This document shows positions 1 to 64,000 of a stretch of DNA of 64,000 bases, in pieces. The position numbers and the translations under genes were made by a program. Numbering within the stretch: position 1 is the stretch's first letter; each line of letters starts with the position of its first letter. The DNA is from Nitrospirota bacterium (lineage in GTDB: Bacteria > Nitrospirota > Thermodesulfovibrionia > Thermodesulfovibrionales > UBA9159), in assembly GCA_963699545.1 (NCBI GenBank), contig CAVOUE010000003.1:704001-768000 (forward strand), read 5' to 3'. The notes under the pieces are model-generated. The model had not been told where the DNA came from. It saw only the letters and a list, made by a program, of their open reading frames with translations, and searched no databases.

Positions 1-1781
1 TCAATAAATCCTATGCCTCCTGACATGCTCACATCGTAGCTGTTAGCGCCTGATGTCCTCCGTGCAGTCGCAGAATAGATCCCATAGGGTCCGTTGTACT
101 GGAGGTACGACAGCCCGCCAGGTTCCCATTGTTCATTATCCTTCGTTTCGACCTGGAATTTGTAGCCCCATCCCGGACCCCTCGGAGGGTTCTTCTCTAT
201 GCTGGCAGACAAGGTCTTCTGAGAATCGTCAGACTGATAGTTCAGTGTTCCGAAATGGTTCTTGCCGAGAGTGAAAATCAGGGAGGCAAAGACCTGGTAG
301 GTGGTTGTAAGTTCATCCGTTCTTGAGGCTGAAACGGACAGGCTCACGTTGTTTCCGAGCGTCCTGCTGTAAAAGAGGTTCACCCTCTTTATGTCAGCCT
401 CGCCGTATTGCGAAAGAAACTGAACGTTTGCCGATATGGAGCCCAGTAACTCTGTATGGAAACCGAGACCGATCCGGCCTTCAAAATGCGGCCTGCTGCT
501 CGCTTCCTCGAGGGAAAAATTCGTATAGTCTCTTGAGGCGTACCTGAAGGCGGCATTTCCACTCAGGATGCCGCTGTTATAGGTATAGCTCAAAAACGCA
601 CTGTAGCCATAGCTGCCATCTCTTATTTTGCTCACGGCAATGCCGGTGTCGAACTCTCCGGCCCTGCCGATAAGGAAGGTGGCAAGGGGGCCGAAATTTA
701 TCAGGTCCTTATTCACCTCTCCCCTCAGCCCGCCGGTGAAGGTATCGCTGAAGCCATACCGGTGATACCCGAGGAAGCCCGGCTCCGTATAATCAAAGCT
801 CTTCGTGCCAAAATTGAGACGTTTGAATCCGAGGTTGTAGCTATAGTCATGGAGGCCCGCTTTCAGGAGGTTCGAAGAGAGGTAGAAGGGGGTCACGATC
901 GTCTGCTCCCTCCCGAAGGCGTCCTTTATCACAAGGGTTGCGTTGCCTGCCCCCGTCTGTCCGTAAAAGTTCGAGAAGTCAAAGGCCCCTGGGGGAAGTT
1001 TTTCTTTTTTCATAGAGACATTATTGATATAGAGGTCAACCTCCGAAGGGGTCTGGATCAGCCCCGACAGGTTCAGACCCTGATATTTTACAAAGTAGGG
1101 ATTGAGCGAGAAGTTCTTTGTCATGCTCACTCCGGCAAGGATGCCGCTCCCCCCGAGGGCGCCTGAAGTTGCAAAAAAGTCACCTGCGGTGTATCGAATG
1201 ATATTCACCGTGTCATCCTTTGTGATATTTGTCATCATTCTCACAAGACTGCTCTCGGTATTCGTCTTTGTGTAAGAGACATTGGAGTAGAACAGGTAAT
1301 CGCTGATGAAGAGGCCCATCTCTGCGGGGATGCTCAGGGAATTAAAATCAAAGCTGTCTCCCGCGCTGTAGGTAATGGCATAGTTGAGGAAGGCGGAATT
1401 CTCTTTTGTATAGGTGACGCTTGCGGGCCTTGCATAGCCCATGTTTATGACATATTTCTCAAGGAGCTGAGGTTCAGCCGTTATCAGCAATGCCGACTCC
1501 TGCATATGAAGAGAAAAACTCACCCCGGGGGCAAGGGACCTGAGGGAAACATAGCCTCCCTCTGTGATCATCGCCTTCTCCGGTACCCCTTTGAAGCCTA
1601 ATTCCGTGAGCTGTCCCCGCGAAAAGAGCATGTCCCCGTCAGGGGTCATCATGAGGAGGTGTTCCCCTTTATCCATCGTATTAAGAATGACCTTGAGGGG
1701 CACGGTTTCAGCCCCCCATGAGTGTAGAGGGACAAAGAGGACAATGAAGGGAAGCAGGATGATCAGCCTATGGATCTTCAC
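1..1781 (-). CDS. Fimbrial outer-membrane usher (CsuD/PapC-like), runs off the left edge
   Basis: Hand translation from GTG at 1781 gives MKIHRLIILLPFIVLFVPLHSWGAETVPLKVILN... (signal peptide). It lies directly downstream of the chaperone and pilins. Absent from the ORF track, presumably because its stop lies outside the window. Confidence 0.85.
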   Translation of the reverse strand, partial: MKIHRLIILLPFIVLFVPLHSWGAETVPLKVILNTMDKGEHLLMMTPDGDMLFSRGQLTELGFKGVPEKAMITEGGYVSLRSLAPGVSFSLHMQESALLITAEPQLLEKYVINMGYARPASVTYTKENSAFLNYAITYSAGDSFDFNSLSIPAEMGLFISDYLFYSNVSYTKTNTESSLVRMMTNITKDDTVNIIRYTAGDFFATSGALGGSGILAGVSMTKNFSLNPYFVKYQGLNLSGLIQTPSEVDLYINNVSMKKEKLPPGAFDFSNFYGQTGAGNATLVIKDAFGREQTIVTPFYLSSNLLKAGLHDYSYNLGFKRLNFGTKSFDYTEPGFLGYHRYGFSDTFTGGLRGEVNKDLINFGPLATFLIGRAGEFDTGIAVSKIRDGSYGYSAFLSYTYNSGILSGNAAFRYASRDYTNFSLEEASSRPHFEGRIGLGFHTELLGSISANVQFLSQYGEADIKRVNLFYSRTLGNNVSLSVSASRTDELTTTYQVFASLIFTLGKNHFGTLNYQSDDSQKTLSASIEKNPPRGPGWGYKFQVETKDNEQWEPGGLSYLQYNGPYGIYSATARRTSGANSYDVSMSGGIGFI

Positions 1782-1795
1782 AGAAATAGTGTAGG

Positions 1796-2596
1796 TTAAA
1801 TCAGTCCTTCTGTCCGGTTTTCTTCTCTTTCTCTGCCGGTTCTTCTGTTCTCCCTGGGGCAGAGGGCCTTGTCCACATCGAGCTTCGCCTCTTTCTTCGA
1901 CTCTCCCACCTCTGCAATGACCATGATGGCGCTGGATTTCAGGCACTCCTTGCCCGGTATCTTGATGCCAAAGGTGCGCGTCACCCCCGGCAGGACATAC
2001 CAGCCTGCCTCCTCCTTCTGGAAAACCTCCTGATTGGACGCGTCAACTCCCTTTGCCTTCATCTTCCCTACCGTGATATGGCTGTTCCCCCCGTTTCTTA
2101 TCTTTATCAGGAGCATCCCTTCAGAAAGCTCCGCCTTTTCGATCGCCCATTCCTTCACTTCCTTTGAAGGCTTGATGAAGACAGGGATGCTCAGCCTCAG
2201 GGCAAGCCTGAGCTGCGACTCTCCCGGCCTCGAAACAGGTATCTCCTGCAGAAAGACCCGGTATGCCAGTTCCTTATCCGTCGCCTTGCGGTCCTTTGAG
2301 CCTACGCGCAGGAGCAACTCCTTGCCCTTTTCCACAGTAATGATCTTCGGGAAAAAAACAATGTCCCCGGTCGGCTCGTACACATCCTTGCCCCCTTCGC
2401 CCTGGACCCATTTCATCGCCTCCACCTGGACAGTCACCTTTTCATCCCCTTCATTGGACACCTTGAGGACCTCTGTCTTTTTCCCGGCAGATAGGAAGAG
2501 CTTGGTGGGTATTACCTTCAGAGAGCCGGCATACGAAAGGGACGCCCAAAAGCATAAAGATGCTATCATTAAAACAGCTGGCCGGGTGTGTCTCAA
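1796..2596 (-). CDS. Fimbrial periplasmic chaperone (CsuC/PapD-like)
   Basis: Motifs LKVIPTKL, FFPKIITV, YRVFLQEIP, LRLSIPVFI, NGGNSHI. Likely TTG start at 2596 after a GGGGAG SD; the ORF track extends to 2635. Confidence 0.9.
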   Translation of the reverse strand: MRHTRPAVLMIASLCFWASLSYAGSLKVIPTKLFLSAGKKTEVLKVSNEGDEKVTVQVEAMKWVQGEGGKDVYEPTGDIVFFPKIITVEKGKELLLRVGSKDRKATDKELAYRVFLQEIPVSRPGESQLRLALRLSIPVFIKPSKEVKEWAIEKAELSEGMLLIKIRNGGNSHITVGKMKAKGVDASNQEVFQKEEAGWYVLPGVTRTFGIKIPGKECLKSSAIMVIAEVGESKKEAKLDVDKALCPRENRRTGREREENRTEGLI

Positions 2597-2620
2597 TTCT
2601 TTCTCCCCTTTTTTGTAAAG

Positions 2621-2647
2621 GGGCCTGAGGGGCAAATCCCCAGGCCC
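2621..2647 (-). other. GC-rich hairpin after pilin (second copy at about 3571-3596)
   Basis: GGGCCTGGGG...CCCTCAGGCCC on the minus strand, without a strong U-tract. Possibly an mRNA-stabilising or attenuating stem between pilin and chaperone. Confidence 0.5.
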
Positions 2648-2662
2648 TGAGAGACGGAAACC

Positions 2663-3160
2663 TCAATAGTGCACTGTCACCGTCACGGTATCGGTCAGCA
2701 CTGTGCCTGCGGGAAAGCCTATAAACTGCATAAGCTGTGCGTTTACGGTGTGAGCCTGGTTTGATCCGTTACCTGTATCAGCAAGGCTAGTTCCTCCTAT
2801 ATATGTGCCTGCATAGTCAAAATCTCCCCATTCTACCCCGCCGGCCGGCTGAAAAAGGAAATAAGCAGCCTCTCCCGCAGTCGGGCCAAGCCGTCTTGCC
2901 GATTCGTTGCCATACAGTCCCTTATCGAGCGCGATGTGATAGGGTGTCCCACTCGAACAGTTAACAGTGACATCGCCAGTGGCATTTACAGTGGCCAACC
3001 CCGTGACATCCCCGAAATTCACCGCTGTTGTTGAGACGGTGCAGACTGCAGCGACCGTAGCGCTTACCTGCAGCTGACCTGTTGCTGTACCGGCATAGGT
3101 CACGGCAGAAAAGACAAGGCTGAATGCCAATACACCTAGTACTAATATGATCTTTTTCAT
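2663..3160 (-). CDS. Csu-type (spore coat U domain) pilin 1
   Basis: Signal peptide; VSATV..CTVS...VNFG; VTVNC; C-terminal DTVTVTVHY. Confidence 0.92.
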   Translation of the reverse strand: MKKIILVLGVLAFSLVFSAVTYAGTATGQLQVSATVAAVCTVSTTAVNFGDVTGLATVNATGDVTVNCSSGTPYHIALDKGLYGNESARRLGPTAGEAAYFLFQPAGGVEWGDFDYAGTYIGGTSLADTGNGSNQAHTVNAQLMQFIGFPAGTVLTDTVTVTVHY

Positions 3161-3248
3161 TGCAATCCCCCTTTCTCAGTCGTAAGGGTTCTTAAGTGGA
3201 ATAATCCCCCAAACCTCTCTTTTCTTCCCACCCCCTTCCACACCATAC

Positions 3249-3292
3249 AAAAAGGCCGGGCATGCCGGGATATCTCCTTCGGCAGCTCGGCC
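3249..3292 (-). terminator. Intrinsic terminator overlapping the 3' half of riboswitch P3 (copy 1)
   Basis: GGCCGAGCUGCCG...CGGCAUGCCCGGCC followed by UUUUU; mutually exclusive with the aptamer fold. Confidence 0.75.
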
Positions 3293-3357
3293 ATCTTCTC
3301 TAAGACCCGCCGCTTTCCGTCTCCCGATTACTCGGGATTTGGCTTTGTCGGGATACC
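3270..3357 (-). ncRNA. c-di-GMP-I (GEMM-I) riboswitch, G20 type
   Basis: Minus strand: CGAC-AAAG-CC-AAA-UCCCGA-GUAA-UCGGGA-GACGG-AAAG-CGGC-GGGUCUU-AGAG-AAGAUGGCC-GA-GCUGC-C-GAA. GNRA-capped P2, AAAG junction and C92 equivalent are present. The G20 equivalent is at 3343. Confidence 0.88.
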
Positions 3358-3418
3358 CTGATTACAAGACCATACGTCTGGATAAGGGCATTTGAGCCCG
3401 CTCTCCGCTCCTAAGAAA

Positions 3419-3456
3419 AGCATAGCAAAGCAGTAGGGAATGTCAAGTTTTAACTT
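3419..3456 (-). promoter_or_regulatory. sigma70 promoter for pilin 1 leader, with a near-palindrome abutting -35
   Basis: TTGACA (3446-3441), 16 nt spacer, TGcTATGCT; AAGTTTTAACTT at 3445-3456. Confidence 0.6.
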
Positions 3457-3611
3457 TAGGTTTGCCAGGCAGGAACAAGGGCCTGTTAACTGATCATGAA
3501 GGCAGGAAATGAAAACTCGCGAAAACACCCTAATGGGCCTGTCTCTCAATCTTGTCTTCTTTTTTCAGATGGGCCTGGGCCAAAATCCCCAGGCCCTGAG
3601 AGACGGAAACC

Positions 3612-4115
3612 TCAGTAATGCACCGTCACCGTCACGGTATCGGTCAGCACTGTGCCCGCAGGAATACCTGAAAACGGGTGAAGGTATGCCCTTGCAGTGT
3701 GAGCCTGGTCAGAGCCATTACCCGTATCAGCAATGACACTTCCCCAGAGATATGTACGTGCGTATTCAGCGTCACCCCAATATACATTCTCGCTCGGTTT
3801 TAGGATTTCATAGTCGGCCTGATAACCGCTTCCGGCAACGTTCCTGTAATAACCACCAGGGTAGTGAGTCCCCGCATCGAGAGCAATGTGATAGGATAGT
3901 CCATTCGAACAGTTAACAGTGACGTCGGCAGTGGCATTTACATAGTCCGACACTCCGGTGACATTGCCGAAATTCACCGCTGTTGTTGAGACGGTGCAGG
4001 CGGTGACTACTGTTGCGCTCACCTGCAGCTGACCTGTCACCGTACCGGCATAGGTCGTGGCAGAAAAGACGAGGCTGAATATCAGCACACCCAGCACTAA
4101 TATGATCTTTTTCAT
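3612..4115 (-). CDS. Csu-type pilin 2
   Basis: Paralog of pilin 1 with a divergent central region; ATG at 4115. Confidence 0.92.
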   Translation of the reverse strand: MKKIILVLGVLIFSLVFSATTYAGTVTGQLQVSATVVTACTVSTTAVNFGNVTGVSDYVNATADVTVNCSNGLSYHIALDAGTHYPGGYYRNVAGSGYQADYEILKPSENVYWGDAEYARTYLWGSVIADTGNGSDQAHTARAYLHPFSGIPAGTVLTDTVTVTVHY

Positions 4116-4140
4116 TGCCACCCCCTCAGCTATGGAACCC

Positions 4141-4644
4141 TCAATAGTAAACCGTGACCGTTACGGTATCGGTCAATACGGTCCCTCCAGGAATGCCAGA
4201 AAACGGGGTAGGGTTAAGCTGTGCGTTTACGGTGTGAGGCTGGTTTGACCCGTTACCCGTATCAGCAAGGCTGCTTCCTCCCATATATGTGCCTGCATAG
4301 TCAGCATCTCCCCATTCTACCGAGCCGGTCGGCTTAAAAAGGAAATAATTAACCTCTTCCACAGACGGGCCAAGCCGCCTTGCCGCGTCGTTGCCATACA
4401 GCCCCTTATCGAGCGCGATGTTATAGGGTGTCCCACTCGAACAGTTAACAGTGACATCGCCAGTGGCAGTTACGTAGTCCACTCCGGTGACATTGCCGAA
4501 ATTCACCGCAGTTGTTGAGACGGTGCAGGCGGTGACTACTGTTGCGCTCACCTGCAGTTGACCTGTTACTGAAGCGGCATAGGTCATGGCAGAAAAGACA
4601 AGGCTGAATGCCAATACACCCAGTACTAATATAATCTTTTTCAT
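4141..4644 (-). CDS. Csu-type pilin 3
   Basis: Paralog of pilins 1 and 2; C-terminal DTVTVTVYY. Confidence 0.92.
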   Translation of the reverse strand: MKKIILVLGVLAFSLVFSAMTYAASVTGQLQVSATVVTACTVSTTAVNFGNVTGVDYVTATGDVTVNCSSGTPYNIALDKGLYGNDAARRLGPSVEEVNYFLFKPTGSVEWGDADYAGTYMGGSSLADTGNGSNQPHTVNAQLNPTPFSGIPGGTVLTDTVTVTVYY

Positions 4645-4800
4645 TGCAATCCCCCTTTCTCAGTCGTAAGGGTTCTTAAGTGGAATAATCCCCCAAACCT
4701 CTCTTTCTTCTCACCCCCTTCCACACCAAACAAAAAGGCCGGGCATGCCGGAATATCTCCTTCGGCAGCTCGGCCGTCTTCTCTAAGACCCGCCGCTTTC
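4588..4800. repeat. About 210-bp direct repeat (partner 3104-3317)
   Basis: Near-identical signal-peptide coding sequence, 5' UTR, terminator and riboswitch P3. Confidence 0.95.
4732..4775 (-). terminator. Intrinsic terminator overlapping riboswitch P3 (copy 2)
   Basis: Same hairpin and U5 tract as copy 1. Confidence 0.75.
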
Positions 4801-4838
4801 TGTCCCCTCCTCACGGGGGGTTTGGTTTTATCGGGAGA
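4753..4838 (-). ncRNA. GEMM-I riboswitch, A20 variant (candidate 3'3'-cGAMP sensor, GEMM-Ib-like)
   Basis: Minus strand: CCGAU-AAAA-CC-AAA-CCCCCC-GUGA-GGAGGG-GACAG-AAAG-CGGCGGGUCUUAGAGAAGACGGCCGAGCUGCCGAA. Position 20 equivalent (4826) is A. Two C-A mismatches in P2. Confidence 0.82.
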
Positions 4839-4855
4839 GCCTCATCTCTAGTTTT

Positions 4856-4894
4856 CTTTTATCATGGAAAAGTGCCGGTGTCAAGTTATAACTT
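4856..4894 (-). promoter_or_regulatory. Promoter for pilin 3 leader with perfect palindrome AAGTTATAACTT
   Basis: TTGACA at 4884-4879; palindrome at 4883-4894; weak -10. Confidence 0.5.
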
Positions 4895-5148
4895 TAGTTT
4901 ATACAGCTTCGAGTATGTTTAATAAGAAATGATCTATCCTTTTGATTTCCATTTGATACCTTCAGTCATGCGCAGGATATCCGAGGTGTGTGCATAGACG
5001 ACTAAAACATTCACCTCTGGAACTTGCTATAATCATACATGCTATAGATCGTAATCACCTCATGGTGCGGGGTCATCCGGATGTTCCGATGCTCTGAACA
5101 TCTGCATCTGGCTTTCGGTCCATTCCTGGAAGAGAATTGGATATTCAT

Positions 5149-6741
5149 ATGAAGAATGATCACCTACAGAAACCAGCGGCATCGGAGAAATCCGAAAGAT
5201 TGCCGCTCTCTTATGCCGTACTTTTCTCTGTCATCATTCTGGGCATGTACATCAGAGTGCATAACGTGGGTTATAGACCTTTTTGGCTTGACGAACTCTA
5301 TTCGGTATCGTATGCACAATTGACGATAGAAAGCCTGTTCAAAGTTCTGCATACGGACATCCAGATGCCTCTTTACTTCATACTGCTCCATGCCTGGATT
5401 TGGATTTTTGGGGATTCTGATAGAGCCGTGCGGTCTCTCAGTATTCTTTTTGGTTTGCTGGGAATTATAGGATTTTTCTTGCTCTTGAGAAAAGGTTTGC
5501 GATGGGGCGTGAACTCCTGCTTGATCGGCCTTTCTCTTCTGGCCGTGAATCCTTTTCACATCTATTATTCTATTGAAGCACGAACCTATTCCCTGATGTT
5601 TGCCTTAGCGACATTCTATCTTACCGCTTTTGCTTTAATGCATGCTGAAGGCGATAAGAAATACTGTCTTGCATATGCTCTTCTTCAGGCGTTGCTTCTT
5701 TACACTCATCCGACAGCATTGTTATATTGTTTTTGCATAAATGCCACATACGTATTCCTCCTCTTTTCCCATAGAGAATGTTCATGGCTGAAGCTGAGGA
5801 ATTTCTTGGCAGCGAACGTAGTTGCAGCGGTCATTTTTGCGCCATGGGTTACCTCATCGATACAGCAAGCATACTCAGTTCACAAGAGTTTTTGGGCACA
5901 ATTACCATCCCCTGTCGGAGCGCTCAAGAGCTGGTTGAGCATCGCCCTGTTCTGGTCTCCTGAATTGGTAGAGTTTCTTTCTTACCATAATACAGGTATG
6001 AGAGTTATAGCCTGGATCTGCATTATTGTCCCGGTTCTCCTCCTCATGGCACGAGGGGGCATGTATGCCCTCAGGCGGAAGAATCTTGTCGAACTGTTGA
6101 TCATCCTCAGCTTATTTGTTTATCCCGCGGCTCTCTACCTGGTTTCGCTTCTGTTCAAACCGATATTTATGAACAAAATATTAATCCCCTCACTTATAGG
6201 GTTGCTTGTACTCATCGTAATTCCGGAAGAAAAGCATTTTCCCGGGAAAGGAAGAGCGACCCCTTTGTTGGTCTCACTATTCTTGCTCATAAGTATAAGC
6301 CTAAGCTTTGCCGTTACGACTATCGATAAGAATCCTGACTGGAAAAAAATCGGAGAAGCTATTTCTCAAAGAGCTGGGCCGGGAGATCTCGTCTTGGTGT
6401 ATAGAAGCCACGGAGCTTCGCTGCTGAAGAGATACTCCAAAGGTAACTTCAATATCGAAGGAGTCACGCATGATTTTGAAGATGAAATGAGACAACGCGA
6501 ATTGCAGAACTTCAATAGTGCGACTTTCTATAGACCTTTTTCTTCACAGGCCGTTCGAGAAAGGCTTGTCCAGCTCATTGATGGAAGAGAGAGATTCTTT
6601 GTGGTCTTGTTCCCCGTCCCAGGCAATGAAGTTGTTATGGCGCGAGATTTTACGCTAAAGAGATATGCTGTCAATGAACTAATCATGCTCAAGCAGGCTC
6701 AGATCTTGGTCTTGTCATCTTCTCCTCAGCAGAGCCCTTGA
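5149..6741 (+). CDS. GT-C fold membrane glycosyltransferase (GT39/PMT-like)
   Basis: FWLDE, DIQMPLYF, SIEARTYSL, LYTH motifs; many TM helices; C-terminal DW...GDLVLV domain. Confidence 0.85.
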   Translation: MKNDHLQKPAASEKSERLPLSYAVLFSVIILGMYIRVHNVGYRPFWLDELYSVSYAQLTIESLFKVLHTDIQMPLYFILLHAWIWIFGDSDRAVRSLSILFGLLGIIGFFLLLRKGLRWGVNSCLIGLSLLAVNPFHIYYSIEARTYSLMFALATFYLTAFALMHAEGDKKYCLAYALLQALLLYTHPTALLYCFCINATYVFLLFSHRECSWLKLRNFLAANVVAAVIFAPWVTSSIQQAYSVHKSFWAQLPSPVGALKSWLSIALFWSPELVEFLSYHNTGMRVIAWICIIVPVLLLMARGGMYALRRKNLVELLIILSLFVYPAALYLVSLLFKPIFMNKILIPSLIGLLVLIVIPEEKHFPGKGRATPLLVSLFLLISISLSFAVTTIDKNPDWKKIGEAISQRAGPGDLVLVYRSHGASLLKRYSKGNFNIEGVTHDFEDEMRQRELQNFNSATFYRPFSSQAVRERLVQLIDGRERFFVVLFPVPGNEVVMARDFTLKRYAVNELIMLKQAQILVLSSSPQQSP

Positions 6742-6803
6742 GCATGCGTTGGGCTGACAAGGGTCTTTTTGTGCACCAGCGGGAAGCCGCCAGGAAGGAA
6801 GCA

Positions 6804-6965
6804 TCATTCCGACGATTTGCCGAATTCCCTCATCTCGATCAATACGGCACCGCATTTCCCGCACTTGGGACTCTGTTGGAGCATTAATGCCTTCAGCTTG
6901 TTCTGAACGCCACAGGACAGACAGCGGATAAGCATTTCTTCGTTTTCCTTATCGTTCTCTTCCAT
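6804..6965 (-). CDS. 53-aa Zn-ribbon protein (resembles the TrxC N-terminal zinc finger)
   Basis: Hand translation MEENDKENEEMLIRCLSCGVQNKLKALMLQQSPKCGKCGAVLIEMREFGKSSE; CxxC-x16-CxxC; AGGA upstream. Confidence 0.7.
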   Translation of the reverse strand: MEENDKENEEMLIRCLSCGVQNKLKALMLQQSPKCGKCGAVLIEMREFGKSSE

Positions 6966-7050
6966 ATCCTATCCGAAGGGCCGTTTTCTTCCATTCTAGC
7001 ACGTTTGTTCTTTCCTGCATTCACAGGACCTGATGTGTTATAATTTTCTC

Positions 7051-7461
7051 ATGAAACGAATCCTTCTGGTCGCGCTGCTTCTTATCCCTGCCCTTGCATA
7101 TGCGGCTCCCTCCATTAAGTTTGTGGAGGAAACCCATGACTTCGGAAAGGTCCGGGAAGGGGAGAAGGTAGAGTATACCTTTGAAGTCGCCAATTCTGGC
7201 ACAGATGAACTGCGCATAGAGAGGGTAAGGGCCTCCTGAGGATGTACCGCGGTGATGGCTAGTTCAAGCCATCTGAAGCCCGGAGAAAAAGGGAGCATAA
7301 CCGCGACCCTCGACACCCGGAACAGGGCAGGGTTCATCGTGAAGACGATTGAGGTGGTGAGCAATGATCCTGACACGCCAAAGGTGGTCCTCACGCTCAA
7401 AGCTGAAGTGACGGCAAAAGACAACGCGGCATCTCCGCAGCGAGCCCCGGATAAAAGATAA
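7051..7461 (+). CDS. DUF1573-family secreted Ig-like protein, probable selenoprotein (Sec at TGA 7237-7239)
   Basis: Two in-frame ORFs join across a TGA to give RAS-U-GCTA, matching the family SCGCT motif. HDFGKV and LKPGEKGSI motifs flank it. Confidence 0.85.
7254..7273 (+). promoter_or_regulatory. Candidate bacterial SECIS hairpin
   Basis: GAUGGCU-AGUUCA-AGCCAUC: perfect 7-bp stem, G at loop position 2, starting 14 nt after the UGA. Confidence 0.7.
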
Positions 7462-7497
7462 AAGCATCTGTTTTACTTTCGCCCTGTTTCCGGAAGT

Positions 7498-8103
7498 TTA
7501 CTTCAGGATGACGTAGGTAGCCCCGAGGCCACCGTCGCAGTCTTTGGCCGTGGCGTATGCAAGTACCCACTTGCTGAAGGGGCCGTGAAGCAGTTTTCTG
7601 AAGGCCTCCTTAAGTACCGGGCCGTTCGGTGACCTGAGCCCCCTGCCGTGTATTACCTTGACGCAGAACAGCCGCCTCTTCACCGCATCCCTGAAGAAAA
7701 GGGCAAGCGCCTCCTCCGCCTCGCCGAGGGTCATGCCATGAAGGTCTATGGAATCCTGAACCGCAAAATCTCCCTGATGCAGCCTCCTGGTGATGTCACT
7801 CCTCACCTGGGGGCTTGTCCATTCCATGTACTCACCGGTATCTGACAGCCTTATCTTCCCCTCTCCCTTCACGATCTGTTTCAGGATCTCAAGGCAGTTC
7901 TCCGGGGGTATGGTGCGCGGCTTGATCTTCCGCGGGCTTTTGTAGGGGATCTCCCTGAATTCCCTGATCTCCCGTACCTCTGCCATAGCCTCGATGAAGA
8001 GTTCTTCGTCGGTCTTTGCGAGGTGTGCGGTCTTCCTGACTTCGAACGTCTCTCTGACGACTTTAAGGTCTTTCAATGAGGCGAATGAGCATGTTCTCTT
8101 CAT
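7498..8103 (-). CDS. Smr/MutS2 C-terminal domain endonuclease
   Basis: IDLHGMT, VIHGRG, GGLGATYV. Confidence 0.92.
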   Translation of the reverse strand: MKRTCSFASLKDLKVVRETFEVRKTAHLAKTDEELFIEAMAEVREIREFREIPYKSPRKIKPRTIPPENCLEILKQIVKGEGKIRLSDTGEYMEWTSPQVRSDITRRLHQGDFAVQDSIDLHGMTLGEAEEALALFFRDAVKRRLFCVKVIHGRGLRSPNGPVLKEAFRKLLHGPFSKWVLAYATAKDCDGGLGATYVILK

Positions 8104-8177
8104 CCTGAACCTCCTTGGGATGAGAAAGTGGATGCCGCAACTTCACGGCTGATTGTTAATTATAGCAAATCGGGGAC

Positions 8178-8222
8178 TTGACATGATTTCCTTAATTTGT
8201 AATAATTGTACTAAGACTACAA
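8178..8222 (+). promoter_or_regulatory. sigma70 promoter and probable XRE autoregulatory operator
   Basis: TTGACA-17-AATAAT; palindrome TTGTA-N7-TACAA at 8206-8222. Confidence 0.55.
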
Positions 8223-8244
8223 CTATTAGGAGGGAGGGTTAGAT

Positions 8245-8622
8245 ATGGCTGGCGAGTATAAGTCCTTTGGGGATTTTTTCAAAAGCCTTCGGAAAAAGAA
8301 GAGAATAACGCTGAGAGAATTCTGTATAAAGGCGTCGGCTGATCCGGCGAATATCAGCCGTCTTGAACGTGGGGCGATGCCCGCGCCGCAGGATACTGAA
8401 ATACTTGAACGATACGCAAAAGCTCTTGGCATTGAATTGGGAACCGATGACTGGTATGCCTTTTTCGATTTGGCCGCTGCAGACAGGGGAATCATCCCCA
8501 AAGATCTGATGAAGGATGGTGAAGTCGTAAGAATGCTCCCCGCATTCTTCAGAACATTACGAGGTCAGAAGCCGACAGTGGCGGAGATGAGCAAACTGGC
8601 GGAAAAGATAAGAAAGAGTTAG
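8245..8622 (+). CDS. XRE-family HTH regulator
   Basis: FGDFFKSLR...TLREF...ISRLERG. Confidence 0.9.
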   Translation: MAGEYKSFGDFFKSLRKKKRITLREFCIKASADPANISRLERGAMPAPQDTEILERYAKALGIELGTDDWYAFFDLAAADRGIIPKDLMKDGEVVRMLPAFFRTLRGQKPTVAEMSKLAEKIRKS

Positions 8623-8629
8623 TCGCGTA

Positions 8630-9259
8630 ATGATGGACCCGAGGGAGTTTAAGGCCCCTTATATAACAATTGAAGACATCAGGAAGGCGGTCGATGATTT
8701 TCGTAAACGGTATTGGCCCCGAGATGCAATCCCGGTTGATATTCTTGAAATTGTTGAGTTTGAACTGGGCTTGGAAATACGGACGATCTTCAACTTGAGA
8801 GAAGCCGGCGATGTGGATGCTCTTTTACTTGGTGATCTTAAGACGATCGCTGTTGACCAGAACGACTTCCTGAATGACCGCGCTCAAAACAGGCTCAGAT
8901 TTTCGATAGCGCATGAAATTGGTCATCTCATACTTCACAGAGACACTTTTTCGAAGATTCAATACTCCTCGATTAACGAATGGATTGCCTTCTTTCAGGA
9001 AATACCGGAGGATGAATATACATGGATTGAACAACATGCTTATGAATTTGCCGGACGGCTTCTTGTCCCGAGAGAAAAACTGATAGAGAAATTGAATGAT
9101 GCAGTTGCCTTGGCAAGGAGTTCAGGCTTTGATGCATGGGATGCCTCTGGCGACTCGACTCGCCAATTCGTAGCGCATGGTATTGCCAGGCATTTCGAAG
9201 TATCCGACCAGGTTATCGAAAAAAGGTTAATCAGAGAAAATCTCTGGCCACCGGCCTGA
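8630..9259 (+). CDS. ImmA/IrrE-family metallopeptidase
   Basis: RLRFSIAHEIGH (HExxH), E.HA.EFAGRLLVP, F.VS. Confidence 0.92.
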   Translation: MMDPREFKAPYITIEDIRKAVDDFRKRYWPRDAIPVDILEIVEFELGLEIRTIFNLREAGDVDALLLGDLKTIAVDQNDFLNDRAQNRLRFSIAHEIGHLILHRDTFSKIQYSSINEWIAFFQEIPEDEYTWIEQHAYEFAGRLLVPREKLIEKLNDAVALARSSGFDAWDASGDSTRQFVAHGIARHFEVSDQVIEKRLIRENLWPPA

Positions 9260-9335
9260 AGGGAGAAGGCAACGAAAATAGGTATGGTGTCGCCGAATTC
9301 AAGCATTCAGTATAATAAGGCGAAGGTAGAAGAAG

Positions 9336-9833
9336 ATGGTCAACTATGAGGAAATGGTAAGAGCTATACGGCAGATTATTCTGCGATAGAATCTGTCAGG
9401 GCAAATTGAGACATTAGAGCGACAGAAACAATGCCAAGCACATTTTTATCAGTCCTCGTCGAGTTATGCAAACCTGATCATGCTTGGAGGTTATGCCGGA
9501 TTATTTGGTTTATGGCAGTTAACGAAAACATATTTGCCTCAGCGGTTATCTCTCTGCACAGGGCTCCTCGCAGCAATTTCTATTGCTTTATTTGCCGGGT
9601 TTGAAGTAATTAAGATGATTGATCACGCCCGATTCTTACGGGAACTCAATAGAGTTATTGAACGGGAGATTACTGACGATCACGAACGTGTGGAGGTATG
9701 GAACAAGGCTTGGAATGAATTTAACCGCTTTCAATCAAAATGGTGGTTAATTTTCTTAGTCCCTACTGTGCTGACAGGGTTTGGTGCAGGACTTATTCTT
9801 ATTTACTCGCTGGTACTCAGTTTATTTTATTAA
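9336..9833 (+). pseudogene. Membrane protein (about 3 TM) interrupted by in-frame TAG at 9387-9389
   Basis: ATG at 9336 is in frame with ORF 9480-9833; the single stop reads QIILR*NLSG. Confidence 0.6.
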
Positions 9834-9941
9834 TCTTTCAGTAAGGGTGGAGTTTCCAAAGGCAATTTTCCCCCCGAAAGGCTATAGGAGACAATTCCTG
9901 TTCTCTCAAGAAGGTAAAATCAGTCTGATTGGGAACAAGAA

Positions 9942-9962
9942 GTCACATTTCTATCGAACTAT
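9942..9962 (+). repeat. Repeat R1 (partner 11163-11183)
   Basis: GTCACATTTCTATCGAACTAT vs GTCACATTCATATCGAACTAT, 19/21 identical. Confidence 0.75.
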
Positions 9963-10051
9963 TTTCAGCGGAAGCCTTCCTCCTGCTTCCAAGAATATGT
10001 GAAAGAGTGTATATTACAATCGAAAAGTCCAGAGGGGAACTGTAAATAGGA

Positions 10052-11032
10052 ATGGTAGGCGTGAAGATAATGTTGTGGATCGGTGTAGCCGGAGCGGCAC
10101 TGTTACTTATTCCCATAATATGGCTTGCAGCTAAAAACTGGAGTCCAGATATATATAAGCCGTTAATATCGATTGTTCTTGGCGGCATCGTGGCTCTTCT
10201 TATAACTCTATTGACTATCCTTCGAGACAGCGAGGAGCAGCGGAGATTCGTCTCATCAGTCGTGATGGACAACAGAACCCATCTTCCGGCGGTGGAGATT
10301 AAAGGAGATCTTCTTCTGGACGAGACCGCTTCCCCTGAGAATCGCGTCAAGTCTCGGCACGCGATACTTGGCCGATTTAGCGAGTTGACAAAGGACGCCA
10401 TTTCTGTCCAGTCTGATGAACGTGAGGATGCAATTGCTGCTGAATTTTTTGAATAGAAACTACTTTATGACATTGCGCAAAGTCAGGGTCCAGAGGGTAA
10501 GGCTTATGCAATTGGAGCCGACGAGAAAGGCACTCGTCGAATATACGCGAAAATTCAGGAAAAAATTCTTCCTCCTAATGCAGTACAAATAGAAAGAGAA
10601 TTGCTTCAAGAATGGCTTAAAGATAACCGTTTGTTCAAGTCACAAGTCGAGATGTACCTATATAATCTTCGCAGTATGTGGATGCCTAAGGATGCAAGGC
10701 TCACCCTGAGCGCCCAGATATTAGATACAATTCCTGCGAGGGTGATTTATATTGAAGTCCCAGATGTCTTGACGGCCTCTTTTCGCATACAGTGTCTTGG
10801 TTCTCCGGGATTCGGCATCCTGCCTCCCGCTGTGACTGTGAATGGGGCAGATCTGAAAAATTATCAGACATATGGAATCGACGTGACGATGAAAGTGCAT
10901 TATAAATGGACTTCAGCTGCAAGTCCACAGATGCCAGCCTATAAACAGTGGATATCATTCTTATTCACTCGGCTTGAGCAACTGAACTCTGACGATTTTC
11001 AGGTCTTCAAGCCGACAGAACACAAAAGATAA
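10052..11032 (+). pseudogene. 2-TM protein with large soluble domain, interrupted by in-frame TAG at 10454-10456
   Basis: ORFs 10052-10456 and 10601-11032 share a frame, with 48 open codons between them (EFFE*KLLYDIAQ...). Confidence 0.7.
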
Positions 11033-11048
11033 AATTATTCATCCCATT

Positions 11049-11093
11049 CTTTCTCTGCCTCATTTTCACCATTTCGCCTATTAATCAAGCATC
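11049..11093 (+). repeat. Repeat R2 (partner 11861-11905)
   Basis: 34/45 ungapped identity; core CCATTTCGCCT..AAT.AAGCA. Confidence 0.7.
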
Positions 11094-11365
11094 AATCTGG
11101 CAGATTGTGCAAAGGTTTTTTCAAGCACTCAGGCAAAATCGGAGGGATTAGGCATAAAAAAGGTCACATTCATATCGAACTATGCTCTCCGGGTCCTTCG
11201 TGCGTATTACGACCAGAAGAACTCATTTGCGGGGGGCCAACCCTTGCTATTTATAACCACATTTGAGGTAAAATGGTGCATGGAAAATGAGGGTAATCTA
11301 CAACATAGTGAAATTCCAACTCCAGAGACGTCTATTGTAAAGCGTGCCTCCTCTCGGAGACGACC

Positions 11366-11797
11366 GTGACAATGTGGCTTTATCAAATGGATCAGCGCCA
11401 GTGGCCGCCGAACAGCTACCGAATCGACATTTGGGAGAATGAGCGCTGGTCGTGGCCGATCGGAAGAAAAGCATCAACTGATTACCCAGCGCCTGGCGAT
11501 CGAATCGTCTTCTTTTACGCACCCAGCGGCGGCGCCGAACCTGGCTTCTACGGCTGGGCTATCGTGTTGGACATGCACGACGATGAGCGGGGCATGTACT
11601 TTCGACCCGTACGCCCAAGCGATCACCTGAAGATGCATCCTTGGTGGGATGCTGCGGCGAAGGCTATTGCCGATCAAGTTCGTGGCAAGGTCAAACAAGG
11701 TACGCTGTGGCAAGTTCCAGATGACCTGGCGGTGATCATCTCGACCGGCATCACGTCATGGGTGGCCGGCACGAGTCTGCCAAGCTCAGGAAGTTAG
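11366..11797 (+). CDS. Hypothetical protein, EVE/PUA-like
   Basis: WLYQM...W.W, PGDRIVFFY, GFYGWAIV pattern typical of EVE-like domains. Confidence 0.55.
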   Translation: MTMWLYQMDQRQWPPNSYRIDIWENERWSWPIGRKASTDYPAPGDRIVFFYAPSGGAEPGFYGWAIVLDMHDDERGMYFRPVRPSDHLKMHPWWDAAAKAIADQVRGKVKQGTLWQVPDDLAVIISTGITSWVAGTSLPSSGS

Positions 11798-11953
11798 CAA
11801 CATTTTTGTTGCCATCTGTTTATAACCGGTGAATTAACTCGTCCATCTCGCCTCTCAGTCCTTTCTCTATCCCAGATTTTCCATTTCGCCTGTCAATTAA
11901 GCACCTTCAGTTTCACCTCGCAAGAGACTGAGAACTCCCTCCAGTCCCTTTAG

Positions 11954-12096
11954 CAGGCTGCTGAGAAAATCCCAAATTCGTCATTCCCCGGCTTGACCGG
12001 GGAATCCAAGTTAAGTATAAATTATTGAAAAGCATGGATTCCCGCCTTCGCGAGAATGACAGATGAAAGCCGCGAAAATAGTTCTTCAGCATCCTG
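11954..12096. mobile_element. 143-bp MITE (IS5/IS1182-like ends) containing a REP-like palindrome pair
   Basis: TIRs CAGGCTGCTGA / TCAGCATCCTG (10/11), flanked by TTAG at 11950-11953 and 12097-12100. Internal CGTCATTCCCCGG..CCGGGGAATCC ... GGATTCCCGCCTTCGCGAGAATGAC. Confidence 0.75.
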
Positions 12097-12152
12097 TTAG
12101 AAGGAAGCTCGTGGAGACCCTCAGCGTGCTCCTGAAGTATAATAGTACAACC

Positions 12153-12935
12153 ATGAGACGGATTCGATTGACACTTCAGTATGACGGTTCAGCTTATCAG
12201 GGATGGCAGGTGCAGGCTTCAGGGGTCACTATACAGGGGCTGCTCCAGGACTGCATCTACAGGCTGACAGGCGAAAGGGTGAAGGTGATCGGAGCGGGAA
12301 GGACCGATGCAGGGGTTCATGCCCTGGAACAGGTGGCAGCCTTTGATTCCGGTTCGGGACTTCACGTTGATGTCATCGGGAGGGCGCTGAACGCGATGCT
12401 CCCGCAAGACATACGGGTCATGGACGCGAAGGACGTTGAAGGGGACTTTCACGCGAGATACAGCGCCCGGTCAAAATGCTATGTATACGTGCTGGCGAAT
12501 ATGAGGGATGTCCCGGTGTTCATGGACAGGTATGTCTGGTCGATCACCTGTCCCCTTGATCTGGAAGCTATGAAGGCAGCATCGGCATGCCTCATCGGAA
12601 GGCATGATTTCACGTCTTTCAGGGGATCGGGCTGCGGGGCAAAGAACGCGGTGAGGACGGTACACAGCCTGGAGGTCAAGAAGCTCTGCGAGGCCGCATT
12701 CCTCTTTGCGAGGTTCCGGGGTGAGTTTATCACAATAACCGTGGAGGCAGATGCCTTCCTCAGGCATATGGTGAGGAACATGGTGGGGACTCTTGTGGAA
12801 GCCGGCAGGGGGAGGTTATCCCCCGAAAGGGTGAAAGTCATTCTTGAATCAAGGGACAGGAGGCTTGCCGGACCAACAGCGCCGGCAAAGGGGCTTTTCC
12901 TGCAGAACGTGAGCTATGAGCCCCGGGCCTCTTAG
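12153..12935 (+). CDS. truA: tRNA pseudouridine(38-40) synthase
   Basis: YDGS.Y.GWQ, GAGRTDAGVHA, FLRHMVR, AGPTAPAKGL. True start is MRRIRL at 12153; the upstream extension lies in the MITE. Confidence 0.97.
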   Translation: MRRIRLTLQYDGSAYQGWQVQASGVTIQGLLQDCIYRLTGERVKVIGAGRTDAGVHALEQVAAFDSGSGLHVDVIGRALNAMLPQDIRVMDAKDVEGDFHARYSARSKCYVYVLANMRDVPVFMDRYVWSITCPLDLEAMKAASACLIGRHDFTSFRGSGCGAKNAVRTVHSLEVKKLCEAAFLFARFRGEFITITVEADAFLRHMVRNMVGTLVEAGRGRLSPERVKVILESRDRRLAGPTAPAKGLFLQNVSYEPRAS

Positions 12936-13675
12936 GTGATTATCTCTTCCCGTGCTATTTTTTCGAGCTGCTCCCTTTTTTCCTGACAGTCCCTGCAGTA
13001 GATGGCAAAGGGCATGACCTTTAGCCGCTCAGAAGTGATCTCTCCTCCGCACTCCTCACAGACGCCATAGGTGCCTTCCCTGAGTTTCATCAGGGCCTCG
13101 TCTATGCCGAGGAGCCGCTCCCTGTGTGTTTCAAGGCGCCTGATATTGATGTCTGCGGAAAGATCGATCACCGACCAGTCGCCGTCGTCCAGGGCGGTCT
13201 CAACAAGCTGGTTGGCTTCTCCCTTTATGTACTTGGCGATCTCATCCTTGGCCTCCCGCACGATCTCTTCCCGTTTGCTGATGAGATGCTTCCGCAGCAG
13301 CTCTTTCCTTGCGGTCAATGGCGGGGCAGTTGCGCGCGTTGTCCTGGACGGCGTTTTCCGTGAAACAGTCCGTGCCCTGACTTTCGGGGCAGGCTTCCTC
13401 TGTGCAACGCGCTTTGCAATTGCTTTTGGTCTCCTGCTCACGACTTTTTTCCGGACGGGTTTCTTTGCCGGTCTTGATATCTTTTTCGTCTTTTCTTTTA
13501 CCGTCTTTTTTTGAGCTTGCTTCTTTTCTTGGACCTTCTTCTGAGCCTTCACCTTCCCGGCCGGTCTCACCGGTCCCGCGGTCCTTTTCTTCGTCGCCGT
13601 TTTCTTCTTTGGCGTTATCTTCCTCACTGCTGTTTTTTTCTTTGCCGCTGTCCCTGTTCTCTTTTTCTTTGCCAT
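12932..13675 (-). CDS. dksA: DksA/TraR C4 zinc-finger protein with long Lys/Arg-rich N-terminus
   Basis: DDGDWS coil tip, GTYGVCEECG, RL...P.A.YCRDC; about 120-aa histone-H1-like tail. Confidence 0.85.
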   Translation of the reverse strand: MAKKKRTGTAAKKKTAVRKITPKKKTATKKRTAGPVRPAGKVKAQKKVQEKKQAQKKTVKEKTKKISRPAKKPVRKKVVSRRPKAIAKRVAQRKPAPKVRARTVSRKTPSRTTRATAPPLTARKELLRKHLISKREEIVREAKDEIAKYIKGEANQLVETALDDGDWSVIDLSADINIRRLETHRERLLGIDEALMKLREGTYGVCEECGGEITSERLKVMPFAIYCRDCQEKREQLEKIAREEIIT

Positions 13676-13676
13676 C

Positions 13677-13820
13677 TTATTTTGCCTCTTCCGCTGGTTT
13701 TTCTTCTTCTTTATGGAGCTCGAGGATGCTCCTTACCTGGATCCCTGCCTGCTGAAGGGCCTTCTGGACGTCCGTAAGCTTTGCATCCTTCACTTTTACG
13801 ATATAGTTGATGTTCGTCAT
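13677..13820 (-). CDS. 47-aa small protein between frr and dksA
   Basis: Hand translation MTNINYIVKVKDAKLTDVQKALQQAGIQVRSILELHKEEEKPAEEAK; 1-nt gaps to both neighbours; GGAGG SD in the end of frr. Confidence 0.75.
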   Translation of the reverse strand: MTNINYIVKVKDAKLTDVQKALQQAGIQVRSILELHKEEEKPAEEAK

Positions 13821-13821
13821 C

Positions 13822-15106
<1,285 letters not shown>

Positions 15107-15242
15107 TCACCTGCCTTGGATCTTCTCAGATTATAAATGCAAAAACCCGATACCTCAACGCCAGAGACAAAAGATCCAAACACGATGAGCGATCCTGCTC
15201 CCGCGTGTCTTACCTCACGGCAGATTTCTGAACAGGATGCTC

Positions 15243-15842
15243 TTACAGTTTCTCCCCGACCTGGAATCGCGCGAAGCGTTTCACAATGATATTCTCACCC
15301 AACTTCGCGATCTTCTCGACCACCAGGTCCTTCACCTTCAGTTTCTGTTCAGGGTCTTTGATAAAGATCTGATCCAGGAGACAGGTCTCGGAGAAAAACT
15401 TGTCCAGTTTCCCTTCCACGATCTTCTCTACCACCTGGGGCGGCTTTCCCGTGACCTGAGAGCGGTAAATCTCCCGTTCGCTTTCCACAACACTCTGGGG
15501 CACGTCGTCCCGTGACACATACACAGGGTTGGCGGCGGCGATGTGCATCGCCACATCCTTGAGGAGATTTCTGAAATCATCGGTGCGTGCAACAAAGTCA
15601 GTCTCACAGTTCATCTCCACCATGACCCCTATTCTGTCCATGTGGATATACGCTCCGACCAGGCCTTCCGACGCGGTTCTCCCCGCCTTTCTTGACGCAC
15701 TGGCAAGTCCCTTCTGCCTGAGAACCGTCAGCGCCTTTTCAAAATCCCCGCTGCTTTCGGTAAGCGCTTTCTTGCACTCCATCATGCCTGCGCCCGTCTT
15801 CTCCCGCAGGTCCTTGACCATATCCGCTGAGATCGTTGTCAT
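15243..15842 (-). CDS. tsf: Elongation factor Ts (short form)
   Basis: [24 protein letters not shown]. Confidence 0.98.
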
Positions 15843-16642
15843 GCTGAAACCTCCGCTTTTTCTCCTGCCGGTCCCGCGGCCGCGCTTTCCCCGGTCTCCT
15901 CCTGCTGTATCTTTTCTTCGATCTTTGTCTTTTCTTCCTCCATTGCGGCAGCCTTGGCTACGATCGCCTTGCCTTCGTTCACCGAATCAGCGATCTTTGA
16001 GGCGATGAGCTTTATGGCCCTGATGGCGTCGTCGTTCCCCGGGATGACATAGTCGACCTCATCCGGGTCGCAGTTGGTATCCACCACCGCCACAACGGGT
16101 ATGGAAAGCTTCCGCGCCTCTGCAATCGCGATCTTCTCCTTTTTTGGATCGATCACAAAGATCGCTCCGGGCAGGCCGTTCATGTCCTTTATTCCGGTGA
16201 GATTCCTTTCGAGCTTTACCCGCTCCTTTTCGAGGAGCGAGATCTCTTTCTTGGAGAGGGCGTTATAGGTGCCGTCCTCTTTCATCTTCTCGATGCTCTT
16301 GAGGCGCTCGATGCTCTTCTTTATGGTGGAGAAGTTGGTGAGCATCCCGCCGAGCCATCTCTGGTTCACGAAGAACGCCCCTGCCCTCTGGGCCTCTTCC
16401 TGCACCGCATCCTGCGCCTGTTTCTTCGTGCCTACATAGAGGATGGGCGCATTGCCCGTTGAGGTTTCCCTGACGAACTTACAGGCCTCTTCAAGTCCCT
16501 TCAGCGTCTTCTGAAGGTCAATGATGTAGATGCCGTTCCTCTCCCCAAAGATGTACTTCTTCATCTTGGGGTTCCACCGCTTCACCTGGTGGCCGAAATG
16601 TACCCCGGCTTCCAGGAGTTCCTTCATCGTTACTACAGGCAT
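15839..16642 (-). CDS. rpsB: 30S ribosomal protein S2
   Basis: [24 protein letters not shown]. Confidence 0.98.
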
Positions 16643-16649
16643 ACATACC

Positions 16650-16762
16650 TCCTCTGGTTTTCCCTCCGCCGTTACCGCCTCGGACGAGAATCCTCTGCCC
16701 TGGCTCCCCTTCCCCTTTGCTCAAACGAGACCAGCAGGGAAATCGCAACGGCGTGCGTAGTG
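16650..16762 (-). promoter_or_regulatory. Structured rpsB 5' leader (putative S2 autoregulatory RNA)
   Basis: Long-range stem CGCCGUUGC/GUAACGGCG enclosing inner hairpins, upstream of the rpsB SD. Confidence 0.45.
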
Positions 16763-16892
16763 ATTAATAACAGAGCGTTTACGGAAATAGTCGGTCCACG
16801 CTCTGAGGGTAGCAATCTTATCATAAGAAAGGCTCTTTTTGCAAGGGTATCGACGTTGAAAACAAAAATCCGTTGTGATAAAGTCCATAGGC

Positions 16893-17966
16893 ATGGGAAG
16901 CAACAGAGCCTGGGATCTGGAAGCCCTTATCAATTCACTCAGCGAGGCGGTCCTTCTTCTCGATAAACGCGGCACCATAACGTTTGTCAACAAAACAGGA
17001 GAGGAACTCTTCCGCAGGAGCCATCAGGAGATCATCGCGAAAAGACTGACAGACCTCTATCCGGAGGCGCGGGCCCTTGCGGGACTGGCAAAGAAGGCCA
17101 TGAAGGAAGTGAGGTCGTTCAGCATAAAAGATACAGAGGCGAAGATCAACGGTATGTCCAGGGTCGACGTCGATATCTCTCCCTTCATTGTGGATGGCCG
17201 GTGCGAAGGGGTTTTGCTCTCCATCCGCGAGAACCTGTCCATTGCCGAGCGAGAGGATCCCTCCTTTGATTCCCTTGTCTTTCTGCTCGGCACCATAGCG
17301 CATGAGATAAAAAATCCCCTTGGAGGGATCAAGGGTGCCGCGCAGCTCCTGAAGAGGAAACTGGTGAGGGAGCGGGAAACACCCCGGGGTGCTGATGACG
17401 TTGACGAGTATATAAACCTCATCATCCGTGAAACAGACCGCCTGAACACCGTGCTCCAGAACTACCTCACCATGAGCAAAAGATCTGTGCTTCAGCAGGT
17501 GAATGTGCACGAGGTTCTCGAAAAGGCGATCTCGATCATGGATTTATCGCTGAAAAATGGTAATATATCCCTGCACCGTTTCTACGATCCGAGCCTGCCG
17601 AGGGTGACCGGAGACGGGGGCAAGCTTCTCCAGGTCTTTCTCAATATTGTGAAGAACGCCCTGGAGGCGATGCCCCGCGGGGGAACTCTGAGCGTTATGA
17701 CGCGGCCATCCGGAGAATACGTGGTCCAGAACGGGCAGGTGAAGCGGTGGGCAGTGATCTCCCTCAGAGATACAGGAAAGGGTATCCCGAAAAATGAGAT
17801 GCAGAAGATATTCCTTCCTTTTTATACAAAGAGGAAAAAGGGGACCGGGCTCGGTCTTGCTCTTTCGAAGAAGATCATAAAGGACCATAACGGTTTTATT
17901 AAAGTGGAGAGGCCGGATTCGGGAAAGGGTACGGTATTTCATATCTACATCCCCTTCGCCCAGTGA
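16893..17966 (+). CDS. PAS sensor histidine kinase, NtrB-like
   Basis: AHEIKNPLGGIKGAAQLL, YDPSLP, GTGLGL. Confidence 0.88.
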   Translation: MGSNRAWDLEALINSLSEAVLLLDKRGTITFVNKTGEELFRRSHQEIIAKRLTDLYPEARALAGLAKKAMKEVRSFSIKDTEAKINGMSRVDVDISPFIVDGRCEGVLLSIRENLSIAEREDPSFDSLVFLLGTIAHEIKNPLGGIKGAAQLLKRKLVRERETPRGADDVDEYINLIIRETDRLNTVLQNYLTMSKRSVLQQVNVHEVLEKAISIMDLSLKNGNISLHRFYDPSLPRVTGDGGKLLQVFLNIVKNALEAMPRGGTLSVMTRPSGEYVVQNGQVKRWAVISLRDTGKGIPKNEMQKIFLPFYTKRKKGTGLGLALSKKIIKDHNGFIKVERPDSGKGTVFHIYIPFAQ

Positions 17967-18039
17967 ATCATCGGCGCGATCGCTGTGATGTAAGAAGGAA
18001 TGTGCGTCGGTACGTGAACAGTCATTTCGGCACAACAGC

Positions 18040-19431
18040 ATGGAAAAAGAAGTCCTCATAATCGATGATGATGAATCCATAACCTGGGTCGTGAAGAAAG
18101 CCCTGGAACCCATGGGCTATAACGTGACCTCACGTCCAAGGCTCTCGTCGGGACTCAGGGCGGTGAAGGGAGGGTTTCAGCTTGTCCTTCTGGACATCGT
18201 CCTCCCCGACGGCAACGGCCTGGAAGGGCTCAAGGAGATACGGTCTTCCTATCCGGATGCGGTGGTGATCATGGTCACTGCTCATGGAAAGATGGAGAGC
18301 ACCATAGAGGCGATGAAAGAGGGCGCCTATGATTATCTTGAGAAACCGTTCGATATCGAGGAACTCAAGATAACCGTCGAGAAGGCCTTCAGGGATATGG
18401 CGGTGAGGGAGGAACTGAACAGCCTCAGGAGCGCCACTGCCGAGGCCGAGGAACCTCAGATCGTGGGGAGAAGCCCCAGGATGCTGAAGGTCTTCAAGGA
18501 CATCGGGCGCGTTGCTTCCCGGGATATCACGGTCCTGGTGACGGGGGAAAGCGGCACCGGTAAGGAACTGGTGGCAAAGGCGATCCATTACAACAGCAAG
18601 CGCAGGAGCGGGCCCTTTGGCGCCATAAACTCCGCCTCTATTCCCAGGGACCTCATGGAGGCCGAGCTTTTCGGATGGGAGAAGGGGGCTTTTACCGGGG
18701 CGCGGGACAAGCACATCGGCAAGATCGAAGCGGCCAACGGCGGCACGCTTTTTCTGGACGAAATTTCAGAACTTGACGCTAATCTTCAGGCAAAGCTCCT
18801 GAGGTTCATGCAGGACAAGAGATTCAGCCCCCTGGGGAGCAACAGGGTGCTGGAGGCCGATGTAAGGGTCATCGGCGCGACCAACAAGGACCTGAAGGAC
18901 GCGGTGGGCAAGGGGGCATTCAGGGAGGATCTCTACTACCGGTTCAATGTCGTGCAGATCAAGCTCCCTCCCCTCAGGGAAAGAAGGGAGGACATAAACC
19001 CGCTCGCAAAGCATTTTCTGAAGGACGCAGAGAAGAGGTTCGAGACGGGGAAAAAGGAACTGTCGAAAGAGGCGAAAGACCTTCTTCTCAAATACAACTG
19101 GCCCGGCAATGTGCGGGAATTGGAGAATGCCGTCAGGAGAGCATGTGTGCTGTCCAACGGAGCGGTCATCGAGAAGCGGGACCTTCTCCTGGATGAGGCC
19201 AGTTCCTTCACCATAAAGGAATTCCTCGAGGATAAGCTGAAGCGTTACCTCAAGGAGATGACGAAGCTGGAGAACTGCAACCTCTACGAGACGGTGATCT
19301 CCGAGGTCGAGAAGGCCCTCATAAACATCGTGCTGAACGAGACGGGGGGAAACCAGCTCAAAGCTGCGAAGACCCTCGGCATCAACAGGAATACCCTCAG
19401 GACGAAGATAAAGGCGTACCGGATAAAGTAA
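18040..19431 (+). CDS. sigma54-dependent response regulator, NtrC-like
   Basis: Receiver domain, GESGTGKE, GAFTGA, WPGNVRELEN, Fis-type HTH. Confidence 0.93.
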   Translation: MEKEVLIIDDDESITWVVKKALEPMGYNVTSRPRLSSGLRAVKGGFQLVLLDIVLPDGNGLEGLKEIRSSYPDAVVIMVTAHGKMESTIEAMKEGAYDYLEKPFDIEELKITVEKAFRDMAVREELNSLRSATAEAEEPQIVGRSPRMLKVFKDIGRVASRDITVLVTGESGTGKELVAKAIHYNSKRRSGPFGAINSASIPRDLMEAELFGWEKGAFTGARDKHIGKIEAANGGTLFLDEISELDANLQAKLLRFMQDKRFSPLGSNRVLEADVRVIGATNKDLKDAVGKGAFREDLYYRFNVVQIKLPPLRERREDINPLAKHFLKDAEKRFETGKKELSKEAKDLLLKYNWPGNVRELENAVRRACVLSNGAVIEKRDLLLDEASSFTIKEFLEDKLKRYLKEMTKLENCNLYETVISEVEKALINIVLNETGGNQLKAAKTLGINRNTLRTKIKAYRIK

Positions 19432-19501
19432 TTGATTTAATTGCGGTGCTGTGGTATAAATAACGGATCGGGTTCTCAGAACGTTTCTTGATAATGGGTA
19501 C

Positions 19502-19597
19502 CCTCCTTGCCCTCGCTGAGGCGAGGGCTGTTCTGCCGCGGGTCCTAGACTCCCGGCGGACCCCCTGACGGGGGAAAATCCATAAGGAGGTGTTCAG
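19502..19597 (+). promoter_or_regulatory. rpsF (S6:S18) leader RNA
   Basis: CCUCCUU (19502-19508) can pair with the SD AAGGAGG (19584-19590); a CCA motif lies just 5' of the SD; internal hairpins present. Confidence 0.6.
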
Positions 19598-19978
19598 ATG
19601 AACATCTACGAAAACATCATCATCCTCAACGCATCCCTCACCGACGAGGAGACCGAAGCATCCACCAAGAAGATAAAAGACCTCATCACCAACTCAGGCG
19701 GAGAGATCCTCAAGGCTGATGCGTGGGGCAGGAGAAAGCTCGCCAATGAGCTGAAGAAGCAGAAAAAAGGGTTTTACGTGTTCCTCGTATTCAGAGCGGC
19801 CTCACCGCTGATCAGGAAACTCGAAGACTATTATAAGGTCTTCGACCCTGTGATAAAATACATGGTGATCAAACTCGAAAAAAAGCAGAGCGCCCATGTC
19901 CTCGAAAGCCTGAGCCAGGCCGAGGCTGCGGCCAAAGCGGCCGCCGCCGCCGCTGCTGAACAGAAGAAAGAGGAATAG
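19598..19978 (+). CDS. rpsF: 30S ribosomal protein S6
   Basis: YE...I, WGRRKLA, G.Y motifs; rpsF-ssb-rpsR order. Confidence 0.96.
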   Translation: MNIYENIIILNASLTDEETEASTKKIKDLITNSGGEILKADAWGRRKLANELKKQKKGFYVFLVFRAASPLIRKLEDYYKVFDPVIKYMVIKLEKKQSAHVLESLSQAEAAAKAAAAAAAEQKKEE

Positions 19979-20371
19979 ATGTACAACAGGATAATCCTCA
20001 TCGGCAATCTCACCAAAGACCCTGAACTCAGATATACCCCCCAGGGCACGCCGGTATCCACCTTCAGGATAGCGGTGAACACAAAGTATAAGCAGTCCGA
20101 TGAAGCCAGGGAAGATACCCTGTTTATCGACGTCGTCACGTTCGGAAAACAGGCGGAGACCTGCAGCCAGTATCTCAACAAGGGGAAATCCGTTCTCGTG
20201 GAGGGCAGACTGCAGGAGAGGAGATGGGAATCCGACGGGCAGCAACGGAGCAAGTTTGAGGTCGTTGCGCAGACCGTACGGTTCCTGTCAAGGAAGGGCG
20301 GCGGTGAAGGTCAGGGAACTCCTGACACCGAAGTCGCGCCGCCGGAAGGGACTGACCTTGAACCATTTTAA
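19979..20371 (+). CDS. ssb: Single-stranded DNA-binding protein
   Basis: NRIILIGNLTKDPELRYT; C-terminal PF. Confidence 0.97.
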   Translation: MYNRIILIGNLTKDPELRYTPQGTPVSTFRIAVNTKYKQSDEAREDTLFIDVVTFGKQAETCSQYLNKGKSVLVEGRLQERRWESDGQQRSKFEVVAQTVRFLSRKGGGEGQGTPDTEVAPPEGTDLEPF

Positions 20372-20398
20372 CCTGAACCATTCAGTCATTAGGTCATT

Positions 20399-20647
20399 AT
20401 GGCATTAAGAAAGGAGCGACCATTGCAGCAGAGAAGATTTCAGAGGAGAAAATTTTGCAGGTTCTGTGCAGAGAAATCGGAATTCATAGACTATAAGGAC
20501 CTGAAGACGTTAAGGAGTTTTTTGACCGAGAGGGGGAAGATCCTTCCCAGGCGCATGACCGGGGTGTGCGCGTGCCATCAGCGGAGCCTGAATGAAGCGA
20601 TCAAGAGGGCGCGGAACATCGCGCTTCTCTCATTCGTGGAAAAATAA
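20399..20647 (+). CDS. rpsR: 30S ribosomal protein S18 (Zn-binding form)
   Basis: [24 protein letters not shown]. Confidence 0.97.
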
Positions 20648-20650
20648 CAG

Positions 20651-20932
20651 GTGAGGATCCCCAGGACATGGGTGCCCCTGATCGCAAAGAAGATGATAGA
20701 TGACCTTGTTGCAAGGGAGCTCATTGTGCCGAGGGTGCCGTTGGGGGAACTTGTTGCAGAAGCGGAGAAGCTCGTCACGGAAGAGCTGATGGTGGAGGAC
20801 AGGGTGAACGACGAGGTCAGGGAGATACTCAAGAAGTTCACCGGAGAGATCGAGAAAGGGAGACTTGACTACCGGAAGGTGTTCGAGCTTACCAAGAGGA
20901 AGATCATCGAGGAAAGAGGGCTTGTGATATGA
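20651..20932 (+). CDS. DUF507-family protein
   Basis: Length about 93 aa, helical pattern, tandem pair after rpsR. Confidence 0.75.
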   Translation: MRIPRTWVPLIAKKMIDDLVARELIVPRVPLGELVAEAEKLVTEELMVEDRVNDEVREILKKFTGEIEKGRLDYRKVFELTKRKIIEERGLVI

Positions 20933-21213
20933 TGCTCTCCGATGAGAAGATCTCCCATCTCAGCCATGTCCTGCTCAAAGGACTGACGGACAGGAACCTC
21001 ATAGAGCTCAACGACGAGGAAGGCAAGGTGAGGCGTGAGATGAAACGCTCCACGGTCTCGTTCCTCAAGGTCAGCGAGGATATTGATTCGTCGGTGAGGA
21101 AGAAACTGCAATCCTTCTCAAGAAAGATCATCGAGGGAAGCCCCGAGTGGGAGGTACTGTACAAGAAGTTCTACAGAGAAGAGGCGGCGAGAAAGGGTTT
21201 GTCGCCAGAGTAA
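20929..21213 (+). CDS. DUF507-family protein
   Basis: LSDEKISHLSH, EGSPEWEVLYKK.Y.EE. Confidence 0.8.
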   Translation: MMLSDEKISHLSHVLLKGLTDRNLIELNDEEGKVRREMKRSTVSFLKVSEDIDSSVRKKLQSFSRKIIEGSPEWEVLYKKFYREEAARKGLSPE

Positions 21214-21291
21214 AGAAGGCCCTCAGAAGGATTCTCATCTCGTTCTCCTCTGGTCCTTCTCTATATCGGGATCCTCTTTGGTTCACCGTCA

Positions 21292-23287
21292 ATGAAGCAG
21301 TCCCGGTTGTATGCTCCTGCCGTTTATTTCTGGTTTTTCCTCACGCTTCTTTTCATGGCCTTCTATTCATATTCATGCTTTTTCAGGCGTGAAAAACGGT
21401 ATCTGCGGAAGGTCGGAGACGGGTATCTCGTGCAGACCCTTAACACCAGGCACAGGGATGAGAGCGCAAAAAGATATCTCCCCGAAGCCCTGTTGTCCTT
21501 CCTGATCTTCACAGCGGGGGTTATCCATGTCTTCGAACTCACCTGGCTTCATGTCCTCTTCATTCCGCTTCTCTCTGCGTTGTCCCTTGTGTACGGATGG
21601 AAGATCATGATCCCCCTGAGTCTGGCGGTGCCGGCGCTTGAGGTCAGGCATTTCCTGTACGGGAACCGCCTGGAAGCAGGATTTTTCAGCGGTTCGGTGG
21701 TTCTGATCGTTGCCATGGTATCGATCGTTGCAACGAGAGTGAGAAACGAACGGAACAGTCTCAAACAGGAGTTCGATACGCTGAAGGAGGAGGTGGTCGA
21801 AATAGATTCCGGCGCCGATGGTGACATTATCAGAGGAGACAATCTCATTTCTCAGCATCTCCTCTCGACAAGAAAAGCGAACGAGGACATAAAGGAAATG
21901 CTGTCCATTGCGAAACACTCGCTCTCGGCAGGGTCGGTAAGCATGTTCGATCTTCGAGGTAACCAGCTCACGTTCCGGTGCTCCACTGACGGATCTCAGG
22001 GTTCCCCTTCGGGTGAGAGGATGCTTGCCTCATGTGTGAGCCGGAAGATGTCGATGATCTTTGATGCAGTGCCTGCAACAGGCGTGGGAGGGTCTGCTCA
22101 CATTCTCACTCCCGTAGCGGATGGGAATTTGATCGTTGGCGTGTTGACCGCATGGAAAGACAAGACCTCAGGAGACGGCCGTTTTGAGATTCAGGCCTTG
22201 GAGATGTTCTCCCGACAGATCGTGAAGATCCTCCACAGCCAGAGGGTGCATGCGCAAATGAGCAAGGAACATGCAGGGCTGAACATCCTTCACAGGGGAA
22301 GCTCGAGTCTCACGACGTCGCTTAAAACAGAAGATATCGGGCAGCGAATAGTGGAGGCAGCCCGTGCGATCGCGCCTTTATCAACAGCGCTTTTCATGCC
22401 GAACGGTCAGCGTTTCGAGCTGGTCTTTGGCGAAGGGTTCAAGGAAGAGTTCGGACTTACCGAAAGGATATTTGACTTCAGTAATACGCGTATCGGGGTG
22501 GTCAGCAGAGGGACGGAGCCCCACTATCTTTCGGACCTGAAAGTCGAGATGACCGATGAGCGTATCGCCGTCTTCCCTTCTGAGTTTAAGGCGGATAACG
22601 AGGGGTCTGTCTTCATGCTTCCCCTTTCATACGAGAGGGAACTCCTTGGGATGCTCGTCCTGTCCTCTCAAAAGAGGAACGCGCTCAGTTCATATCAGAT
22701 CGAGCTGCTGGAGCTCCTCGGGAATCAGGCGTCATCGTCCCTTGCAAATGCGAAATTTCACGCGGAAATAGAGAGGATGGCCATAACCGACGGTCTCACG
22801 GGGCTTTTCAACCACAGGAATTTTCAGGAGAAGCTGACCGAAGAGTTCAACAGGATGCAGCGCTTCGCAAACCCTCTCTCGGTTCTCCTTATTGATATCG
22901 ACTTCTTCAAGAAGATCAATGACACCCACGGACATCCCGCAGGAGACGAGGTGCTTAGGGGGGTGGCAGGTGTCATAAAGGAGACGATACGAACGGTGGA
23001 TATTCCCGCCCGATACGGTGGAGAGGAGTTCGCTGTCGTACTTCCGGGAGACGAACCACGAAGGGGCGCGAAAGATGGCGGAAAGGCTGAGGAATGCGAT
23101 CGCAGGGAAAGCGTTCTCCGTCGACGGGAAGATACTGCAGGTGACGGTGAGTATCGGCGCTGCCACGTCTCCCCACGATACGGGGAACAGGGATGAACTC
23201 ATAGAGAAGGCGGATCAGGCGCTTTACCATGCGAAGAGGAACGGGAGAGACCGGTGCGTGCTATGGAACGATTTACCTCACACGTAA
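21292..23287 (+). CDS. Membrane-anchored GAF-GGDEF diguanylate cyclase (frameshift near 23047)
   Basis: DIDFFKKIND..GH..GD, R..D I-site, RYGGEEF. C-terminus VTVSIG...ADQALY.AK..GR lies in the next frame, after an extra G in CCGGGAG. Confidence 0.88.
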
Positions 23288-23568
23288 CAGAAGAAGAGAT
23301 CAGAAAAGAGAGGGCAAAGGCCCGTGAGTTGAGGCAGACGCAGTGGTGGAAGAGAAAGCGCGCTTCCGGAGAGTGCTATTACTGCAGGAAGAAGATGAAG
23401 CCGAAAGAGCTCACCATGGACCACATCGTTCCGATCATCAGGGGCGGAAGATCCACAAAGGGGAATGTGGTGCCGGTATGCAAGAAATGCAACGACCGGA
23501 AAAAATATCTCCTTCCCCTTGAGTGGGAAGAGCATCTGGAGCGTTTGAAAAAAGGAGAGGAAGAATAA
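23263..23568 (+). CDS. Small HNH endonuclease
   Basis: CYYC, TMDHIVP..RGG, N....CKKCN. Confidence 0.9.
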   Translation: MERFTSHVTEEEIRKERAKARELRQTQWWKRKRASGECYYCRKKMKPKELTMDHIVPIIRGGRSTKGNVVPVCKKCNDRKKYLLPLEWEEHLERLKKGEEE

Positions 23569-23953
23569 CGAGCGCCCGTCCTCTCTGTGATATCTGCGAC
23601 AACAAGAACGATGACAGACCCCGCAAGGACGTCGCGGGGATAGTCGACCGCTCCTGCACGGCGGACATCGCCACGTTCTTCGATTAGCCAACCCCTCCCA
23701 GCAGAAACAGTCCTGAACGCTTCTCCATATGTATCCCCCTCAGTTGCATAGACTCTTGACAAAACCAGCGCGCCTGTCATGATGAAAAGAAAGAGATAAA
23801 ACGGGCTGTGCTAAGGGGGGCGATGTTCAGCAAAACAATGTACGGCCCTAAGGCCGGGGCCCTGGACGGCCGCTGGAACCCGCCGTCGGTGAAGCGGATT
23901 TGGAGAAGACGCAGGATAGGAGAGGTGCAGCCGATCAAAAAAGGGGAAAAGGT

Positions 23954-24562
23954 ATGAAGACAAGAATGATACTGTGCTGGTGTCTTGTGATTATTGCTTC
24001 CTTTGTGTGCGCATCGTGTGCAACAACCACGATCACCGCTGTCTGGAGGGGCGAGAGCTATAAGGGGCCTGTCAGGAAGATAGCTGTTATAGGGGTCTCG
24101 AATAAACCTGTCATAAGGAACCTTTTTGAGGACGAGTTTGTGAGGGAACTGAAGGTCCGCGGCACTGATGCGATGGCGAGTTATACAATACTCACCTTTG
24201 ATCAATTGGCGGATAAGGAGACGGTTCAGTCCAGGATCAGGGAACTGGGCGCTGATGCGGTTCTCATGACAAGGATGGTCGATAGAAAGACGGTGCAAAC
24301 GTATATCCCCGGACAGGTCTATGTGATGCCGAATTACTACTATGGCTGGTCAGGCTATTATGGAAACGTCTTCGTCACACCGGGATTTACAGTCCAGGAT
24401 GAGTATGCCTTCCTGGAAACAAACGTGTATGACCTCAAGACCGAACAGCTGGTCTGGAGCGCCAGGTCCGAGACCTGGATGCCGGACAGTGACCAGGAAT
24501 TGATCAAGTCATTTATCGGGGTTATCATCAGCAGGCTCTCTGCAGATGAGGTTATCAAATAG
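23954..24562 (+). CDS. Putative lipoprotein (DUF4136-like)
   Basis: Signal peptide ending CASC; ETNVYD....LVWSA; paralog of 48336-48977. Confidence 0.7.
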   Translation: MKTRMILCWCLVIIASFVCASCATTTITAVWRGESYKGPVRKIAVIGVSNKPVIRNLFEDEFVRELKVRGTDAMASYTILTFDQLADKETVQSRIRELGADAVLMTRMVDRKTVQTYIPGQVYVMPNYYYGWSGYYGNVFVTPGFTVQDEYAFLETNVYDLKTEQLVWSARSETWMPDSDQELIKSFIGVIISRLSADEVIK

Positions 24563-24804
24563 CGTGGAGCCAGGGGAAAGGAGTAAAGAGATGAAGACAG
24601 GAGCAGTTGTAACACAGGAAATGAAGACCGCCGACAAGGAAGAGGCGGAGAAATCACATAAGGAAGCCGTTCTGAAGAAAGGGCTGTCCGATTAAGATAA
24701 GGAGAACACCTATGTCAGCTCGCGTTCCCGAAATGAGAGAAAGAGAGGATATGAGAACTCTGAAAATGGCGGTAAAGAGAATTTTGAAACTTGGAGGAAT
24801 CGAC

Positions 24805-25968
24805 ATGAAAGTGGAACAGAAGTTCGGTTTTTTTATTATTTGGGCGTTGGTCCTGCTCATGGCGGTGCCGCCGGTAATCTTTGCCCAGGAGGGCGGGGCA
24901 AAACCAGCTTTAAAGCAGGAGCAGCTCGAGCAGTTGCTTGCTCCAATCGCGCTTTATCCTGATTCGCTGCTTACCCAGATACTGATGGCTTCCACGTATC
25001 CGCTTGAGGTTGTGCAGGCTGATCGCTGGGCAAAGCAGAACAAGAATATGAAGGGTGACGCATTGGCAAAAGCCCTTGAAGCTCAGACCTGGGACCCGAG
25101 CGTCAAGTCCCTGGTGAACTTTCCCCAGGTCTTGCAGATGATGAGCGAGAAGCTTGATCTGACGCAGAAGTTGGGAGATGCCTTTTTAGGTCAGCAAAAG
25201 GATGTTATGGCAACTATCCAGAAGCTTCGGGCCAAGGCACAGGCGGCGGGCAACCTGAAGACTACCAAGGAGCAGGTCGTCAAGGTAGAACAAGAGGTCA
25301 TCATCATCGAATCTCCCAGCCCGACGGTCATCTATGTGCCGGCTTATAATCCGACTGTTGTTTACGGGGCATGGGCCTATCCCGCCTATCCGCCATATCC
25401 CTATTATCCTCCCGGTTATGCGGCAGGCGCTGCCTTTGTTACAGGCGTTGCGGTTGGTGCCGCCTGGGGCTATGCGTGGGGCAATGCCAACTGGAACGGA
25501 GGCACTGTCAATGTCAACGTTAATCAGAATACCAACATAAACAGCAATATTAACCGGGCGCAGTACGCGAGTCAATACCCGAGCGGCCAGAGCCAATGGA
25601 AGCAGCAGGCGACGACATCTCAGCAGGTGCAGGCGCGGCAGGCTTACAAGGGCTACACAGGGAGTGCCCTGACACCCAGTGAGCAGCAGCAGGCTCAACA
25701 GAAGGCGCAGCAGGCCCAGCAACAACAAACAGGCCAGCAGGCGCAACAAAAACAAACAGCACAGCAGGCCGCCGGCAAGCAAGCCAGTTCCGGCAGCAAG
25801 CAAGGCGGCGGCGCTTTTGAAGGAATGGACAAGGGAAGTTCAGTCAACAATGCCAGTGCGCGTGGAAGCAGTAGTCGTGAAAGCATGTCCGGCGGAGCCG
25901 GTGGAGGCAGAAGTGCCGGCGGTGGCGGAGGCAGAAGTGGTGGAGGTGGCGGAGGCGGCCGTAGATAG
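24805..25968 (+). CDS. DUF3300 domain protein with Q/G-rich tail
   Basis: LAPIALYPD.LL.Q.LMASTYP, WDPSVKSL, IYVPAYNP.VVYG.W. Confidence 0.92.
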   Translation: MKVEQKFGFFIIWALVLLMAVPPVIFAQEGGAKPALKQEQLEQLLAPIALYPDSLLTQILMASTYPLEVVQADRWAKQNKNMKGDALAKALEAQTWDPSVKSLVNFPQVLQMMSEKLDLTQKLGDAFLGQQKDVMATIQKLRAKAQAAGNLKTTKEQVVKVEQEVIIIESPSPTVIYVPAYNPTVVYGAWAYPAYPPYPYYPPGYAAGAAFVTGVAVGAAWGYAWGNANWNGGTVNVNVNQNTNINSNINRAQYASQYPSGQSQWKQQATTSQQVQARQAYKGYTGSALTPSEQQQAQQKAQQAQQQQTGQQAQQKQTAQQAAGKQASSGSKQGGGAFEGMDKGSSVNNASARGSSSRESMSGGAGGGRSAGGGGGRSGGGGGGGRR

Positions 25969-26018
25969 TTGCCGGTGTTAACTGGCAGTCACCAGAGATT
26001 ATAAAGGAGGAAAGGATT

Positions 26019-26975
26019 ATGATTCTCAAGATAAAAGAAAAGAATATATCGGTGTGGCCCGTCATCCTGATCGCCGTCCTCGTCCTGTTCACTGTGGGCC
26101 TCGCCTTCGGCGGGACATCAAAGGTAACGCAGAAACAGAAGACATTTAGTTCGCCTGAGGAGGCGGTGAAAGCTGCCGTGACAGCAGCAAAGAACGATGA
26201 TGACAAAGAGCTTATTGCGATCTTTGGCGCTTCGGCAAAGGATCTGATCTCTTCAGGAGACGCCGTTGCCGACAAACAGAGGCGCGAGCGCTTTCTGGCG
26301 GCATATGATGAAAAGAACAGTCTTGTCTCAGGAAAAGGCGGCATGGTCCTGGTGATCGGAAATAATGACTGGCCTTTTCCTATCCCTATTGTGAAGAAAG
26401 GCGAGTCCTGGTTCTTCGATACGGACAAAGGAAGGGAGGAGATCCTGAACCGCCGTATTGGAGATAATGAACTCAGCTCTATTCAGACCATGCTCGCCAT
26501 TGTCGATGCCCAGCGTGAATATGCAAGGAGGGTTATCGGTAGTGACGGCATACCCCAGTATGCCCGGAAGTTCATAAGCGACACGGGAAAGAAGAACGGG
26601 CTCTACTGGGAGACAAAGGAAGGGGAGAAGCCCAGTCCGATCGGCCCTGCTTTGGCTAAAGCAAAGGCGGAGGGATACACAAGCAAGAAGTCCGGCGACG
26701 AACCCTCTCCTTTTCACGGCTACTATTTCAGAATTCTGACAGCACAGGGGAAGAATGCTCCCGGCGGAGCATTTAATTACGTCATCAAGGGCAAGATGAT
26801 CGGCGGTTTTGCCGTGGTTGCCTATCCGGCAAAGTATGGTAATTCCGGTGTGATGACTTTTGTGGTGAACCACGACGGAGTGCTTTATGAGAAGGACCTT
26901 GGCAAGAACACAGAGAAGATCGCCAAGGCGACGAAGAAATTCGATCCTGATAAGACATGGAAGAAAGTTGAGTAG
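26019..26975 (+). CDS. DUF2950 domain protein
   Basis: WPFPIP, RRIG.NEL, GLYW, PFHGYYFRIL, YG.SGVMTF; usual partner of DUF3300. Confidence 0.92.
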   Translation: MILKIKEKNISVWPVILIAVLVLFTVGLAFGGTSKVTQKQKTFSSPEEAVKAAVTAAKNDDDKELIAIFGASAKDLISSGDAVADKQRRERFLAAYDEKNSLVSGKGGMVLVIGNNDWPFPIPIVKKGESWFFDTDKGREEILNRRIGDNELSSIQTMLAIVDAQREYARRVIGSDGIPQYARKFISDTGKKNGLYWETKEGEKPSPIGPALAKAKAEGYTSKKSGDEPSPFHGYYFRILTAQGKNAPGGAFNYVIKGKMIGGFAVVAYPAKYGNSGVMTFVVNHDGVLYEKDLGKNTEKIAKATKKFDPDKTWKKVE

Positions 26976-27069
26976 AGCGGGGCAGAGGTCGCGGGCGGCG
27001 CTAGGGCCGAGCCGGACAGCGCCTCTTTGGCAAAGGTATCACAGGAAAAGAGAAGACTGAGGGAAGGAG

Positions 27070-27510
27070 GTGACGATGATGAAAAAAATAATCGTGAAAA
27101 TAATTCAGACAAAGGGGAAAACATTTTGTTCGGTCTTGCTCGGGTTGACCGTGATATGCGCTGCGTTCCTGCTCGCCGGGATGGCAGTTCCGGCCATGGC
27201 AGATGATGGCGATCAAAAACCTATTGCTGTCATTGACGGGACTCTGAAGGTCACTGTGGGCAAGCCCGTCTATCTCGACGGGTCTCTTAGTAAGGATCCA
27301 GGCGGGAATGCCCTCAGTTACCTCTGGACGCTGGAATCTGCTCCTTCGGGCAGCATTGCCACGATCGAAGACAGATCTTCCCGACGAGCCCAATTCGAAG
27401 GAGATGTGGTTGGCACTTACAGGGTTAAGCTGATCGTAAATAACGGATCTGTGGATAGCAACCCGGCTTATGCGACCATCACTGTCACAAAAGAGGCATA
27501 CCAGTGGTAA
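27070..27510 (+). CDS. Secreted PKD-domain protein
   Basis: LDGS.S.DP.G..LSY.W, G.Y.V.L.V. Confidence 0.8.
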   Translation: MTMMKKIIVKIIQTKGKTFCSVLLGLTVICAAFLLAGMAVPAMADDGDQKPIAVIDGTLKVTVGKPVYLDGSLSKDPGGNALSYLWTLESAPSGSIATIEDRSSRRAQFEGDVVGTYRVKLIVNNGSVDSNPAYATITVTKEAYQW

Positions 27511-27578
27511 CGAACGTGAGAGGAGGAACTCGAATGGGTTCTATCTTTGGTAAGACTAAAACAAGAAAGGAGAGTACG

Positions 27579-28406
27579 ATGAAAGACTTTTATTTGCTCA
27601 GAGCAGTAAAGGTAACAGTGTTAGCACTTGTGGCGGCGGGGTTGCTTTTCTCCGGCACGATTGCGAATGCAGCAGAACCCAAACTGGATGAGGACTGGCA
27701 TTTCACGCTCATCCCCTATATCTGGGTGCCCAGCGTCCATGGCAAGATGAACATAAACCTTCCCGAGAGCTCGGGTGGCGGCAACATTGGCATCAATCCG
27801 GACAATTACGTAGCCAATCTCAAGTTTGCTGCGATGCTTTCGATGGTGCTGGAGAAAGGAAACTGGTCCCTTCTGTCCGATATCATGTACGTGAATTTTT
27901 CTGATAACAGGCAAGCGAACTTTTCAGGGCCTTCAGGCAACGGGCTGGAGATTAACGCTGATACCAGCCTTAAGGCGACGGTCTTTGAGATAGCCCCTGC
28001 ATACTCCTTGTATCGCACTGAGAGTGCGAAGTTTGATCTGCTTGCGGGCATTCGATATGTAAACATTGATTCCGAAGCCACACTGGACCCCACCGCAACA
28101 CTTCCCGTCGATCTCCCTTCGCGCACGTTCTCCGCCAAGAAAGATTATGTTGACCCGATCATTGGGTTCAAAGGCAGATTTGAATTGGGTGATAACTGGT
28201 TTCTGCCTTATTATCTTGACTTCGGCGGCTTCGGGGTGAACAACGAATGGAATTGGCAGGCTTTTGGGGGAGTTGGTTACCGTTTCAGTAAACTGTTCTC
28301 AATGACGCTGGTTTACCGCCATCTGCAGTACAATTTTGATGACAATAAACTCGTGAAGGATTTGTATCTTAGCGGTGTGCAACTCGGGTTCCTCTTCCGG
28401 TTCTGA
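27579..28406 (+). CDS. Outer-membrane beta-barrel protein
   Basis: Signal peptide, W.F...PY.W, VDPIIG, D.GGFG, C-terminal F. Confidence 0.8.
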   Translation: MKDFYLLRAVKVTVLALVAAGLLFSGTIANAAEPKLDEDWHFTLIPYIWVPSVHGKMNINLPESSGGGNIGINPDNYVANLKFAAMLSMVLEKGNWSLLSDIMYVNFSDNRQANFSGPSGNGLEINADTSLKATVFEIAPAYSLYRTESAKFDLLAGIRYVNIDSEATLDPTATLPVDLPSRTFSAKKDYVDPIIGFKGRFELGDNWFLPYYLDFGGFGVNNEWNWQAFGGVGYRFSKLFSMTLVYRHLQYNFDDNKLVKDLYLSGVQLGFLFRF

Positions 28407-28426
28407 GCGATCGGCGAACGGAAAGG

Positions 28427-29686
28427 TTGGTTTTGGTACTGCCCCTGTGTCTCGGGGAGCAGCTGATATTATTGCTGCGGAAAGAGGGATTCACTGACTT
28501 GAACGATACACAGCTGATCGAAAGGACGTCACACATCTCGTTCCATCTGCGGGAAGCAGGCGAATGCCAGGTGTTTCTCGTGGCATCGGCGAAGCCTCGT
28601 GCTGAAGGCAGTGAGGCTGTCCGCGAATCGTACGCCTGCATCGCAGAGGTATTGAGGGAGCGCGGGCTGGAGATCGTCCATGAACGGGTCTTCGGCAGCC
28701 TGTCCGTGGAACCGCTTGTCATGGCAGCCCGACAGCATGCGCTCCGGAGTTGCGGTATCCATTCGAATAATCCGGTCAGCTATATTGAGGGCGATCCGCT
28801 CCGGGGAGAAGGGTTCGCCGGCACGATCATCCATGGAGTTTCCCCGGACAGTCCTCATGATGTCTGGACGATCATGGACGGGGAATATCCTTGCGGACGG
28901 GGATGGCGGAGGAATGGCTCCAGCTATCTCGTGATCCAAAACATGAGCGGAAATGTGGGTGGTTCAAATGGCAATGGGACCAGACATCTCCAAGTGCGTC
29001 AGATGCTCGATCGCGCGGAACGGATCCTTCGCGAGAACGGCGCATCGTACCGTGACGTGGTAAGGACATGGTTCTATCTCTCCGACATACTGGACTGGTA
29101 TGCGGCGTTCAATAAGGTCAGGAATGAAAAATACGGGGAGTTCGGCATCATGCCGGGCCCCGGTGACAGGGACCTCCTGCTTCCTGCAAGCACCGGGATC
29201 AGGGGTGACACGCCTTCGGGCGCAGCTGCCACCATGGACCTTATCGCCATTGCAGGAGAAGCCGACACCCGTTCCGTCGTTAGACAACTGACCAACGCTT
29301 CACAGCTTGATGCCTTTCGCTACGGATCGGCTTTTTCGCGGGGAGCGCTTATTCAAGAACCCGATGTTTCCCTGATCGAGGTCTCTGGCACCGCTTCAAT
29401 CGACGAACGGGGCAAGAGCCAATTTCCCGGTGATATACGCGGCCAGATCAACTGCACCTTCGACAGGATCGAAACACTCCTCGGTCAGGAAGGGGCCGGA
29501 CTCAGAGACATTGCTGCAGCCACTGTGTTTGTGAAAAGGCCGGAATATGCTCCCATCTTTTGGGAAATGGCGAAGGACCGCGGACTGGAAGAATTCCCTG
29601 CTGTGTGCGTTGTTGCCGATGTCTGCCGGGACGAACTGCTCTTTGAGATCGATGCTGAAGCGGTGGTGAGAAAAGGATCACCATGA
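28427..29686 (+). CDS. Rid/YjgF-superfamily two-domain protein (FkbO/Hyg5-like)
   Basis: VVRTWFY..DI, PASTGI, FSRG, VSGTASID, ADVCR.ELLFEID; start position uncertain. Confidence 0.8.
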   Translation: MVLVLPLCLGEQLILLLRKEGFTDLNDTQLIERTSHISFHLREAGECQVFLVASAKPRAEGSEAVRESYACIAEVLRERGLEIVHERVFGSLSVEPLVMAARQHALRSCGIHSNNPVSYIEGDPLRGEGFAGTIIHGVSPDSPHDVWTIMDGEYPCGRGWRRNGSSYLVIQNMSGNVGGSNGNGTRHLQVRQMLDRAERILRENGASYRDVVRTWFYLSDILDWYAAFNKVRNEKYGEFGIMPGPGDRDLLLPASTGIRGDTPSGAAATMDLIAIAGEADTRSVVRQLTNASQLDAFRYGSAFSRGALIQEPDVSLIEVSGTASIDERGKSQFPGDIRGQINCTFDRIETLLGQEGAGLRDIAAATVFVKRPEYAPIFWEMAKDRGLEEFPAVCVVADVCRDELLFEIDAEAVVRKGSP

Positions 29687-31904
29687 GAGCAGTAATCCTG
29701 TTCATCATCTGTTTATCCTTCTCAGCAAAGGCTCAAGCTGAGGAGAGCCAGCCCACAGCCTACGCCGGTTCCTCCAGCTGCCGGGAGTGCCATGAGAAGT
29801 TCTATCAGCTCTGGTCCACGTCCATGCACGGACTGGCCATGCAGCCCTATACGGCGAACTTTGCAAAGGCAAAGCTCACGCCTCAGCAGAACGATATTGT
29901 GATCAGGAAAGTATAAGTACCGCGCTGATATCAATGAAGGCGTAGTCATCGAAACAGGTCCGAAAGGCAAGAAAGAAATACAAGATCGAACACGTCCTGG
30001 GCGGAAAGAACGTCTATTATTTCCTGACGCCCCTCAAAAAGGGCAGGCTCCAGACCCTGCCGGTGGCCTATGATGTGAACAAGAAAGAATGGTTCGATAC
30101 GGCAGCCAGCGGCGTGCGCCAATTCCCGGGGGGGAGCCGGACCAGCCGGTCAACTGGAAGGAATCGCCTTACACCTTCAATACCGCCTGCTACAGCTGCC
30201 ACGTGAGCCAGCTCTCGACCAACTACGATCCTAAGACCGACACCTACCACACCACCTGGGCCGAGCCGGGCATCAACTGCGAGACCTGCCACGGCTCCGT
30301 CAGGCAGAGCACAACAAGATCGCGAAGGCCACACCGAAGGGACAGCCGCTTCCCGAACTCAGGCTCATCAGGACCAAGACCATGACCAAAGAGCAGCGCA
30401 ACGACCTCTGTTCGAGCTGCCATGCGAAGGCAAGTCCGCTGACCATTGAGTATAAACCCGAGGAACGGTTCTTTGACCATTTTGATCTCGTGACTCTGGA
30501 GGACCCCGATTATTATCCTGACGGCCGCGACCTGGGAGAGAATTATACCTTGACCTCGTGGCGCATGAGCCCCTGCGCCAAGTCGGGCAAGCTCGACTGC
30601 ATCCACTGCCATACCTCCAGCGGCCGCTACCGGTTCAAGAAAGAGAAGTTCAACGACGCCTGCATGCCCTGCCATGAGGACAAGGTGAAGAACCCGACAG
30701 AACATACGCACCATCCCGCGGAAAGCGAGGGAAGCAAGTGCATCTCCTGCCATATGCCCATGACCGCCTTTGCGCGGATGAACCGGAGCGACCATTCGAT
30801 GCTTCCGCCGGCGCCGGCAGCGACCATGGCATACAAGTCGCCGAATGCCTGCAACCTCTGCCACAAAGACAAAGACGCGGCATGGGCTGACAAATACGTG
30901 CGGCAATGGCGCACGCGGGACTACCAGGCGCCGGTGCTCAAACGGGCAGCGCTTATCGATGCCGCCCGCAAGCGGGACTGGTCCAAGCTGCCGGAGATGC
31001 TTGCGTATATCCAGAGCAAGGACCGCGACGAGGTCTTCGCCACCTCGCTCATCCGGCTTATGAGCTCATCCGTGCAGGACCGAACGGATCACTCCAGTTC
31101 TGCTCATCGCAGTCAAAGACCCGTCGCCCCTCGTGCGTGCCGCAGCAGTCCAGGCCCTGGGCCTGAGGCCGACCACGGAAAGTCTGCAGGCCCTGGTCGA
31201 GGCAACAGGCGATGAGTACCGGCTGGTAAGGGTCCGGGCCGCTGCAGGGATCGCGGCTATTCCCACGGATGACAGCTCACCGGTGACTATCAAGGCGCAG
31301 CTCAAGAAGGCGAACAAGGAATACCTTGCGTCCATCATGGCGCGGCCCGACCAGTGGACGTCCCATTACAACATGGGCAACTACCAGCTCAGCCGCGGCG
31401 AGACGCAAGGAGGCGGTTGCCTCTTACCAGGCAGCGCTCAAGCTCGAGCCGCAGGCGATCATGGCAATGGTGAACTCATCCATTGCCTATGCCCAGATGG
31501 GAGAGAACGACAAGGCAGAGAAATCCCTGCAGCAGGCCCTCAAGATGGCGCCTGACAATGCAGCAGCGAACTTCAACATGGGCCTTGTGAAGGCAGAGAA
31601 GAACGAGCCCAAGACAGGCCGAGAAGTATCTCAAGAAAGCCATAAAGGCCGATCCCCAGATGGCACAGGCGGCCTATAATCTCTGCATCATCACCGCAAA
31701 GGACCGCATCAACGAGGCGGTGACCTGGTGCAGGAAGGCGTCGGACCTCAGGCCGCAGGAACCCAAGTATGCCTATACGCTTGCGTTCTATCTGAACCAG
31801 AAGGGCGACAGGGACGAGGCGGTCAGGATATTAAAGGCAATCTAGAGAAGTATCCGGAGTACAAAGATGCCGAGATGCTTTTGAAGGAAATATCGAAGAA
31901 GTAG
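29683..31904 (+). CDS. Octaheme c-type cytochrome with HEAT and TPR repeats (multiple frameshifts)
   Basis: Eight CxxCH across frames (CRECH, CYSCH, CETCH, CSSCH, CIHCH, CMPCH, CISCH, CNLCH), then VRAAAV/VRVRAA HEAT-like and TPR segments; signal peptide. Confidence 0.82.
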
Positions 31905-31933
31905 CCAAGGTCATAAAGAAGGGGGTAAAGGAA

Positions 31934-34379
31934 ATGAAACAGAGCAAGAAGTTCGTCAGTATCATGCTACTTTTGTTATTCGTTATGGTTATCGGCCCCA
32001 GCTCGTACGCTGCAGAAACGCAGACAGGAGCAGCGCCAGACCGCACCGTGCTGCCGATCCAGGAGCCGAAGCGGCCGGTGTACAAGGAGCTGGATGTACG
32101 GAACGTGAAGATGCCGCCGCACTTTGAGGTCAAGGCGCCCACGGGAGCGCCGAACGTGGTTATCATCCTGATCGACGATCTGGGCTTCGGCGCGACTGAG
32201 ACCTTTGGAGGTCCGATCCCCACACCGACGCTCGAGCGTCTGGCCAGGAACGGACTGCGCTACAACAACTTCCATACCACGGCACTGTGCTCGCCGACGC
32301 GCGCCGCGCTCAAGTCCGGCCGCAACCACCACACCGTCAACATGGGTTTCATCACCGAGATGGCGACCGGCTTCCCGGGCGCCACCGGCCAGATCCCGAA
32401 TGCAACAGCCCCGGTGGCGGAAATGCTGCGCCTGAACGGGTACAGCACCGCGGCGTTCGGCAAATGGCACGAGACCGCTGCATGGGAGACCAGCATCTCC
32501 GGGCCCTTCGACCGCTGGCCCACGCACCAGGGTTTGGACAAGTTCTACGGCTTCATCGGCGGCGAGACGAACCAGTGGGCGCCGTACCTGTATGACGGCG
32601 TCACCCAGGTCGAACTGCCGAATGATCCGAACTATCATTTCATGACCGACATGACCGACAAGGCGGTGGCCTGGATCAAGTACCAGAAGGCCATGACGCC
32701 TGACAAGCCGTTCTTCGTCTACTTTGCGCCGGGCGCGACCCACGCGCCGCACCATGTGCCCAAGGAGTGGATCGCCAAGTGGAAAGGCAAGTTCGACCAG
32801 GGATGGGACAAAGTGCGCGAGGAAACCTTCGCCCGGCAGCTCAAAATGGGGATAATCCCCGCAGGCACCAAGCTGGCTCCGAAGCCGGCTGCGATCAAGG
32901 ACTGGGACAAGCTCTCCGATGACGAGAAGCGCCTGTTCAGGCATCAGGCTGAAGTGTTCGCCGCCTATCTTGATTACACCGATCATGAGATCGGCCGGAT
33001 GCTCGAAGCGGTCGCGGCGACCGGAGAGGCCGACAATACTCTCGTTTTCTACATCGCCGGCGACAACGGCACAAGCGGTGAAGGCGGCGAGAACGGCATG
33101 TTCAACGAGTACACGTACTTCAACGGCGTCCACGAGAAGGTCGAGGATATGCTGAAGGTGATGGACAAATGGGGATCGCCCGAGACCTACCCGCACATGG
33201 CCGCCGGCTGGTCGGTAGCCTTTGATTCGCCGTTCAGCTGGATGAAGCAGGTGGCCTCGGACTTCGGCGGCACCCGCAACGGCATGGTGGTCAGCTGGCC
33301 CAAGGGGATCAAGGCAAAGAACGAGATCCGCACCCAGTTCAGCCATGTGATCGACGTGGCGCCGACCATCCTGCAAGCGGCCAAACTGCCGGAGCCCAAA
33401 GTGGTTGACGGCACGCCGCAGATCCCTATGGAAGGCGTGAGCCTGGTCTATACGTTCGACAATGCCAAGGCCAAGGAGCGCCACACCACGCAGTATTTCG
33501 AGATCGCCGGCAACCGCGCCATCTACCACGACGGCTGGTACGCGCGCACCATCCACCGCGCGCCGTGGGAGCCCAAGCCGCGAACGGCACTGCGAGAAGG
33601 ATATCTGGGAGCTCTATGACCTGCGCAACGACTTCAGCCTGTCGAACGATCTGGCAGTCAAGAACCCGAAGAAGTTGAAGGAGATGCAGGCGCTCTTCAT
33701 GAAGGAAGGCGAGAAGTACCATGTCCTGCCCATCGATGATCGTGTGTTCGAGCGCCTCAATGGCCAGGCAGTGGGCCGTCCCGACATGATGGCCGGGCGC
33801 ACTTCGATAACCCTGGCAGAAGGCATGACCGGCATGATGGAGAGCGTCTTCCTCAACGTGAAGAACAAGTCCAATACCATCACGGCAGAAGTAGAAGTGC
33901 CGGCAAGCGGCGCGAACGGCACCATCTTTGCCCAGGGAGGCCGCTTTGGCGGATGGTCGTTGTATGTCAAGAATGGCATTCCCGCCTACGACTACAACTT
34001 CCTCGGCCTGCAGCGCTTCTCGATCGCTTCCACGAAGCCGCTTGCTCCCGGCAAGGCGACGATAAAGTTCGACTTCGCCTATGACGGCGGCGGGCCCGGC
34101 AAGGGCGGCATGGGGACCCTGTTCGTGAATGGGGAGAAGGTTGCGGAAGGGCGGATCGAGCATACCCAGGCCGGCATGTTCTCGGCCGACGAGACCGCCG
34201 ACGTGGGCATCGATCTCGGCACGCCGGTGGTCGAGGCGATCGGTTCAGAGACGAAGTCGAAGTTCACGGGCCATATCACGAAGGTGACGGTCGAGGTCAA
34301 GCCGATGAAGGCGTCGGACAAGGCGGAGGCGGAGAAGGGCCAGAAGGAAGCCGCCCGCAAGAAGGCGATGTCGGATTAA
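31934..34379 (+). CDS. Cys-type arylsulfatase (frameshift near 33585)
   Basis: DDLGFG, LCSPTRAAL, GKWH, GDNG; C-terminal part (WELYDL..DFS, GGRFGG) in a shifted frame. Confidence 0.9.
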
Positions 34380-34490
34380 GTTATGGGTGCATTATTTATG
34401 AAAAGGAGGTGAAAGCGAATTCGTTTCGAAGCATGAAGCACTGAAAGCTGCATACAAAAGCAGAATAGGATTTCAATTGAGGAGGAACAC

Positions 34491-36098
34491 ATGAAAACGA
34501 AATGGGCAGTAACGCTCGCCGTGATCATTGTCGGTCTGGTTTTCATCGCCTGCCCGGCATTTGCGGCAGCCAAACCCAACATCGTCATTATCTGGGGCGA
34601 CGACGTCGGTCAGTCCGACATCAGCGTTTACTCGCATGGTCTGATGGGCTTCAAGACGCCCAACATCGACCGCATTGCCAAGGAAGGGATGATGTTTACC
34701 GACATCTATGCCGAGCAGAGCTGCACCGCCGGCCGGTCGTCGTTCATCACCGGCCAGTCGGGCTTGCGCACCGGCAATACCAAGGTTGGTCTGCCGGGCG
34801 CTACGTTAGGGTTGCAGAAGGAAGACCCGACGATTGCCGAGTTGCTCAAACCTCTCGGATATGCAACCGGTCAGTTTGGCAAGAACCATCTGGGTGATCG
34901 CAATGAGTTCCTGCCCACGGTGCACGGTTTTGACGAGTTCTATGGCAATCTGTACCACCTGAATGCCGAGGAAGAGCCGGAACTGCCCGACTACCCGAGG
35001 CCTCCCGCGTTCCCCAACTTCCGCGAAAAGTTCGGACCGCGTGGCGTGATGGACTGCAAGGCCTCGGACAAGGACGATACAACCGTGGAACCGCGCTTCG
35101 GCAAGGTCGGCAAGCAGGTCTGCACGGACACCGGACCCCTGACAAAGAAGCGGATGGTAACGATCGACGATGACATAGCCAACCGGGCGGTGGACTTTAT
35201 CCAGCGGCAGAATAAGGCCGGCAAGCCGTTCTTTGCGTGGGTCAACTTCACCCACATGCACTTCCGTACCCACACCAAGCCGGAGAGCATCGGCCAGTCA
35301 GGGCGTTTTCAGAGCCCGTACCACGACACTATGATCGACCACGACAAGAACGTTGGGCAGGTGCTTAAGGCGCTGGACGATTTGGGCATCGCGGACAACA
35401 CCTTTGTCATGTACAGCACTGACAACGGCCCGCACATGAACAGCTGGCCGGATGGAGCGATGACACCGTTCCGTAACGAGAAGAACTCGAACTGGGAAGG
35501 GGCCTACCGGGTGCCTGCAATGGTGCGCTGGCCGGGCAAGATCAAGCCGGGCAGTGTGTCCAATGAGATGGTCGCCCACCTCGACTGGTTGCCGACTCTT
35601 CTGGCCGTGGCCGGCGACACTGAAGTTAAAGATAAGCTGCTCAAAGGCTATAAGGTCAGGGACATGACTTACAAGGTCTATCTCGACGGCGACAACCTCG
35701 TGCCTTACCTGACCGGTAAAGCCGAGAAAAGCCCGCGGGACTCGTTCTTCTACATTAACGACGACCAGCAACTGACAGGTCTGCGCTACGACAACTGGAA
35801 GTTCGTGTTTATGGAGCAGCGGGTTGAAGGGACTCTGCGTATCTGGGCAGAGCCATTCGTCACATTGCGGGTGCCGAAGATTTTCAATCTCCGCACCGAC
35901 CCGTACGAGCGCGCTGACATTACCTCGAACACATACTACGACTGGCTTTTGGAGCACGCCTTCCTGTTCGTGCCCGCACAGAACTACGTGGGCCAGTTCC
36001 TGATGACCTTCAAGGACTACCCGCAGCGGCAGAAGGCGGCCAGCTTCAACTTGAATGAAGTGATGGATAAGCTGAAGGAAAGCGGCGGGTCAAAGTAA
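34491..36098 (+). CDS. Cys-type arylsulfatase
   Basis: KPNIVIIWGDD, SCTAGR, GKNHLG, TDNG, WEG.YRVP. Confidence 0.95.
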   Translation: MKTKWAVTLAVIIVGLVFIACPAFAAAKPNIVIIWGDDVGQSDISVYSHGLMGFKTPNIDRIAKEGMMFTDIYAEQSCTAGRSSFITGQSGLRTGNTKVGLPGATLGLQKEDPTIAELLKPLGYATGQFGKNHLGDRNEFLPTVHGFDEFYGNLYHLNAEEEPELPDYPRPPAFPNFREKFGPRGVMDCKASDKDDTTVEPRFGKVGKQVCTDTGPLTKKRMVTIDDDIANRAVDFIQRQNKAGKPFFAWVNFTHMHFRTHTKPESIGQSGRFQSPYHDTMIDHDKNVGQVLKALDDLGIADNTFVMYSTDNGPHMNSWPDGAMTPFRNEKNSNWEGAYRVPAMVRWPGKIKPGSVSNEMVAHLDWLPTLLAVAGDTEVKDKLLKGYKVRDMTYKVYLDGDNLVPYLTGKAEKSPRDSFFYINDDQQLTGLRYDNWKFVFMEQRVEGTLRIWAEPFVTLRVPKIFNLRTDPYERADITSNTYYDWLLEHAFLFVPAQNYVGQFLMTFKDYPQRQKAASFNLNEVMDKLKESGGSK

Positions 36099-36123
36099 GG
36101 TCTGTAAAGCCGACGCTAACCAT

Positions 36124-36156
36124 CTGCGGCCGACTGTATCCTGCGTCGGCCGCAGT
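36124..36156 (+). other. Intercistronic hairpin
   Basis: CTGCGGCCGAC...GTCGGCCGCAG perfect stem, no U-tract. Confidence 0.5.
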
Positions 36157-36174
36157 ATGGGAGAGGAGTATTAG

Positions 36175-37839
36175 ATGAAATCAAATCGCACTTATTTTAG
36201 ATTAAGCCGTTTGGCAGCTTTGACTCTTTGTGTACTGCTGCTGGCAGTCGTTGGGGCGTACGCCCAGAAAGACCCGCTGCCCTCATGGAACGACGGCAAG
36301 GCCAAGCAGTCCATCCTCGACTTCGTCGAGAAGGTGACGAAACCCGGCTCGCCGGATTTCGTGCCTGTCCCCGAACGCATCGCCACGTTTGACAACGACG
36401 GAACGCTCTGGTGCGAGCAGCCGCTGCCCGTTCAATTGTATTTCGCGCTCGACCGTGTGAAGGCGCTTGCGCCGCAGCATCCGGAATGGAAGGACAAGGA
36501 ACCGTTCTCCTCGCTACTCAAGGGTGATTTGAAAACCGCGCTCGCCGGCGGCGACCACGCGATCCTGGAACTCTTCATGGCCACGCACACGGGCATCACC
36601 ACGGCAGAGTTTGAGACGATCGTCAAGGACTGGATCGCGACCGCGAAGCATCCGAAGACCGGGAAGCTCTACACCGAGATGGTCTATCAGCCGATGCTCG
36701 AAGTGCTCGCCTACCTGCGGGTGAATGGTTTCAAAAACTTCATCGTCTCCGGCGGCGGCATCGAGTTCATGCGCCCGTGGACGGAGAGGGTTTATGGCAT
36801 CCCGCCGGAACAGGTCATCGGCAGCAGCATCAAGACAAAGTTTGAACTGCGCAACGGCAAACCCGTCCTCGTGCGTCTGCCGGAATTGAACTTCAACGAC
36901 GACAAAGGCGACAAGCCGGTTGGCATCAACCTGCACATTGGCCGCCGTCCTATCGCTGCCTTCGGCAACTCCCGTGGCGACAAAGAAATGTTGGAATACA
37001 CGCAGGGCGGCAGCGGCCCGCGGGTCGAGCTGCTGGTGCTGCACGATGATGCGACGCGCGAATACGCCTACGGTCCGGCCCTGGGATTGCCCAACCCCAA
37101 ACTTGGTGCCTTCACTCAGGAGCTTTACGAGCAGGCGAAGAAAGATGGTTGGACCGTGGTCAGCATGAAGAATGATTGGAAACAGGTCTTCCCGTTCGAG
37201 CAGGCCCCGGTTACGGCCATTGACATCTTGCTGGAACCGGATGCCACGATGCTCCAGCATTCCGCCGACAACAACGCGCGCCTTCTCGCGGTCTTCCCGA
37301 AAGGTTTCGCCCTGGATGCGACGCATCGTCCGCACATCACGATGATTCAGCGTTACGTCCGCACCGCCGACCTCGATCAGGTCTATGCCGCCGCCGGCCA
37401 GGTTCTCGCCCGCGCCAATGTGACCGGAATGAAGCTGGAGGCCTTCAAATACTACTACATCCCAAGCAAGGCCATTGGCTTGGCGGGCATTGTTGCGAAG
37501 CCGACGCCTGAATTGCTCAAACTGCAAGCGGACCTGATTGCCGCCGTGGCTCCGTTTACGGTGGAAACCGGAGACTCGTCCGCGTTCGTCACAACGCCCG
37601 ATGATCCGATCATTGACCCGATGTTGATTGAATACGTTTCGACGTTTGTTCCGAAGGCTTCCGGCGAGCATTTCAATCCGCACGTGACCACCGGCGTTGC
37701 CCTCCGGGAATACCTCGACCAAATGCTGGCCGAACCGTTTAAGCCGTTCACCTTCTCGCCCGCGGGCGCGGCCGTTTACCAACTCGGCCAATTCGGCACG
37801 GCCGCGAAGAAACTCAAAGAATGGGATTTGGAGCCTTGA
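36175..37839 (+). CDS. Secreted HAD-family phosphatase fused to a C-terminal 2H phosphoesterase domain
   Basis: [19 protein letters not shown]; then PHIT and PHVT motifs. Confidence 0.85.
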
Positions 37840-37856
37840 GGCATCGAACGGCTTCG

Positions 37857-38249
37857 ATGAAAAAGTTACTCACAATGACAGCAGTGATTGAGTTGGGAGC
37901 CGGCCTAGGGCTTGTAGTGGCGCCATCGGCACTGGTATCGGTGTTGATCGGCGCATCACTCGACACGCCCGGCGGGTTGGTCGTCGGGCGTTTGGCCGGA
38001 ACAGCGCTGCTTACCCTGGGTATCGCCTGCTGGCTCGCGCGTCACGACGGGCAGGGCCGTGCAGCGACAGGGTTGGTTGCAGGGATGTTGCTCTATAACC
38101 TCGGTGCCGTCGCAATCCTCGCTTTTGGAGGTCTCGGCTCGGGGCTGGCCGGTGTCGCCTTGTGGCCGGCAGTTGTCCTTCACGCGGCGATGGCTGTCTG
38201 GTGCATCGTGTGCCTTATGGGAAGACCAACAAAATTCAGCAGTACATGA
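37857..38249 (+). CDS. Small membrane protein (about 4 TM)
   Basis: Hydrophobic; G...LG.ACW, MLLYN, LWPAV.LH. Confidence 0.7.
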
Positions 38250-38276
38250 ACAAGAAACGGCGAGAGTCCTCGTTTA

Positions 38277-38675
38277 TCAGGCAAGGGTGACAAACCCCTG
38301 CTCTTTAAAATGGTTATCAAAGGCAAAAACAGATCTTATTCCCGAGGAGCGCATGAACTCGAAGCTGACACAGTCCACAAGACTGAGCGAGCGTCTGGAT
38401 GCGGACAGAAGGGCGGAGATGCCGGAGCGGTGCATCTCCGGGGAAACAAACTCAACATTGATAAGCGGGAGGATATCCTCTTGAAATCCCCGCACGGCAT
38501 CCACGCCAATGCGATTCTGCAAAAGGGCAAAGGTTTCTACGAGGATGTAATTGCTGGTAACAAGGGTATGCTCGGCCCCGAGAAGATCAGTCCATGCCTT
38601 CTTCGCCTTGTGATGATTGGCATCATCCCTGTCGAGCAGGGCATAGAAAGCGGATGTGTCGATGAAGATCCTCAT
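38277..38675 (-). CDS. vapC: VapC PIN-domain toxin
   Basis: IFIDTSAFYA, ILVET, SLVDCVSF, FAFD.HF. Confidence 0.92.
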   Translation of the reverse strand: MRIFIDTSAFYALLDRDDANHHKAKKAWTDLLGAEHTLVTSNYILVETFALLQNRIGVDAVRGFQEDILPLINVEFVSPEMHRSGISALLSASRRSLSLVDCVSFEFMRSSGIRSVFAFDNHFKEQGFVTLA

Positions 38676-38920
38676 CTACGGAATGCTTCCGCAAGGTATT
38701 TATCGTGTTTTCTCGAAACATCGCGCTTTCCGGAGCTGAATTTGCCGACGATCTCAGTCGCTCTCTTGCGTCTCTCTTCGGGCTCAGCCGCAGTGCCTGA
38801 TTTGATCATGGCATTAACAGCACGCCGTATTAGCTCGGCGCCTGACACGTGCCGTGATGCGGCCATTTTCTTAATGACCTTTACCTGTTCTTCCGTCAGT
38901 TGTATCTGTGTTCTGACCAT
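38672..38920 (-). CDS. CopG/RHH antitoxin (VapB-like)
   Basis: RTQIQLT, S.AELIRRA, HDKYL; overlaps the vapC start. Confidence 0.88.
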   Translation of the reverse strand: MVRTQIQLTEEQVKVIKKMAASRHVSGAELIRRAVNAMIKSGTAAEPEERRKRATEIVGKFSSGKRDVSRKHDKYLAEAFRR

Positions 38921-39206
38921 TGAAGCCTCCTATGATTACAGTTTTGATAACATGATAACATACCGAAGAAATGATGGTCAAGAAGGACGGTGGTAAGTGA
39001 CTAAGAGTCAAGGGACGAGACGGGGGTTGAGACATGTTACAATGTTGCAGTAACTTTGTGGATGAAGTTGACACCGGACATTCAGATTGTCAGGGGTGCG
39101 CAGAAGGAGAACCGCCAGTGTTGAGACTGCCCTGCAATGATGCGATCATAACAGGCGCGCTTTTTTTAGGAACCTGTCATCTTAAAAGAGGAGGGAGACG
39201 CTTCAC

Positions 39207-40682
39207 ATGAGCAGGAAAAAGATCATCCTGATTACCGCGATCGCCGTTGTGGTGGTATTCATTGCATTGTCCATTCCCGGCAAGGATATTCCTCAAATGA
39301 GCGGAGCCGGGAATACCCCTTTTGCCTGGAACCGGAATCAAATGTGGCAGGCCCTTGAAAGCAGCTTTCGGGATGCCCGCACCGTCGGATGTCCAGGCAT
39401 TGAATCCGGGATAAGGACGCGCCTTCAGGAAGGGGACCGGCAGCTTGCCGTAATGGTCCGGCAGCAGTTTCAGGCCACTGACCCTTTCTTTGAAGGAGTG
39501 GAGAAGAATCTCTTCAGTTTGGGACCGCTCGTCGCTGCCTGTCCGGAAAAGATAGACAAGTATACAAAGCTTGTGACCTCTCTGCGGGATGAGGTGAAGC
39601 TGCAATCAAAGACATGGGATGTCCGCGACAGGAACGTGCGCGACCGCCTGTACCGTTTGCTATACGGGGGCAGGGCCGCTGTTGAGGAGGTCATGCTGCA
39701 GGCGTCGACGGTCTCACTGCCCATGGTCGTCCATGGCCGGAATGAACCGTCCTCCACTCCGTCTTTCACTCGCTCAGGGGTGGAGTTTCACAGTGGTGAC
39801 ATCCTTGCATCGAGGGGAGGCGCTCCCACTTCAGCACTCATAGCCCGGGGCAGCGATTATCCCGGGAACTTCTCTCATATCGCGCTTCTCTATGTGGATG
39901 AGGCCACGGGCACGCCGAGCCTTATCGAGGCTCACATAGAACGTGGAGTCGTACTATCAACACTCGATGAGTACCTGAAAGATGTGAAGCTCCGCATCAT
40001 GGTGCTGCGTGTCAGATCTGATCACCCGCTCCTGGCGAAAGACCCCTTGCTTCCCCATCGCGCCGCAAAGAAAGCCTATGATGAGGCGAGGCAGCGGCAC
40101 ATCCCCTATGACTTCGCAATGAACTTCCGTGAGCCGTCCGAGAGATTTTGCTCCGAGGTGGCGTCTCACGCATATAGTTCGCTTGGAGTGACCCTCTGGA
40201 ACATAATAACTACGATGTCGTCGCCGGGACTTGTGAACTGGCTGGCTGAGTTCGGTGTCCGTTATTTTGAGACGCAGGCTCCTGCCGACCTGGAGTATGA
40301 TCCCCAGCTCGTGGTGGTGGCGGAATGGCGGGATATGGGCGCCCTCTGGGACGATCACGTGGACAACGCGGTCACGGACGCGATGCTTGAAGGCGCCGAC
40401 CGCGGTGACCGCCTCAGCTATGACTGGTATCTCCTTGCACCGGCCCGGATGGTGAAGGCATACAGTGTGGTGTTGAACCTCTTCGGCAAGGTCGGTCCTA
40501 TCCCTGAGGGCATGGACGCCTGCACCGCCCTGAAGAGCGAGTGGCTTGACAAGGTGCATAAGAAAACAAAGCGGAGAGTTCTTGCAGCGGCAGGCTCATT
40601 TCAGCAAAAAAATGGATACCGCCCGCCCTACTGGGAACTGGTGAAGATGGCTGAGCAGGCATACCGTCAGAACTCACCGTAG
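39207..40682 (+). CDS. YiiX/YebB-like permuted NlpC/P60 cysteine hydrolase
   Basis: GDIL, FSHIAL (His before Cys), PYDF, FCSEVA; N-terminal anchor. Confidence 0.8.
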   Translation: MSRKKIILITAIAVVVVFIALSIPGKDIPQMSGAGNTPFAWNRNQMWQALESSFRDARTVGCPGIESGIRTRLQEGDRQLAVMVRQQFQATDPFFEGVEKNLFSLGPLVAACPEKIDKYTKLVTSLRDEVKLQSKTWDVRDRNVRDRLYRLLYGGRAAVEEVMLQASTVSLPMVVHGRNEPSSTPSFTRSGVEFHSGDILASRGGAPTSALIARGSDYPGNFSHIALLYVDEATGTPSLIEAHIERGVVLSTLDEYLKDVKLRIMVLRVRSDHPLLAKDPLLPHRAAKKAYDEARQRHIPYDFAMNFREPSERFCSEVASHAYSSLGVTLWNIITTMSSPGLVNWLAEFGVRYFETQAPADLEYDPQLVVVAEWRDMGALWDDHVDNAVTDAMLEGADRGDRLSYDWYLLAPARMVKAYSVVLNLFGKVGPIPEGMDACTALKSEWLDKVHKKTKRRVLAAAGSFQQKNGYRPPYWELVKMAEQAYRQNSP

Positions 40683-40687
40683 AGCGA

Positions 40688-40987
40688 TCACCGGAAAAAC
40701 AAGTTCCCGTTAATGTCGACGCATGTGTCCCGCACGTAGTCGTTGTCGTGAAAACAGCCGATACACCTCCCCCGGCAATCAAGATACATGGAATTGCAGA
40801 CTTGGGCGCCGATGACGACATCAAAGACCATAACGGTTCCCAAATTCCACTGGCTCCCCGCCGCGTAACACTCGACGGATATGCCTTCATCGGCAGACAG
40901 GGGCGCTGCCATGCCTATCAGCGCCAGCAAGAACAAGACGGTCATCCCCGGTATGACCCGCAGCCTGCGAAGAGTGTGTCTCTTCAT
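40688..40987 (-). CDS. Small secreted 6-Cys protein
   Basis: Signal peptide, six Cys in the mature part, GGAGGGG SD. Confidence 0.7.
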   Translation of the reverse strand: MKRHTLRRLRVIPGMTVLFLLALIGMAAPLSADEGISVECYAAGSQWNLGTVMVFDVVIGAQVCNSMYLDCRGRCIGCFHDNDYVRDTCVDINGNLFFR

Positions 40988-41015
40988 TGTTGCCCCTCCT
41001 GTGTAAACTATCCTC

Positions 41016-41447
41016 TCATCGAACGGACGATTTCTTCTCCTGCTTCTTCCCCGTTGTCTCTGTCAGTTTCTCCTTGCATGCCGGAGAAAGTTCAGCGGCA
41101 TGTCCCTCCAGACATTGAGCGATGCGCCCTCCGCCGGGCTGAATATCTTTGCAGAATTTCCTTACGTCTTCCGCACATGCCTGCTGAGCTTCGTCATATT
41201 TTCTCTTCAGCTCCGTGAACTTCTCCCTGCATTCGGCGGACAATTCCTTTTCATGTGCCTTCAGACACTTGGCAAGGCGACCCTCTCCGGGTTTCACGTC
41301 CTTACAGAACCTGGCAATTTCCTCGGCACACGGACGTTGCTCTTCGGCATACGCATTCATCCATAGCCCGGCGCTTCCGCACAGCAGGGCAAGGGCGGGG
41401 GCAAGCAACAACCCTTTCATCCTCAACAGCCTCACGATCTTCCTCAT
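41016..41447 (-). CDS. Cysteine-rich repeat protein (GLG1/Cys_rich_FGFR-like)
   Basis: Two repeats C.E....FCKD..PG.GR...CL..H..ELS..C. Confidence 0.8.
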   Translation of the reverse strand: MRKIVRLLRMKGLLLAPALALLCGSAGLWMNAYAEEQRPCAEEIARFCKDVKPGEGRLAKCLKAHEKELSAECREKFTELKRKYDEAQQACAEDVRKFCKDIQPGGGRIAQCLEGHAAELSPACKEKLTETTGKKQEKKSSVR

Positions 41448-41568
41448 CTTTCCTCTTTGTCTATTGCATTGTTCGGCATTGTCCGGCGTCCCGGTGTTTG
41501 CTATTAGGCATAACAGAGTGAGCTTAAATTACCACTGCTCATCCCGGAAACAGAGCGCAGGAACTCTT

Positions 41569-42273
41569 CTACTCTCCGAGATCGGGCCTGTAGAGCGTTA
41601 CAAGCCGGGAGACCAGCACCGCGATAAAGAAAACTCCGGTGATCCCCTCCAAAATGGCGAGCGAGCGTGCTAAACCGGAAACCGGAGTGATATCTCCAAA
41701 TCCAATGGTGCAAAGCGTGACAAAGCTGAAATAAATGAAATCAGGAGCATCCTTTGCCGCTGGTGATGACGCGGCACTGCCGGTTGAGAAGGCCTCCGGC
41801 TGGAATTCGAATACCAGCCCATAGAGGGAAGCCCAGGCAAGCCCGATCAACAGGTAAACGCTGACTGCTCCATAGATCTTGTCTTTTGTGACCTCCCGGC
41901 CACGCAGAACGTATCCCAGTATCCGTATAAGCGTGAAGACATAGAACGCCGCAAGGGAAAGTATTACCGGAAGATCGAAGGACAGCACAGTAGGAATATC
42001 GAGGCCGGGCGGGCGAAAAATCATCGTTGTTCCCGCCAGGAGCGTGTTGAGAATACCGATCGAGACCGCGGTCGCGATATGTCTCTTCGAGTCACCGACC
42101 GCGTATACTCCGGTGATCAGCGTCATCGTATTCAGCGCCAGGATCAGAAGGGGTCTTTCGGTGACATAATGATAGGACAACAGGAGAATTATCAGGAAAA
42201 GCATGAGGAAGTGACAGCGTTCCTTGATCCGCCTGGGAAATTGCTGGGTTTCCACCTTCCGTTCCTCTGTCAC
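41569..42273 (-). CDS. Potassium-channel family protein (Ion_trans_2)
   Basis: YFSFVTLCTIGFGDITP pore motif. Confidence 0.88.
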   Translation of the reverse strand: MTEERKVETQQFPRRIKERCHFLMLFLIILLLSYHYVTERPLLILALNTMTLITGVYAVGDSKRHIATAVSIGILNTLLAGTTMIFRPPGLDIPTVLSFDLPVILSLAAFYVFTLIRILGYVLRGREVTKDKIYGAVSVYLLIGLAWASLYGLVFEFQPEAFSTGSAASSPAAKDAPDFIYFSFVTLCTIGFGDITPVSGLARSLAILEGITGVFFIAVLVSRLVTLYRPDLGE

Positions 42274-42428
42274 CGTCTTTTCCCCATATCTTCAATTATA
42301 AGGTCTCTTTCTGTTTTTGGCAAAAAAGATGGCTTTCTGGAAAAAACAACTACAAAATAGTAATATGGATAGGCAGCCAAGCCATAATGAAGAATAATCC
42401 TTATCATCGTCAAAGGGAAGTGAACGTT

Positions 42429-44879
42429 ATGCGGCCAGTGAACTGGCTTTCCAGGGGGATTGAGGACAATTGCTATGCAAAGCGGAAGCCGAAGGGCCTT
42501 TTAGCCGTCCGCTGCTGGCTCTGTCTCATCATGCTGCTGGCTTTTGTTTCGGTTGCATCCGGTCAGAAGCTTCCTTTTCTCAGTCCAAAGAGCGAAACGA
42601 ATCCGACGTCACAGGGAAAAGTCGCTCTCCCGGCAACCGAGGAAGAAATTGACAAAACCATAGCCCAGCTCGAAACCCGGCTAGCGGAGGTCCGTCAGCT
42701 GTTCAGTGCGGCAACCGAGGTGTTCAGTGCAGAACACGCGGGTCTGCTCGCGGCAACATCCGATGAACTGCGGAAACGCCGAAAGCTCTTGAGCGAACAG
42801 GTGCTTACCTTGGACAAGGGTGTGGAAGTCTTGCGGGAACTGAAGGAAATACGAAAAACAAACCGCGAACGCGCCGCGGAGATGAAGGCCTGGCAGGGAT
42901 TCGCCGAGAAGCCTCCCTTTCCCATTTCCTTTCTCGACAACCTGCGCGACATCATCCTGGCACAGAAGCTCGACATTCAGACACTTGAAATGAGGCTCTC
43001 GGTCGCAAAAGGTGATCTGCAGAACTTTTCCAAAGGCCTGAAGGAAAGCCAGAAAGACGTTCGTCTTGCAGAGGAACGCCTTGAGAAGAGCAAAGGGACT
43101 TCCACAGAGGCCCGGCAGCGCTGGCTGCGTGACATGGCGCAATTGCAGAACGACCTGAACGAGGCCGGGACCGCGTCATCTGAAACCCAGCGGCTTGCCC
43201 TGGAAGAGGCCCTCGCAGGCCGGAGAGAGTTTATCGGATTTCTCGAAAAAAACTTGGCTGTTGCGGAAAGGCTTTCTCCCCTCTCGAAGACGGACCTCGA
43301 TCTGAAACTTCAGGAGCTGGACGGACAACGAAGGGCGCTAGATACTGAACTCGGTCAGGCCCTGAAAAAAAAGATGGATGTAGAGAAGATCCTGCGGCAG
43401 ACCCGTGAGTCACTGACCGCTGTTCAGGAAAAGTTTGATCCGGGCCGGCAGCCCACCGCAAAGCAGCTCAACGAGTTGAGCCTCCTCCAGTCCCATATTG
43501 CAGCGCAGGAGATACTCGCCGAGACCACGAGCGCGACCGTCGAGATTCTGAAAGGCTTGATCCGGTTGGTGGATACCGCTCAGACGATATGGGAAGACCG
43601 TTATTGGCTTATCAACAACCATGACCTCATGAAGATCAGGGAAAAGTCCGACCAGCTCCTGCAGACACTGAACGGGATCCAGCTCTGGAAAAAATTCATC
43701 CAGAACAGGCTGTCGAACTGGGTTGCCCTCGTCCAGAGCCAGAGAGAGAAGATCGAAAAGACGGACAGGACGGAGACAGAGCGTCAGGATGACCGCATCA
43801 TTCTGAATGCCTACGAGGAACGCCAGGCGATGCTTTTGAGGGGTTCTGAGTCTCTCACCCGTATCGAACGGCTCGCGAACCGGCTCGATGCCGAGCTTAA
43901 GGAGCGGCAGCAGCACGCGCCTCTTCAAGGCCGCCTGAAAGAATCGCTCACGATTGCCTGGTCCTTCGTGAAAAAGATCTGGAATACCGAACTCTATGTG
44001 GCTGAGGAGACGGTTATTGCCGAGGGCAATAAGATCGTGAAGCCCATCAGTGTCACCCTGGGAAAGGTGCTCCAGGCACTCTTGATCTTGCTTGCGGGCA
44101 CATGGATCGCACGCTATCTTATGAGGCCCATCAGGTGGGTGATCATGAGGACGTTCGGAAAGGATGAAAGCGCTGCAGGGCAGGTGAGCAAGATGGTGTT
44201 TTCCCTCTTGCTCATCGGGGTCATTGTTTTCTCCCTCGTCTCTGTGAATATCCCTCTGGCGGTATTTGCCTTCCTTGGCGGCGCGCTGGCCATCGGTCTC
44301 GGTTTTGGGGCGCAGCACCTCATCAATAACTTCATCAGCGGATTGATCCTTCTCTTTGACCGTTCCATCCGGGTGGGAGATGTGGTCGAGGTGGACGGCG
44401 AGGGAGGGAGGGTGACCGCCGTCGGAATGAGGAGCTCCCTCATCAAGCGTTTCGACGGTGTGGAACTGCTGGTGCCCAATAGCCATTTCCTTCAACAGAA
44501 GGTGACAAACCGGACGCTCACGGACAACCGCGTGCGCTACTCAATATCTTTGGGCGTTGCATATGGCTCTCCCACACAGGAAGTATCGAAACTCATTGTA
44601 AAGGCTGTCCAGGACCACGGCCTTGTGTTGAAGGACCCTCCGCCTGTCGTACTGTTCGAACAATTTGCCGATAGCGCACTCACCTTCTCCGTCTATTTCT
44701 GGCTTCACCTGGAGCCTGACAGAGACAACCGTATCATTTTGAGCGATATACGTCACCACATTACTACGCTCCTCGGTAAGGCCGGGATTGTTATCGCATT
44801 CCCGCAGCGGGATGTACATCTCGACTCGGCAAGACCGATAGAGGTCAAGGTCGTCCCTTCGGGAAAGAACCCTGATTAA
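42429..44879 (+). CDS. MscS/MscK-like mechanosensitive channel with long periplasmic coiled coil
   Basis: GLGFGAQ..NNFISG, IRVGD, VPNS, IAFPQRDVH. Confidence 0.92.
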   Translation: MRPVNWLSRGIEDNCYAKRKPKGLLAVRCWLCLIMLLAFVSVASGQKLPFLSPKSETNPTSQGKVALPATEEEIDKTIAQLETRLAEVRQLFSAATEVFSAEHAGLLAATSDELRKRRKLLSEQVLTLDKGVEVLRELKEIRKTNRERAAEMKAWQGFAEKPPFPISFLDNLRDIILAQKLDIQTLEMRLSVAKGDLQNFSKGLKESQKDVRLAEERLEKSKGTSTEARQRWLRDMAQLQNDLNEAGTASSETQRLALEEALAGRREFIGFLEKNLAVAERLSPLSKTDLDLKLQELDGQRRALDTELGQALKKKMDVEKILRQTRESLTAVQEKFDPGRQPTAKQLNELSLLQSHIAAQEILAETTSATVEILKGLIRLVDTAQTIWEDRYWLINNHDLMKIREKSDQLLQTLNGIQLWKKFIQNRLSNWVALVQSQREKIEKTDRTETERQDDRIILNAYEERQAMLLRGSESLTRIERLANRLDAELKERQQHAPLQGRLKESLTIAWSFVKKIWNTELYVAEETVIAEGNKIVKPISVTLGKVLQALLILLAGTWIARYLMRPIRWVIMRTFGKDESAAGQVSKMVFSLLLIGVIVFSLVSVNIPLAVFAFLGGALAIGLGFGAQHLINNFISGLILLFDRSIRVGDVVEVDGEGGRVTAVGMRSSLIKRFDGVELLVPNSHFLQQKVTNRTLTDNRVRYSISLGVAYGSPTQEVSKLIVKAVQDHGLVLKDPPPVVLFEQFADSALTFSVYFWLHLEPDRDNRIILSDIRHHITTLLGKAGIVIAFPQRDVHLDSARPIEVKVVPSGKNPD

Positions 44880-45020
44880 AATATCTTAATCTTGGTTTTT
44901 GTTGTTGTGGTTCACACAGTGACATGATATCATTCTTGAAGGAAGTCGACTTATCACATGTCCGACCGCTCTCTGAAATAGGTTCTCTTATTGACAACAG
45001 AGCACAGCAAGGAGGATGCA

Positions 45021-45728
45021 ATGAAAGTGAAGTTAAGAAATGTATCAGGCTTGGGAGTTTCGGTAAGTGCAATTCTGTTCGTTGTTCTCGCCCTCTTCAC
45101 CCTGAATGTTCCTGCGGTTGCATCGGACCACGATGATGCCCAAAGCATCGTCGACAGGGCGCGTGTCACCTTCGAAGACCTGATGCGCGACCCAAACTAT
45201 ACATGGCTTCACAGTCACCTGAAGGAGGCGAAAGGCGTCCTGATCTTTCCCCAGGTGCTCAAGGCAGGTTTCATCCTGGGTGGCTCGGGCGGCACAGGGG
45301 TCCTCGCGGTGAGAGATCAGAGGACAGGGGATTGGAGTCAGCCGGCCTTCTATACCATCGGCGCTGTGAGTTTCGGGCTCCAGATCGGCGGTGAAGCGGC
45401 GGAGGTTGTCATGATGGCCATGAGTCAGAAGGCGATTGATTCTCTCTTTGCCTCTTCGGTGAAGCTTGGCGCAGATACCTCCATCGCCGTCGGTCCTCTT
45501 GGGGGCGGCGCAAAGGGGAACATCACCGCTGACTTCATTTCCTTTGCAAAGTCCAAAGGGCTCTACGCAGGGTTGAACCTGGAAGGCTCGGTAGTGGATG
45601 TGAGAGACAGCATCAATAAGGCTTATTACAGCAGGGACGTAAGGCCGGTGGAGATCATTGTGAAAAAAGAGGTCAGCAACTCAGGGTCGGCCGCTCTTCG
45701 TGCAGCGCTGAAAAAGGCGGCCAGGTGA
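45021..45728 (+). CDS. YSC84/SYLF lipid-binding domain protein
   Basis: KAGF..GG.GG.G, WS.PAF, S.G.QIG, KGLYAG..LEG. Confidence 0.9.
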   Translation: MKVKLRNVSGLGVSVSAILFVVLALFTLNVPAVASDHDDAQSIVDRARVTFEDLMRDPNYTWLHSHLKEAKGVLIFPQVLKAGFILGGSGGTGVLAVRDQRTGDWSQPAFYTIGAVSFGLQIGGEAAEVVMMAMSQKAIDSLFASSVKLGADTSIAVGPLGGGAKGNITADFISFAKSKGLYAGLNLEGSVVDVRDSINKAYYSRDVRPVEIIVKKEVSNSGSAALRAALKKAAR

Positions 45729-45788
45729 TCTGCGCTCGGTTACGAGCGTAAGGATCACCTAGAGAAAGGTGGAAAACAAGCCTGTCCA

Positions 45789-48043
45789 ATGAGAATGTGT
45801 CCGGAAAGGGATAAAGCGTTGGGAAAGATCCGGGGCATCTTCTGCCTCTTCCTGCTCGTTTCTGCTGCGGGATGGATCACCCCGTCCGGGGCGGAAGCCT
45901 CGGAGGCGGAGCGGGCGAAACGTCCGAAGGTCGGTCTCGTGCTCGGCGGTGGCGGGGCAAAGGGCGCTGCTCATATCGGCGTTCTGAAGGTTCTGGAAGA
46001 GCAGAAGATCCCTGTCGATTACATCGCGGGTACCAGCATGGGCGCGATCGTTGCGGCCCTCTATGCATCAGGCCTTTCTGCCGGCGAGCTCGAAAAGGTG
46101 ATTACCGCAATCGACTGGAAAGATGTCTTTTCGGGCAACCCGGACCGTCGGGACATCGACTACCGACGGAAAAGGGAAGACTACGAGATCCTGTACCGGT
46201 CTCTCTCTGGGCATCAAAGACGGCAAGCTGGTCATGCCCAAGGGCCTCATCAAGGACCAGAAGGTGAATGTGCTCTTCGAGACGCTCATGCTCCACACTT
46301 CGGATATCGATGATTTCGACAAGCTGCCGATCCCCTACCGGGCCGTTGCCACAGACCTCGAAACCGGTGAAATGGTGGTGCTCAAGGAAGGGCGGCTTGC
46401 TGATGCTGCACGGGCCAGCATGTCAGTGCCCAGGCGCATTCCCCCCTGTTGAACTGGACGGCAGGCTTCTGATCGACGGTGGCATCGTCCGGAACGTCCC
46501 CATCGACATCGTGCGGGACATGGGAGCAGATATCATCATCTGCGTCGATGTCGACAAGCCCCTGGCGACGAGGAAGGACCTCGGCATGAAGCCTTTCGAT
46601 CCTGAACCAGATGATCGACATCATGATGAAGAAGAACGTCAAGGAGCAGATCAAAACCCTCGGCCCGAAGGATGTCTATATCAATCCCGATCTTGGAGAG
46701 CTCAGTTCCAGGAGATTTTGACAAGGCTGCAGAGATCTCCCGTCTCGGGGAAAAGGCTGCCCGGGAAAAGATCGATAGCCTGAAGAGATATTCTGTTTCG
46801 GACAGCGAATACGCTGCTTTTGCTGCGCGCCATCACCGCGAACAGATGAAAGAGGTGAAGATCGCCTCGGTGAAGATCGAGATAGAGGGAGAGACGAATA
46901 TCTCGCCGGAGGTCGTAGCAAGCAGGCTTTCAATAAAACCCGGTGACACGGTTGACATCGAGAAGCTGAAGCATGAGGCCGGCATCGTATACGGCACAGG
47001 CGATTTCGAGCGCGTCGACCTGAATGTGAAAAGACAGAGGACGGCTACGAACTCAACGTAAAGGCGAAGGAAAAGTCCTGGGGGCCGAATTACCTCCGCT
47101 TCGGCATGGCACTGGAGAGCAATTTCGAAGGAGCGAGCAGCTACAACATTCTTGTGGATTACACGCGGCGGTGGATGAACAGCCTGGGCGCTGAATGGAA
47201 GACACAGGTCAATCTGGGTAACCCGATGGGTATCTACTCTGAATTCTACCAGCCTCTTTCTCAGGAGCGGCTCTTTTTCATATCCCCGCATGTTCAATGG
47301 AAGCAGGAGCCCTATGATATCTGGGTCGGCAAAGACAGGGTGGCCCAATACCGCGTAGTAAGCTATCAAGGTGAGATTGATTTAGGCATCCAGCCCTGGA
47401 TGTATGGCGAAGCAAGGGTCGGCCTTCAGTTCGCCAAATTCAGGGCGAACCAGAGGATCGGTGACTTTGACCTGCCGGAAAACCATGCAACGCGCGGTGC
47501 CATTGTCGCCGGAGCAAGGCTTGATCAGTTAGACAATGTGAATTTTCCCCAATAATGGGTATCTGGCACAGGTCAGGTCCATCTCTTCCCTGAAAGCCCT
47601 TGGCTCGACTGACGAATACTACAAGGTCCAGGGAGCCATCTTGGGCGCAGTCACCTTCGGAAAGCAGACGGTTCTAGGATCCCTCTCAGCCGGAACGCAT
47701 ATTGGCAATGATCTTCCCTTCTATGATCAGTTCAGCCTCGGCGGGTTATTCAATCTTTCCGGGCTTCTATTCCAACCAGATCTATGGGCAGCATATGGCG
47801 CTCGGAAGGTTGATCACCTACCATAGGGTGGGTACGTCGTTCATCGGCGACCTTTATCTGGGCGGGTCAATCGAAAGCGGAAATGTCTGGAATGATGACG
47901 ATAAGTTCGATCTCAGCAAACTGCGTCTGGCCGGAAGCGTCTTCGTCGGATACGATACGATCTTCGGTCCTCTGTACCTTGCCTTCGGGCATGCTGACGG
48001 AGGGTACAATGCCGGGTACTTCTATCTCGGCAGGACGTTTTAG
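45789..48043 (+). CDS. Patatin-POTRA-beta-barrel protein (PlpD/type Vd-like), several frameshifts
   Basis: GGGAKG.AHIG, GTSMG, DGG; POTRA-like segment; barrel ending GPLYLAFG...YFYLGRTF. Confidence 0.85.
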
Positions 48044-48335
48044 TGAGGGCGGTCCCGCCGCAGAATCGTCTGGACAGGGTACGCGAGAGGATCCCTCAAC
48101 AGTGTGATGACCACCACATACCATTCCCCGAAAGGGAAGGTCCAGTTCGAGCTCTGGGTGACGGGGACGGTATCCTCCTTCGCCTTCAGGAACCTGGAGG
48201 CACTGGGCATCAGGGTCACACAGGACGTCGATACGAATGGCGAGTTTATGGATTGAGGCTTGTGAGGATGCTCTTTATCCACTATAATTCATTTAGGTGG
48301 TTATTCATCAAATCGCTGGCAAAGGAAACAACTCA

Positions 48336-48977
48336 ATGAGAACACGAGTTCTGCTGTTACGGTGGTTGACCCTGCTTTCTGCAGTGGCGGTGTTTTCCTG
48401 CGCCACGCCGAAGGCTGAACTGACTTCTGTCTGGAAAGATCAGACCTATCAGGGCGGGTACTTCAAGAAAGTACTCGTGATCAGTGCTGCCCGAAAGGAG
48501 ACCATCAGGAACTTTTCAGAGGATGAGTTCGTGAGGCAGCTGAAAGGGCGCGGGACTGATGCGATCGCGAGCTACACGATGATCCCCTTTGAGAAGATGA
48601 TGGACAAGGTCGTCGTCGCTGAAAAGATAAAAGGATTGGGGATCGGGGGTATTCTCGTGACGAGGGTGCTCTATACGCTGACCGACGCTCCCCCCCTTCG
48701 CAAGCAGCCGAACTGGAATGAGTTCTATTCGGACAGTTTCGGCAACGATGACCGGGCGGGCACCGGGCCCCCCGGCAGCCAGGGACTCACCGGTCCCAAG
48801 ATATCCCCCGGGAAAATGATGGCGCGTATCGAGATGAATCTCTATGAGACCGGGAGCGAGAAACCTGCCTGGTCAGCCTCATCTGATATTCCTGTGAAAG
48901 ATGATCCCAGGGACGAGATCAGGGCATTTGTCAGTGTTGTGCTTCAGGAGCTGTCTCGGGAGCGGCTGATTCCGTAG
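48336..48977 (+). CDS. Putative lipoprotein, paralog of 23954-24562
   Basis: Lipobox FSC; shared EDEFVR.LK.RGTDA.ASYT. Confidence 0.7.
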   Translation: MRTRVLLLRWLTLLSAVAVFSCATPKAELTSVWKDQTYQGGYFKKVLVISAARKETIRNFSEDEFVRQLKGRGTDAIASYTMIPFEKMMDKVVVAEKIKGLGIGGILVTRVLYTLTDAPPLRKQPNWNEFYSDSFGNDDRAGTGPPGSQGLTGPKISPGKMMARIEMNLYETGSEKPAWSASSDIPVKDDPRDEIRAFVSVVLQELSRERLIP

Positions 48978-49176
48978 AGTGAAACAGGACGAAGCCATGA
49001 ATGCCTCAGGGGCGATAATTGCGTGGGCCTGGAAGGGAAGGCAGAGGAGAATTGAGAGAACATTTTATTTTGGTTCGTGGTTGATGATCGCAACCCGGCG
49101 TGAAGGGGGTGAGACTGGGAAAGGCCTTTTTTGTTATTGCGGTGAGGTTCCAAAAAATCATGCGGGAGGTGTGGAG

Positions 49177-49866
49177 ATGCAAATGAAAGCTGCAATGAGA
49201 GTGTTCATGGTCGTACTTGCCGTGTTCTCCCTGAGCGTTATGTTCGGATGTTCCGGCATGGAATTCGCGCCCAAAGACCCTTATCCGTACTGGTACTATC
49301 CCAAGGAGCTGCCGGAGGCGGGCAGGGCTATAGCTGAGGCGCGTCAGGCCGGCAAGGACAAACAGTGTCCTGCAGAATTCGAGGCTGCAAGGGATTTGAA
49401 GAAGAAGGCCTATGAGGTGTACGCTACATGCAGGACGCAGGAGGCGATCGCCCTGGCCAAGGAGGCGACTGCGAAAGCAAAGGCCCTTTGCGGGCAGAAG
49501 GTCGTGGACAGGATGACCTTGCATGTCAACTTCGACTTTGACAAGTCTGATATCAGACAGGCAGATGTAATGCAGTTGCAGAAGGCCGTCGCCTTCGTCA
49601 AGAAGTACCCCGGTTCCCATGTGAAACTGGAAGGGCATACCGACGGTAAAGGGACCGAACAATACAACCAGAGACTTTCTGAAAGAAGGGCGGAAGCGGT
49701 AAAGCAGTACCTCATTAAAGAGGGTGCTGTTAACAAGACCAAGATTACCGCAACAGGCTATGGCAAGACAAAACCCGTTGCGCCGAACACGACAAAAGAC
49801 GGTAAGGATGATCCTGAAGGACGGGCAAAGAACAGGAGAGTCGAGATCCTTATCATGGCTAAGTAA
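49177..49866 (+). CDS. OmpA-family peptidoglycan-binding lipoprotein
   Basis: MFGC lipobox, FDFDKS, EGHTD, LSERRA, NRRVE. Confidence 0.92.
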   Translation: MQMKAAMRVFMVVLAVFSLSVMFGCSGMEFAPKDPYPYWYYPKELPEAGRAIAEARQAGKDKQCPAEFEAARDLKKKAYEVYATCRTQEAIALAKEATAKAKALCGQKVVDRMTLHVNFDFDKSDIRQADVMQLQKAVAFVKKYPGSHVKLEGHTDGKGTEQYNQRLSERRAEAVKQYLIKEGAVNKTKITATGYGKTKPVAPNTTKDGKDDPEGRAKNRRVEILIMAK

Positions 49867-49889
49867 GTCGTGTAAAACAAAGTGAAATT

Positions 49890-49927
49890 CGCCGGGGGAG
49901 GGTGGATTGATCCTTCCCCCCCGGCGG
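49890..49927 (+). terminator. Hairpin after the OmpA-family gene
   Basis: CGCCGGGGGAGGG...CCTTCCCCCCGGCG; no U-tract. Confidence 0.4.
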
Positions 49928-50054
49928 GCTCATCGAACAGGCCACGGGCTCGTCAGCCATGGCAAGCATTTCACCTCATGTCCCTGGGGGGAGTACGCTT
50001 TTGTGCGGACCGCGATGTATATCCCCCTGCTCGACCGAACCTCCAACATTTATC

Positions 50055-50107
50055 TTGACAAACATATTCACCGAGGTTATGATTTAGTCATCTAATGGTC
50101 AGACCAT
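50055..50107 (+). promoter_or_regulatory. sigma70 promoter with FadR/GntR-type operator
   Basis: TTGACA-17-TATGAT; perfect palindrome ATGGTC-A-GACCAT at 50095-50107, just after the predicted start site. Confidence 0.8.
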
Positions 50108-50200
50108 CAGATTGATTGGCCAACAGGGAAGATGTACCGTTTTGTGGATAGGATGTTCGCAGCCGTGAGATCAGAAAGCATTCATCAGGAGGTTCTGTTC

Positions 50201-50359
50201 ATGGAAAAATGGAGATGCATGACGTGCGGCTACATCTATGACCCAGAGGAGGGTGACCCTGATTCCGGCATAGAGTCTGGAACTCGATTTGAGGAGTTGC
50301 CTGACGACTGGGTCTGTCCGAGATGCGGGGTGAGCAAGGAAATGTTCGTAAAGCTATAA
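50201..50359 (+). CDS. Rubredoxin
   Basis: [27 protein letters not shown]. Confidence 0.97.
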
Positions 50360-50373
50360 CAGACGGATGGGTC

Positions 50374-52512
50374 ATGCAGGAGCCGGTAATGGCGGTTGAT
50401 CTGGAACTTACCGTAAGCGAAGCATTTATCGAAGATGTCGGACAAGGATGGGCGCGTCTTGATGCAGATGATATGAAGACGCTGAGCGCGACGCTGGGTG
50501 ATCTCGTCGAGATCTCGGGCAACCGAAAGACCGTCGCGCGTCTTACCGCGACCTCCGACCAGGACAGGGGGAAGAAGGTCATTCTGATCGACGGTCTTAT
50601 CAGGGAGAATGCGCAGATCAACGTCGGAGAGAAAGTGAAGGTTTGCAAGATCCTCCGTAAGACCGCAACAGGTGTTGTCCTGTATCCTTTGGATATCGAT
50701 GGTCCCCTCCCCGGTGACGCCGAACTGGAGTACTTTGGAAAGGTACGACAGGGGCTCCCCATTATCTCTGGTGACAAAATCAATGTTCCGCTGTTTGGGG
50801 GAAAAGACCGTTTCTTCAGGGTGGAAGGAACATCGCCTTCCGGAGGGGTGATCATTAGCCAGCGTACCAAGTTCCTCTTGCAGAGGCCGGACTATTCCCC
50901 GGAGAGGGGTGCGAAGGTCTCGTATGAGGATATAGGGGGGCTTGAGAGAGAGCTGAAACTCGTGCGTGAGATGGTGGAACTCCCCCTGTACCACGCGGAG
51001 GTGTTTGAGCTTCTGGGGATCGAGGCTCCCAGGGGGGTGCTCCTCTACGGTCCTCCCGGCACGGGCAAAACGCTTATCGCGAAGGCCATTGCCGGCGAAA
51101 CAAAGCTCCATTTCATAAAGGTCGACGGCCCTGAGATCATTCATAAGTTCTACGGGGAGAGCGAGGCGAGGCTGCGGGAAATCTTTGAGGAGGCATCGCA
51201 GAATGCGCCGAGCGTTATCTTTATCGACGAGATAGACGCCATCGCTCCGAAACGTGCAGATGTTCTTGGGGAAGTGGAAAAGAGAGTCGTGGCGCAGCTG
51301 CTGGCACTCATGGATGGTATGGTCTCCAGGGGGCATGTGATCGTGGTCGGTGCGACCAATATTCCTGAGATGATAGATCCAGCCCTCCGTCGCCCGGGGC
51401 GATTTGACAGGGAGATCGCCATTCCCGTTCCGAATGAGGGGGGACGGCTCGCTATCCTGAAGGTTCACAGCCGGCGCATGCCGCTCTCACCTGACGTGAG
51501 CCTCGAACGCCTTGCCCAGATCACCTATGGTTTTGTTGGAGCTGATCTGGAGGCATTGTGCAAGGAAGCAGGGATGGTGACGCTGCGGCGATACCTCTCC
51601 CTCTGCAGCAACGGTGATTTTGATTTCAGGAGCACCCCGGAACATCTTCGTATTACCATGGAGGACTTTCTGAAGGGCCTCCGCGAAATAGATCCCACCG
51701 CGACCCGTGAGTTCTTCACCGAGAGGTCCACGGTGAAGTGGAAGGACGTGGGCGGCCTCAGGGAGATCAAGGAGACCCTCGTTTCCGTAGTGGAATGGCC
51801 GTACAGATATCCGCGCCTCTTCGCGGCGGGCAAGGTCTCGCCTCCCAGAGGTATCTTCTTTGCCGGCCCGTCAGGAACCGGCAAGACACTTATGGCAAAG
51901 GCCCTGGCAGGTGAGACGGGGCTGAATTTCATCTCCCTGAGCGGACCGATGCTTTTCTCGAAATGGCTGGGGGAATCGGAAAAGGCTCTTCATGAGGTTT
52001 TCAAGAAAGCAAAACAGTCCGCGCCCTGCATACTCTTTTTTGATGACATAGATGCCCTGGTGACCAGACGGGGTATCTCCGGCGAGAGCGGGGCGGCAGA
52101 ACGCGTGTCGAGCCAGTTCTTCAACGAGCTGGACCGGTTGAGCGATCTTTCGCAGGTTATCGTCCTGGGAGCCACGAACCGCGAGGATCTCGTTGACCCT
52201 GCCCTGCTCCGTGCGGGACGCCTTGATTTTATCCTCAGATTCCCGGTTCCAGGTGAGGAAGAGAGATTAGAAATATTCAGAGTGCATACGGAAGAAAAAC
52301 CCTTGAGTGCTGATGTGGATCTGAAAAGACTGGCCGGCGAGATGGAAGGGATGGTTGGTTCTGATATAGCATCTGTCTGCAAACGGGCTGCCATGTCGGC
52401 TATTGCGGAGATGATCGGTACGCCTCATGAGGGAACCCCGGAGAAACTCTCAGTGTCCGCAGCTCATTTCATGGCTGCCGTACGTGAGGTCAGGGGCCAG
52501 AATGAGAGGTAA
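50374..52512 (+). CDS. CDC48/VCP-like double AAA+ ATPase
   Basis: N-domain, [40 protein letters not shown]; the second Walker B reads DDID. Confidence 0.93.
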
Positions 52513-52513
52513 T

Positions 52514-53223
52514 ATGCTGAAGGCGGTCGAAAAAAAGCGGGCATATGAGGACATCGTCAGGCAGATCTTCGACCTCATCGAGAAGGGAAGGCTGAAGAAA
52601 GGCGACCAGCTTCCGACCGAAAGAGAACTGACGGATACCTTCAAGGTCTCCCGCGCCACCGTGCGGGAGGCGATCCGCACCCTGGAATCCATGAGACTTG
52701 TGGAGAGCAGGCAGGGCAACGGCACCTATGTCCTCGCCTCAAGCGAAGAGACCCTCGTGCAGCCTTTGGCAGCAGCCCTTTTCTCTGAGAGGGACGACCT
52801 CATCGACATCTTTTCGCTCCGCAGGGTCATCGAGCCGTATATCGCTCAGCTTGCGGCATCGTATGCGACGCGTGACGAGATCAAAGAGCTCGAAGAGATA
52901 GTGCAGGAGCAGGAAAGATTCTTGAAAGTGGTTCAAATATGATGAGGACCGATTCCGCCTTCCACAGCAGTCTCGCCGGAATGACGAAGAACCGGATACT
53001 GGAACGTCTTCTGCTTGCCATTGTTGACCTGTTGGCCCAGACCCGTGAAGAGTACCTGCAGAATGAGGAGCGGGCGCACAGCTCTCTTCGCGGGCATCAG
53101 AAAGTCCTGTCGGCTATTAAAGATGGTGATTGCGCCGCTGCCAGGGAGGCGATGCTCCATCACCTGGACAGCGTAGAGGGGCTCATATTCAAGAAGAAAA
53201 AGGGAGGTGGGAGATGCGAATAG
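52514..53223 (+). CDS. FadR/GntR-family regulator (frameshift near 52920)
   Basis: LPTERELT..F.VSR.TVREA wHTH; FCD domain (D..FH, H..VL.AI..GD...A..AM..HL) in the next frame. Confidence 0.9.
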
Positions 53224-53263
53224 TGTCGGGTCGGGCATAGGGATTATTTTACATTGTTTAAAC

Positions 53264-53280
53264 GACCGGTCTTACCGGTC
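53264..53280 (+). promoter_or_regulatory. Second FadR-type palindrome upstream of the oxidoreductase genes
   Basis: GACCGGT-CTT-ACCGGTC (GGT-N3-ACC core). Confidence 0.6.
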
Positions 53281-53294
53281 AACACTGAGGAGGT

Positions 53295-53939
53295 ATGCTA
53301 ATGGCCAAAATTCACGAAATAACGGTATGGACGCGAGGGGTGCTCATGGACAAGGAAGGCCGTGATATTGCAAGCGCTTTCGGTGATGCGGTTGCAATGG
53401 AAGGCAAACACGTCCAGGTATTCGACAACTATGAAGACCTGCCGGACCGCGTGCTGGTCACTACCCGGAAATATGTCAGGGTCAGCGACGAAGAGATCGA
53501 GCACAAGTATGTATACACCAATGACCATCCTGAAGTGGTTGTTGTTGCCGAACCTACCATAGTCAAAGGGATCAATGTGCTGAGGGGCATGCAGGAAGGC
53601 GGTCTTTTGCTCATCAATACCAACCGCCCGATCGATTACATGCTCAAGTTCATTCCCAACGCTGATCTGCTCGGCGCCATTGCCACGGTGGACGCGGACG
53701 GAATATCCGGAGTGCGGACAGTTGACTTCTCGGGGTCTGAGGGCGGCGTTGACTCTGTTGGAGTCGGCGCCGGCATCGCGGCCCCCATCGTCGGCGCAAT
53801 GGCAAGGGTCACTGGCATGGCAAAGAAGGAGAATCTTGCCAAGATCGTCAAGGATGTGGCAGGAATGGAAAGGGGATACAACGAGGTGAAACTGCAGAAG
53901 TTCCGCAAGGCCCGCGCCGAGTACTCATGGGGCGGGTAG
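53295..53939 (+). CDS. Oxalate oxidoreductase-type OFOR gamma subunit (domain III)
   Basis: ITVW.RGV.M.K..RDI, NY.DLPDR, G.GAGIAAPI; as recalled, matches the N-terminal part of Moorella OOR delta. Confidence 0.82.
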   Translation: MLMAKIHEITVWTRGVLMDKEGRDIASAFGDAVAMEGKHVQVFDNYEDLPDRVLVTTRKYVRVSDEEIEHKYVYTNDHPEVVVVAEPTIVKGINVLRGMQEGGLLLINTNRPIDYMLKFIPNADLLGAIATVDADGISGVRTVDFSGSEGGVDSVGVGAGIAAPIVGAMARVTGMAKKENLAKIVKDVAGMERGYNEVKLQKFRKARAEYSWGG

Positions 53940-53983
53940 GAAACAGCAGAGAGCGTAAACAAAAAGGATACAAGGAGGATACT

Positions 53984-54337
53984 ATGTCCAAGAAGCTTCC
54001 AGAATTCGGGACGATCAATGTCCCACACGACAGGTCAGTACCCTTCGGGGCGGTCACACCGGCCCCGGTACACCAGCAGGATCTTTTCATGACCTCGAAC
54101 TGGCGGATCGTCCGGCCTGTTATCGATGATGAAAAGTGCACACGCTGTCTCACCTGCTACATCGCGTGTCCCGATTCGTGCTGGTCATACAATGTAAAAG
54201 AAGACGTCATGGAATGGAACGAAAGCTTCTGCAAGGGCTGCCAGATCTGCATCAAACAGTGCCCTTCCGATGCACTGAGCGCAGTTGCTGAACTTGATTT
54301 TGAGGACGGTGTGGTCCGTCTCGAAAAACCCTTTTAG
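53984..54337 (+). CDS. OFOR 2[4Fe-4S] ferredoxin-like delta subunit
   Basis: NWRI.RP.ID, CTRCLTC...CP, CKGCQIC...CP, ELDF.D. Confidence 0.9.
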   Translation: MSKKLPEFGTINVPHDRSVPFGAVTPAPVHQQDLFMTSNWRIVRPVIDDEKCTRCLTCYIACPDSCWSYNVKEDVMEWNESFCKGCQICIKQCPSDALSAVAELDFEDGVVRLEKPF

Positions 54338-54355
54338 GGAGGAGGAGAAAATACT

Positions 54356-55543
54356 ATGGCTCACGAAAAGATGTTAACCGGCTGCTCTGCAGCAGCCCAG
54401 GCTCTGAAGCTTGCGGAAGTGGAAGTGATCTGCTCCTATCCGATCCGCCCTTATACGGCGATCATGATGGAGCTTGCCAAGATGGTCGCCAATGGCGAGC
54501 TGGACGCGGAATTCGTGCACGGTGAAGGTGAGCATGCACAGCTGTCCGTGGTGTTGGGCGCCTCTGCCTGTGGTGCGCGGGCCGTAACAGGAAGTGCAGG
54601 GGTGGGAGTCACCTATGCCTTTGAATTATACAGTCCTGTGGCAGGGGGCCGTTATCCCCTCCAGATGACCATCGCCGACCGTACGCTCGATCCTCCCGGT
54701 GATTTCGGTTCCGAGCATACCGATGCGATGTCCACCCGGGACCAGGGTTGGATCCTCGGCTGGGCCTCCAGTCCCCAGGAGGTATTTGATAACACACTCA
54801 TGGGCTACCGCATCGGGGAGGATCCCCGTATCATGCTCCCCCAGATGACCTGTCAGGACGGGTATTTCATATCCCATATCCCGGACAAGGTGAAACTCGC
54901 GGACCTGAAACAGGTTAAGGAGTTCCTGCCCCCTTACAGCGCTCCCCATCCTCTCAGCACGACATGCCCCGTGTCCCATGGTCCACAGATCAGACCGGAC
55001 CAGGGAGCACCTATGGATGCCCAGAGAGCGGCGACCTTCCTTGAACTGCCAAAGGTCATAAAAGAGGCAACGGAGGATTTCAACCGTATCTTCGGACGGA
55101 ACTATGCCCCGTTCCTCGAAAAGTACAAGCTCGAAGACGCTGAGATAGCGTTCTTCATTCAGGGCGCCCATGCCAACACCTGCAGGAGGGCGGTAGATGC
55201 ACTCCGCAAAAAGGGCGTGAAGGCAGGTATGGCACGTCCCCGCTGGGTCCGTCCATGGCCTACCCGGGAGATCGCAGAGGCCCTGGGGCATGTCAAGGCT
55301 GTCGGAAGTATCGAGACCAGCACATCCTACGGAGGGGCAATGAGAGGTGGCAACCTGATCCATGAGCTCCGCGCCTCCCTGTATGACCTGGACGAGAGAC
55401 CCCTTACGACATCTTTCATGGCCGGTCTCGGTGGTGAAACTATATGGCCCGAGGATTTCGAGTTCATGGCAAAGGTCCTCTCGCAGATGATCAAGGAGAA
55501 GAGGACCAGGAAGTACGTGTACTGGATAGGCTTCGAAGAATAA
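54356..55543 (+). CDS. Oxalate oxidoreductase alpha subunit
   Basis: YPIRP (R31), GEGEH (E59), ADRTLDPPGDF (R109, D116, F117), GPQ (Q211). Confidence 0.88.
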   Translation: MAHEKMLTGCSAAAQALKLAEVEVICSYPIRPYTAIMMELAKMVANGELDAEFVHGEGEHAQLSVVLGASACGARAVTGSAGVGVTYAFELYSPVAGGRYPLQMTIADRTLDPPGDFGSEHTDAMSTRDQGWILGWASSPQEVFDNTLMGYRIGEDPRIMLPQMTCQDGYFISHIPDKVKLADLKQVKEFLPPYSAPHPLSTTCPVSHGPQIRPDQGAPMDAQRAATFLELPKVIKEATEDFNRIFGRNYAPFLEKYKLEDAEIAFFIQGAHANTCRRAVDALRKKGVKAGMARPRWVRPWPTREIAEALGHVKAVGSIETSTSYGGAMRGGNLIHELRASLYDLDERPLTTSFMAGLGGETIWPEDFEFMAKVLSQMIKEKRTRKYVYWIGFEE

Positions 55544-55572
55544 AACTCAATTGATGACACGGAGGATAATGA

Positions 55573-56565
<993 letters not shown>

Positions 56566-56610
56566 TTGTAGTATCATGGGAAGAAGGCTGTTCGGCAATG
56601 GAGGGGGTGA

Positions 56611-56683
56611 TGTCATTGCAGGGAACGATACGATCGAAATGCAAAGAGAGATCGCCTCGCTCCCCCGCAGTGGCTCTGTGACA
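56611..56683. repeat. Degenerate REP-like element
   Basis: TGTCATTGC...GAGATCGCCTCGCTC...TGACA, with inverted TGTCA/TGACA ends. Confidence 0.35.
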
Positions 56684-56772
56684 GAAAACGGCGCAGCGCC
56701 CTGATGTTCCCGTGCACTGCGCAATGCGGATCGTCTCTTGAGGAAAGAGATGAGAGAAAGGGAGGCAAGGTC

Positions 56773-57765
56773 ATGGAAAGAACATTCTCAGGATTGAAAA
56801 TCGCTCTGGGTCTGGTTTGCTGTCTTGCGCTGTTTATCGTTTCAATCGGAACAGCAACCGCCTGGGAACCTACAAAGCCTGTAGAGTTTATTGTCCCTGC
56901 AGGAACCGGCGGTGGCGCTGATGTTATGGCAAGATTTGTCAGCCCGATTATAGAGAAGTATAAGTTATCACCAAAACCCTTCATCGTTATAAACAAGTCA
57001 GGTGGAGCAGGAGCAGAAGGAATGCTCTATGTAAAAGGAAAGAACAAGGATCCGCACGTGATCATCATAACGCTGGACAACCTGTTCACGACACCGGCAG
57101 CGACCGGGGTCCCGTTCAACTGGAAGGATCTGACATCAATTTCGCGACTTGCTCTGGACTATTTTGTTCTCTGGGTAAATGCGGAATCCCCGTACAAGAC
57201 TGCCAAGGAGTATCTGGACGCGGTGAAGAAGCAGCCGGGCAAGTTTAATATGGCGGGAACGGGAACAGCGCAAGAGGACCAGATAATCACGGTCATGCTG
57301 GACCAGACCTTTGGGACGAAGTTTTCTTACGTACCCTTCAAGGGCGGAGGTGAAGTGGCAGTCGAGCTGGTGGGTAAGCACGTCGACTCAACGGTGAACA
57401 ACCCTGCTGAGGCGGTAAGCCACTGGAAGGCGAAGAGGCTGCGGCCGCTGGCGGCGATAGACCATCAGCGTATCGACCTGCCTGACTGGAAGACCATCCC
57501 GACCATGAAGGAGGCGACCGGCGTGGACATGAGCTATCTCATGCTCCGGGGAATATTTGCTGCACCCGGAATCACGAAGGAACAGCAGGATTTCTATGTG
57601 AACGTAATGAAGAAGGTGACCGAGACGCCAGAATGGAAAAAATACATATCGGACATGGGGCTGAAGGGAGCATTCCTTTCAGGACCTGAGTATGTGAAGT
57701 GGCTTGAGGAGAAGGAGAAGATGACGAAGGACCTGATGTCAAAAGGGGGTCTGCTCAAGAAGTAA
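56773..57765 (+). CDS. tctC: Tripartite tricarboxylate transporter substrate-binding protein
   Basis: PAGTGGGAD..AR, N.SGGAG, VPFKGGG, RGIFAAPG. Confidence 0.93.
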   Translation: MERTFSGLKIALGLVCCLALFIVSIGTATAWEPTKPVEFIVPAGTGGGADVMARFVSPIIEKYKLSPKPFIVINKSGGAGAEGMLYVKGKNKDPHVIIITLDNLFTTPAATGVPFNWKDLTSISRLALDYFVLWVNAESPYKTAKEYLDAVKKQPGKFNMAGTGTAQEDQIITVMLDQTFGTKFSYVPFKGGGEVAVELVGKHVDSTVNNPAEAVSHWKAKRLRPLAAIDHQRIDLPDWKTIPTMKEATGVDMSYLMLRGIFAAPGITKEQQDFYVNVMKKVTETPEWKKYISDMGLKGAFLSGPEYVKWLEEKEKMTKDLMSKGGLLKK

Positions 57766-57854
57766 TACAAACAGCATCCTGAAGCGAGGGAGCGGGATCA
57801 TCGTCTCGCTCCCCGCCAGGTTTTCTTAGTCAGGCATGTCAAAGGGGAGGTTAC

Positions 57855-58331
57855 ATGCGAAAGGCTGAAATATTTGTTGCCCTGCTGTTGTTGTCTATAG
57901 GGATCATTACTCTCGTTGATTCTGTGAGGCTTGGTTTCGGATGGGGAACGAGCGGTCCGGAATCCGGGTTTTTCCCTTTCTATCTGGGATTGGGCCAGGT
58001 CATATGCTCTGTCCTCGTCTTGCGTAACGTTATCGAGAAGTACAAGAAAGAGGGAGCGAGGAAACGTCTCATGCCGGAAGGGGCGTTAAAGCCGATCCTC
58101 TGGATCTTAGTCCCGGCAACAGTGATGATCGTGATCACAGAATTCGTGGGGCTCCACATCGCAGCTGCCATTTATCTGGCGTTTTACATGCGCGCTTCGG
58201 AAAAGGTGGGGTGGATCACAGTGATACTTGTCAGTGTTCTGGTGCCCGCAGGGCTCTATATAGCTTTTGACAAGCTGTTCCTGGTCCCTCTCCCCCAGGG
58301 GTTGTGGGGTGCTAAACTGATACCATTCTAA
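57855..58331 (+). CDS. tctB: TTT small membrane subunit
   Basis: GP.SGFFP, F...F.VPLP.G. Confidence 0.9.
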   Translation: MRKAEIFVALLLLSIGIITLVDSVRLGFGWGTSGPESGFFPFYLGLGQVICSVLVLRNVIEKYKKEGARKRLMPEGALKPILWILVPATVMIVITEFVGLHIAAAIYLAFYMRASEKVGWITVILVSVLVPAGLYIAFDKLFLVPLPQGLWGAKLIPF

Positions 58332-58361
58332 AAAAGGCTATCCGAAAAGGGAGGAACGTAC

Positions 58362-59864
58362 ATGGGAGCAGATATTAATAATCTGATAATGGGCCTCGGC
58401 GTTGCACTACAGACCTACAACATCATGATTGCCATTATCGGACTTCTTCTCGGAATCATCGTCGGAGTGCTGCCCGGCCTTGGCGGGGCAAACGGCGTGG
58501 CCATACTTATACCCGTCGTTGTTTCGATGCCCGCTACCACGGGGGTCATTCTTTTATCGAGCATATACTGGGGTGCTCTGTATGGCGGAAGCATCACCTC
58601 AATCCTTTTTAACATACCCGGTGAGCCGTGGTCAGTGGCGACCACATTCGATGGTTACCCCATGGCGAAGAAAGGAAAGGCCGGGATGGCGCTTGTCCTC
58701 GCTTTCCTTTCCCATGGGGTAGGGGGGCTTTTCGGCGTCATCATGCTCACCTTCTTTGCACCCATCATCGCAGAGTTTGCCCTGAAGTTCGGCCCTGCTG
58801 AGATCTTTGCGGTCATGGTCCTCACCTTCAGCGCATTTGTCGGACTGGGCGGCAAATCCCCCCTGAAGACCGTGGCGTCCATCCTGTTCGGTTTCATCCT
58901 GGCGGCAATAGGTATGGACATTGTGAGCGGGCAACTCCGCATGACCTTTGGCTCTGTGGACCTCATGGGAGGGTTCAGCTTTATTGTGGCAGTCATCGGC
59001 CTCTTTGGTCTGGGAGAAATATTTCTCACCGTTGAGGAAGGACTGAAAATGGAAGGGGTCAAGGCCAGGGTCGGCTTGAAGGATATCTGGGAAGGGATGA
59101 AGGAGTTGGTCCGCTACCCGAAGGCTCTCATTATGGGTACTCTCATTGGATGCTGGATGGGACTCAAGCCCGGGGGCGCAACCCCTGCCTCTTTCATGGC
59201 GTATGGCTTTGCAAAGCAGTCGGCGAAAAATAAGGATGAATTCGGGAAGGGGGCTTCCAATGGCATCATCGCCCCTGAGGCAGCGGCCCATGGCGCCGGA
59301 ACCTCTGCCACACTCCCCATGATCACCCTGGGAATCCCCGGTTCCCCCACCATGGCGGTCATTATGGGCGGGCTCATGATCTTCGGTCTTCAGCCCGGGC
59401 CGATGCTCTTTAAGGAGCATGCCGATTTTGTCTGGGGGCTTATTGCGAGCTGCTGGGTAGGAAATTTCATCGGGCTCTTCCTCGTCATGGCCTTTGCACC
59501 GATTTTTGCTGCTATTCTCAAGATCAGGTTCGCCATCATCTTGCCGATCATCGTGTACGTCTGCGCCATCGGCGCCTATGCGGTGAACAACAGGATGATC
59601 GACGTCTATTACATGATGATCTTCGGTGTGCTGGGGTATCTGTTCAAAAAACTGGATTATCCGCTTGCGCCTATGGTGCTCGCGCTGGTGCTGGGTGATA
59701 TGGCCGAACAGGCGATGAGGCAGGCCCTCATCATGGGACAGGGCAATCCCCTTGTCTTCTTCAGGCCTCCCCTTGCACTGCCCATTATGATCGTGGCGCT
59801 GATCATCTTCTTCTGGCCCGTGATCTCCTCGGTGAAACAGAAGTTGATGACGAAGAATGCGTAG
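58362..59864 (+). CDS. tctA: TTT large permease
   Basis: G.LPGLG, ILFNIPG, DGYPMA, TLGIPGS, PGP.LF. Confidence 0.95.
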   Translation: MGADINNLIMGLGVALQTYNIMIAIIGLLLGIIVGVLPGLGGANGVAILIPVVVSMPATTGVILLSSIYWGALYGGSITSILFNIPGEPWSVATTFDGYPMAKKGKAGMALVLAFLSHGVGGLFGVIMLTFFAPIIAEFALKFGPAEIFAVMVLTFSAFVGLGGKSPLKTVASILFGFILAAIGMDIVSGQLRMTFGSVDLMGGFSFIVAVIGLFGLGEIFLTVEEGLKMEGVKARVGLKDIWEGMKELVRYPKALIMGTLIGCWMGLKPGGATPASFMAYGFAKQSAKNKDEFGKGASNGIIAPEAAAHGAGTSATLPMITLGIPGSPTMAVIMGGLMIFGLQPGPMLFKEHADFVWGLIASCWVGNFIGLFLVMAFAPIFAAILKIRFAIILPIIVYVCAIGAYAVNNRMIDVYYMMIFGVLGYLFKKLDYPLAPMVLALVLGDMAEQAMRQALIMGQGNPLVFFRPPLALPIMIVALIIFFWPVISSVKQKLMTKNA

Positions 59865-59876
59865 GATAGGTTCACC

Positions 59877-60040
59877 GTGAAGTTCTTGATCACCGGCGGT
59901 GCAAGACCTGTTGGTCGAACCCTGACCTCTCACTGTCGGAAAAAGGACATCAGGTGAGGGTGGTGGACAAGAATGCCGGTACACTTCAGGGCTTACTCAC
60001 AAGAACGTAGAGATGGTCATGGGGAAGGTGAAAGACCACC
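59877..60040 (+). pseudogene. Remnant of an NAD-dependent epimerase/SDR N-terminus
   Basis: MKFLITGGA..VGR.LT, then frameshifted GHQVRVVDK. Confidence 0.6.
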
Positions 60041-60067
60041 CATTGGCATAAATAGGCAGGAGGTTTT

Positions 60068-62785
60068 ATGGTAAACGGAATCTGGCATTCAATGGAGGCA
60101 GCACAGGTCTTAAAGGAGCTTGATACTGATATCCATCAAGGTTTAACAGAGGATGAAGCTGCAAGGCGTATCGAAAGATACGGCTATAATGAACTGAGAA
60201 AAGAAGACAAGGTTTCGCCGTTCACCATTTTCATAAACCAGTTCAAGAATTACCTTATCATTATCCTTCTCATCGCAACTGTCCTTTCTGCAGCAGTTGG
60301 TGAGGTGGTTGATGCTATCCTGATACTGGTAATAGTTATATTCTGTGCAGTATTAGGCTTTGTCCAGGAGTATCGGGCAGGACGTGCCCTTGAGGCACTG
60401 AAGAAGATGCTTTCCCCTACCATAACGGTACTCAGGGGAGGGAAAGAGGAGGAGATTCCATCAAAGGATCTTGTCCCTGGTGATATTCTGCTCCTCGAGG
60501 CAGGAGATAAGATACCTGCTGATGCCAGATTAGTAGAAAATCATTCCTTAAGGTGCGATGAGGCTCCCCTCACTGGAGAATCCCTTCCTGTTGGTAAAGA
60601 TATAAAGTCAGTGGTAGCAGATGCACCTGTAGGTGACAGGAAGAACATGGTCTTTACCGGAACTACTGCCACTTATGGCAGGGGTAAGGCAACCGTCACG
60701 TCAACAGGTATGCACACGGAGTTTGGAAAGATCGCCGAAGAGGTGATGGCGGCAAAGACAGAGAGGACGCCCCTCGAGAAGAGGACGGAAGAGATAGGGA
60801 AATGGCTTGGTATAATCGCCATCGGCATCTGCTTCCTCGTTGCGGGGATCAGCATAGTAAGGGAGCTTATGGGCGGTGGGAGGGTCGATCTGACATTCAT
60901 AATAACTATGGTAATGTTTGCGGTATCGCTTGCTGTCGCTGCAGTCCCTGAGGCACTTGCTGCCATTGTTACAGGCGCCCTCGCAATCGGTATGCACCAG
61001 ATGGCAAAAAGGAATGCCCTTGTGAGGAAGATGCCCGCAGTGGAGACCCTGGGCTGCACCACGGTGATATGCTCGGACAAGACAGGGACGCTCACAAAGG
61101 GGGAGATGACGGTAAGGAAGATGTTCACCATGGGTAAAACGATTGAAGTTACCGGTGCAGGATATGCACCTGCAGGAGAGTTTAGAGGATCAGGACCAAT
61201 CGATATATCAAAAAGTAACTCCTTTCAGATGCTGCTTAAAGGCGGGATATTATGTAATGACTCAGACCTTCATGAGAAAGAGGGGAAATGGCTCATTAAG
61301 GGAGACCCCACAGAGGGTGCCCTTGTTGTAGCAGCTGCAAAGGCAGGCATGCATATACATGAGCTGAGGCTCGAAAACCCCAGGGTAGAGGAGATACCCT
61401 TCAGCTCTGAGAGGAAGAGGATGACCACCATCCACCAGATGGAGGATGGCAAAAGGATGGCCTTCCTGAAGGGTGCTCCTGAAATAGTCTTTGAGAGATG
61501 TTCTCATATATTGGAAGATGGCGGGATGAGAAAGCTTAATGATTCTGATAAGGCTCAGATTCTTAAGATGAATGAAGGGATGGCCAAGGATGCATTGAGA
61601 GTTTTGGGAATAGCCTATAGAGACGTCCCTGATGGAATCGCCTATTCAGAAGATGCTGTTGAAAATGATATGGTATTCGTCGGCCTTGCAGGTATGATGG
61701 ATCCGCCAAGAGAAGAAGCGATTGAAGCAACAAAGGTATGCAAACAGGTAGGCATTAGACCGATTATGATTACAGGAGATCATAAACTCACAGCAGTAGC
61801 CATTGCAAAGGAGATCGGTATTTACAGAGAAGGAGATATGGTGCTCGTAGGTGAGGAATTGGAAAAGATGTCTGATGAGGAATTCAGGAAGGTTGTGGAT
61901 AGGGTAACTGTCTATGCCAGGGTATCCCCTATGGATAAATTGAAGATAGTCAAGGCATGGAAGGCTAAGGGCGAGGTAGTAGCGATGACCGGAGATGGTG
62001 TGAATGATGCACCTGCACTCAAACATGCTGACATCGGGATAGCCATGGGTATATCAGGCACAGAGGTGACAAAAGAGGCCGCAGATATGGTCTTAAGTGA
62101 CGATAACTTTGCAACGATAGTAAAGGCCATCGAGCTTGGAAGGTGGATATATGACAACATAAAGAAATACCTTTCTTACCTGGTCAGGTGTAACATCATA
62201 GAGGTATCGGTCATAGGAGGGGTCGTTTTGATTATGGGACCTGAATATCTTCCGCTTTCGGCAGCAGCCATACTGTATATAAACCTTGTGACCGACGGAC
62301 TTCCTGCCCTTGCCTTAGGGGTTGCACCACCTGAACCTGATATCATGGAAAGACCGCCGAGACATCCGAACGAAAGTGTCTTTTCATGGGATGTGAATTT
62401 CTTTATAGTCCTTGCCTTCTTGCTGGCAACACCTTTCTTCTACTTCCTCTTCTTCCATGACCTTGGTGAGATACAGGAGGCGAGGACAGAGATATTCTTT
62501 GCCTTTATAATACTGGAGTTTATCTTTGCCTTTAACTTCCGCTCGCTGAGATATACGGTTTTAGAGGCACCTCCGCATAAATGGCTTGTGCTTTCGATCA
62601 TTTCGCAGATTGTTCTGACGGTAATACTAATCCAGATCCCTGCTATCCGTGATGCCTTCGGGATAACAATACCTTCGACATCAGACCTTACGCTAATCAC
62701 GGGCTTCGGGTTTGCCGTATTTATCCTGATGGAGATTATGAAGGTAGTTCTGAGGAAGAAGATGCAGGTGGGAAAGCTGAGCTGA
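60068..62785 (+). CDS. P-type IIA (Ca2+-like) cation-transporting ATPase
   Basis: LTGES, AVPEAL, DKTGTLT, KGAPE, TGDGVNDAP, NLVTDG. Confidence 0.95.
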   Translation: MVNGIWHSMEAAQVLKELDTDIHQGLTEDEAARRIERYGYNELRKEDKVSPFTIFINQFKNYLIIILLIATVLSAAVGEVVDAILILVIVIFCAVLGFVQEYRAGRALEALKKMLSPTITVLRGGKEEEIPSKDLVPGDILLLEAGDKIPADARLVENHSLRCDEAPLTGESLPVGKDIKSVVADAPVGDRKNMVFTGTTATYGRGKATVTSTGMHTEFGKIAEEVMAAKTERTPLEKRTEEIGKWLGIIAIGICFLVAGISIVRELMGGGRVDLTFIITMVMFAVSLAVAAVPEALAAIVTGALAIGMHQMAKRNALVRKMPAVETLGCTTVICSDKTGTLTKGEMTVRKMFTMGKTIEVTGAGYAPAGEFRGSGPIDISKSNSFQMLLKGGILCNDSDLHEKEGKWLIKGDPTEGALVVAAAKAGMHIHELRLENPRVEEIPFSSERKRMTTIHQMEDGKRMAFLKGAPEIVFERCSHILEDGGMRKLNDSDKAQILKMNEGMAKDALRVLGIAYRDVPDGIAYSEDAVENDMVFVGLAGMMDPPREEAIEATKVCKQVGIRPIMITGDHKLTAVAIAKEIGIYREGDMVLVGEELEKMSDEEFRKVVDRVTVYARVSPMDKLKIVKAWKAKGEVVAMTGDGVNDAPALKHADIGIAMGISGTEVTKEAADMVLSDDNFATIVKAIELGRWIYDNIKKYLSYLVRCNIIEVSVIGGVVLIMGPEYLPLSAAAILYINLVTDGLPALALGVAPPEPDIMERPPRHPNESVFSWDVNFFIVLAFLLATPFFYFLFFHDLGEIQEARTEIFFAFIILEFIFAFNFRSLRYTVLEAPPHKWLVLSIISQIVLTVILIQIPAIRDAFGITIPSTSDLTLITGFGFAVFILMEIMKVVLRKKMQVGKLS

Positions 62786-62841
62786 CTATACACTTATTAA
62801 ACATAATTACAAAGAACAATTAATGGAGATAAGGAGGTTGT

Positions 62842-63321
62842 ATGTACAAGAATATTCTGTTACCGACGGACGGCTCTCTCCTCTCAAAGAAAGCGATAGA
62901 AAGCGGCATCTCGTTTGCGAAAGCCATCGGTGCCAAAGTGGTAGGACTCTACGTCAGTCCGAAGCTCTCCTTTCATGATATCCTGGAGATCCATGAGGAT
63001 GAGGAGCTCTGGGGACTGAAAGAAGCGGAGAAGGCGAAGAAGGCGCTGAGTCATTCTGAAGAACTGGAAAGGTCCATGGCCGGGAGGTATCTTTCCTTTA
63101 TCAAGACGAAGGCGAAGAAGGCCGGTCTGGCATGTGAGACGCTCCATCTGTCAGGGGAATCTCCGGCAGACGGGATCGTGAAAGTGGCAGCGGAGAAACG
63201 CTGCGACCTTATCGTTATGGCATCCCACGGCAGGACGGGGATATCAGGGGCGCTGCTGGGAAGCGTTACCCGGAAGGTCCTCGGCACCTCGAAGGTCCCT
63301 GTGCTCGTCTGCCGCTCTTGA
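62842..63321 (+). CDS. Universal stress protein
   Basis: YKNILLPTDGS, DLIVMASHGR.G.....LGSV. Confidence 0.95.
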   Translation: MYKNILLPTDGSLLSKKAIESGISFAKAIGAKVVGLYVSPKLSFHDILEIHEDEELWGLKEAEKAKKALSHSEELERSMAGRYLSFIKTKAKKAGLACETLHLSGESPADGIVKVAAEKRCDLIVMASHGRTGISGALLGSVTRKVLGTSKVPVLVCRS

Positions 63322-63507
63322 AACGGACAGTGAGCGGATCTCCTATGATATGCCGTGCTGCGGGGTTAAACGGCAAATATCGTAATAAAAATAATTCATT
63401 GCATTGGGAGTCTGGCGGTCTTGCCGCAGGGTTCTTTGTTCTGGTATACTATTTGCCATTTTGTACGTACACCGATATGGTGACGCCCGAAGAACTGGAG
63501 GATTCAC

Positions 63508-64000
63508 ATGCCAAAAACATATAAGATAGCGGTCATTGGCGGTGACGGGACAGGGCCGGAGGTTGTTGCGGAAGGGATGAAGGTACTCAATGCCGCTTCC
63601 GGCACATTCGGCTTCAATCTGGATTACACCCATTTTGATTTCGGCGGTGAGCGGTACCTGAAGACCGGTGAACTCCTTCCCGAAAGCATCTTTGACGATC
63701 TGAGAAGGTTTGATGCCATCTATCTCGGCGCCATCGGTCACCCGGAGGTAAAGCCGGGTGTTCTCGAAAAAGGGATACTCCTCAGGATGAGGTTTGAACT
63801 GGACCAGTATATCAATCTCCGTCCCGTGAAGCTCTTTCCGGGTGTTGACTGCCCCCTGAAGGATAAGAAACCGGAAGATATCGACTTCGTCGTCGTGAGA
63901 GAGAATACCGAAGGACTCTATACCGGCGCCGGGGGATTCCTGAGGAAAGGCACCCCTGATGAGATAGCGACCCAGGTCTCGGTGAATACAAGGAAGGGCG
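63508..64000 (+). CDS. leuB: 3-isopropylmalate dehydrogenase, runs off the right edge
   Basis: Hand translation IAVIGGDGTGPEV, LGAIGHP, NLRPVKL, VVRENTEG. Confidence 0.88.
   Translation, partial: MPKTYKIAVIGGDGTGPEVVAEGMKVLNAASGTFGFNLDYTHFDFGGERYLKTGELLPESIFDDLRRFDAIYLGAIGHPEVKPGVLEKGILLRMRFELDQYINLRPVKLFPGVDCPLKDKKPEDIDFVVVRENTEGLYTGAGGFLRKGTPDEIATQVSVNTRKG

Follow-up and report, generated by a model that had tools for sequence, protein, structure and literature searches.

An archaic (Csu/SCPU-type) chaperone-usher pilus operon of a Nitrospirota bacterium is apparently split into two transcription units, each preceded by a GEMM-I aptamer that overlaps an intrinsic terminator, and the two aptamers differ at the specificity base, position 20, where copy 1 has G and copy 2 has A. 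On balance, although with modest confidence, we favour the reading that this single operon consists of two GEMM-I ON-switch units, of which copy 1 would respond to c-di-GMP and copy 2 to 3',3'-cGAMP. This two-messenger interpretation had been put forward in the initial annotation of the locus; it gains from the recurrence of A20 aptamers in the genome, from a candidate Hypr-type cyclase and from the presence of a single chaperone gene, and it loses from a frameshift in that cyclase gene and from the ability of A20 RNAs to bind c-di-GMP.

An Rfam cmscan at the gathering threshold over the whole window, i.e. the 64-kb stretch of DNA that was analysed, returned exactly two matches, both on the minus strand, in agreement with the two complete GEMM-I aptamers previously annotated. 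Copy 1 (rs1; 3277-3352) matches RF03167 with 66.8 bits (cut-off 59) and RF01051 with 63.1 bits, copy 2 (rs2; 4761-4836) matches RF01051 with 50.5 bits and reaches 52.8 bits on RF03167, under the cut-off of 59, so that both copies exceed the RF01051 gathering cut-off of 35 bits. With G20/A47/C92 and a GUAA loop on P2, copy 1 possesses the complete canonical c-di-GMP pocket, while copy 2, with A20/A47/C92 and a GUGA loop on P2, departs from it at position 20 alone and has a GEMM-Ib-type pocket, the mark of which, A20 on a GEMM-I scaffold, is absent from copy 1; the GC in the 3' junction that holds C92 is found in both. In the Rfam alignments position 20, the unpaired base directly 5' of the first P2 base pair (Vc2 position 20), falls on 3343 in copy 1, where the RNA strand (minus) reads G, and on 4826 in copy 2, where it reads A (T on the plus strand), as had been claimed for these two nucleotides. 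The position numbers combine the alignment to the Rfam consensus with the Vc2 numbering. Covariation supports helices P1, P2 and P3: an alignment of 40 distinct homologues, fitted to the model and hence biased in its favour, has 90.6% paired cells, and both partners have changed in 14 of 21 pairs; none of 500 shuffles reached the observed values and slid controls gave at most 52.7% paired cells. Copy 1 shares the pocket bases, the GNRA loop on P2 and the P1/P2/P3 architecture with canonical c-di-GMP-I (Vc2, RF01051), but differs from Vc2 in its predicted anti-termination ON-switch layout and in its top Rfam model, which is the GGC variant, though without the G47 of that variant. The assignment of copy 1 to c-di-GMP-I-GGC (RF03167) was rejected despite the 66.8 bits: in the region of position 47 the RF03167 consensus reads GACGCGAA and the RF01051 consensus GACGCAAA, while the copies read GACGGAAA and GACAGAAA, and neither copy is filed as GGC because position 47 is A, not G, in both. 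To judge by these two consensus lines, the label 'GGC' presumably names positions 20/47/92.

The two leaders are evidently duplicates. From P3 through the terminator and the UTR to the start codon the identity in 30-nt windows amounts to 93-100%, compared with only 60-70% in P2 and the 5' junction, which bears out the earlier description of duplicated leaders with divergence limited to P2 and the specificity junction. Intrinsic terminators lie on the minus strand at 3249-3292 in leader 1 (stem 3254-3292, U5 3249-3253; -26.8 kcal/mol, z -3.9) and at 4732-4775 in leader 2 (stem 4737-4775, U5 4732-4736; -25.0 kcal/mol, z -3.5). In both leaders the terminator hairpin takes up the 3' strands of P3 and P1, and aptamer and terminator are therefore mutually exclusive; since the terminator state is far lower in MFE (-45.7 and -43.1 kcal/mol for leaders 1 and 2) than the bare aptamer (-15.5 and -10.6 kcal/mol), the default is predicted to be OFF, and the predicted folds of both leaders thus agree with the ON-switch layout proposed at the outset. 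Without ligand, the P3/P1 3' strands would pair downstream to form the terminator, which together with U5 would stop transcription, while a ligand-bound aptamer would retain these strands and let the polymerase pass. As judged from sequence and predicted fold, the data support the view of both RNAs as genuine GEMM-I leaders of the ON type that differ at the specificity base.

A -35 box is present in each of the two leaders, suggesting separate promoters. The promoter-like region of leader 1 (3419-3459, minus strand; 10/12 matches in a promoter scan) contains the box shared by the two leaders, a -35 TTGACA at 3441-3446 and, after a 16-nt spacer, TATGCT at 3419-3424. That of leader 2 (4856-4897, minus strand) contains the shared box CTAAAGTTAtAACTTGACA, which aligns with leader 1, a -35 at 4879-4884 and the extended -10-like TGATAAAAG. 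Among the 10 GEMM-I leaders of the genome, 5 (rs2, L002, L003, L007 and L009) have the latter string downstream of a TTGACA-type -35, as a consensus match only.

The genes behind these leaders, which lie on the minus strand, make up the gene set of an archaic chaperone-usher pilus in one cluster, as judged from Pfam matches (four SCPU, one PapD_N, one Usher) and gene order. Behind copy 2 stand two SCPU pilin genes, first pilin A (4141-4644, 167 aa; SCPU E 1.8e-18) and second pilin B (3612-4115, 167 aa; E 7.4e-14; ATG start at 4115, with GTG at 4121 as the alternative), which is 72% identical to pilin A and is directly followed at its 3' end by a hairpin (3571-3596, minus strand; 9-bp G+C stem, no U-tract on the minus strand, fold z -4.6) that may serve to terminate weakly or to stabilise the 3' end. 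The first gene behind copy 1 encodes pilin C (2663-3160, 165 aa; SCPU E 1.9e-19), 80% identical to pilin A, and is followed by a PapD-type periplasmic chaperone (1796-2635; PapD_N E 6.3e-18, start codon uncertain), an outer-membrane usher (1-1946; Usher E 5.4e-13), which extends past the window start and ends at C3:703460, and a fourth SCPU gene (C3:703042-703473, 143 aa; E 5.4e-33). The whole assembly contains a single PapD_N match and four SCPU genes, all at this locus. Because the sole chaperone stands behind the G20 switch and all SCPU genes are located here, the pilins behind the A20 switch must depend on machinery encoded downstream of the G20 switch, and the dependence suggested in the initial annotation is thereby supported at the level of gene content. 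In the proposed mechanism, copy 1 would sense c-di-GMP and release expression of pilin C, the chaperone, the usher and the fourth SCPU subunit, while copy 2, which shares P3, terminator and UTR with copy 1 and carries A20 in a divergent 5' half of the aptamer, would have acquired a response to 3',3'-cGAMP, selective or besides c-di-GMP, that governs pilins A and B; c-di-GMP would then be required for fibre assembly and cGAMP would shift the subunit mix. A search of the 18 other genomes of the family for an orthologous chaperone gave no match at E<=1e-10. The sole related locus that was found, in a Thermodesulfovibrionales MAG, has a 67% identical chaperone and a similar SCPU operon; its 10.7-kb SCPU locus gave no Rfam match at E<=0.01, and two GEMM-I-like matches of that MAG lie away from it.

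The ligand assigned to copy 2 leans on published work, which is cited here and below from the parts of the papers accessible to us. The exchange A20G switches the selectivity of the Geobacter aptamer Gmet_0970 from cGAMP to c-di-GMP, so that position 20 alone flips the preference in that scaffold (PMC6456294), and in Gs1761 the adenine of cGAMP is bound by pairing with A20 (PMC6140456). On the other hand, A20 aptamers bind c-di-GMP via protonated adenine (PMC6140456), and the published ones range from highly cGAMP-selective to bispecific, some natural ones included (PMC6140456, PMC9481103), which confirms the caveat, raised already with the first description of the locus, that A20 need not give selectivity. 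Likewise, the probed A-for-G variant of Desulfobacca acetoxidans, with better cGAMP affinity and a slight loss in c-di-GMP binding, appears nearer to bispecific and retains binding of c-di-GMP (PMC9481103). Both switches might hence in effect sense c-di-GMP in the cell, with copy 2 as a bispecific or low-affinity aptamer, in which case there would be two c-di-GMP thresholds and pilins A and B would be switched on at another c-di-GMP level than the machinery. We hold this to be rather unlikely. It would agree with the occurrence of six G20 aptamers and no A20 aptamer in the same-genus genome G001 and with orthologous leaders that flip between G20 and A20, as in front of a 218-aa gene which has an A20 leader in this genome and a G20 leader in genome G031, the proteins sharing 84% aa identity. 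It accounts less well for the retention of five A20 aptamers in one 3-Mb genome: among the nine good GEMM-I aptamers of the genome, A20 is found in five and G20 in four, and A20 is therefore a maintained class and not a one-off. Also against it, a pattern search across 151 genomes placed 4 of 6 A20-pattern matches in this genome, compared with 4 of 35 G20-pattern matches. In five relatives scanned with a custom model, A20 was found in 6 of the 30 aptamers retrieved, in 4 of the 5 genomes, a count that leaves aside 7 further matches in genome G003. A strict pattern, applied to a sample of 15 other genomes of the family, detected A20 in only 2, which tells against the two-messenger reading.

The source of cGAMP would be a conserved GAF-GGDEF enzyme. 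Its gene is the only one among the 10 GGDEF domains of the genome to combine Ser at the PleD-D344 position with GGDEF, in line with the Ser348/GGDEF rule for Hypr enzymes and with the Goldilocks model, which requires GGDEF, not GGEEF (PMC6456294). Orthologues of about 461 aa with Ser and GGDEF occur in 16 of 19 family genomes, while Asp and GGEEF are found in all 13 paralogue loci displayed. The motif GHLVGSKVL, present in this genome and 15 relatives, aligns with GHLVGSQVL of PDB 6d9m_A, and RYGGDEF occurs in 16 of 16 Ser-type copies; 6d9m_A is also the best PDB match of the cyclase (175 bits versus 121 for the runner-up), with GHLVGS and RYGGDEF common to both. These signatures make the enzyme a candidate Hypr-type (GMP-AMP) GGDEF, the strong conservation of which in the family argues against a pair of c-di-GMP thresholds. 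The search for a cGAMP synthase that had been suggested thus found a family-conserved Ser/GGDEF candidate, but one with a broken frame in this assembly (C5, near 389,380): compared with the intact orthologue from the same genus, the gene has gained one T, a 1-nt frameshift that splits the GAF domain, a point in favour of both switches sensing c-di-GMP, and the gene may be a pseudogene. In 14 of the 15 relatives the reading frame of the orthologue is uninterrupted over 457-483 aa, that of G015 being 243 aa at a short locus. Since the Ser-type cyclase is near-universal in the family and A20 was seen in 2 of 15 genomes, the cyclase does not predict A20 switches. A SMODS/CD-NTase was not found in the genome, which is 87% complete. 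The order of GAF followed by a Hypr-signature GGDEF is that of GacB, a GAF-GGDEF Hypr cyclase of Myxococcus xanthus (bioRxiv 10.1101/600031, accessible part), from which the frameshifted candidate differs in an extra N-terminal region of about 145 aa that has no Pfam match. For HD-GYP phosphodiesterases that act on cGAMP, the same preprint gives the signature Rxx(Q/N).

The integrity of copy 2 bears on the two-messenger reading as well. The two C-A mismatches reported earlier for its P2 are real in the alignments, one at the second P2 base pair and one within P2, and the aptamer fold is 4.9 kcal/mol weaker than that of copy 1 (-10.6 vs -15.5 kcal/mol). Together with the lower RF01051 score (50.5 vs 63.1 bits) and with the internal mismatch, which is the unique non-pair at that position among 39 distinct homologues, this would fit a decaying or non-functional copy 2 that binds no ligand and leaves pilins A and B constitutively terminated or leaky. 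Such decay is improbable, as pocket bases, GNRA loop, P3, P1 and terminator are all intact in copy 2, the ORFs of pilin A and pilin B are both intact, and the CC/AG mismatch is seen again in 6 of the 39 homologues. Moreover, the independent metagenome contig L125 shares the 43-nt 5' half of copy 2 with both C-A mismatches, differs from it at position 20 alone, which is G, and precedes a different gene; the caveat of decay is weakened by this identical recurrence, while the mismatches themselves stand, and both affinity and selectivity are reported to change when lower P2 is mutated (PMC9262584).

An assembly artefact, whether an error in the consensus or a chimeric join of paralogous leaders, could also account for the A at 4826 or for the mosaic 5' half seen in copy 2, given that the genome is a MAG (86.9% complete, 5.1% contamination) with several frame-broken genes and that the leaders are repeats. 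Public sequence has limited reach at this base: run X1 contained 28% of the sampled words, and its near-identical contigs span 4560-4804 and end before 4826, run X3 yielded nothing, and the other sequences over 4756-4836, each with 6 differences, belong to paralogues or relatives. An artefact is nevertheless very improbable, considering that the errors observed are indels or a stop codon, with no demonstrated substitutions, that A20 occurs at four further loci of the genome and that unique sequence flanks copy 2 on both sides in one 903-kb contig. In addition, a short X1 contig matches 4654-4804 with one difference and crosses from the shared 3' part into the start of the divergent part.

Copy 2 is an element of a known kind, GEMM-Ib, and sibling aptamers that differ at position 20 have already been published in Desulfobacca (PMC9481103). 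Like copy 2, the Geobacter GEMM-Ib aptamers (G. metallireducens pilM, Gmet_0970; G. sulfurreducens Gs1761) are GEMM-I scaffolds with A20; the pilM cGAMP ON-switch has the same layout, with a terminator that sequesters the C92 equivalent (PMC9262584), and surface structures are controlled and a Ser-type (Hypr) GGDEF co-occurs, as here (PMC9262584, PMC6456294, PMC6140456). The differences, as far as the accessible text of these papers goes, concern the host (Nitrospirota, Thermodesulfovibrionales, instead of Geobacter, with the copy-2 ligand here predicted from sequence), the cargo (a chaperone-usher SCPU pilus instead of type IV pilus or cytochrome genes) and the cyclase (a GAF-GGDEF candidate instead of Rec-GGDEF). 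The seven-riboswitch cluster of Desulfobacca acetoxidans (Sherlock et al. 2022, PMC9481103) also has near-alike GEMM-I aptamers within a few kb, with ORFs between them, own terminators, one A-for-G variant and predicted ON-switches. In that cluster, by the part of the paper accessible to us, an AdoCbl OFF-switch stands beside each GEMM-I, whereas the 64-kb cmscan here found no AdoCbl element, and each of the two copies here would gate one half of the pilus operon. A term search in the accessible parts of PMC5737381, PMC5473149 and PMC12452182 yielded nothing further on aptamer variants.

Beyond the locus, we tentatively consider a Nitrospirota Hypr-GGDEF/cGAMP regulon independent of that of Geobacter, which as a whole is possible but doubtful. 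In such a regulon the A20 class would have expanded to about half of this genome's GEMM-I leaders, the leaders would move as mobile promoter-aptamer-terminator cassettes whose 5' halves are swapped or point-switched from G20 to A20, and the pilus operon would be split between two messengers, with the assembly unit under c-di-GMP control and the subunit unit under cGAMP control, so that both jointly set the composition of one fibre. If true, cGAMP signalling would be tied to chaperone-usher pili, beyond type IV pili and cytochromes, regulon rewiring through swapped or point-mutated aptamer halves would be exemplified, and the Hypr-GGDEF/GEMM-Ib pathway would be extended to Nitrospirota, for which the literature searched gave no report. 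If copy 2 prefers cGAMP, the locus would be a compact natural experiment: because the leaders diverge in the sensing half and are near-identical in P3, terminator, UTR and ribosome-binding site, any contrast in output could be traced to the choice of ligand. If both copies sense c-di-GMP, they are an ordinary pair of GEMM-I leaders.

The Csu pili of Acinetobacter are encoded in the gene order csuA/B-A-B-C-D-E. In the same order, several SCPU subunits are followed by a PapD-like chaperone, then by an usher and lastly by another SCPU subunit in the operon described here, which is distinguished from Csu by a second promoter-like region and riboswitch between the second and third subunit genes and by its three upstream subunits, which are close paralogues with 72-80% identity.

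Scanning the whole 64-kb window with Rfam at the gathering threshold recovers exactly two matches, both on the minus strand, which are the two GEMM-I aptamers of the initial annotation: copy 1, in the leader of pilin C, chaperone and usher (3277-3352; RF03167, 66.8 bits), and copy 2, in the leader of pilins A and B (4761-4836; RF01051, 50.5 bits). At Vc2 position 20, which immediately precedes the two-pair P2-base helix, the Rfam alignments show G for copy 1 (window 3343) but A for copy 2 (window 4826), again as initially annotated; G20 reads c-di-GMP, A20 is the mark of GEMM-Ib-type riboswitches for 3',3'-cGAMP. The top Rfam model of copy 1 is the 'GGC' variant (RF03167), RF01051 gives it 63.1 bits when the whole genome is searched, and in a permissive scan of 3100-5000 both copies align end to end with the 80-position GGC model. 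Reading the name 'GGC' as we do from a comparison of the two Rfam consensus lines, the GGC type was nevertheless rejected for copy 1, since position 47, A in both copies, is G in the consensus of that model (GACGCGAA; RF01051 counterpart GACGCAAA). As the GC junction containing C92 is also present in both, copy 1 is treated as canonical G20/A47/C92 and copy 2 as A20/A47/C92.

When 117 nt of each leader are folded, the 3' strands of P3 and P1 form a long hairpin followed by UUUUU in both (minus strand, 3254-3292 in leader 1 and 4737-4775 in leader 2), which bears out the proposed overlap of aptamer and terminator. Minimum-energy folds with the terminator reach -45.7 (copy 1) and -43.1 kcal/mol (copy 2), aptamer-alone folds -15.5 and -10.6 kcal/mol; given this large difference termination would be the default and read-through would need bound ligand, both leaders being predicted ON-switches that are OFF by default. 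The cGAMP ON-switch of Geobacter metallireducens pilM has the same layout, its terminator sequestering the C92 equivalent (PMC9262584, excerpt).

On the minus strand, a promoter-like box is followed by copy 2, SCPU pilins A (4644-4141) and B (4115-3612), a G+C hairpin, a second promoter-like site (TTGACA, 16 nt, TATGCT), copy 1, SCPU pilin C (3160-2663), a PapD-type chaperone, 67% identical to that of a 'Thermodesulfovibrionales bacterium' MAG, and the usher, with a fourth SCPU gene (143 aa) and then tol-like genes beyond the window start. The MAG was the one named relative obtained; its order falls within Nitrospirota, which gives a hint at the taxon. Pilin A shares 72% identity with pilin B and 80% with pilin C. 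The only PapD_N match and all four SCPU matches of the assembly (86.9% complete) fall within this locus, so that the products behind copy 2 can be assembled only by the machinery behind copy 1. The hairpin, a perfect 9-bp stem directly 3' of pilin B (3596-3571), was ruled out as a canonical terminator of the pilin transcript, as it has no U-tract; the coding strand has an A-run after the stem, the opposite strand a T-run ahead of it. If transcripts from the upstream promoter pass the hairpin into leader 1, they would meet the terminator of copy 1 too.

With moderate confidence, we consider most likely that the copy 1 unit would be a c-di-GMP-gated assembly unit and the copy 2 unit a subunit unit whose switch would have gained a cGAMP response. 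The initially suggested control of the pilus by two messengers thereby keeps the aptamer pair, the base difference, the single assembly machinery and a Hypr-type gene in its favour, but is weakened by A20 not always being selective and by a broken cyclase frame. Its main rival, two thresholds of c-di-GMP alone, appears rather unlikely to us: A20 RNAs can bind c-di-GMP when the adenine is protonated, and bispecific examples occur in nature (PMC6140456, excerpt), and a 218-aa gene has an A20 leader in the source genome and a G20 leader before its orthologue (84% aa identity) in a relative, yet on Geobacter scaffolds position 20 is the main determinant, A20G alone shifting Gmet_0970 from cGAMP to c-di-GMP selectivity (PMC6456294, excerpt). 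The kind of element is already known, and sibling aptamers have a precedent in print: in the closest published analogue, from Desulfobacca acetoxidans, a stretch of 7 kb holds three GEMM-I aptamers that are almost identical, one with A at position 20; this A variant gained affinity for cGAMP and lost only a little for c-di-GMP (PMC9481103, excerpt). The locus would serve as a clean natural pair in tests of ligand choice, and as a lead towards signalling by cGAMP riboswitches beyond Geobacter and allies; a full-text search of a limited literature set returned no paper joining GEMM-I riboswitches with SCPU chaperone-usher pili, and none substantively joining Hypr GGDEF or cGAMP riboswitches with Thermodesulfovibrio or Nitrospira.

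A candidate cGAMP cyclase is present: one of the ten GGDEF domains of the source genome combines Ser at the PleD-D344 position with GGDEF. The orthologues of this gene code for GAF-GGDEF proteins, in most relatives with an open frame of ~460-480 aa, and Ser + GGDEF is retained in 16/19 family genomes, while all 13 paralogue loci listed have Asp + GGEEF. The best PDB match, 6d9m_A (175 bits; next match 121 bits), is a lysozyme fusion of a 'response receiver sensor diguanylate cyclase, GAF domain-containing' and has GHLVGS and RYGGDEF in common with the candidate. This structure may be the Geobacter GacA domain, although the eLife text gives PDB 5VS9. The combination matches the Goldilocks model, by which Hypr cyclases require Ser348 + GGDEF (PMC6456294, excerpt). 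A Hypr-type candidate is present, but the copy of the source genome (L011, G000:C5:388111-391584) is broken in frame near L011 1270-1280: against the intact 461-aa orthologue of a same-genus genome (88% DNA identity; 97% aa identity in the GGDEF half) it has one extra T, which disrupts the GAF domain and may be an assembly error or mark a real pseudogene. A SMODS-type cyclase was not found in the 86.9% complete assembly. Two other GGDEF domains look disrupted in the assembly: that at window 22780-23254 (G000:C3:726780-727254) is hit by the profile in two parts lying in different frames (positions 1-91 and 89-161), and a third, at C3:360071-360535, contains TAA. Together the three cases suggest either indels introduced by the assembly or that several signalling genes are broken.

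Both leaders are mosaic in build. Between P3 and the start codon, 30-nt windows show 93-100% identity, against only 60-70% in the aptamer 5' half and upstream region, which also have a ~41-nt indel, as the initial annotation of near-identical UTR, terminator and P3 beside divergent P2 and junction had it; the coding regions are 60-100% identical. The P2 of copy 1 (UCCCGA-GUAA-UCGGGA) is found again in a relative (G013), and the 43-nt 5' half of copy 2 recurs letter for letter before a different gene in an independent metagenome contig (L125), the sole difference being the position left open in the search pattern, G in L125. Each 5' half is thus closer to relatives elsewhere than to its twin, so the pair did not arise by gradual divergence after a duplication; either homogenisation took in the 3' part along with the 5' end of the pilin gene, or one sensing half was swapped with that of a different leader. 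The promoter form of copy 2 (TTGACA...TGATAAAAG) occurs in 5/10 GEMM-I leaders of the genome (copy 2, L002, L003, L007 and L009, among the upstream stretches listed), near-identically as (c/a/g)TTGACA-N14-15-TGATAAAAG ~10-20 nt 5' of the aptamer (4856-4884 in leader 2); leader 1 differs by TATGCT and the ~41-nt insert. By their sequences, the GEMM-I leaders of this genome look like portable promoter-aptamer-terminator cassettes.

Copy 2 does carry the two C-A mismatches that had raised the caveat of decay, and the internal P2 mismatch is the sole non-pair at its position (1/39 distinct homologues); the neighbouring pair is broken in 3/39. Decay is nonetheless improbable: the other mismatch (CC/AG, at pair two of the P2-base helix) has non-standard counterparts in 6/39 and occurs with G20 and with A20, the unrelated L125 has the same P2 with neither mismatch repaired, which argues that the helix is maintained, and all pocket bases, GNRA loop, P3, P1 and terminator are intact. 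One of the mismatches sits in lower P2, a region in which mutations are said to alter affinity and selectivity (introduction of PMC9262584, excerpt). Two aptamers of the same-genus genome, in L093 (G001:C16:47326-48914) and L098 (G001:C136:16476-18106), are identical in aligned sequence (100.4 bits each), have G20 with the same CC/AG mismatch, and lie within ~50 nt of the last base of their locus sequences; ~900 nt further downstream in L093, part of a second aptamer appears to match, again ahead of an ORF for a small secreted protein.

Among the nine good GEMM-I aptamers of the source genome, A20 is found in five (copy 2, L002, L004, L006, L009) and G20 in four (copy 1, L003, L005, L007); a tenth match is weak (32 bits) and carries G. 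Across 151 genomes of the order, a strict A20 pattern occurs six times in 3 genomes (4/6 in the source genome), a strict G20 pattern 35 times in 18 (4/35). A covariance model built here and run on five relatives gave A20 in 6 of 30 fetched aptamers: 0/6 in G001, 1/2 in G002, 1/4 in G013, 1/9 in G003 (7 further matches left out) and 3/9 in G009. Both counts make A20 a minority class in the family, enriched in the source genome. The 141-aa gene at L002 has an A20 leader there and in G009 (50% aa identity). An A20-type aptamer (L054 4997-5083, minus strand; L054 is G000:C12:103400-108600) precedes a 141-aa ORF and then a patatin-like phospholipase (Pfam E 1.4e-16); Vibrio cholerae has a cGAMP-activated patatin-like phospholipase (PMC6042076, excerpt), a parallel that may be coincidence. 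Two GEMM-I leaders of the source genome (L056 2629-3498; L059 485-2174) stand before cyclic-nucleotide-binding proteins, one A20 before cNMP_binding+GAF and one G20 before cNMP_binding/CBS/DUF294 nucleotidyltransferase, which hints at cross-talk of cyclic mono- and dinucleotide signalling.

Follow-up and report, generated by a model that had tools for sequence, protein, structure and literature searches.

A UGA-containing DUF1573 gene from a Nitrospirota bacterium, a further member of a catalogued selenoprotein family from a poorly annotated clade

Introduction

The closest described relative of the gene reported here is OS_HP2, which Table 2 of a study of the Olavius symbiont metagenome lists as a new selenoprotein family (Zhang and Gladyshev 2007, PMC1976440). 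The table of the GOS study gives OS_HP2 with the domain pfam07610 and the motif UxC (Zhang and Gladyshev 2008, PMC2398784), and entries in reviews of 2022 and 2026 carry a 'DUF1573 domain-containing protein' with PF07610 and the motif UGC (PMC9312934, PMC13188914). The main text of the BSepDB paper (PMC13326102) makes no mention of DUF1573, and a full-text search of the literature for 'DUF1573' returned nothing on function.

Here we describe a gene that fits the definition given in this literature, in that a pfam07610 domain is combined with a predicted selenocysteine (Sec, U) in a U-G-C, and hence UxC, motif. It shares with OS_HP2, and with the corresponding NCBIfam model NF041425, the same Pfam domain, the placement of Sec at the first Cys of C-G-C and the existence of Cys homologues; like OS_HP2, it is predicted by computation only. 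It differs in belonging to a separate clade with Nitrospirota labels that falls under the cut-off of the model, and it differs from OS_HP2 as tabulated in these sources in that the same order also contains U-x-x-C variants, together with fusions to cytochrome c, SCO1/SenC and CarboxypepD_reg-like domains. The gene is thus a further member of a catalogued DUF1573 selenoprotein family, drawn from a poorly annotated clade, and it introduces no new principle.

Results

Reading frame and N terminus

The gene lies at 7051..7461 on the forward strand of the window, by which we mean the whole 64,000-nucleotide stretch of DNA that was analysed. When translated with read-through, it comprises 136 codons followed by a TAA stop. 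The single internal stop in this frame is the TGA at 7237-7239, which forms codon 63 and lies within the motif S-U-G-C-T (residues 62-66), exactly where homologues without a TGA have the first Cys of S-C-G-C-T. The initial annotation had described both this placement and the continuation of the open frame past the TGA, and our translation agrees with it on both points. The DUF1573 profile PF07610 matches the read-through product with 96 bits against a gathering threshold of 26.1, and the match runs from residue 22 to residue 120 and takes in the entire profile (positions 1-98 of 98), which means that the TGA lies inside one continuous domain. ORF calling with table 11, on the other hand, cuts the frame into two pieces, 7033..7239 and 7252..7461. 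The U-G-C motif itself (Sec63-Gly64-Cys65, 7237..7245) contains two columns, C63 (the position of U) and C65, that are invariant in a protein alignment of 37 sequences.

The N terminus resembles a Sec-type signal peptide, MKRILLVALLLIPALAYA (7051..7104), which we read by eye from the sequence and which would probably be cleaved after A-Y-A, leaving AP at the start of the mature chain. From this N terminus we infer that the protein is exported through the Sec pathway. With candidate ATG codons at both 7033 and 7051, and with no promoter-like site returned by a promoter scan upstream of the gene, the choice of start codon is ambiguous; the sole terminator-like site detected lies on the opposite, minus strand. 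The alternative ATG at 7033 has an AGGA upstream and would add six residues (MCYNFL). A TATAAT-like hexamer at 7039-7044 stops 6 nt short of the ATG at 7051, an arrangement that would suit a leaderless transcript. In most relatives, the start falls at the M-K-(K/R) position.

A hairpin downstream of the UGA

Bacterial SECIS elements are described by consensus ranges, and the G-U of their apical loop is recognised by SelB. Directly downstream of the TGA, we observe a SECIS-type element at 7247..7283 (+), which consists of a lower stem (7247-7253 paired with 7278-7283) and an apical hairpin (7254-7273). Folding of the RNA from 7237 to 7300 gives a perfect apical stem of 7 bp (7254-7260 with 7267-7273) that closes the loop AGUUCA at 7261-7266, with G at loop position 2 and with the first stem nucleotide exactly 14 nt past the TGA, as the initial annotation had claimed. 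The energy of this fold is unremarkable in comparison with shuffled sequences (z = -1.47, with 14 of 200 shuffles folding equally well), and a hairpin in a single sequence would not by itself count as evidence.

The evidence for the element comes instead from its relatives. In an alignment of 36 sequences covering 54 nt from the TGA onward, 81.7% of the cells of the seven stem pairs are paired; six of the seven pairs are altered on both sides, and 53 cells are doubly changed. Neither the observed covariation score nor the observed percentage paired was reached in any of 500 column shuffles. When the 3' arm is slid by 1-3 columns, pairing drops to 21-55%, and the slide of -1 corresponds to the true register of the remaining sequences, which have the 5-nt loop AGUUC. 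Within the loop, the alignment columns G26, T27 (the first U) and C29 are invariant over the 36 sequences, and T28 (the second U) is nearly so. The SECIS-like character proposed from the single sequence is therefore borne out by compensatory changes across the family.

The changes in the stem also alter the encoded peptide, which reads M-A-S-S-S-H, V-V-S-S-D-H or L-A-S-S-A-S, and in Cys homologues the same segment encodes an unrelated peptide (T-P-E-W-S-K...). As a consequence, the segment after U-G-C appears to be held by RNA structure rather than by the protein. After removal of identical 60-nt segments, a contiguous stem of at least 6 bp is found in 37 of 44 distinct U-type sequences as opposed to 8 of 36 distinct C-type sequences.

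The element resembles the fdhF-type bacterial SECIS in being a stem-loop inside the coding region just downstream of the UGA, in its conserved apical-loop G-U and in the position of the loop, which here begins 21 nt past the UGA. It differs in sequence, with a loop AGUUC(A/G) that is nearly fixed among the DUF1573 relatives, and in that the U-x-x-C relatives space the hairpin 3 nt further, which leaves it at the same place on the protein.

Selenocysteine and cysteine at the same column

To place residue 63 in its family context, we screened 61 genomes from this order, including the genome of origin, and found a match in 38 of them. Every match row of at least 55.9 bits contains a TGA (37 of 37), and none of the 12 weaker rows does. 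Over 41 loci of the order, whose best frames were aligned to the query, column 63 is U in 36, C in three, and T or S in two weak matches. The 36 TGA loci are 36-76% identical, and their frames are open on either side of the TGA. In the three Cys loci, the motif is S-C-G-C-T and the protein carries a fused cytochrome c. A second collection, of 44 loci from named genomes, has U in nine, C in 33, A in one and a missing column in one, and it overlaps with the same-order collection, so that the two sets of counts are not independent. All nine U loci of this second collection carry labels of Nitrospirota type (Nitrospirae, Nitrospiraceae, Dissulfurispiraceae), and the 33 C loci belong to Bacteroidota, with TGT or TGC as the codon. 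Alternation of Cys and TGA among homologues had been proposed initially as the way to check the Sec reading, and a column in which no homologue has TGA as a finding against it; the alternation is present, and TGA is by far the most frequent codon at this column within the order. In an uncultured Nitrospiraceae MAG (L076), the motif is A-G-N-T, with both Sec and Cys lost and with no TGA.

The same genome encodes a second DUF1573 paralogue (G000:C3:817357-817719; positions 1438-1800 of locus L014), which is approximately 60% identical to the protein described here. It has a TGA at the same column in the motif S-U-E-C-T, where Glu replaces Gly, and the corresponding hairpin after it has a stem of 8 bp and the loop GUUC.

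The Cys-type DUF1573 proteins of Bacteroidota (Chitinophaga, Pedobacter; L078-L111) share the domain and the position of the motif, are likewise predicted to be small exported proteins and are 29-49% identical over the best tblastn segment. They differ in having Cys for Sec and in the peptide that follows CGCT, where T-P-E-W-S-K-E-P and similar sequences replace the hairpin-encoding A-S-S-S-H, and they are without a conserved hairpin.

Selenocysteine machinery and the genetic code

The initial annotation had predicted selA, selB, selC and selD elsewhere in the genome. We found the first three: the gene for tRNA-Sec (selC) matches RF01852 with 72.9 bits (cut-off 47) and is called by ARAGORN as tRNA-SeC with anticodon tca, SelA scores 521.5 bits, and the winged-helix domain of SelB (SelB-wing_3) scores 73 bits. 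As a positive control, the alpha subunit of formate dehydrogenase (FdhA, 875.9 bits) contains one in-frame TGA, which indicates that the machinery is in use. For selD, neither TIGR00476 (best score 66.9 against a cut-off of 125) nor NF002098 has a match over its cut-off in this assembly. The assembly, of 13 contigs, has a completeness of 86.94%, and selD is present over the cut-off in 19 of 21 relatives, both genomes of the same genus among them; we thus read its absence as incompleteness of the assembly, though it is still a gap. Every selD copy in those relatives carries one TGA, so that SelD is itself a selenoprotein there.

A genome-wide reassignment of TGA to Trp or Gly was considered as well and rejected. 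TGA is the commonest ordinary stop in this genome, ending 603 of 1192 ORFs of at least 300 aa, and the homologous residue at the column is Cys.

Predicted fold

An AlphaFold2 model built from a 37-sequence alignment (mean pLDDT 92.1, pTM 0.79) shows an Ig-like sandwich, in keeping with the Ig-like protein that had been suspected at the outset. In the model, a helix (residues 2-14) precedes the sandwich, and the loop U63-G64-C65 sits between strands 54-61 and 66-70. The closest structure is 2qsv, an uncharacterised protein of Porphyromonas gingivalis, which resembles the model in fold (Foldseek E 1.6e-07, TM 0.68 on the query) and weakly in sequence (E 0.0035) and differs in that the sequence alignment has no Cys at the position of U-G-C. 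Next after 2qsv in the Foldseek results are the PapD-like domains of HYDIN, and the likeness to PapD-like/ASH domains (HYDIN, VesB, CEP192) is again one of fold. Such matches speak to the fold only, and no function is transferable from them.

Family models and protein databases

The best NCBIfam match of the protein is NF041425, 'OS_HP2 family (seleno)protein', with 82.6 bits against a curated cut-off of 100. The same model is the best NCBIfam match for all 38 relatives tested, at 45-93.8 bits, and 0 of 38 reach 100, so that under the curated rule these proteins form a sister clade rather than members of the family. Among predicted proteins with lengths of 74-238 residues, the best full-length match in the database is 37% identical. 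The sole close match is a fragment of 103 aa, which covers 46% of the query at 74% identity. That annotation pipelines would split the gene in two had been foreseen, and the presence of a close relative as a 103-aa fragment alone fits truncation of these genes by gene callers.

Domain fusions and gene neighbourhood

In nine loci (L028, L034-L037, L039-L041, L043), the U form of the DUF1573 domain is followed by a C-terminal c-type cytochrome (Cytochrome_CBB3, with two CxxCH motifs). Cys forms of this architecture also occur in the order (L047-L049), one of them in the genus to which the window belongs. A variant of the domain with the motif U-R-A-C stands C-terminal to an SCO1/SenC domain in two loci (L042, L046). 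Together with L050-L054, these loci make up the U-x-x-C variants (U-R-A-C, U-R-L-C, U-R-R-C and U-K-R-C), in which the SECIS element is shifted by 3 nt; other members of this set follow CarboxypepD_reg-like domains, as detected by Pfam in L052 and L053 and by similar sequence in L054. L052 has two tandem DUF1573 domains with one TGA in each. In the genome of origin, a search with one query found no separate protein homologous to the cytochrome c domain of the fusions, and an SCO1-like match is weak, at 24.8 bits.

The neighbours of the gene in the window encode a PMT_2 glycosyltransferase, a small zinc ribbon of Thioredoxin-2 type and an Smr protein. In the neighbourhoods of eight related loci of 5-8 kb, gene order is conserved only among near relatives and lends no support to a function: a UvrA-like gene together with ApbE lies upstream in four of the eight, in a fifth the UvrA-like gene stands by itself, and UbiA with a flavoprotein lies downstream in two. 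No copper genes adjoin the gene or the eight related loci scanned.

Several other features of the window are recorded here in their own right. The zinc ribbon is encoded by an ORF of 53 residues at 6804-6965 (-), which is read in the opposite direction, away from the DUF1573 gene; its match is to the zinc ribbon found at the N terminus of thioredoxin 2 (PF21352, 28.5 bits), and it has no thioredoxin domain. At 8245-9259 (+), an HTH gene of Cro/C1 type adjoins a gene for an M78/IrrE-type peptidase, a pairing that is typical of mobile-element or stress regulators. An Rfam search of the window returned no match to a SECIS family, its only hits being two aptamers of c-di-GMP-I type riboswitches, RF03167 (the GGC variant, 66.8 bits) at 3277-3352 (-) and, about 1.4 kb from it, RF01051 (50.5 bits) at 4761-4836 (-).

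Discussion

The UGA at 7237-7239 is very probably decoded as selenocysteine, which would yield one exported DUF1573 selenoprotein of the OS_HP2 kind with a redox or metal role for its U-x-C motif. The selenocysteine reading is supported by the conserved recoding signal, by the alternation of Sec and Cys in relatives, by the presence of the Sec machinery, selD excepted, and by the fold. SelB-GTP with Sec-tRNA(Sec) would bind the hairpin 14 nt downstream of the UGA and insert selenocysteine, so that the gene would give a single exported protein, some 118 residues long once mature, and not two fragments. The product would be an Ig-like beta-sandwich of PapD/ASH type with U-G-C in a surface loop.

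Two other accounts of the TGA can be set against decoding as selenocysteine. One is that the codon is a genuine stop, in a pseudogene or through an assembly or sequencing error, in which case a 62-68-residue N-terminal fragment or nothing at all would be made. The split ORFs from standard calling, the missing selD and a protein database in which a close relative is represented by no more than a short fragment would all agree with such an account. We nevertheless consider it extremely improbable, given that the TGA recurs at exactly this column in 36 loci of diverged sequence with open frames on both sides, and again in the paralogue, that the half of the gene beyond it retains the DUF1573 profile positions, and that the hairpin covaries; error or decay would not strike one codon again across a whole order. 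The other account, in which read-through does take place but inserts something other than Sec at least some of the time, such as Cys or Trp through near-cognate decoding or from a mischarged tRNA(Sec), is also very unlikely. It would gain if SelD were truly lacking from the organism, and Cys is evidently functional at this column in homologues. Yet tRNA-Sec, SelA and SelB are all retained in the genome and FdhA carries a TGA of its own, the occurrence of selD in nearly all relatives and the incompleteness of the assembly speak against a real loss, and a conserved hairpin of SelB type would be pointless for plain read-through.

As for the role of the selenoprotein, the Sec-x-Cys pair in the periplasm may cycle between selenenylsulfide and selenol-thiol as a redox couple, or may supply a pair of ligands for a soft metal such as Cu(I), handing electrons or metal to periplasmic partner proteins. 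A periplasmic role of this sort is suggested by relatives in which a c-type cytochrome or SCO1/SenC is joined to the same domain, and analogous CxC motifs with redox and copper functions are known in other proteins. Provided that the protein is real, a redox relay is a serious candidate, and we slightly prefer it because heme fusions are more frequent than fusions to SCO1/SenC; metal handling is conceivable too, and some other function would be rather unlikely. Given a real selenoprotein, the narrower proposal that U-x-C serves mainly as a soft-metal site of Cu(I) type, which would make the protein a metallochaperone of the periplasm and not a redox relay, seems doubtful. It draws on the U-R-A-C domains fused to SCO1/SenC, which has a copper-chaperone and thiol-reductase fold, and on the binding of Cu(I) by CxC motifs in known chaperones. 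Against it stand the lack of copper genes beside the gene and in the eight related loci scanned, the weakness of the SCO1-like match in the genome of origin and the fact that the commoner fusion partner among the loci seen, the c-type cytochrome, is an electron carrier.

By analogy with these fusions, we tentatively propose that the Sec-x-Cys loop could be a periplasmic relay, supplied with electrons by c-type hemes or with Cu(I) by SCO1-type chaperones, that hands on what it receives. On this view, the fused proteins would be the 'Rosetta stone' counterparts of an interaction in which the stand-alone protein and its U-E-C paralogue act in trans.

The chief worth of the finding lies in annotation. 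The gene is common to a whole order with Nitrospirota labels, and yet its full-length forms are absent from the predicted-protein collection that was searched. Since NF041425 does not reach this clade either, counts of the selenoproteome for these organisms are too low. If the proposed relay is real, it would represent a selenium-dependent hand-over of electrons or metal in the envelope of anaerobic Nitrospirota. The family has been on record since 2007, and its fusions to a cytochrome c domain and to SCO1/SenC offer a concrete and testable hypothesis of function.
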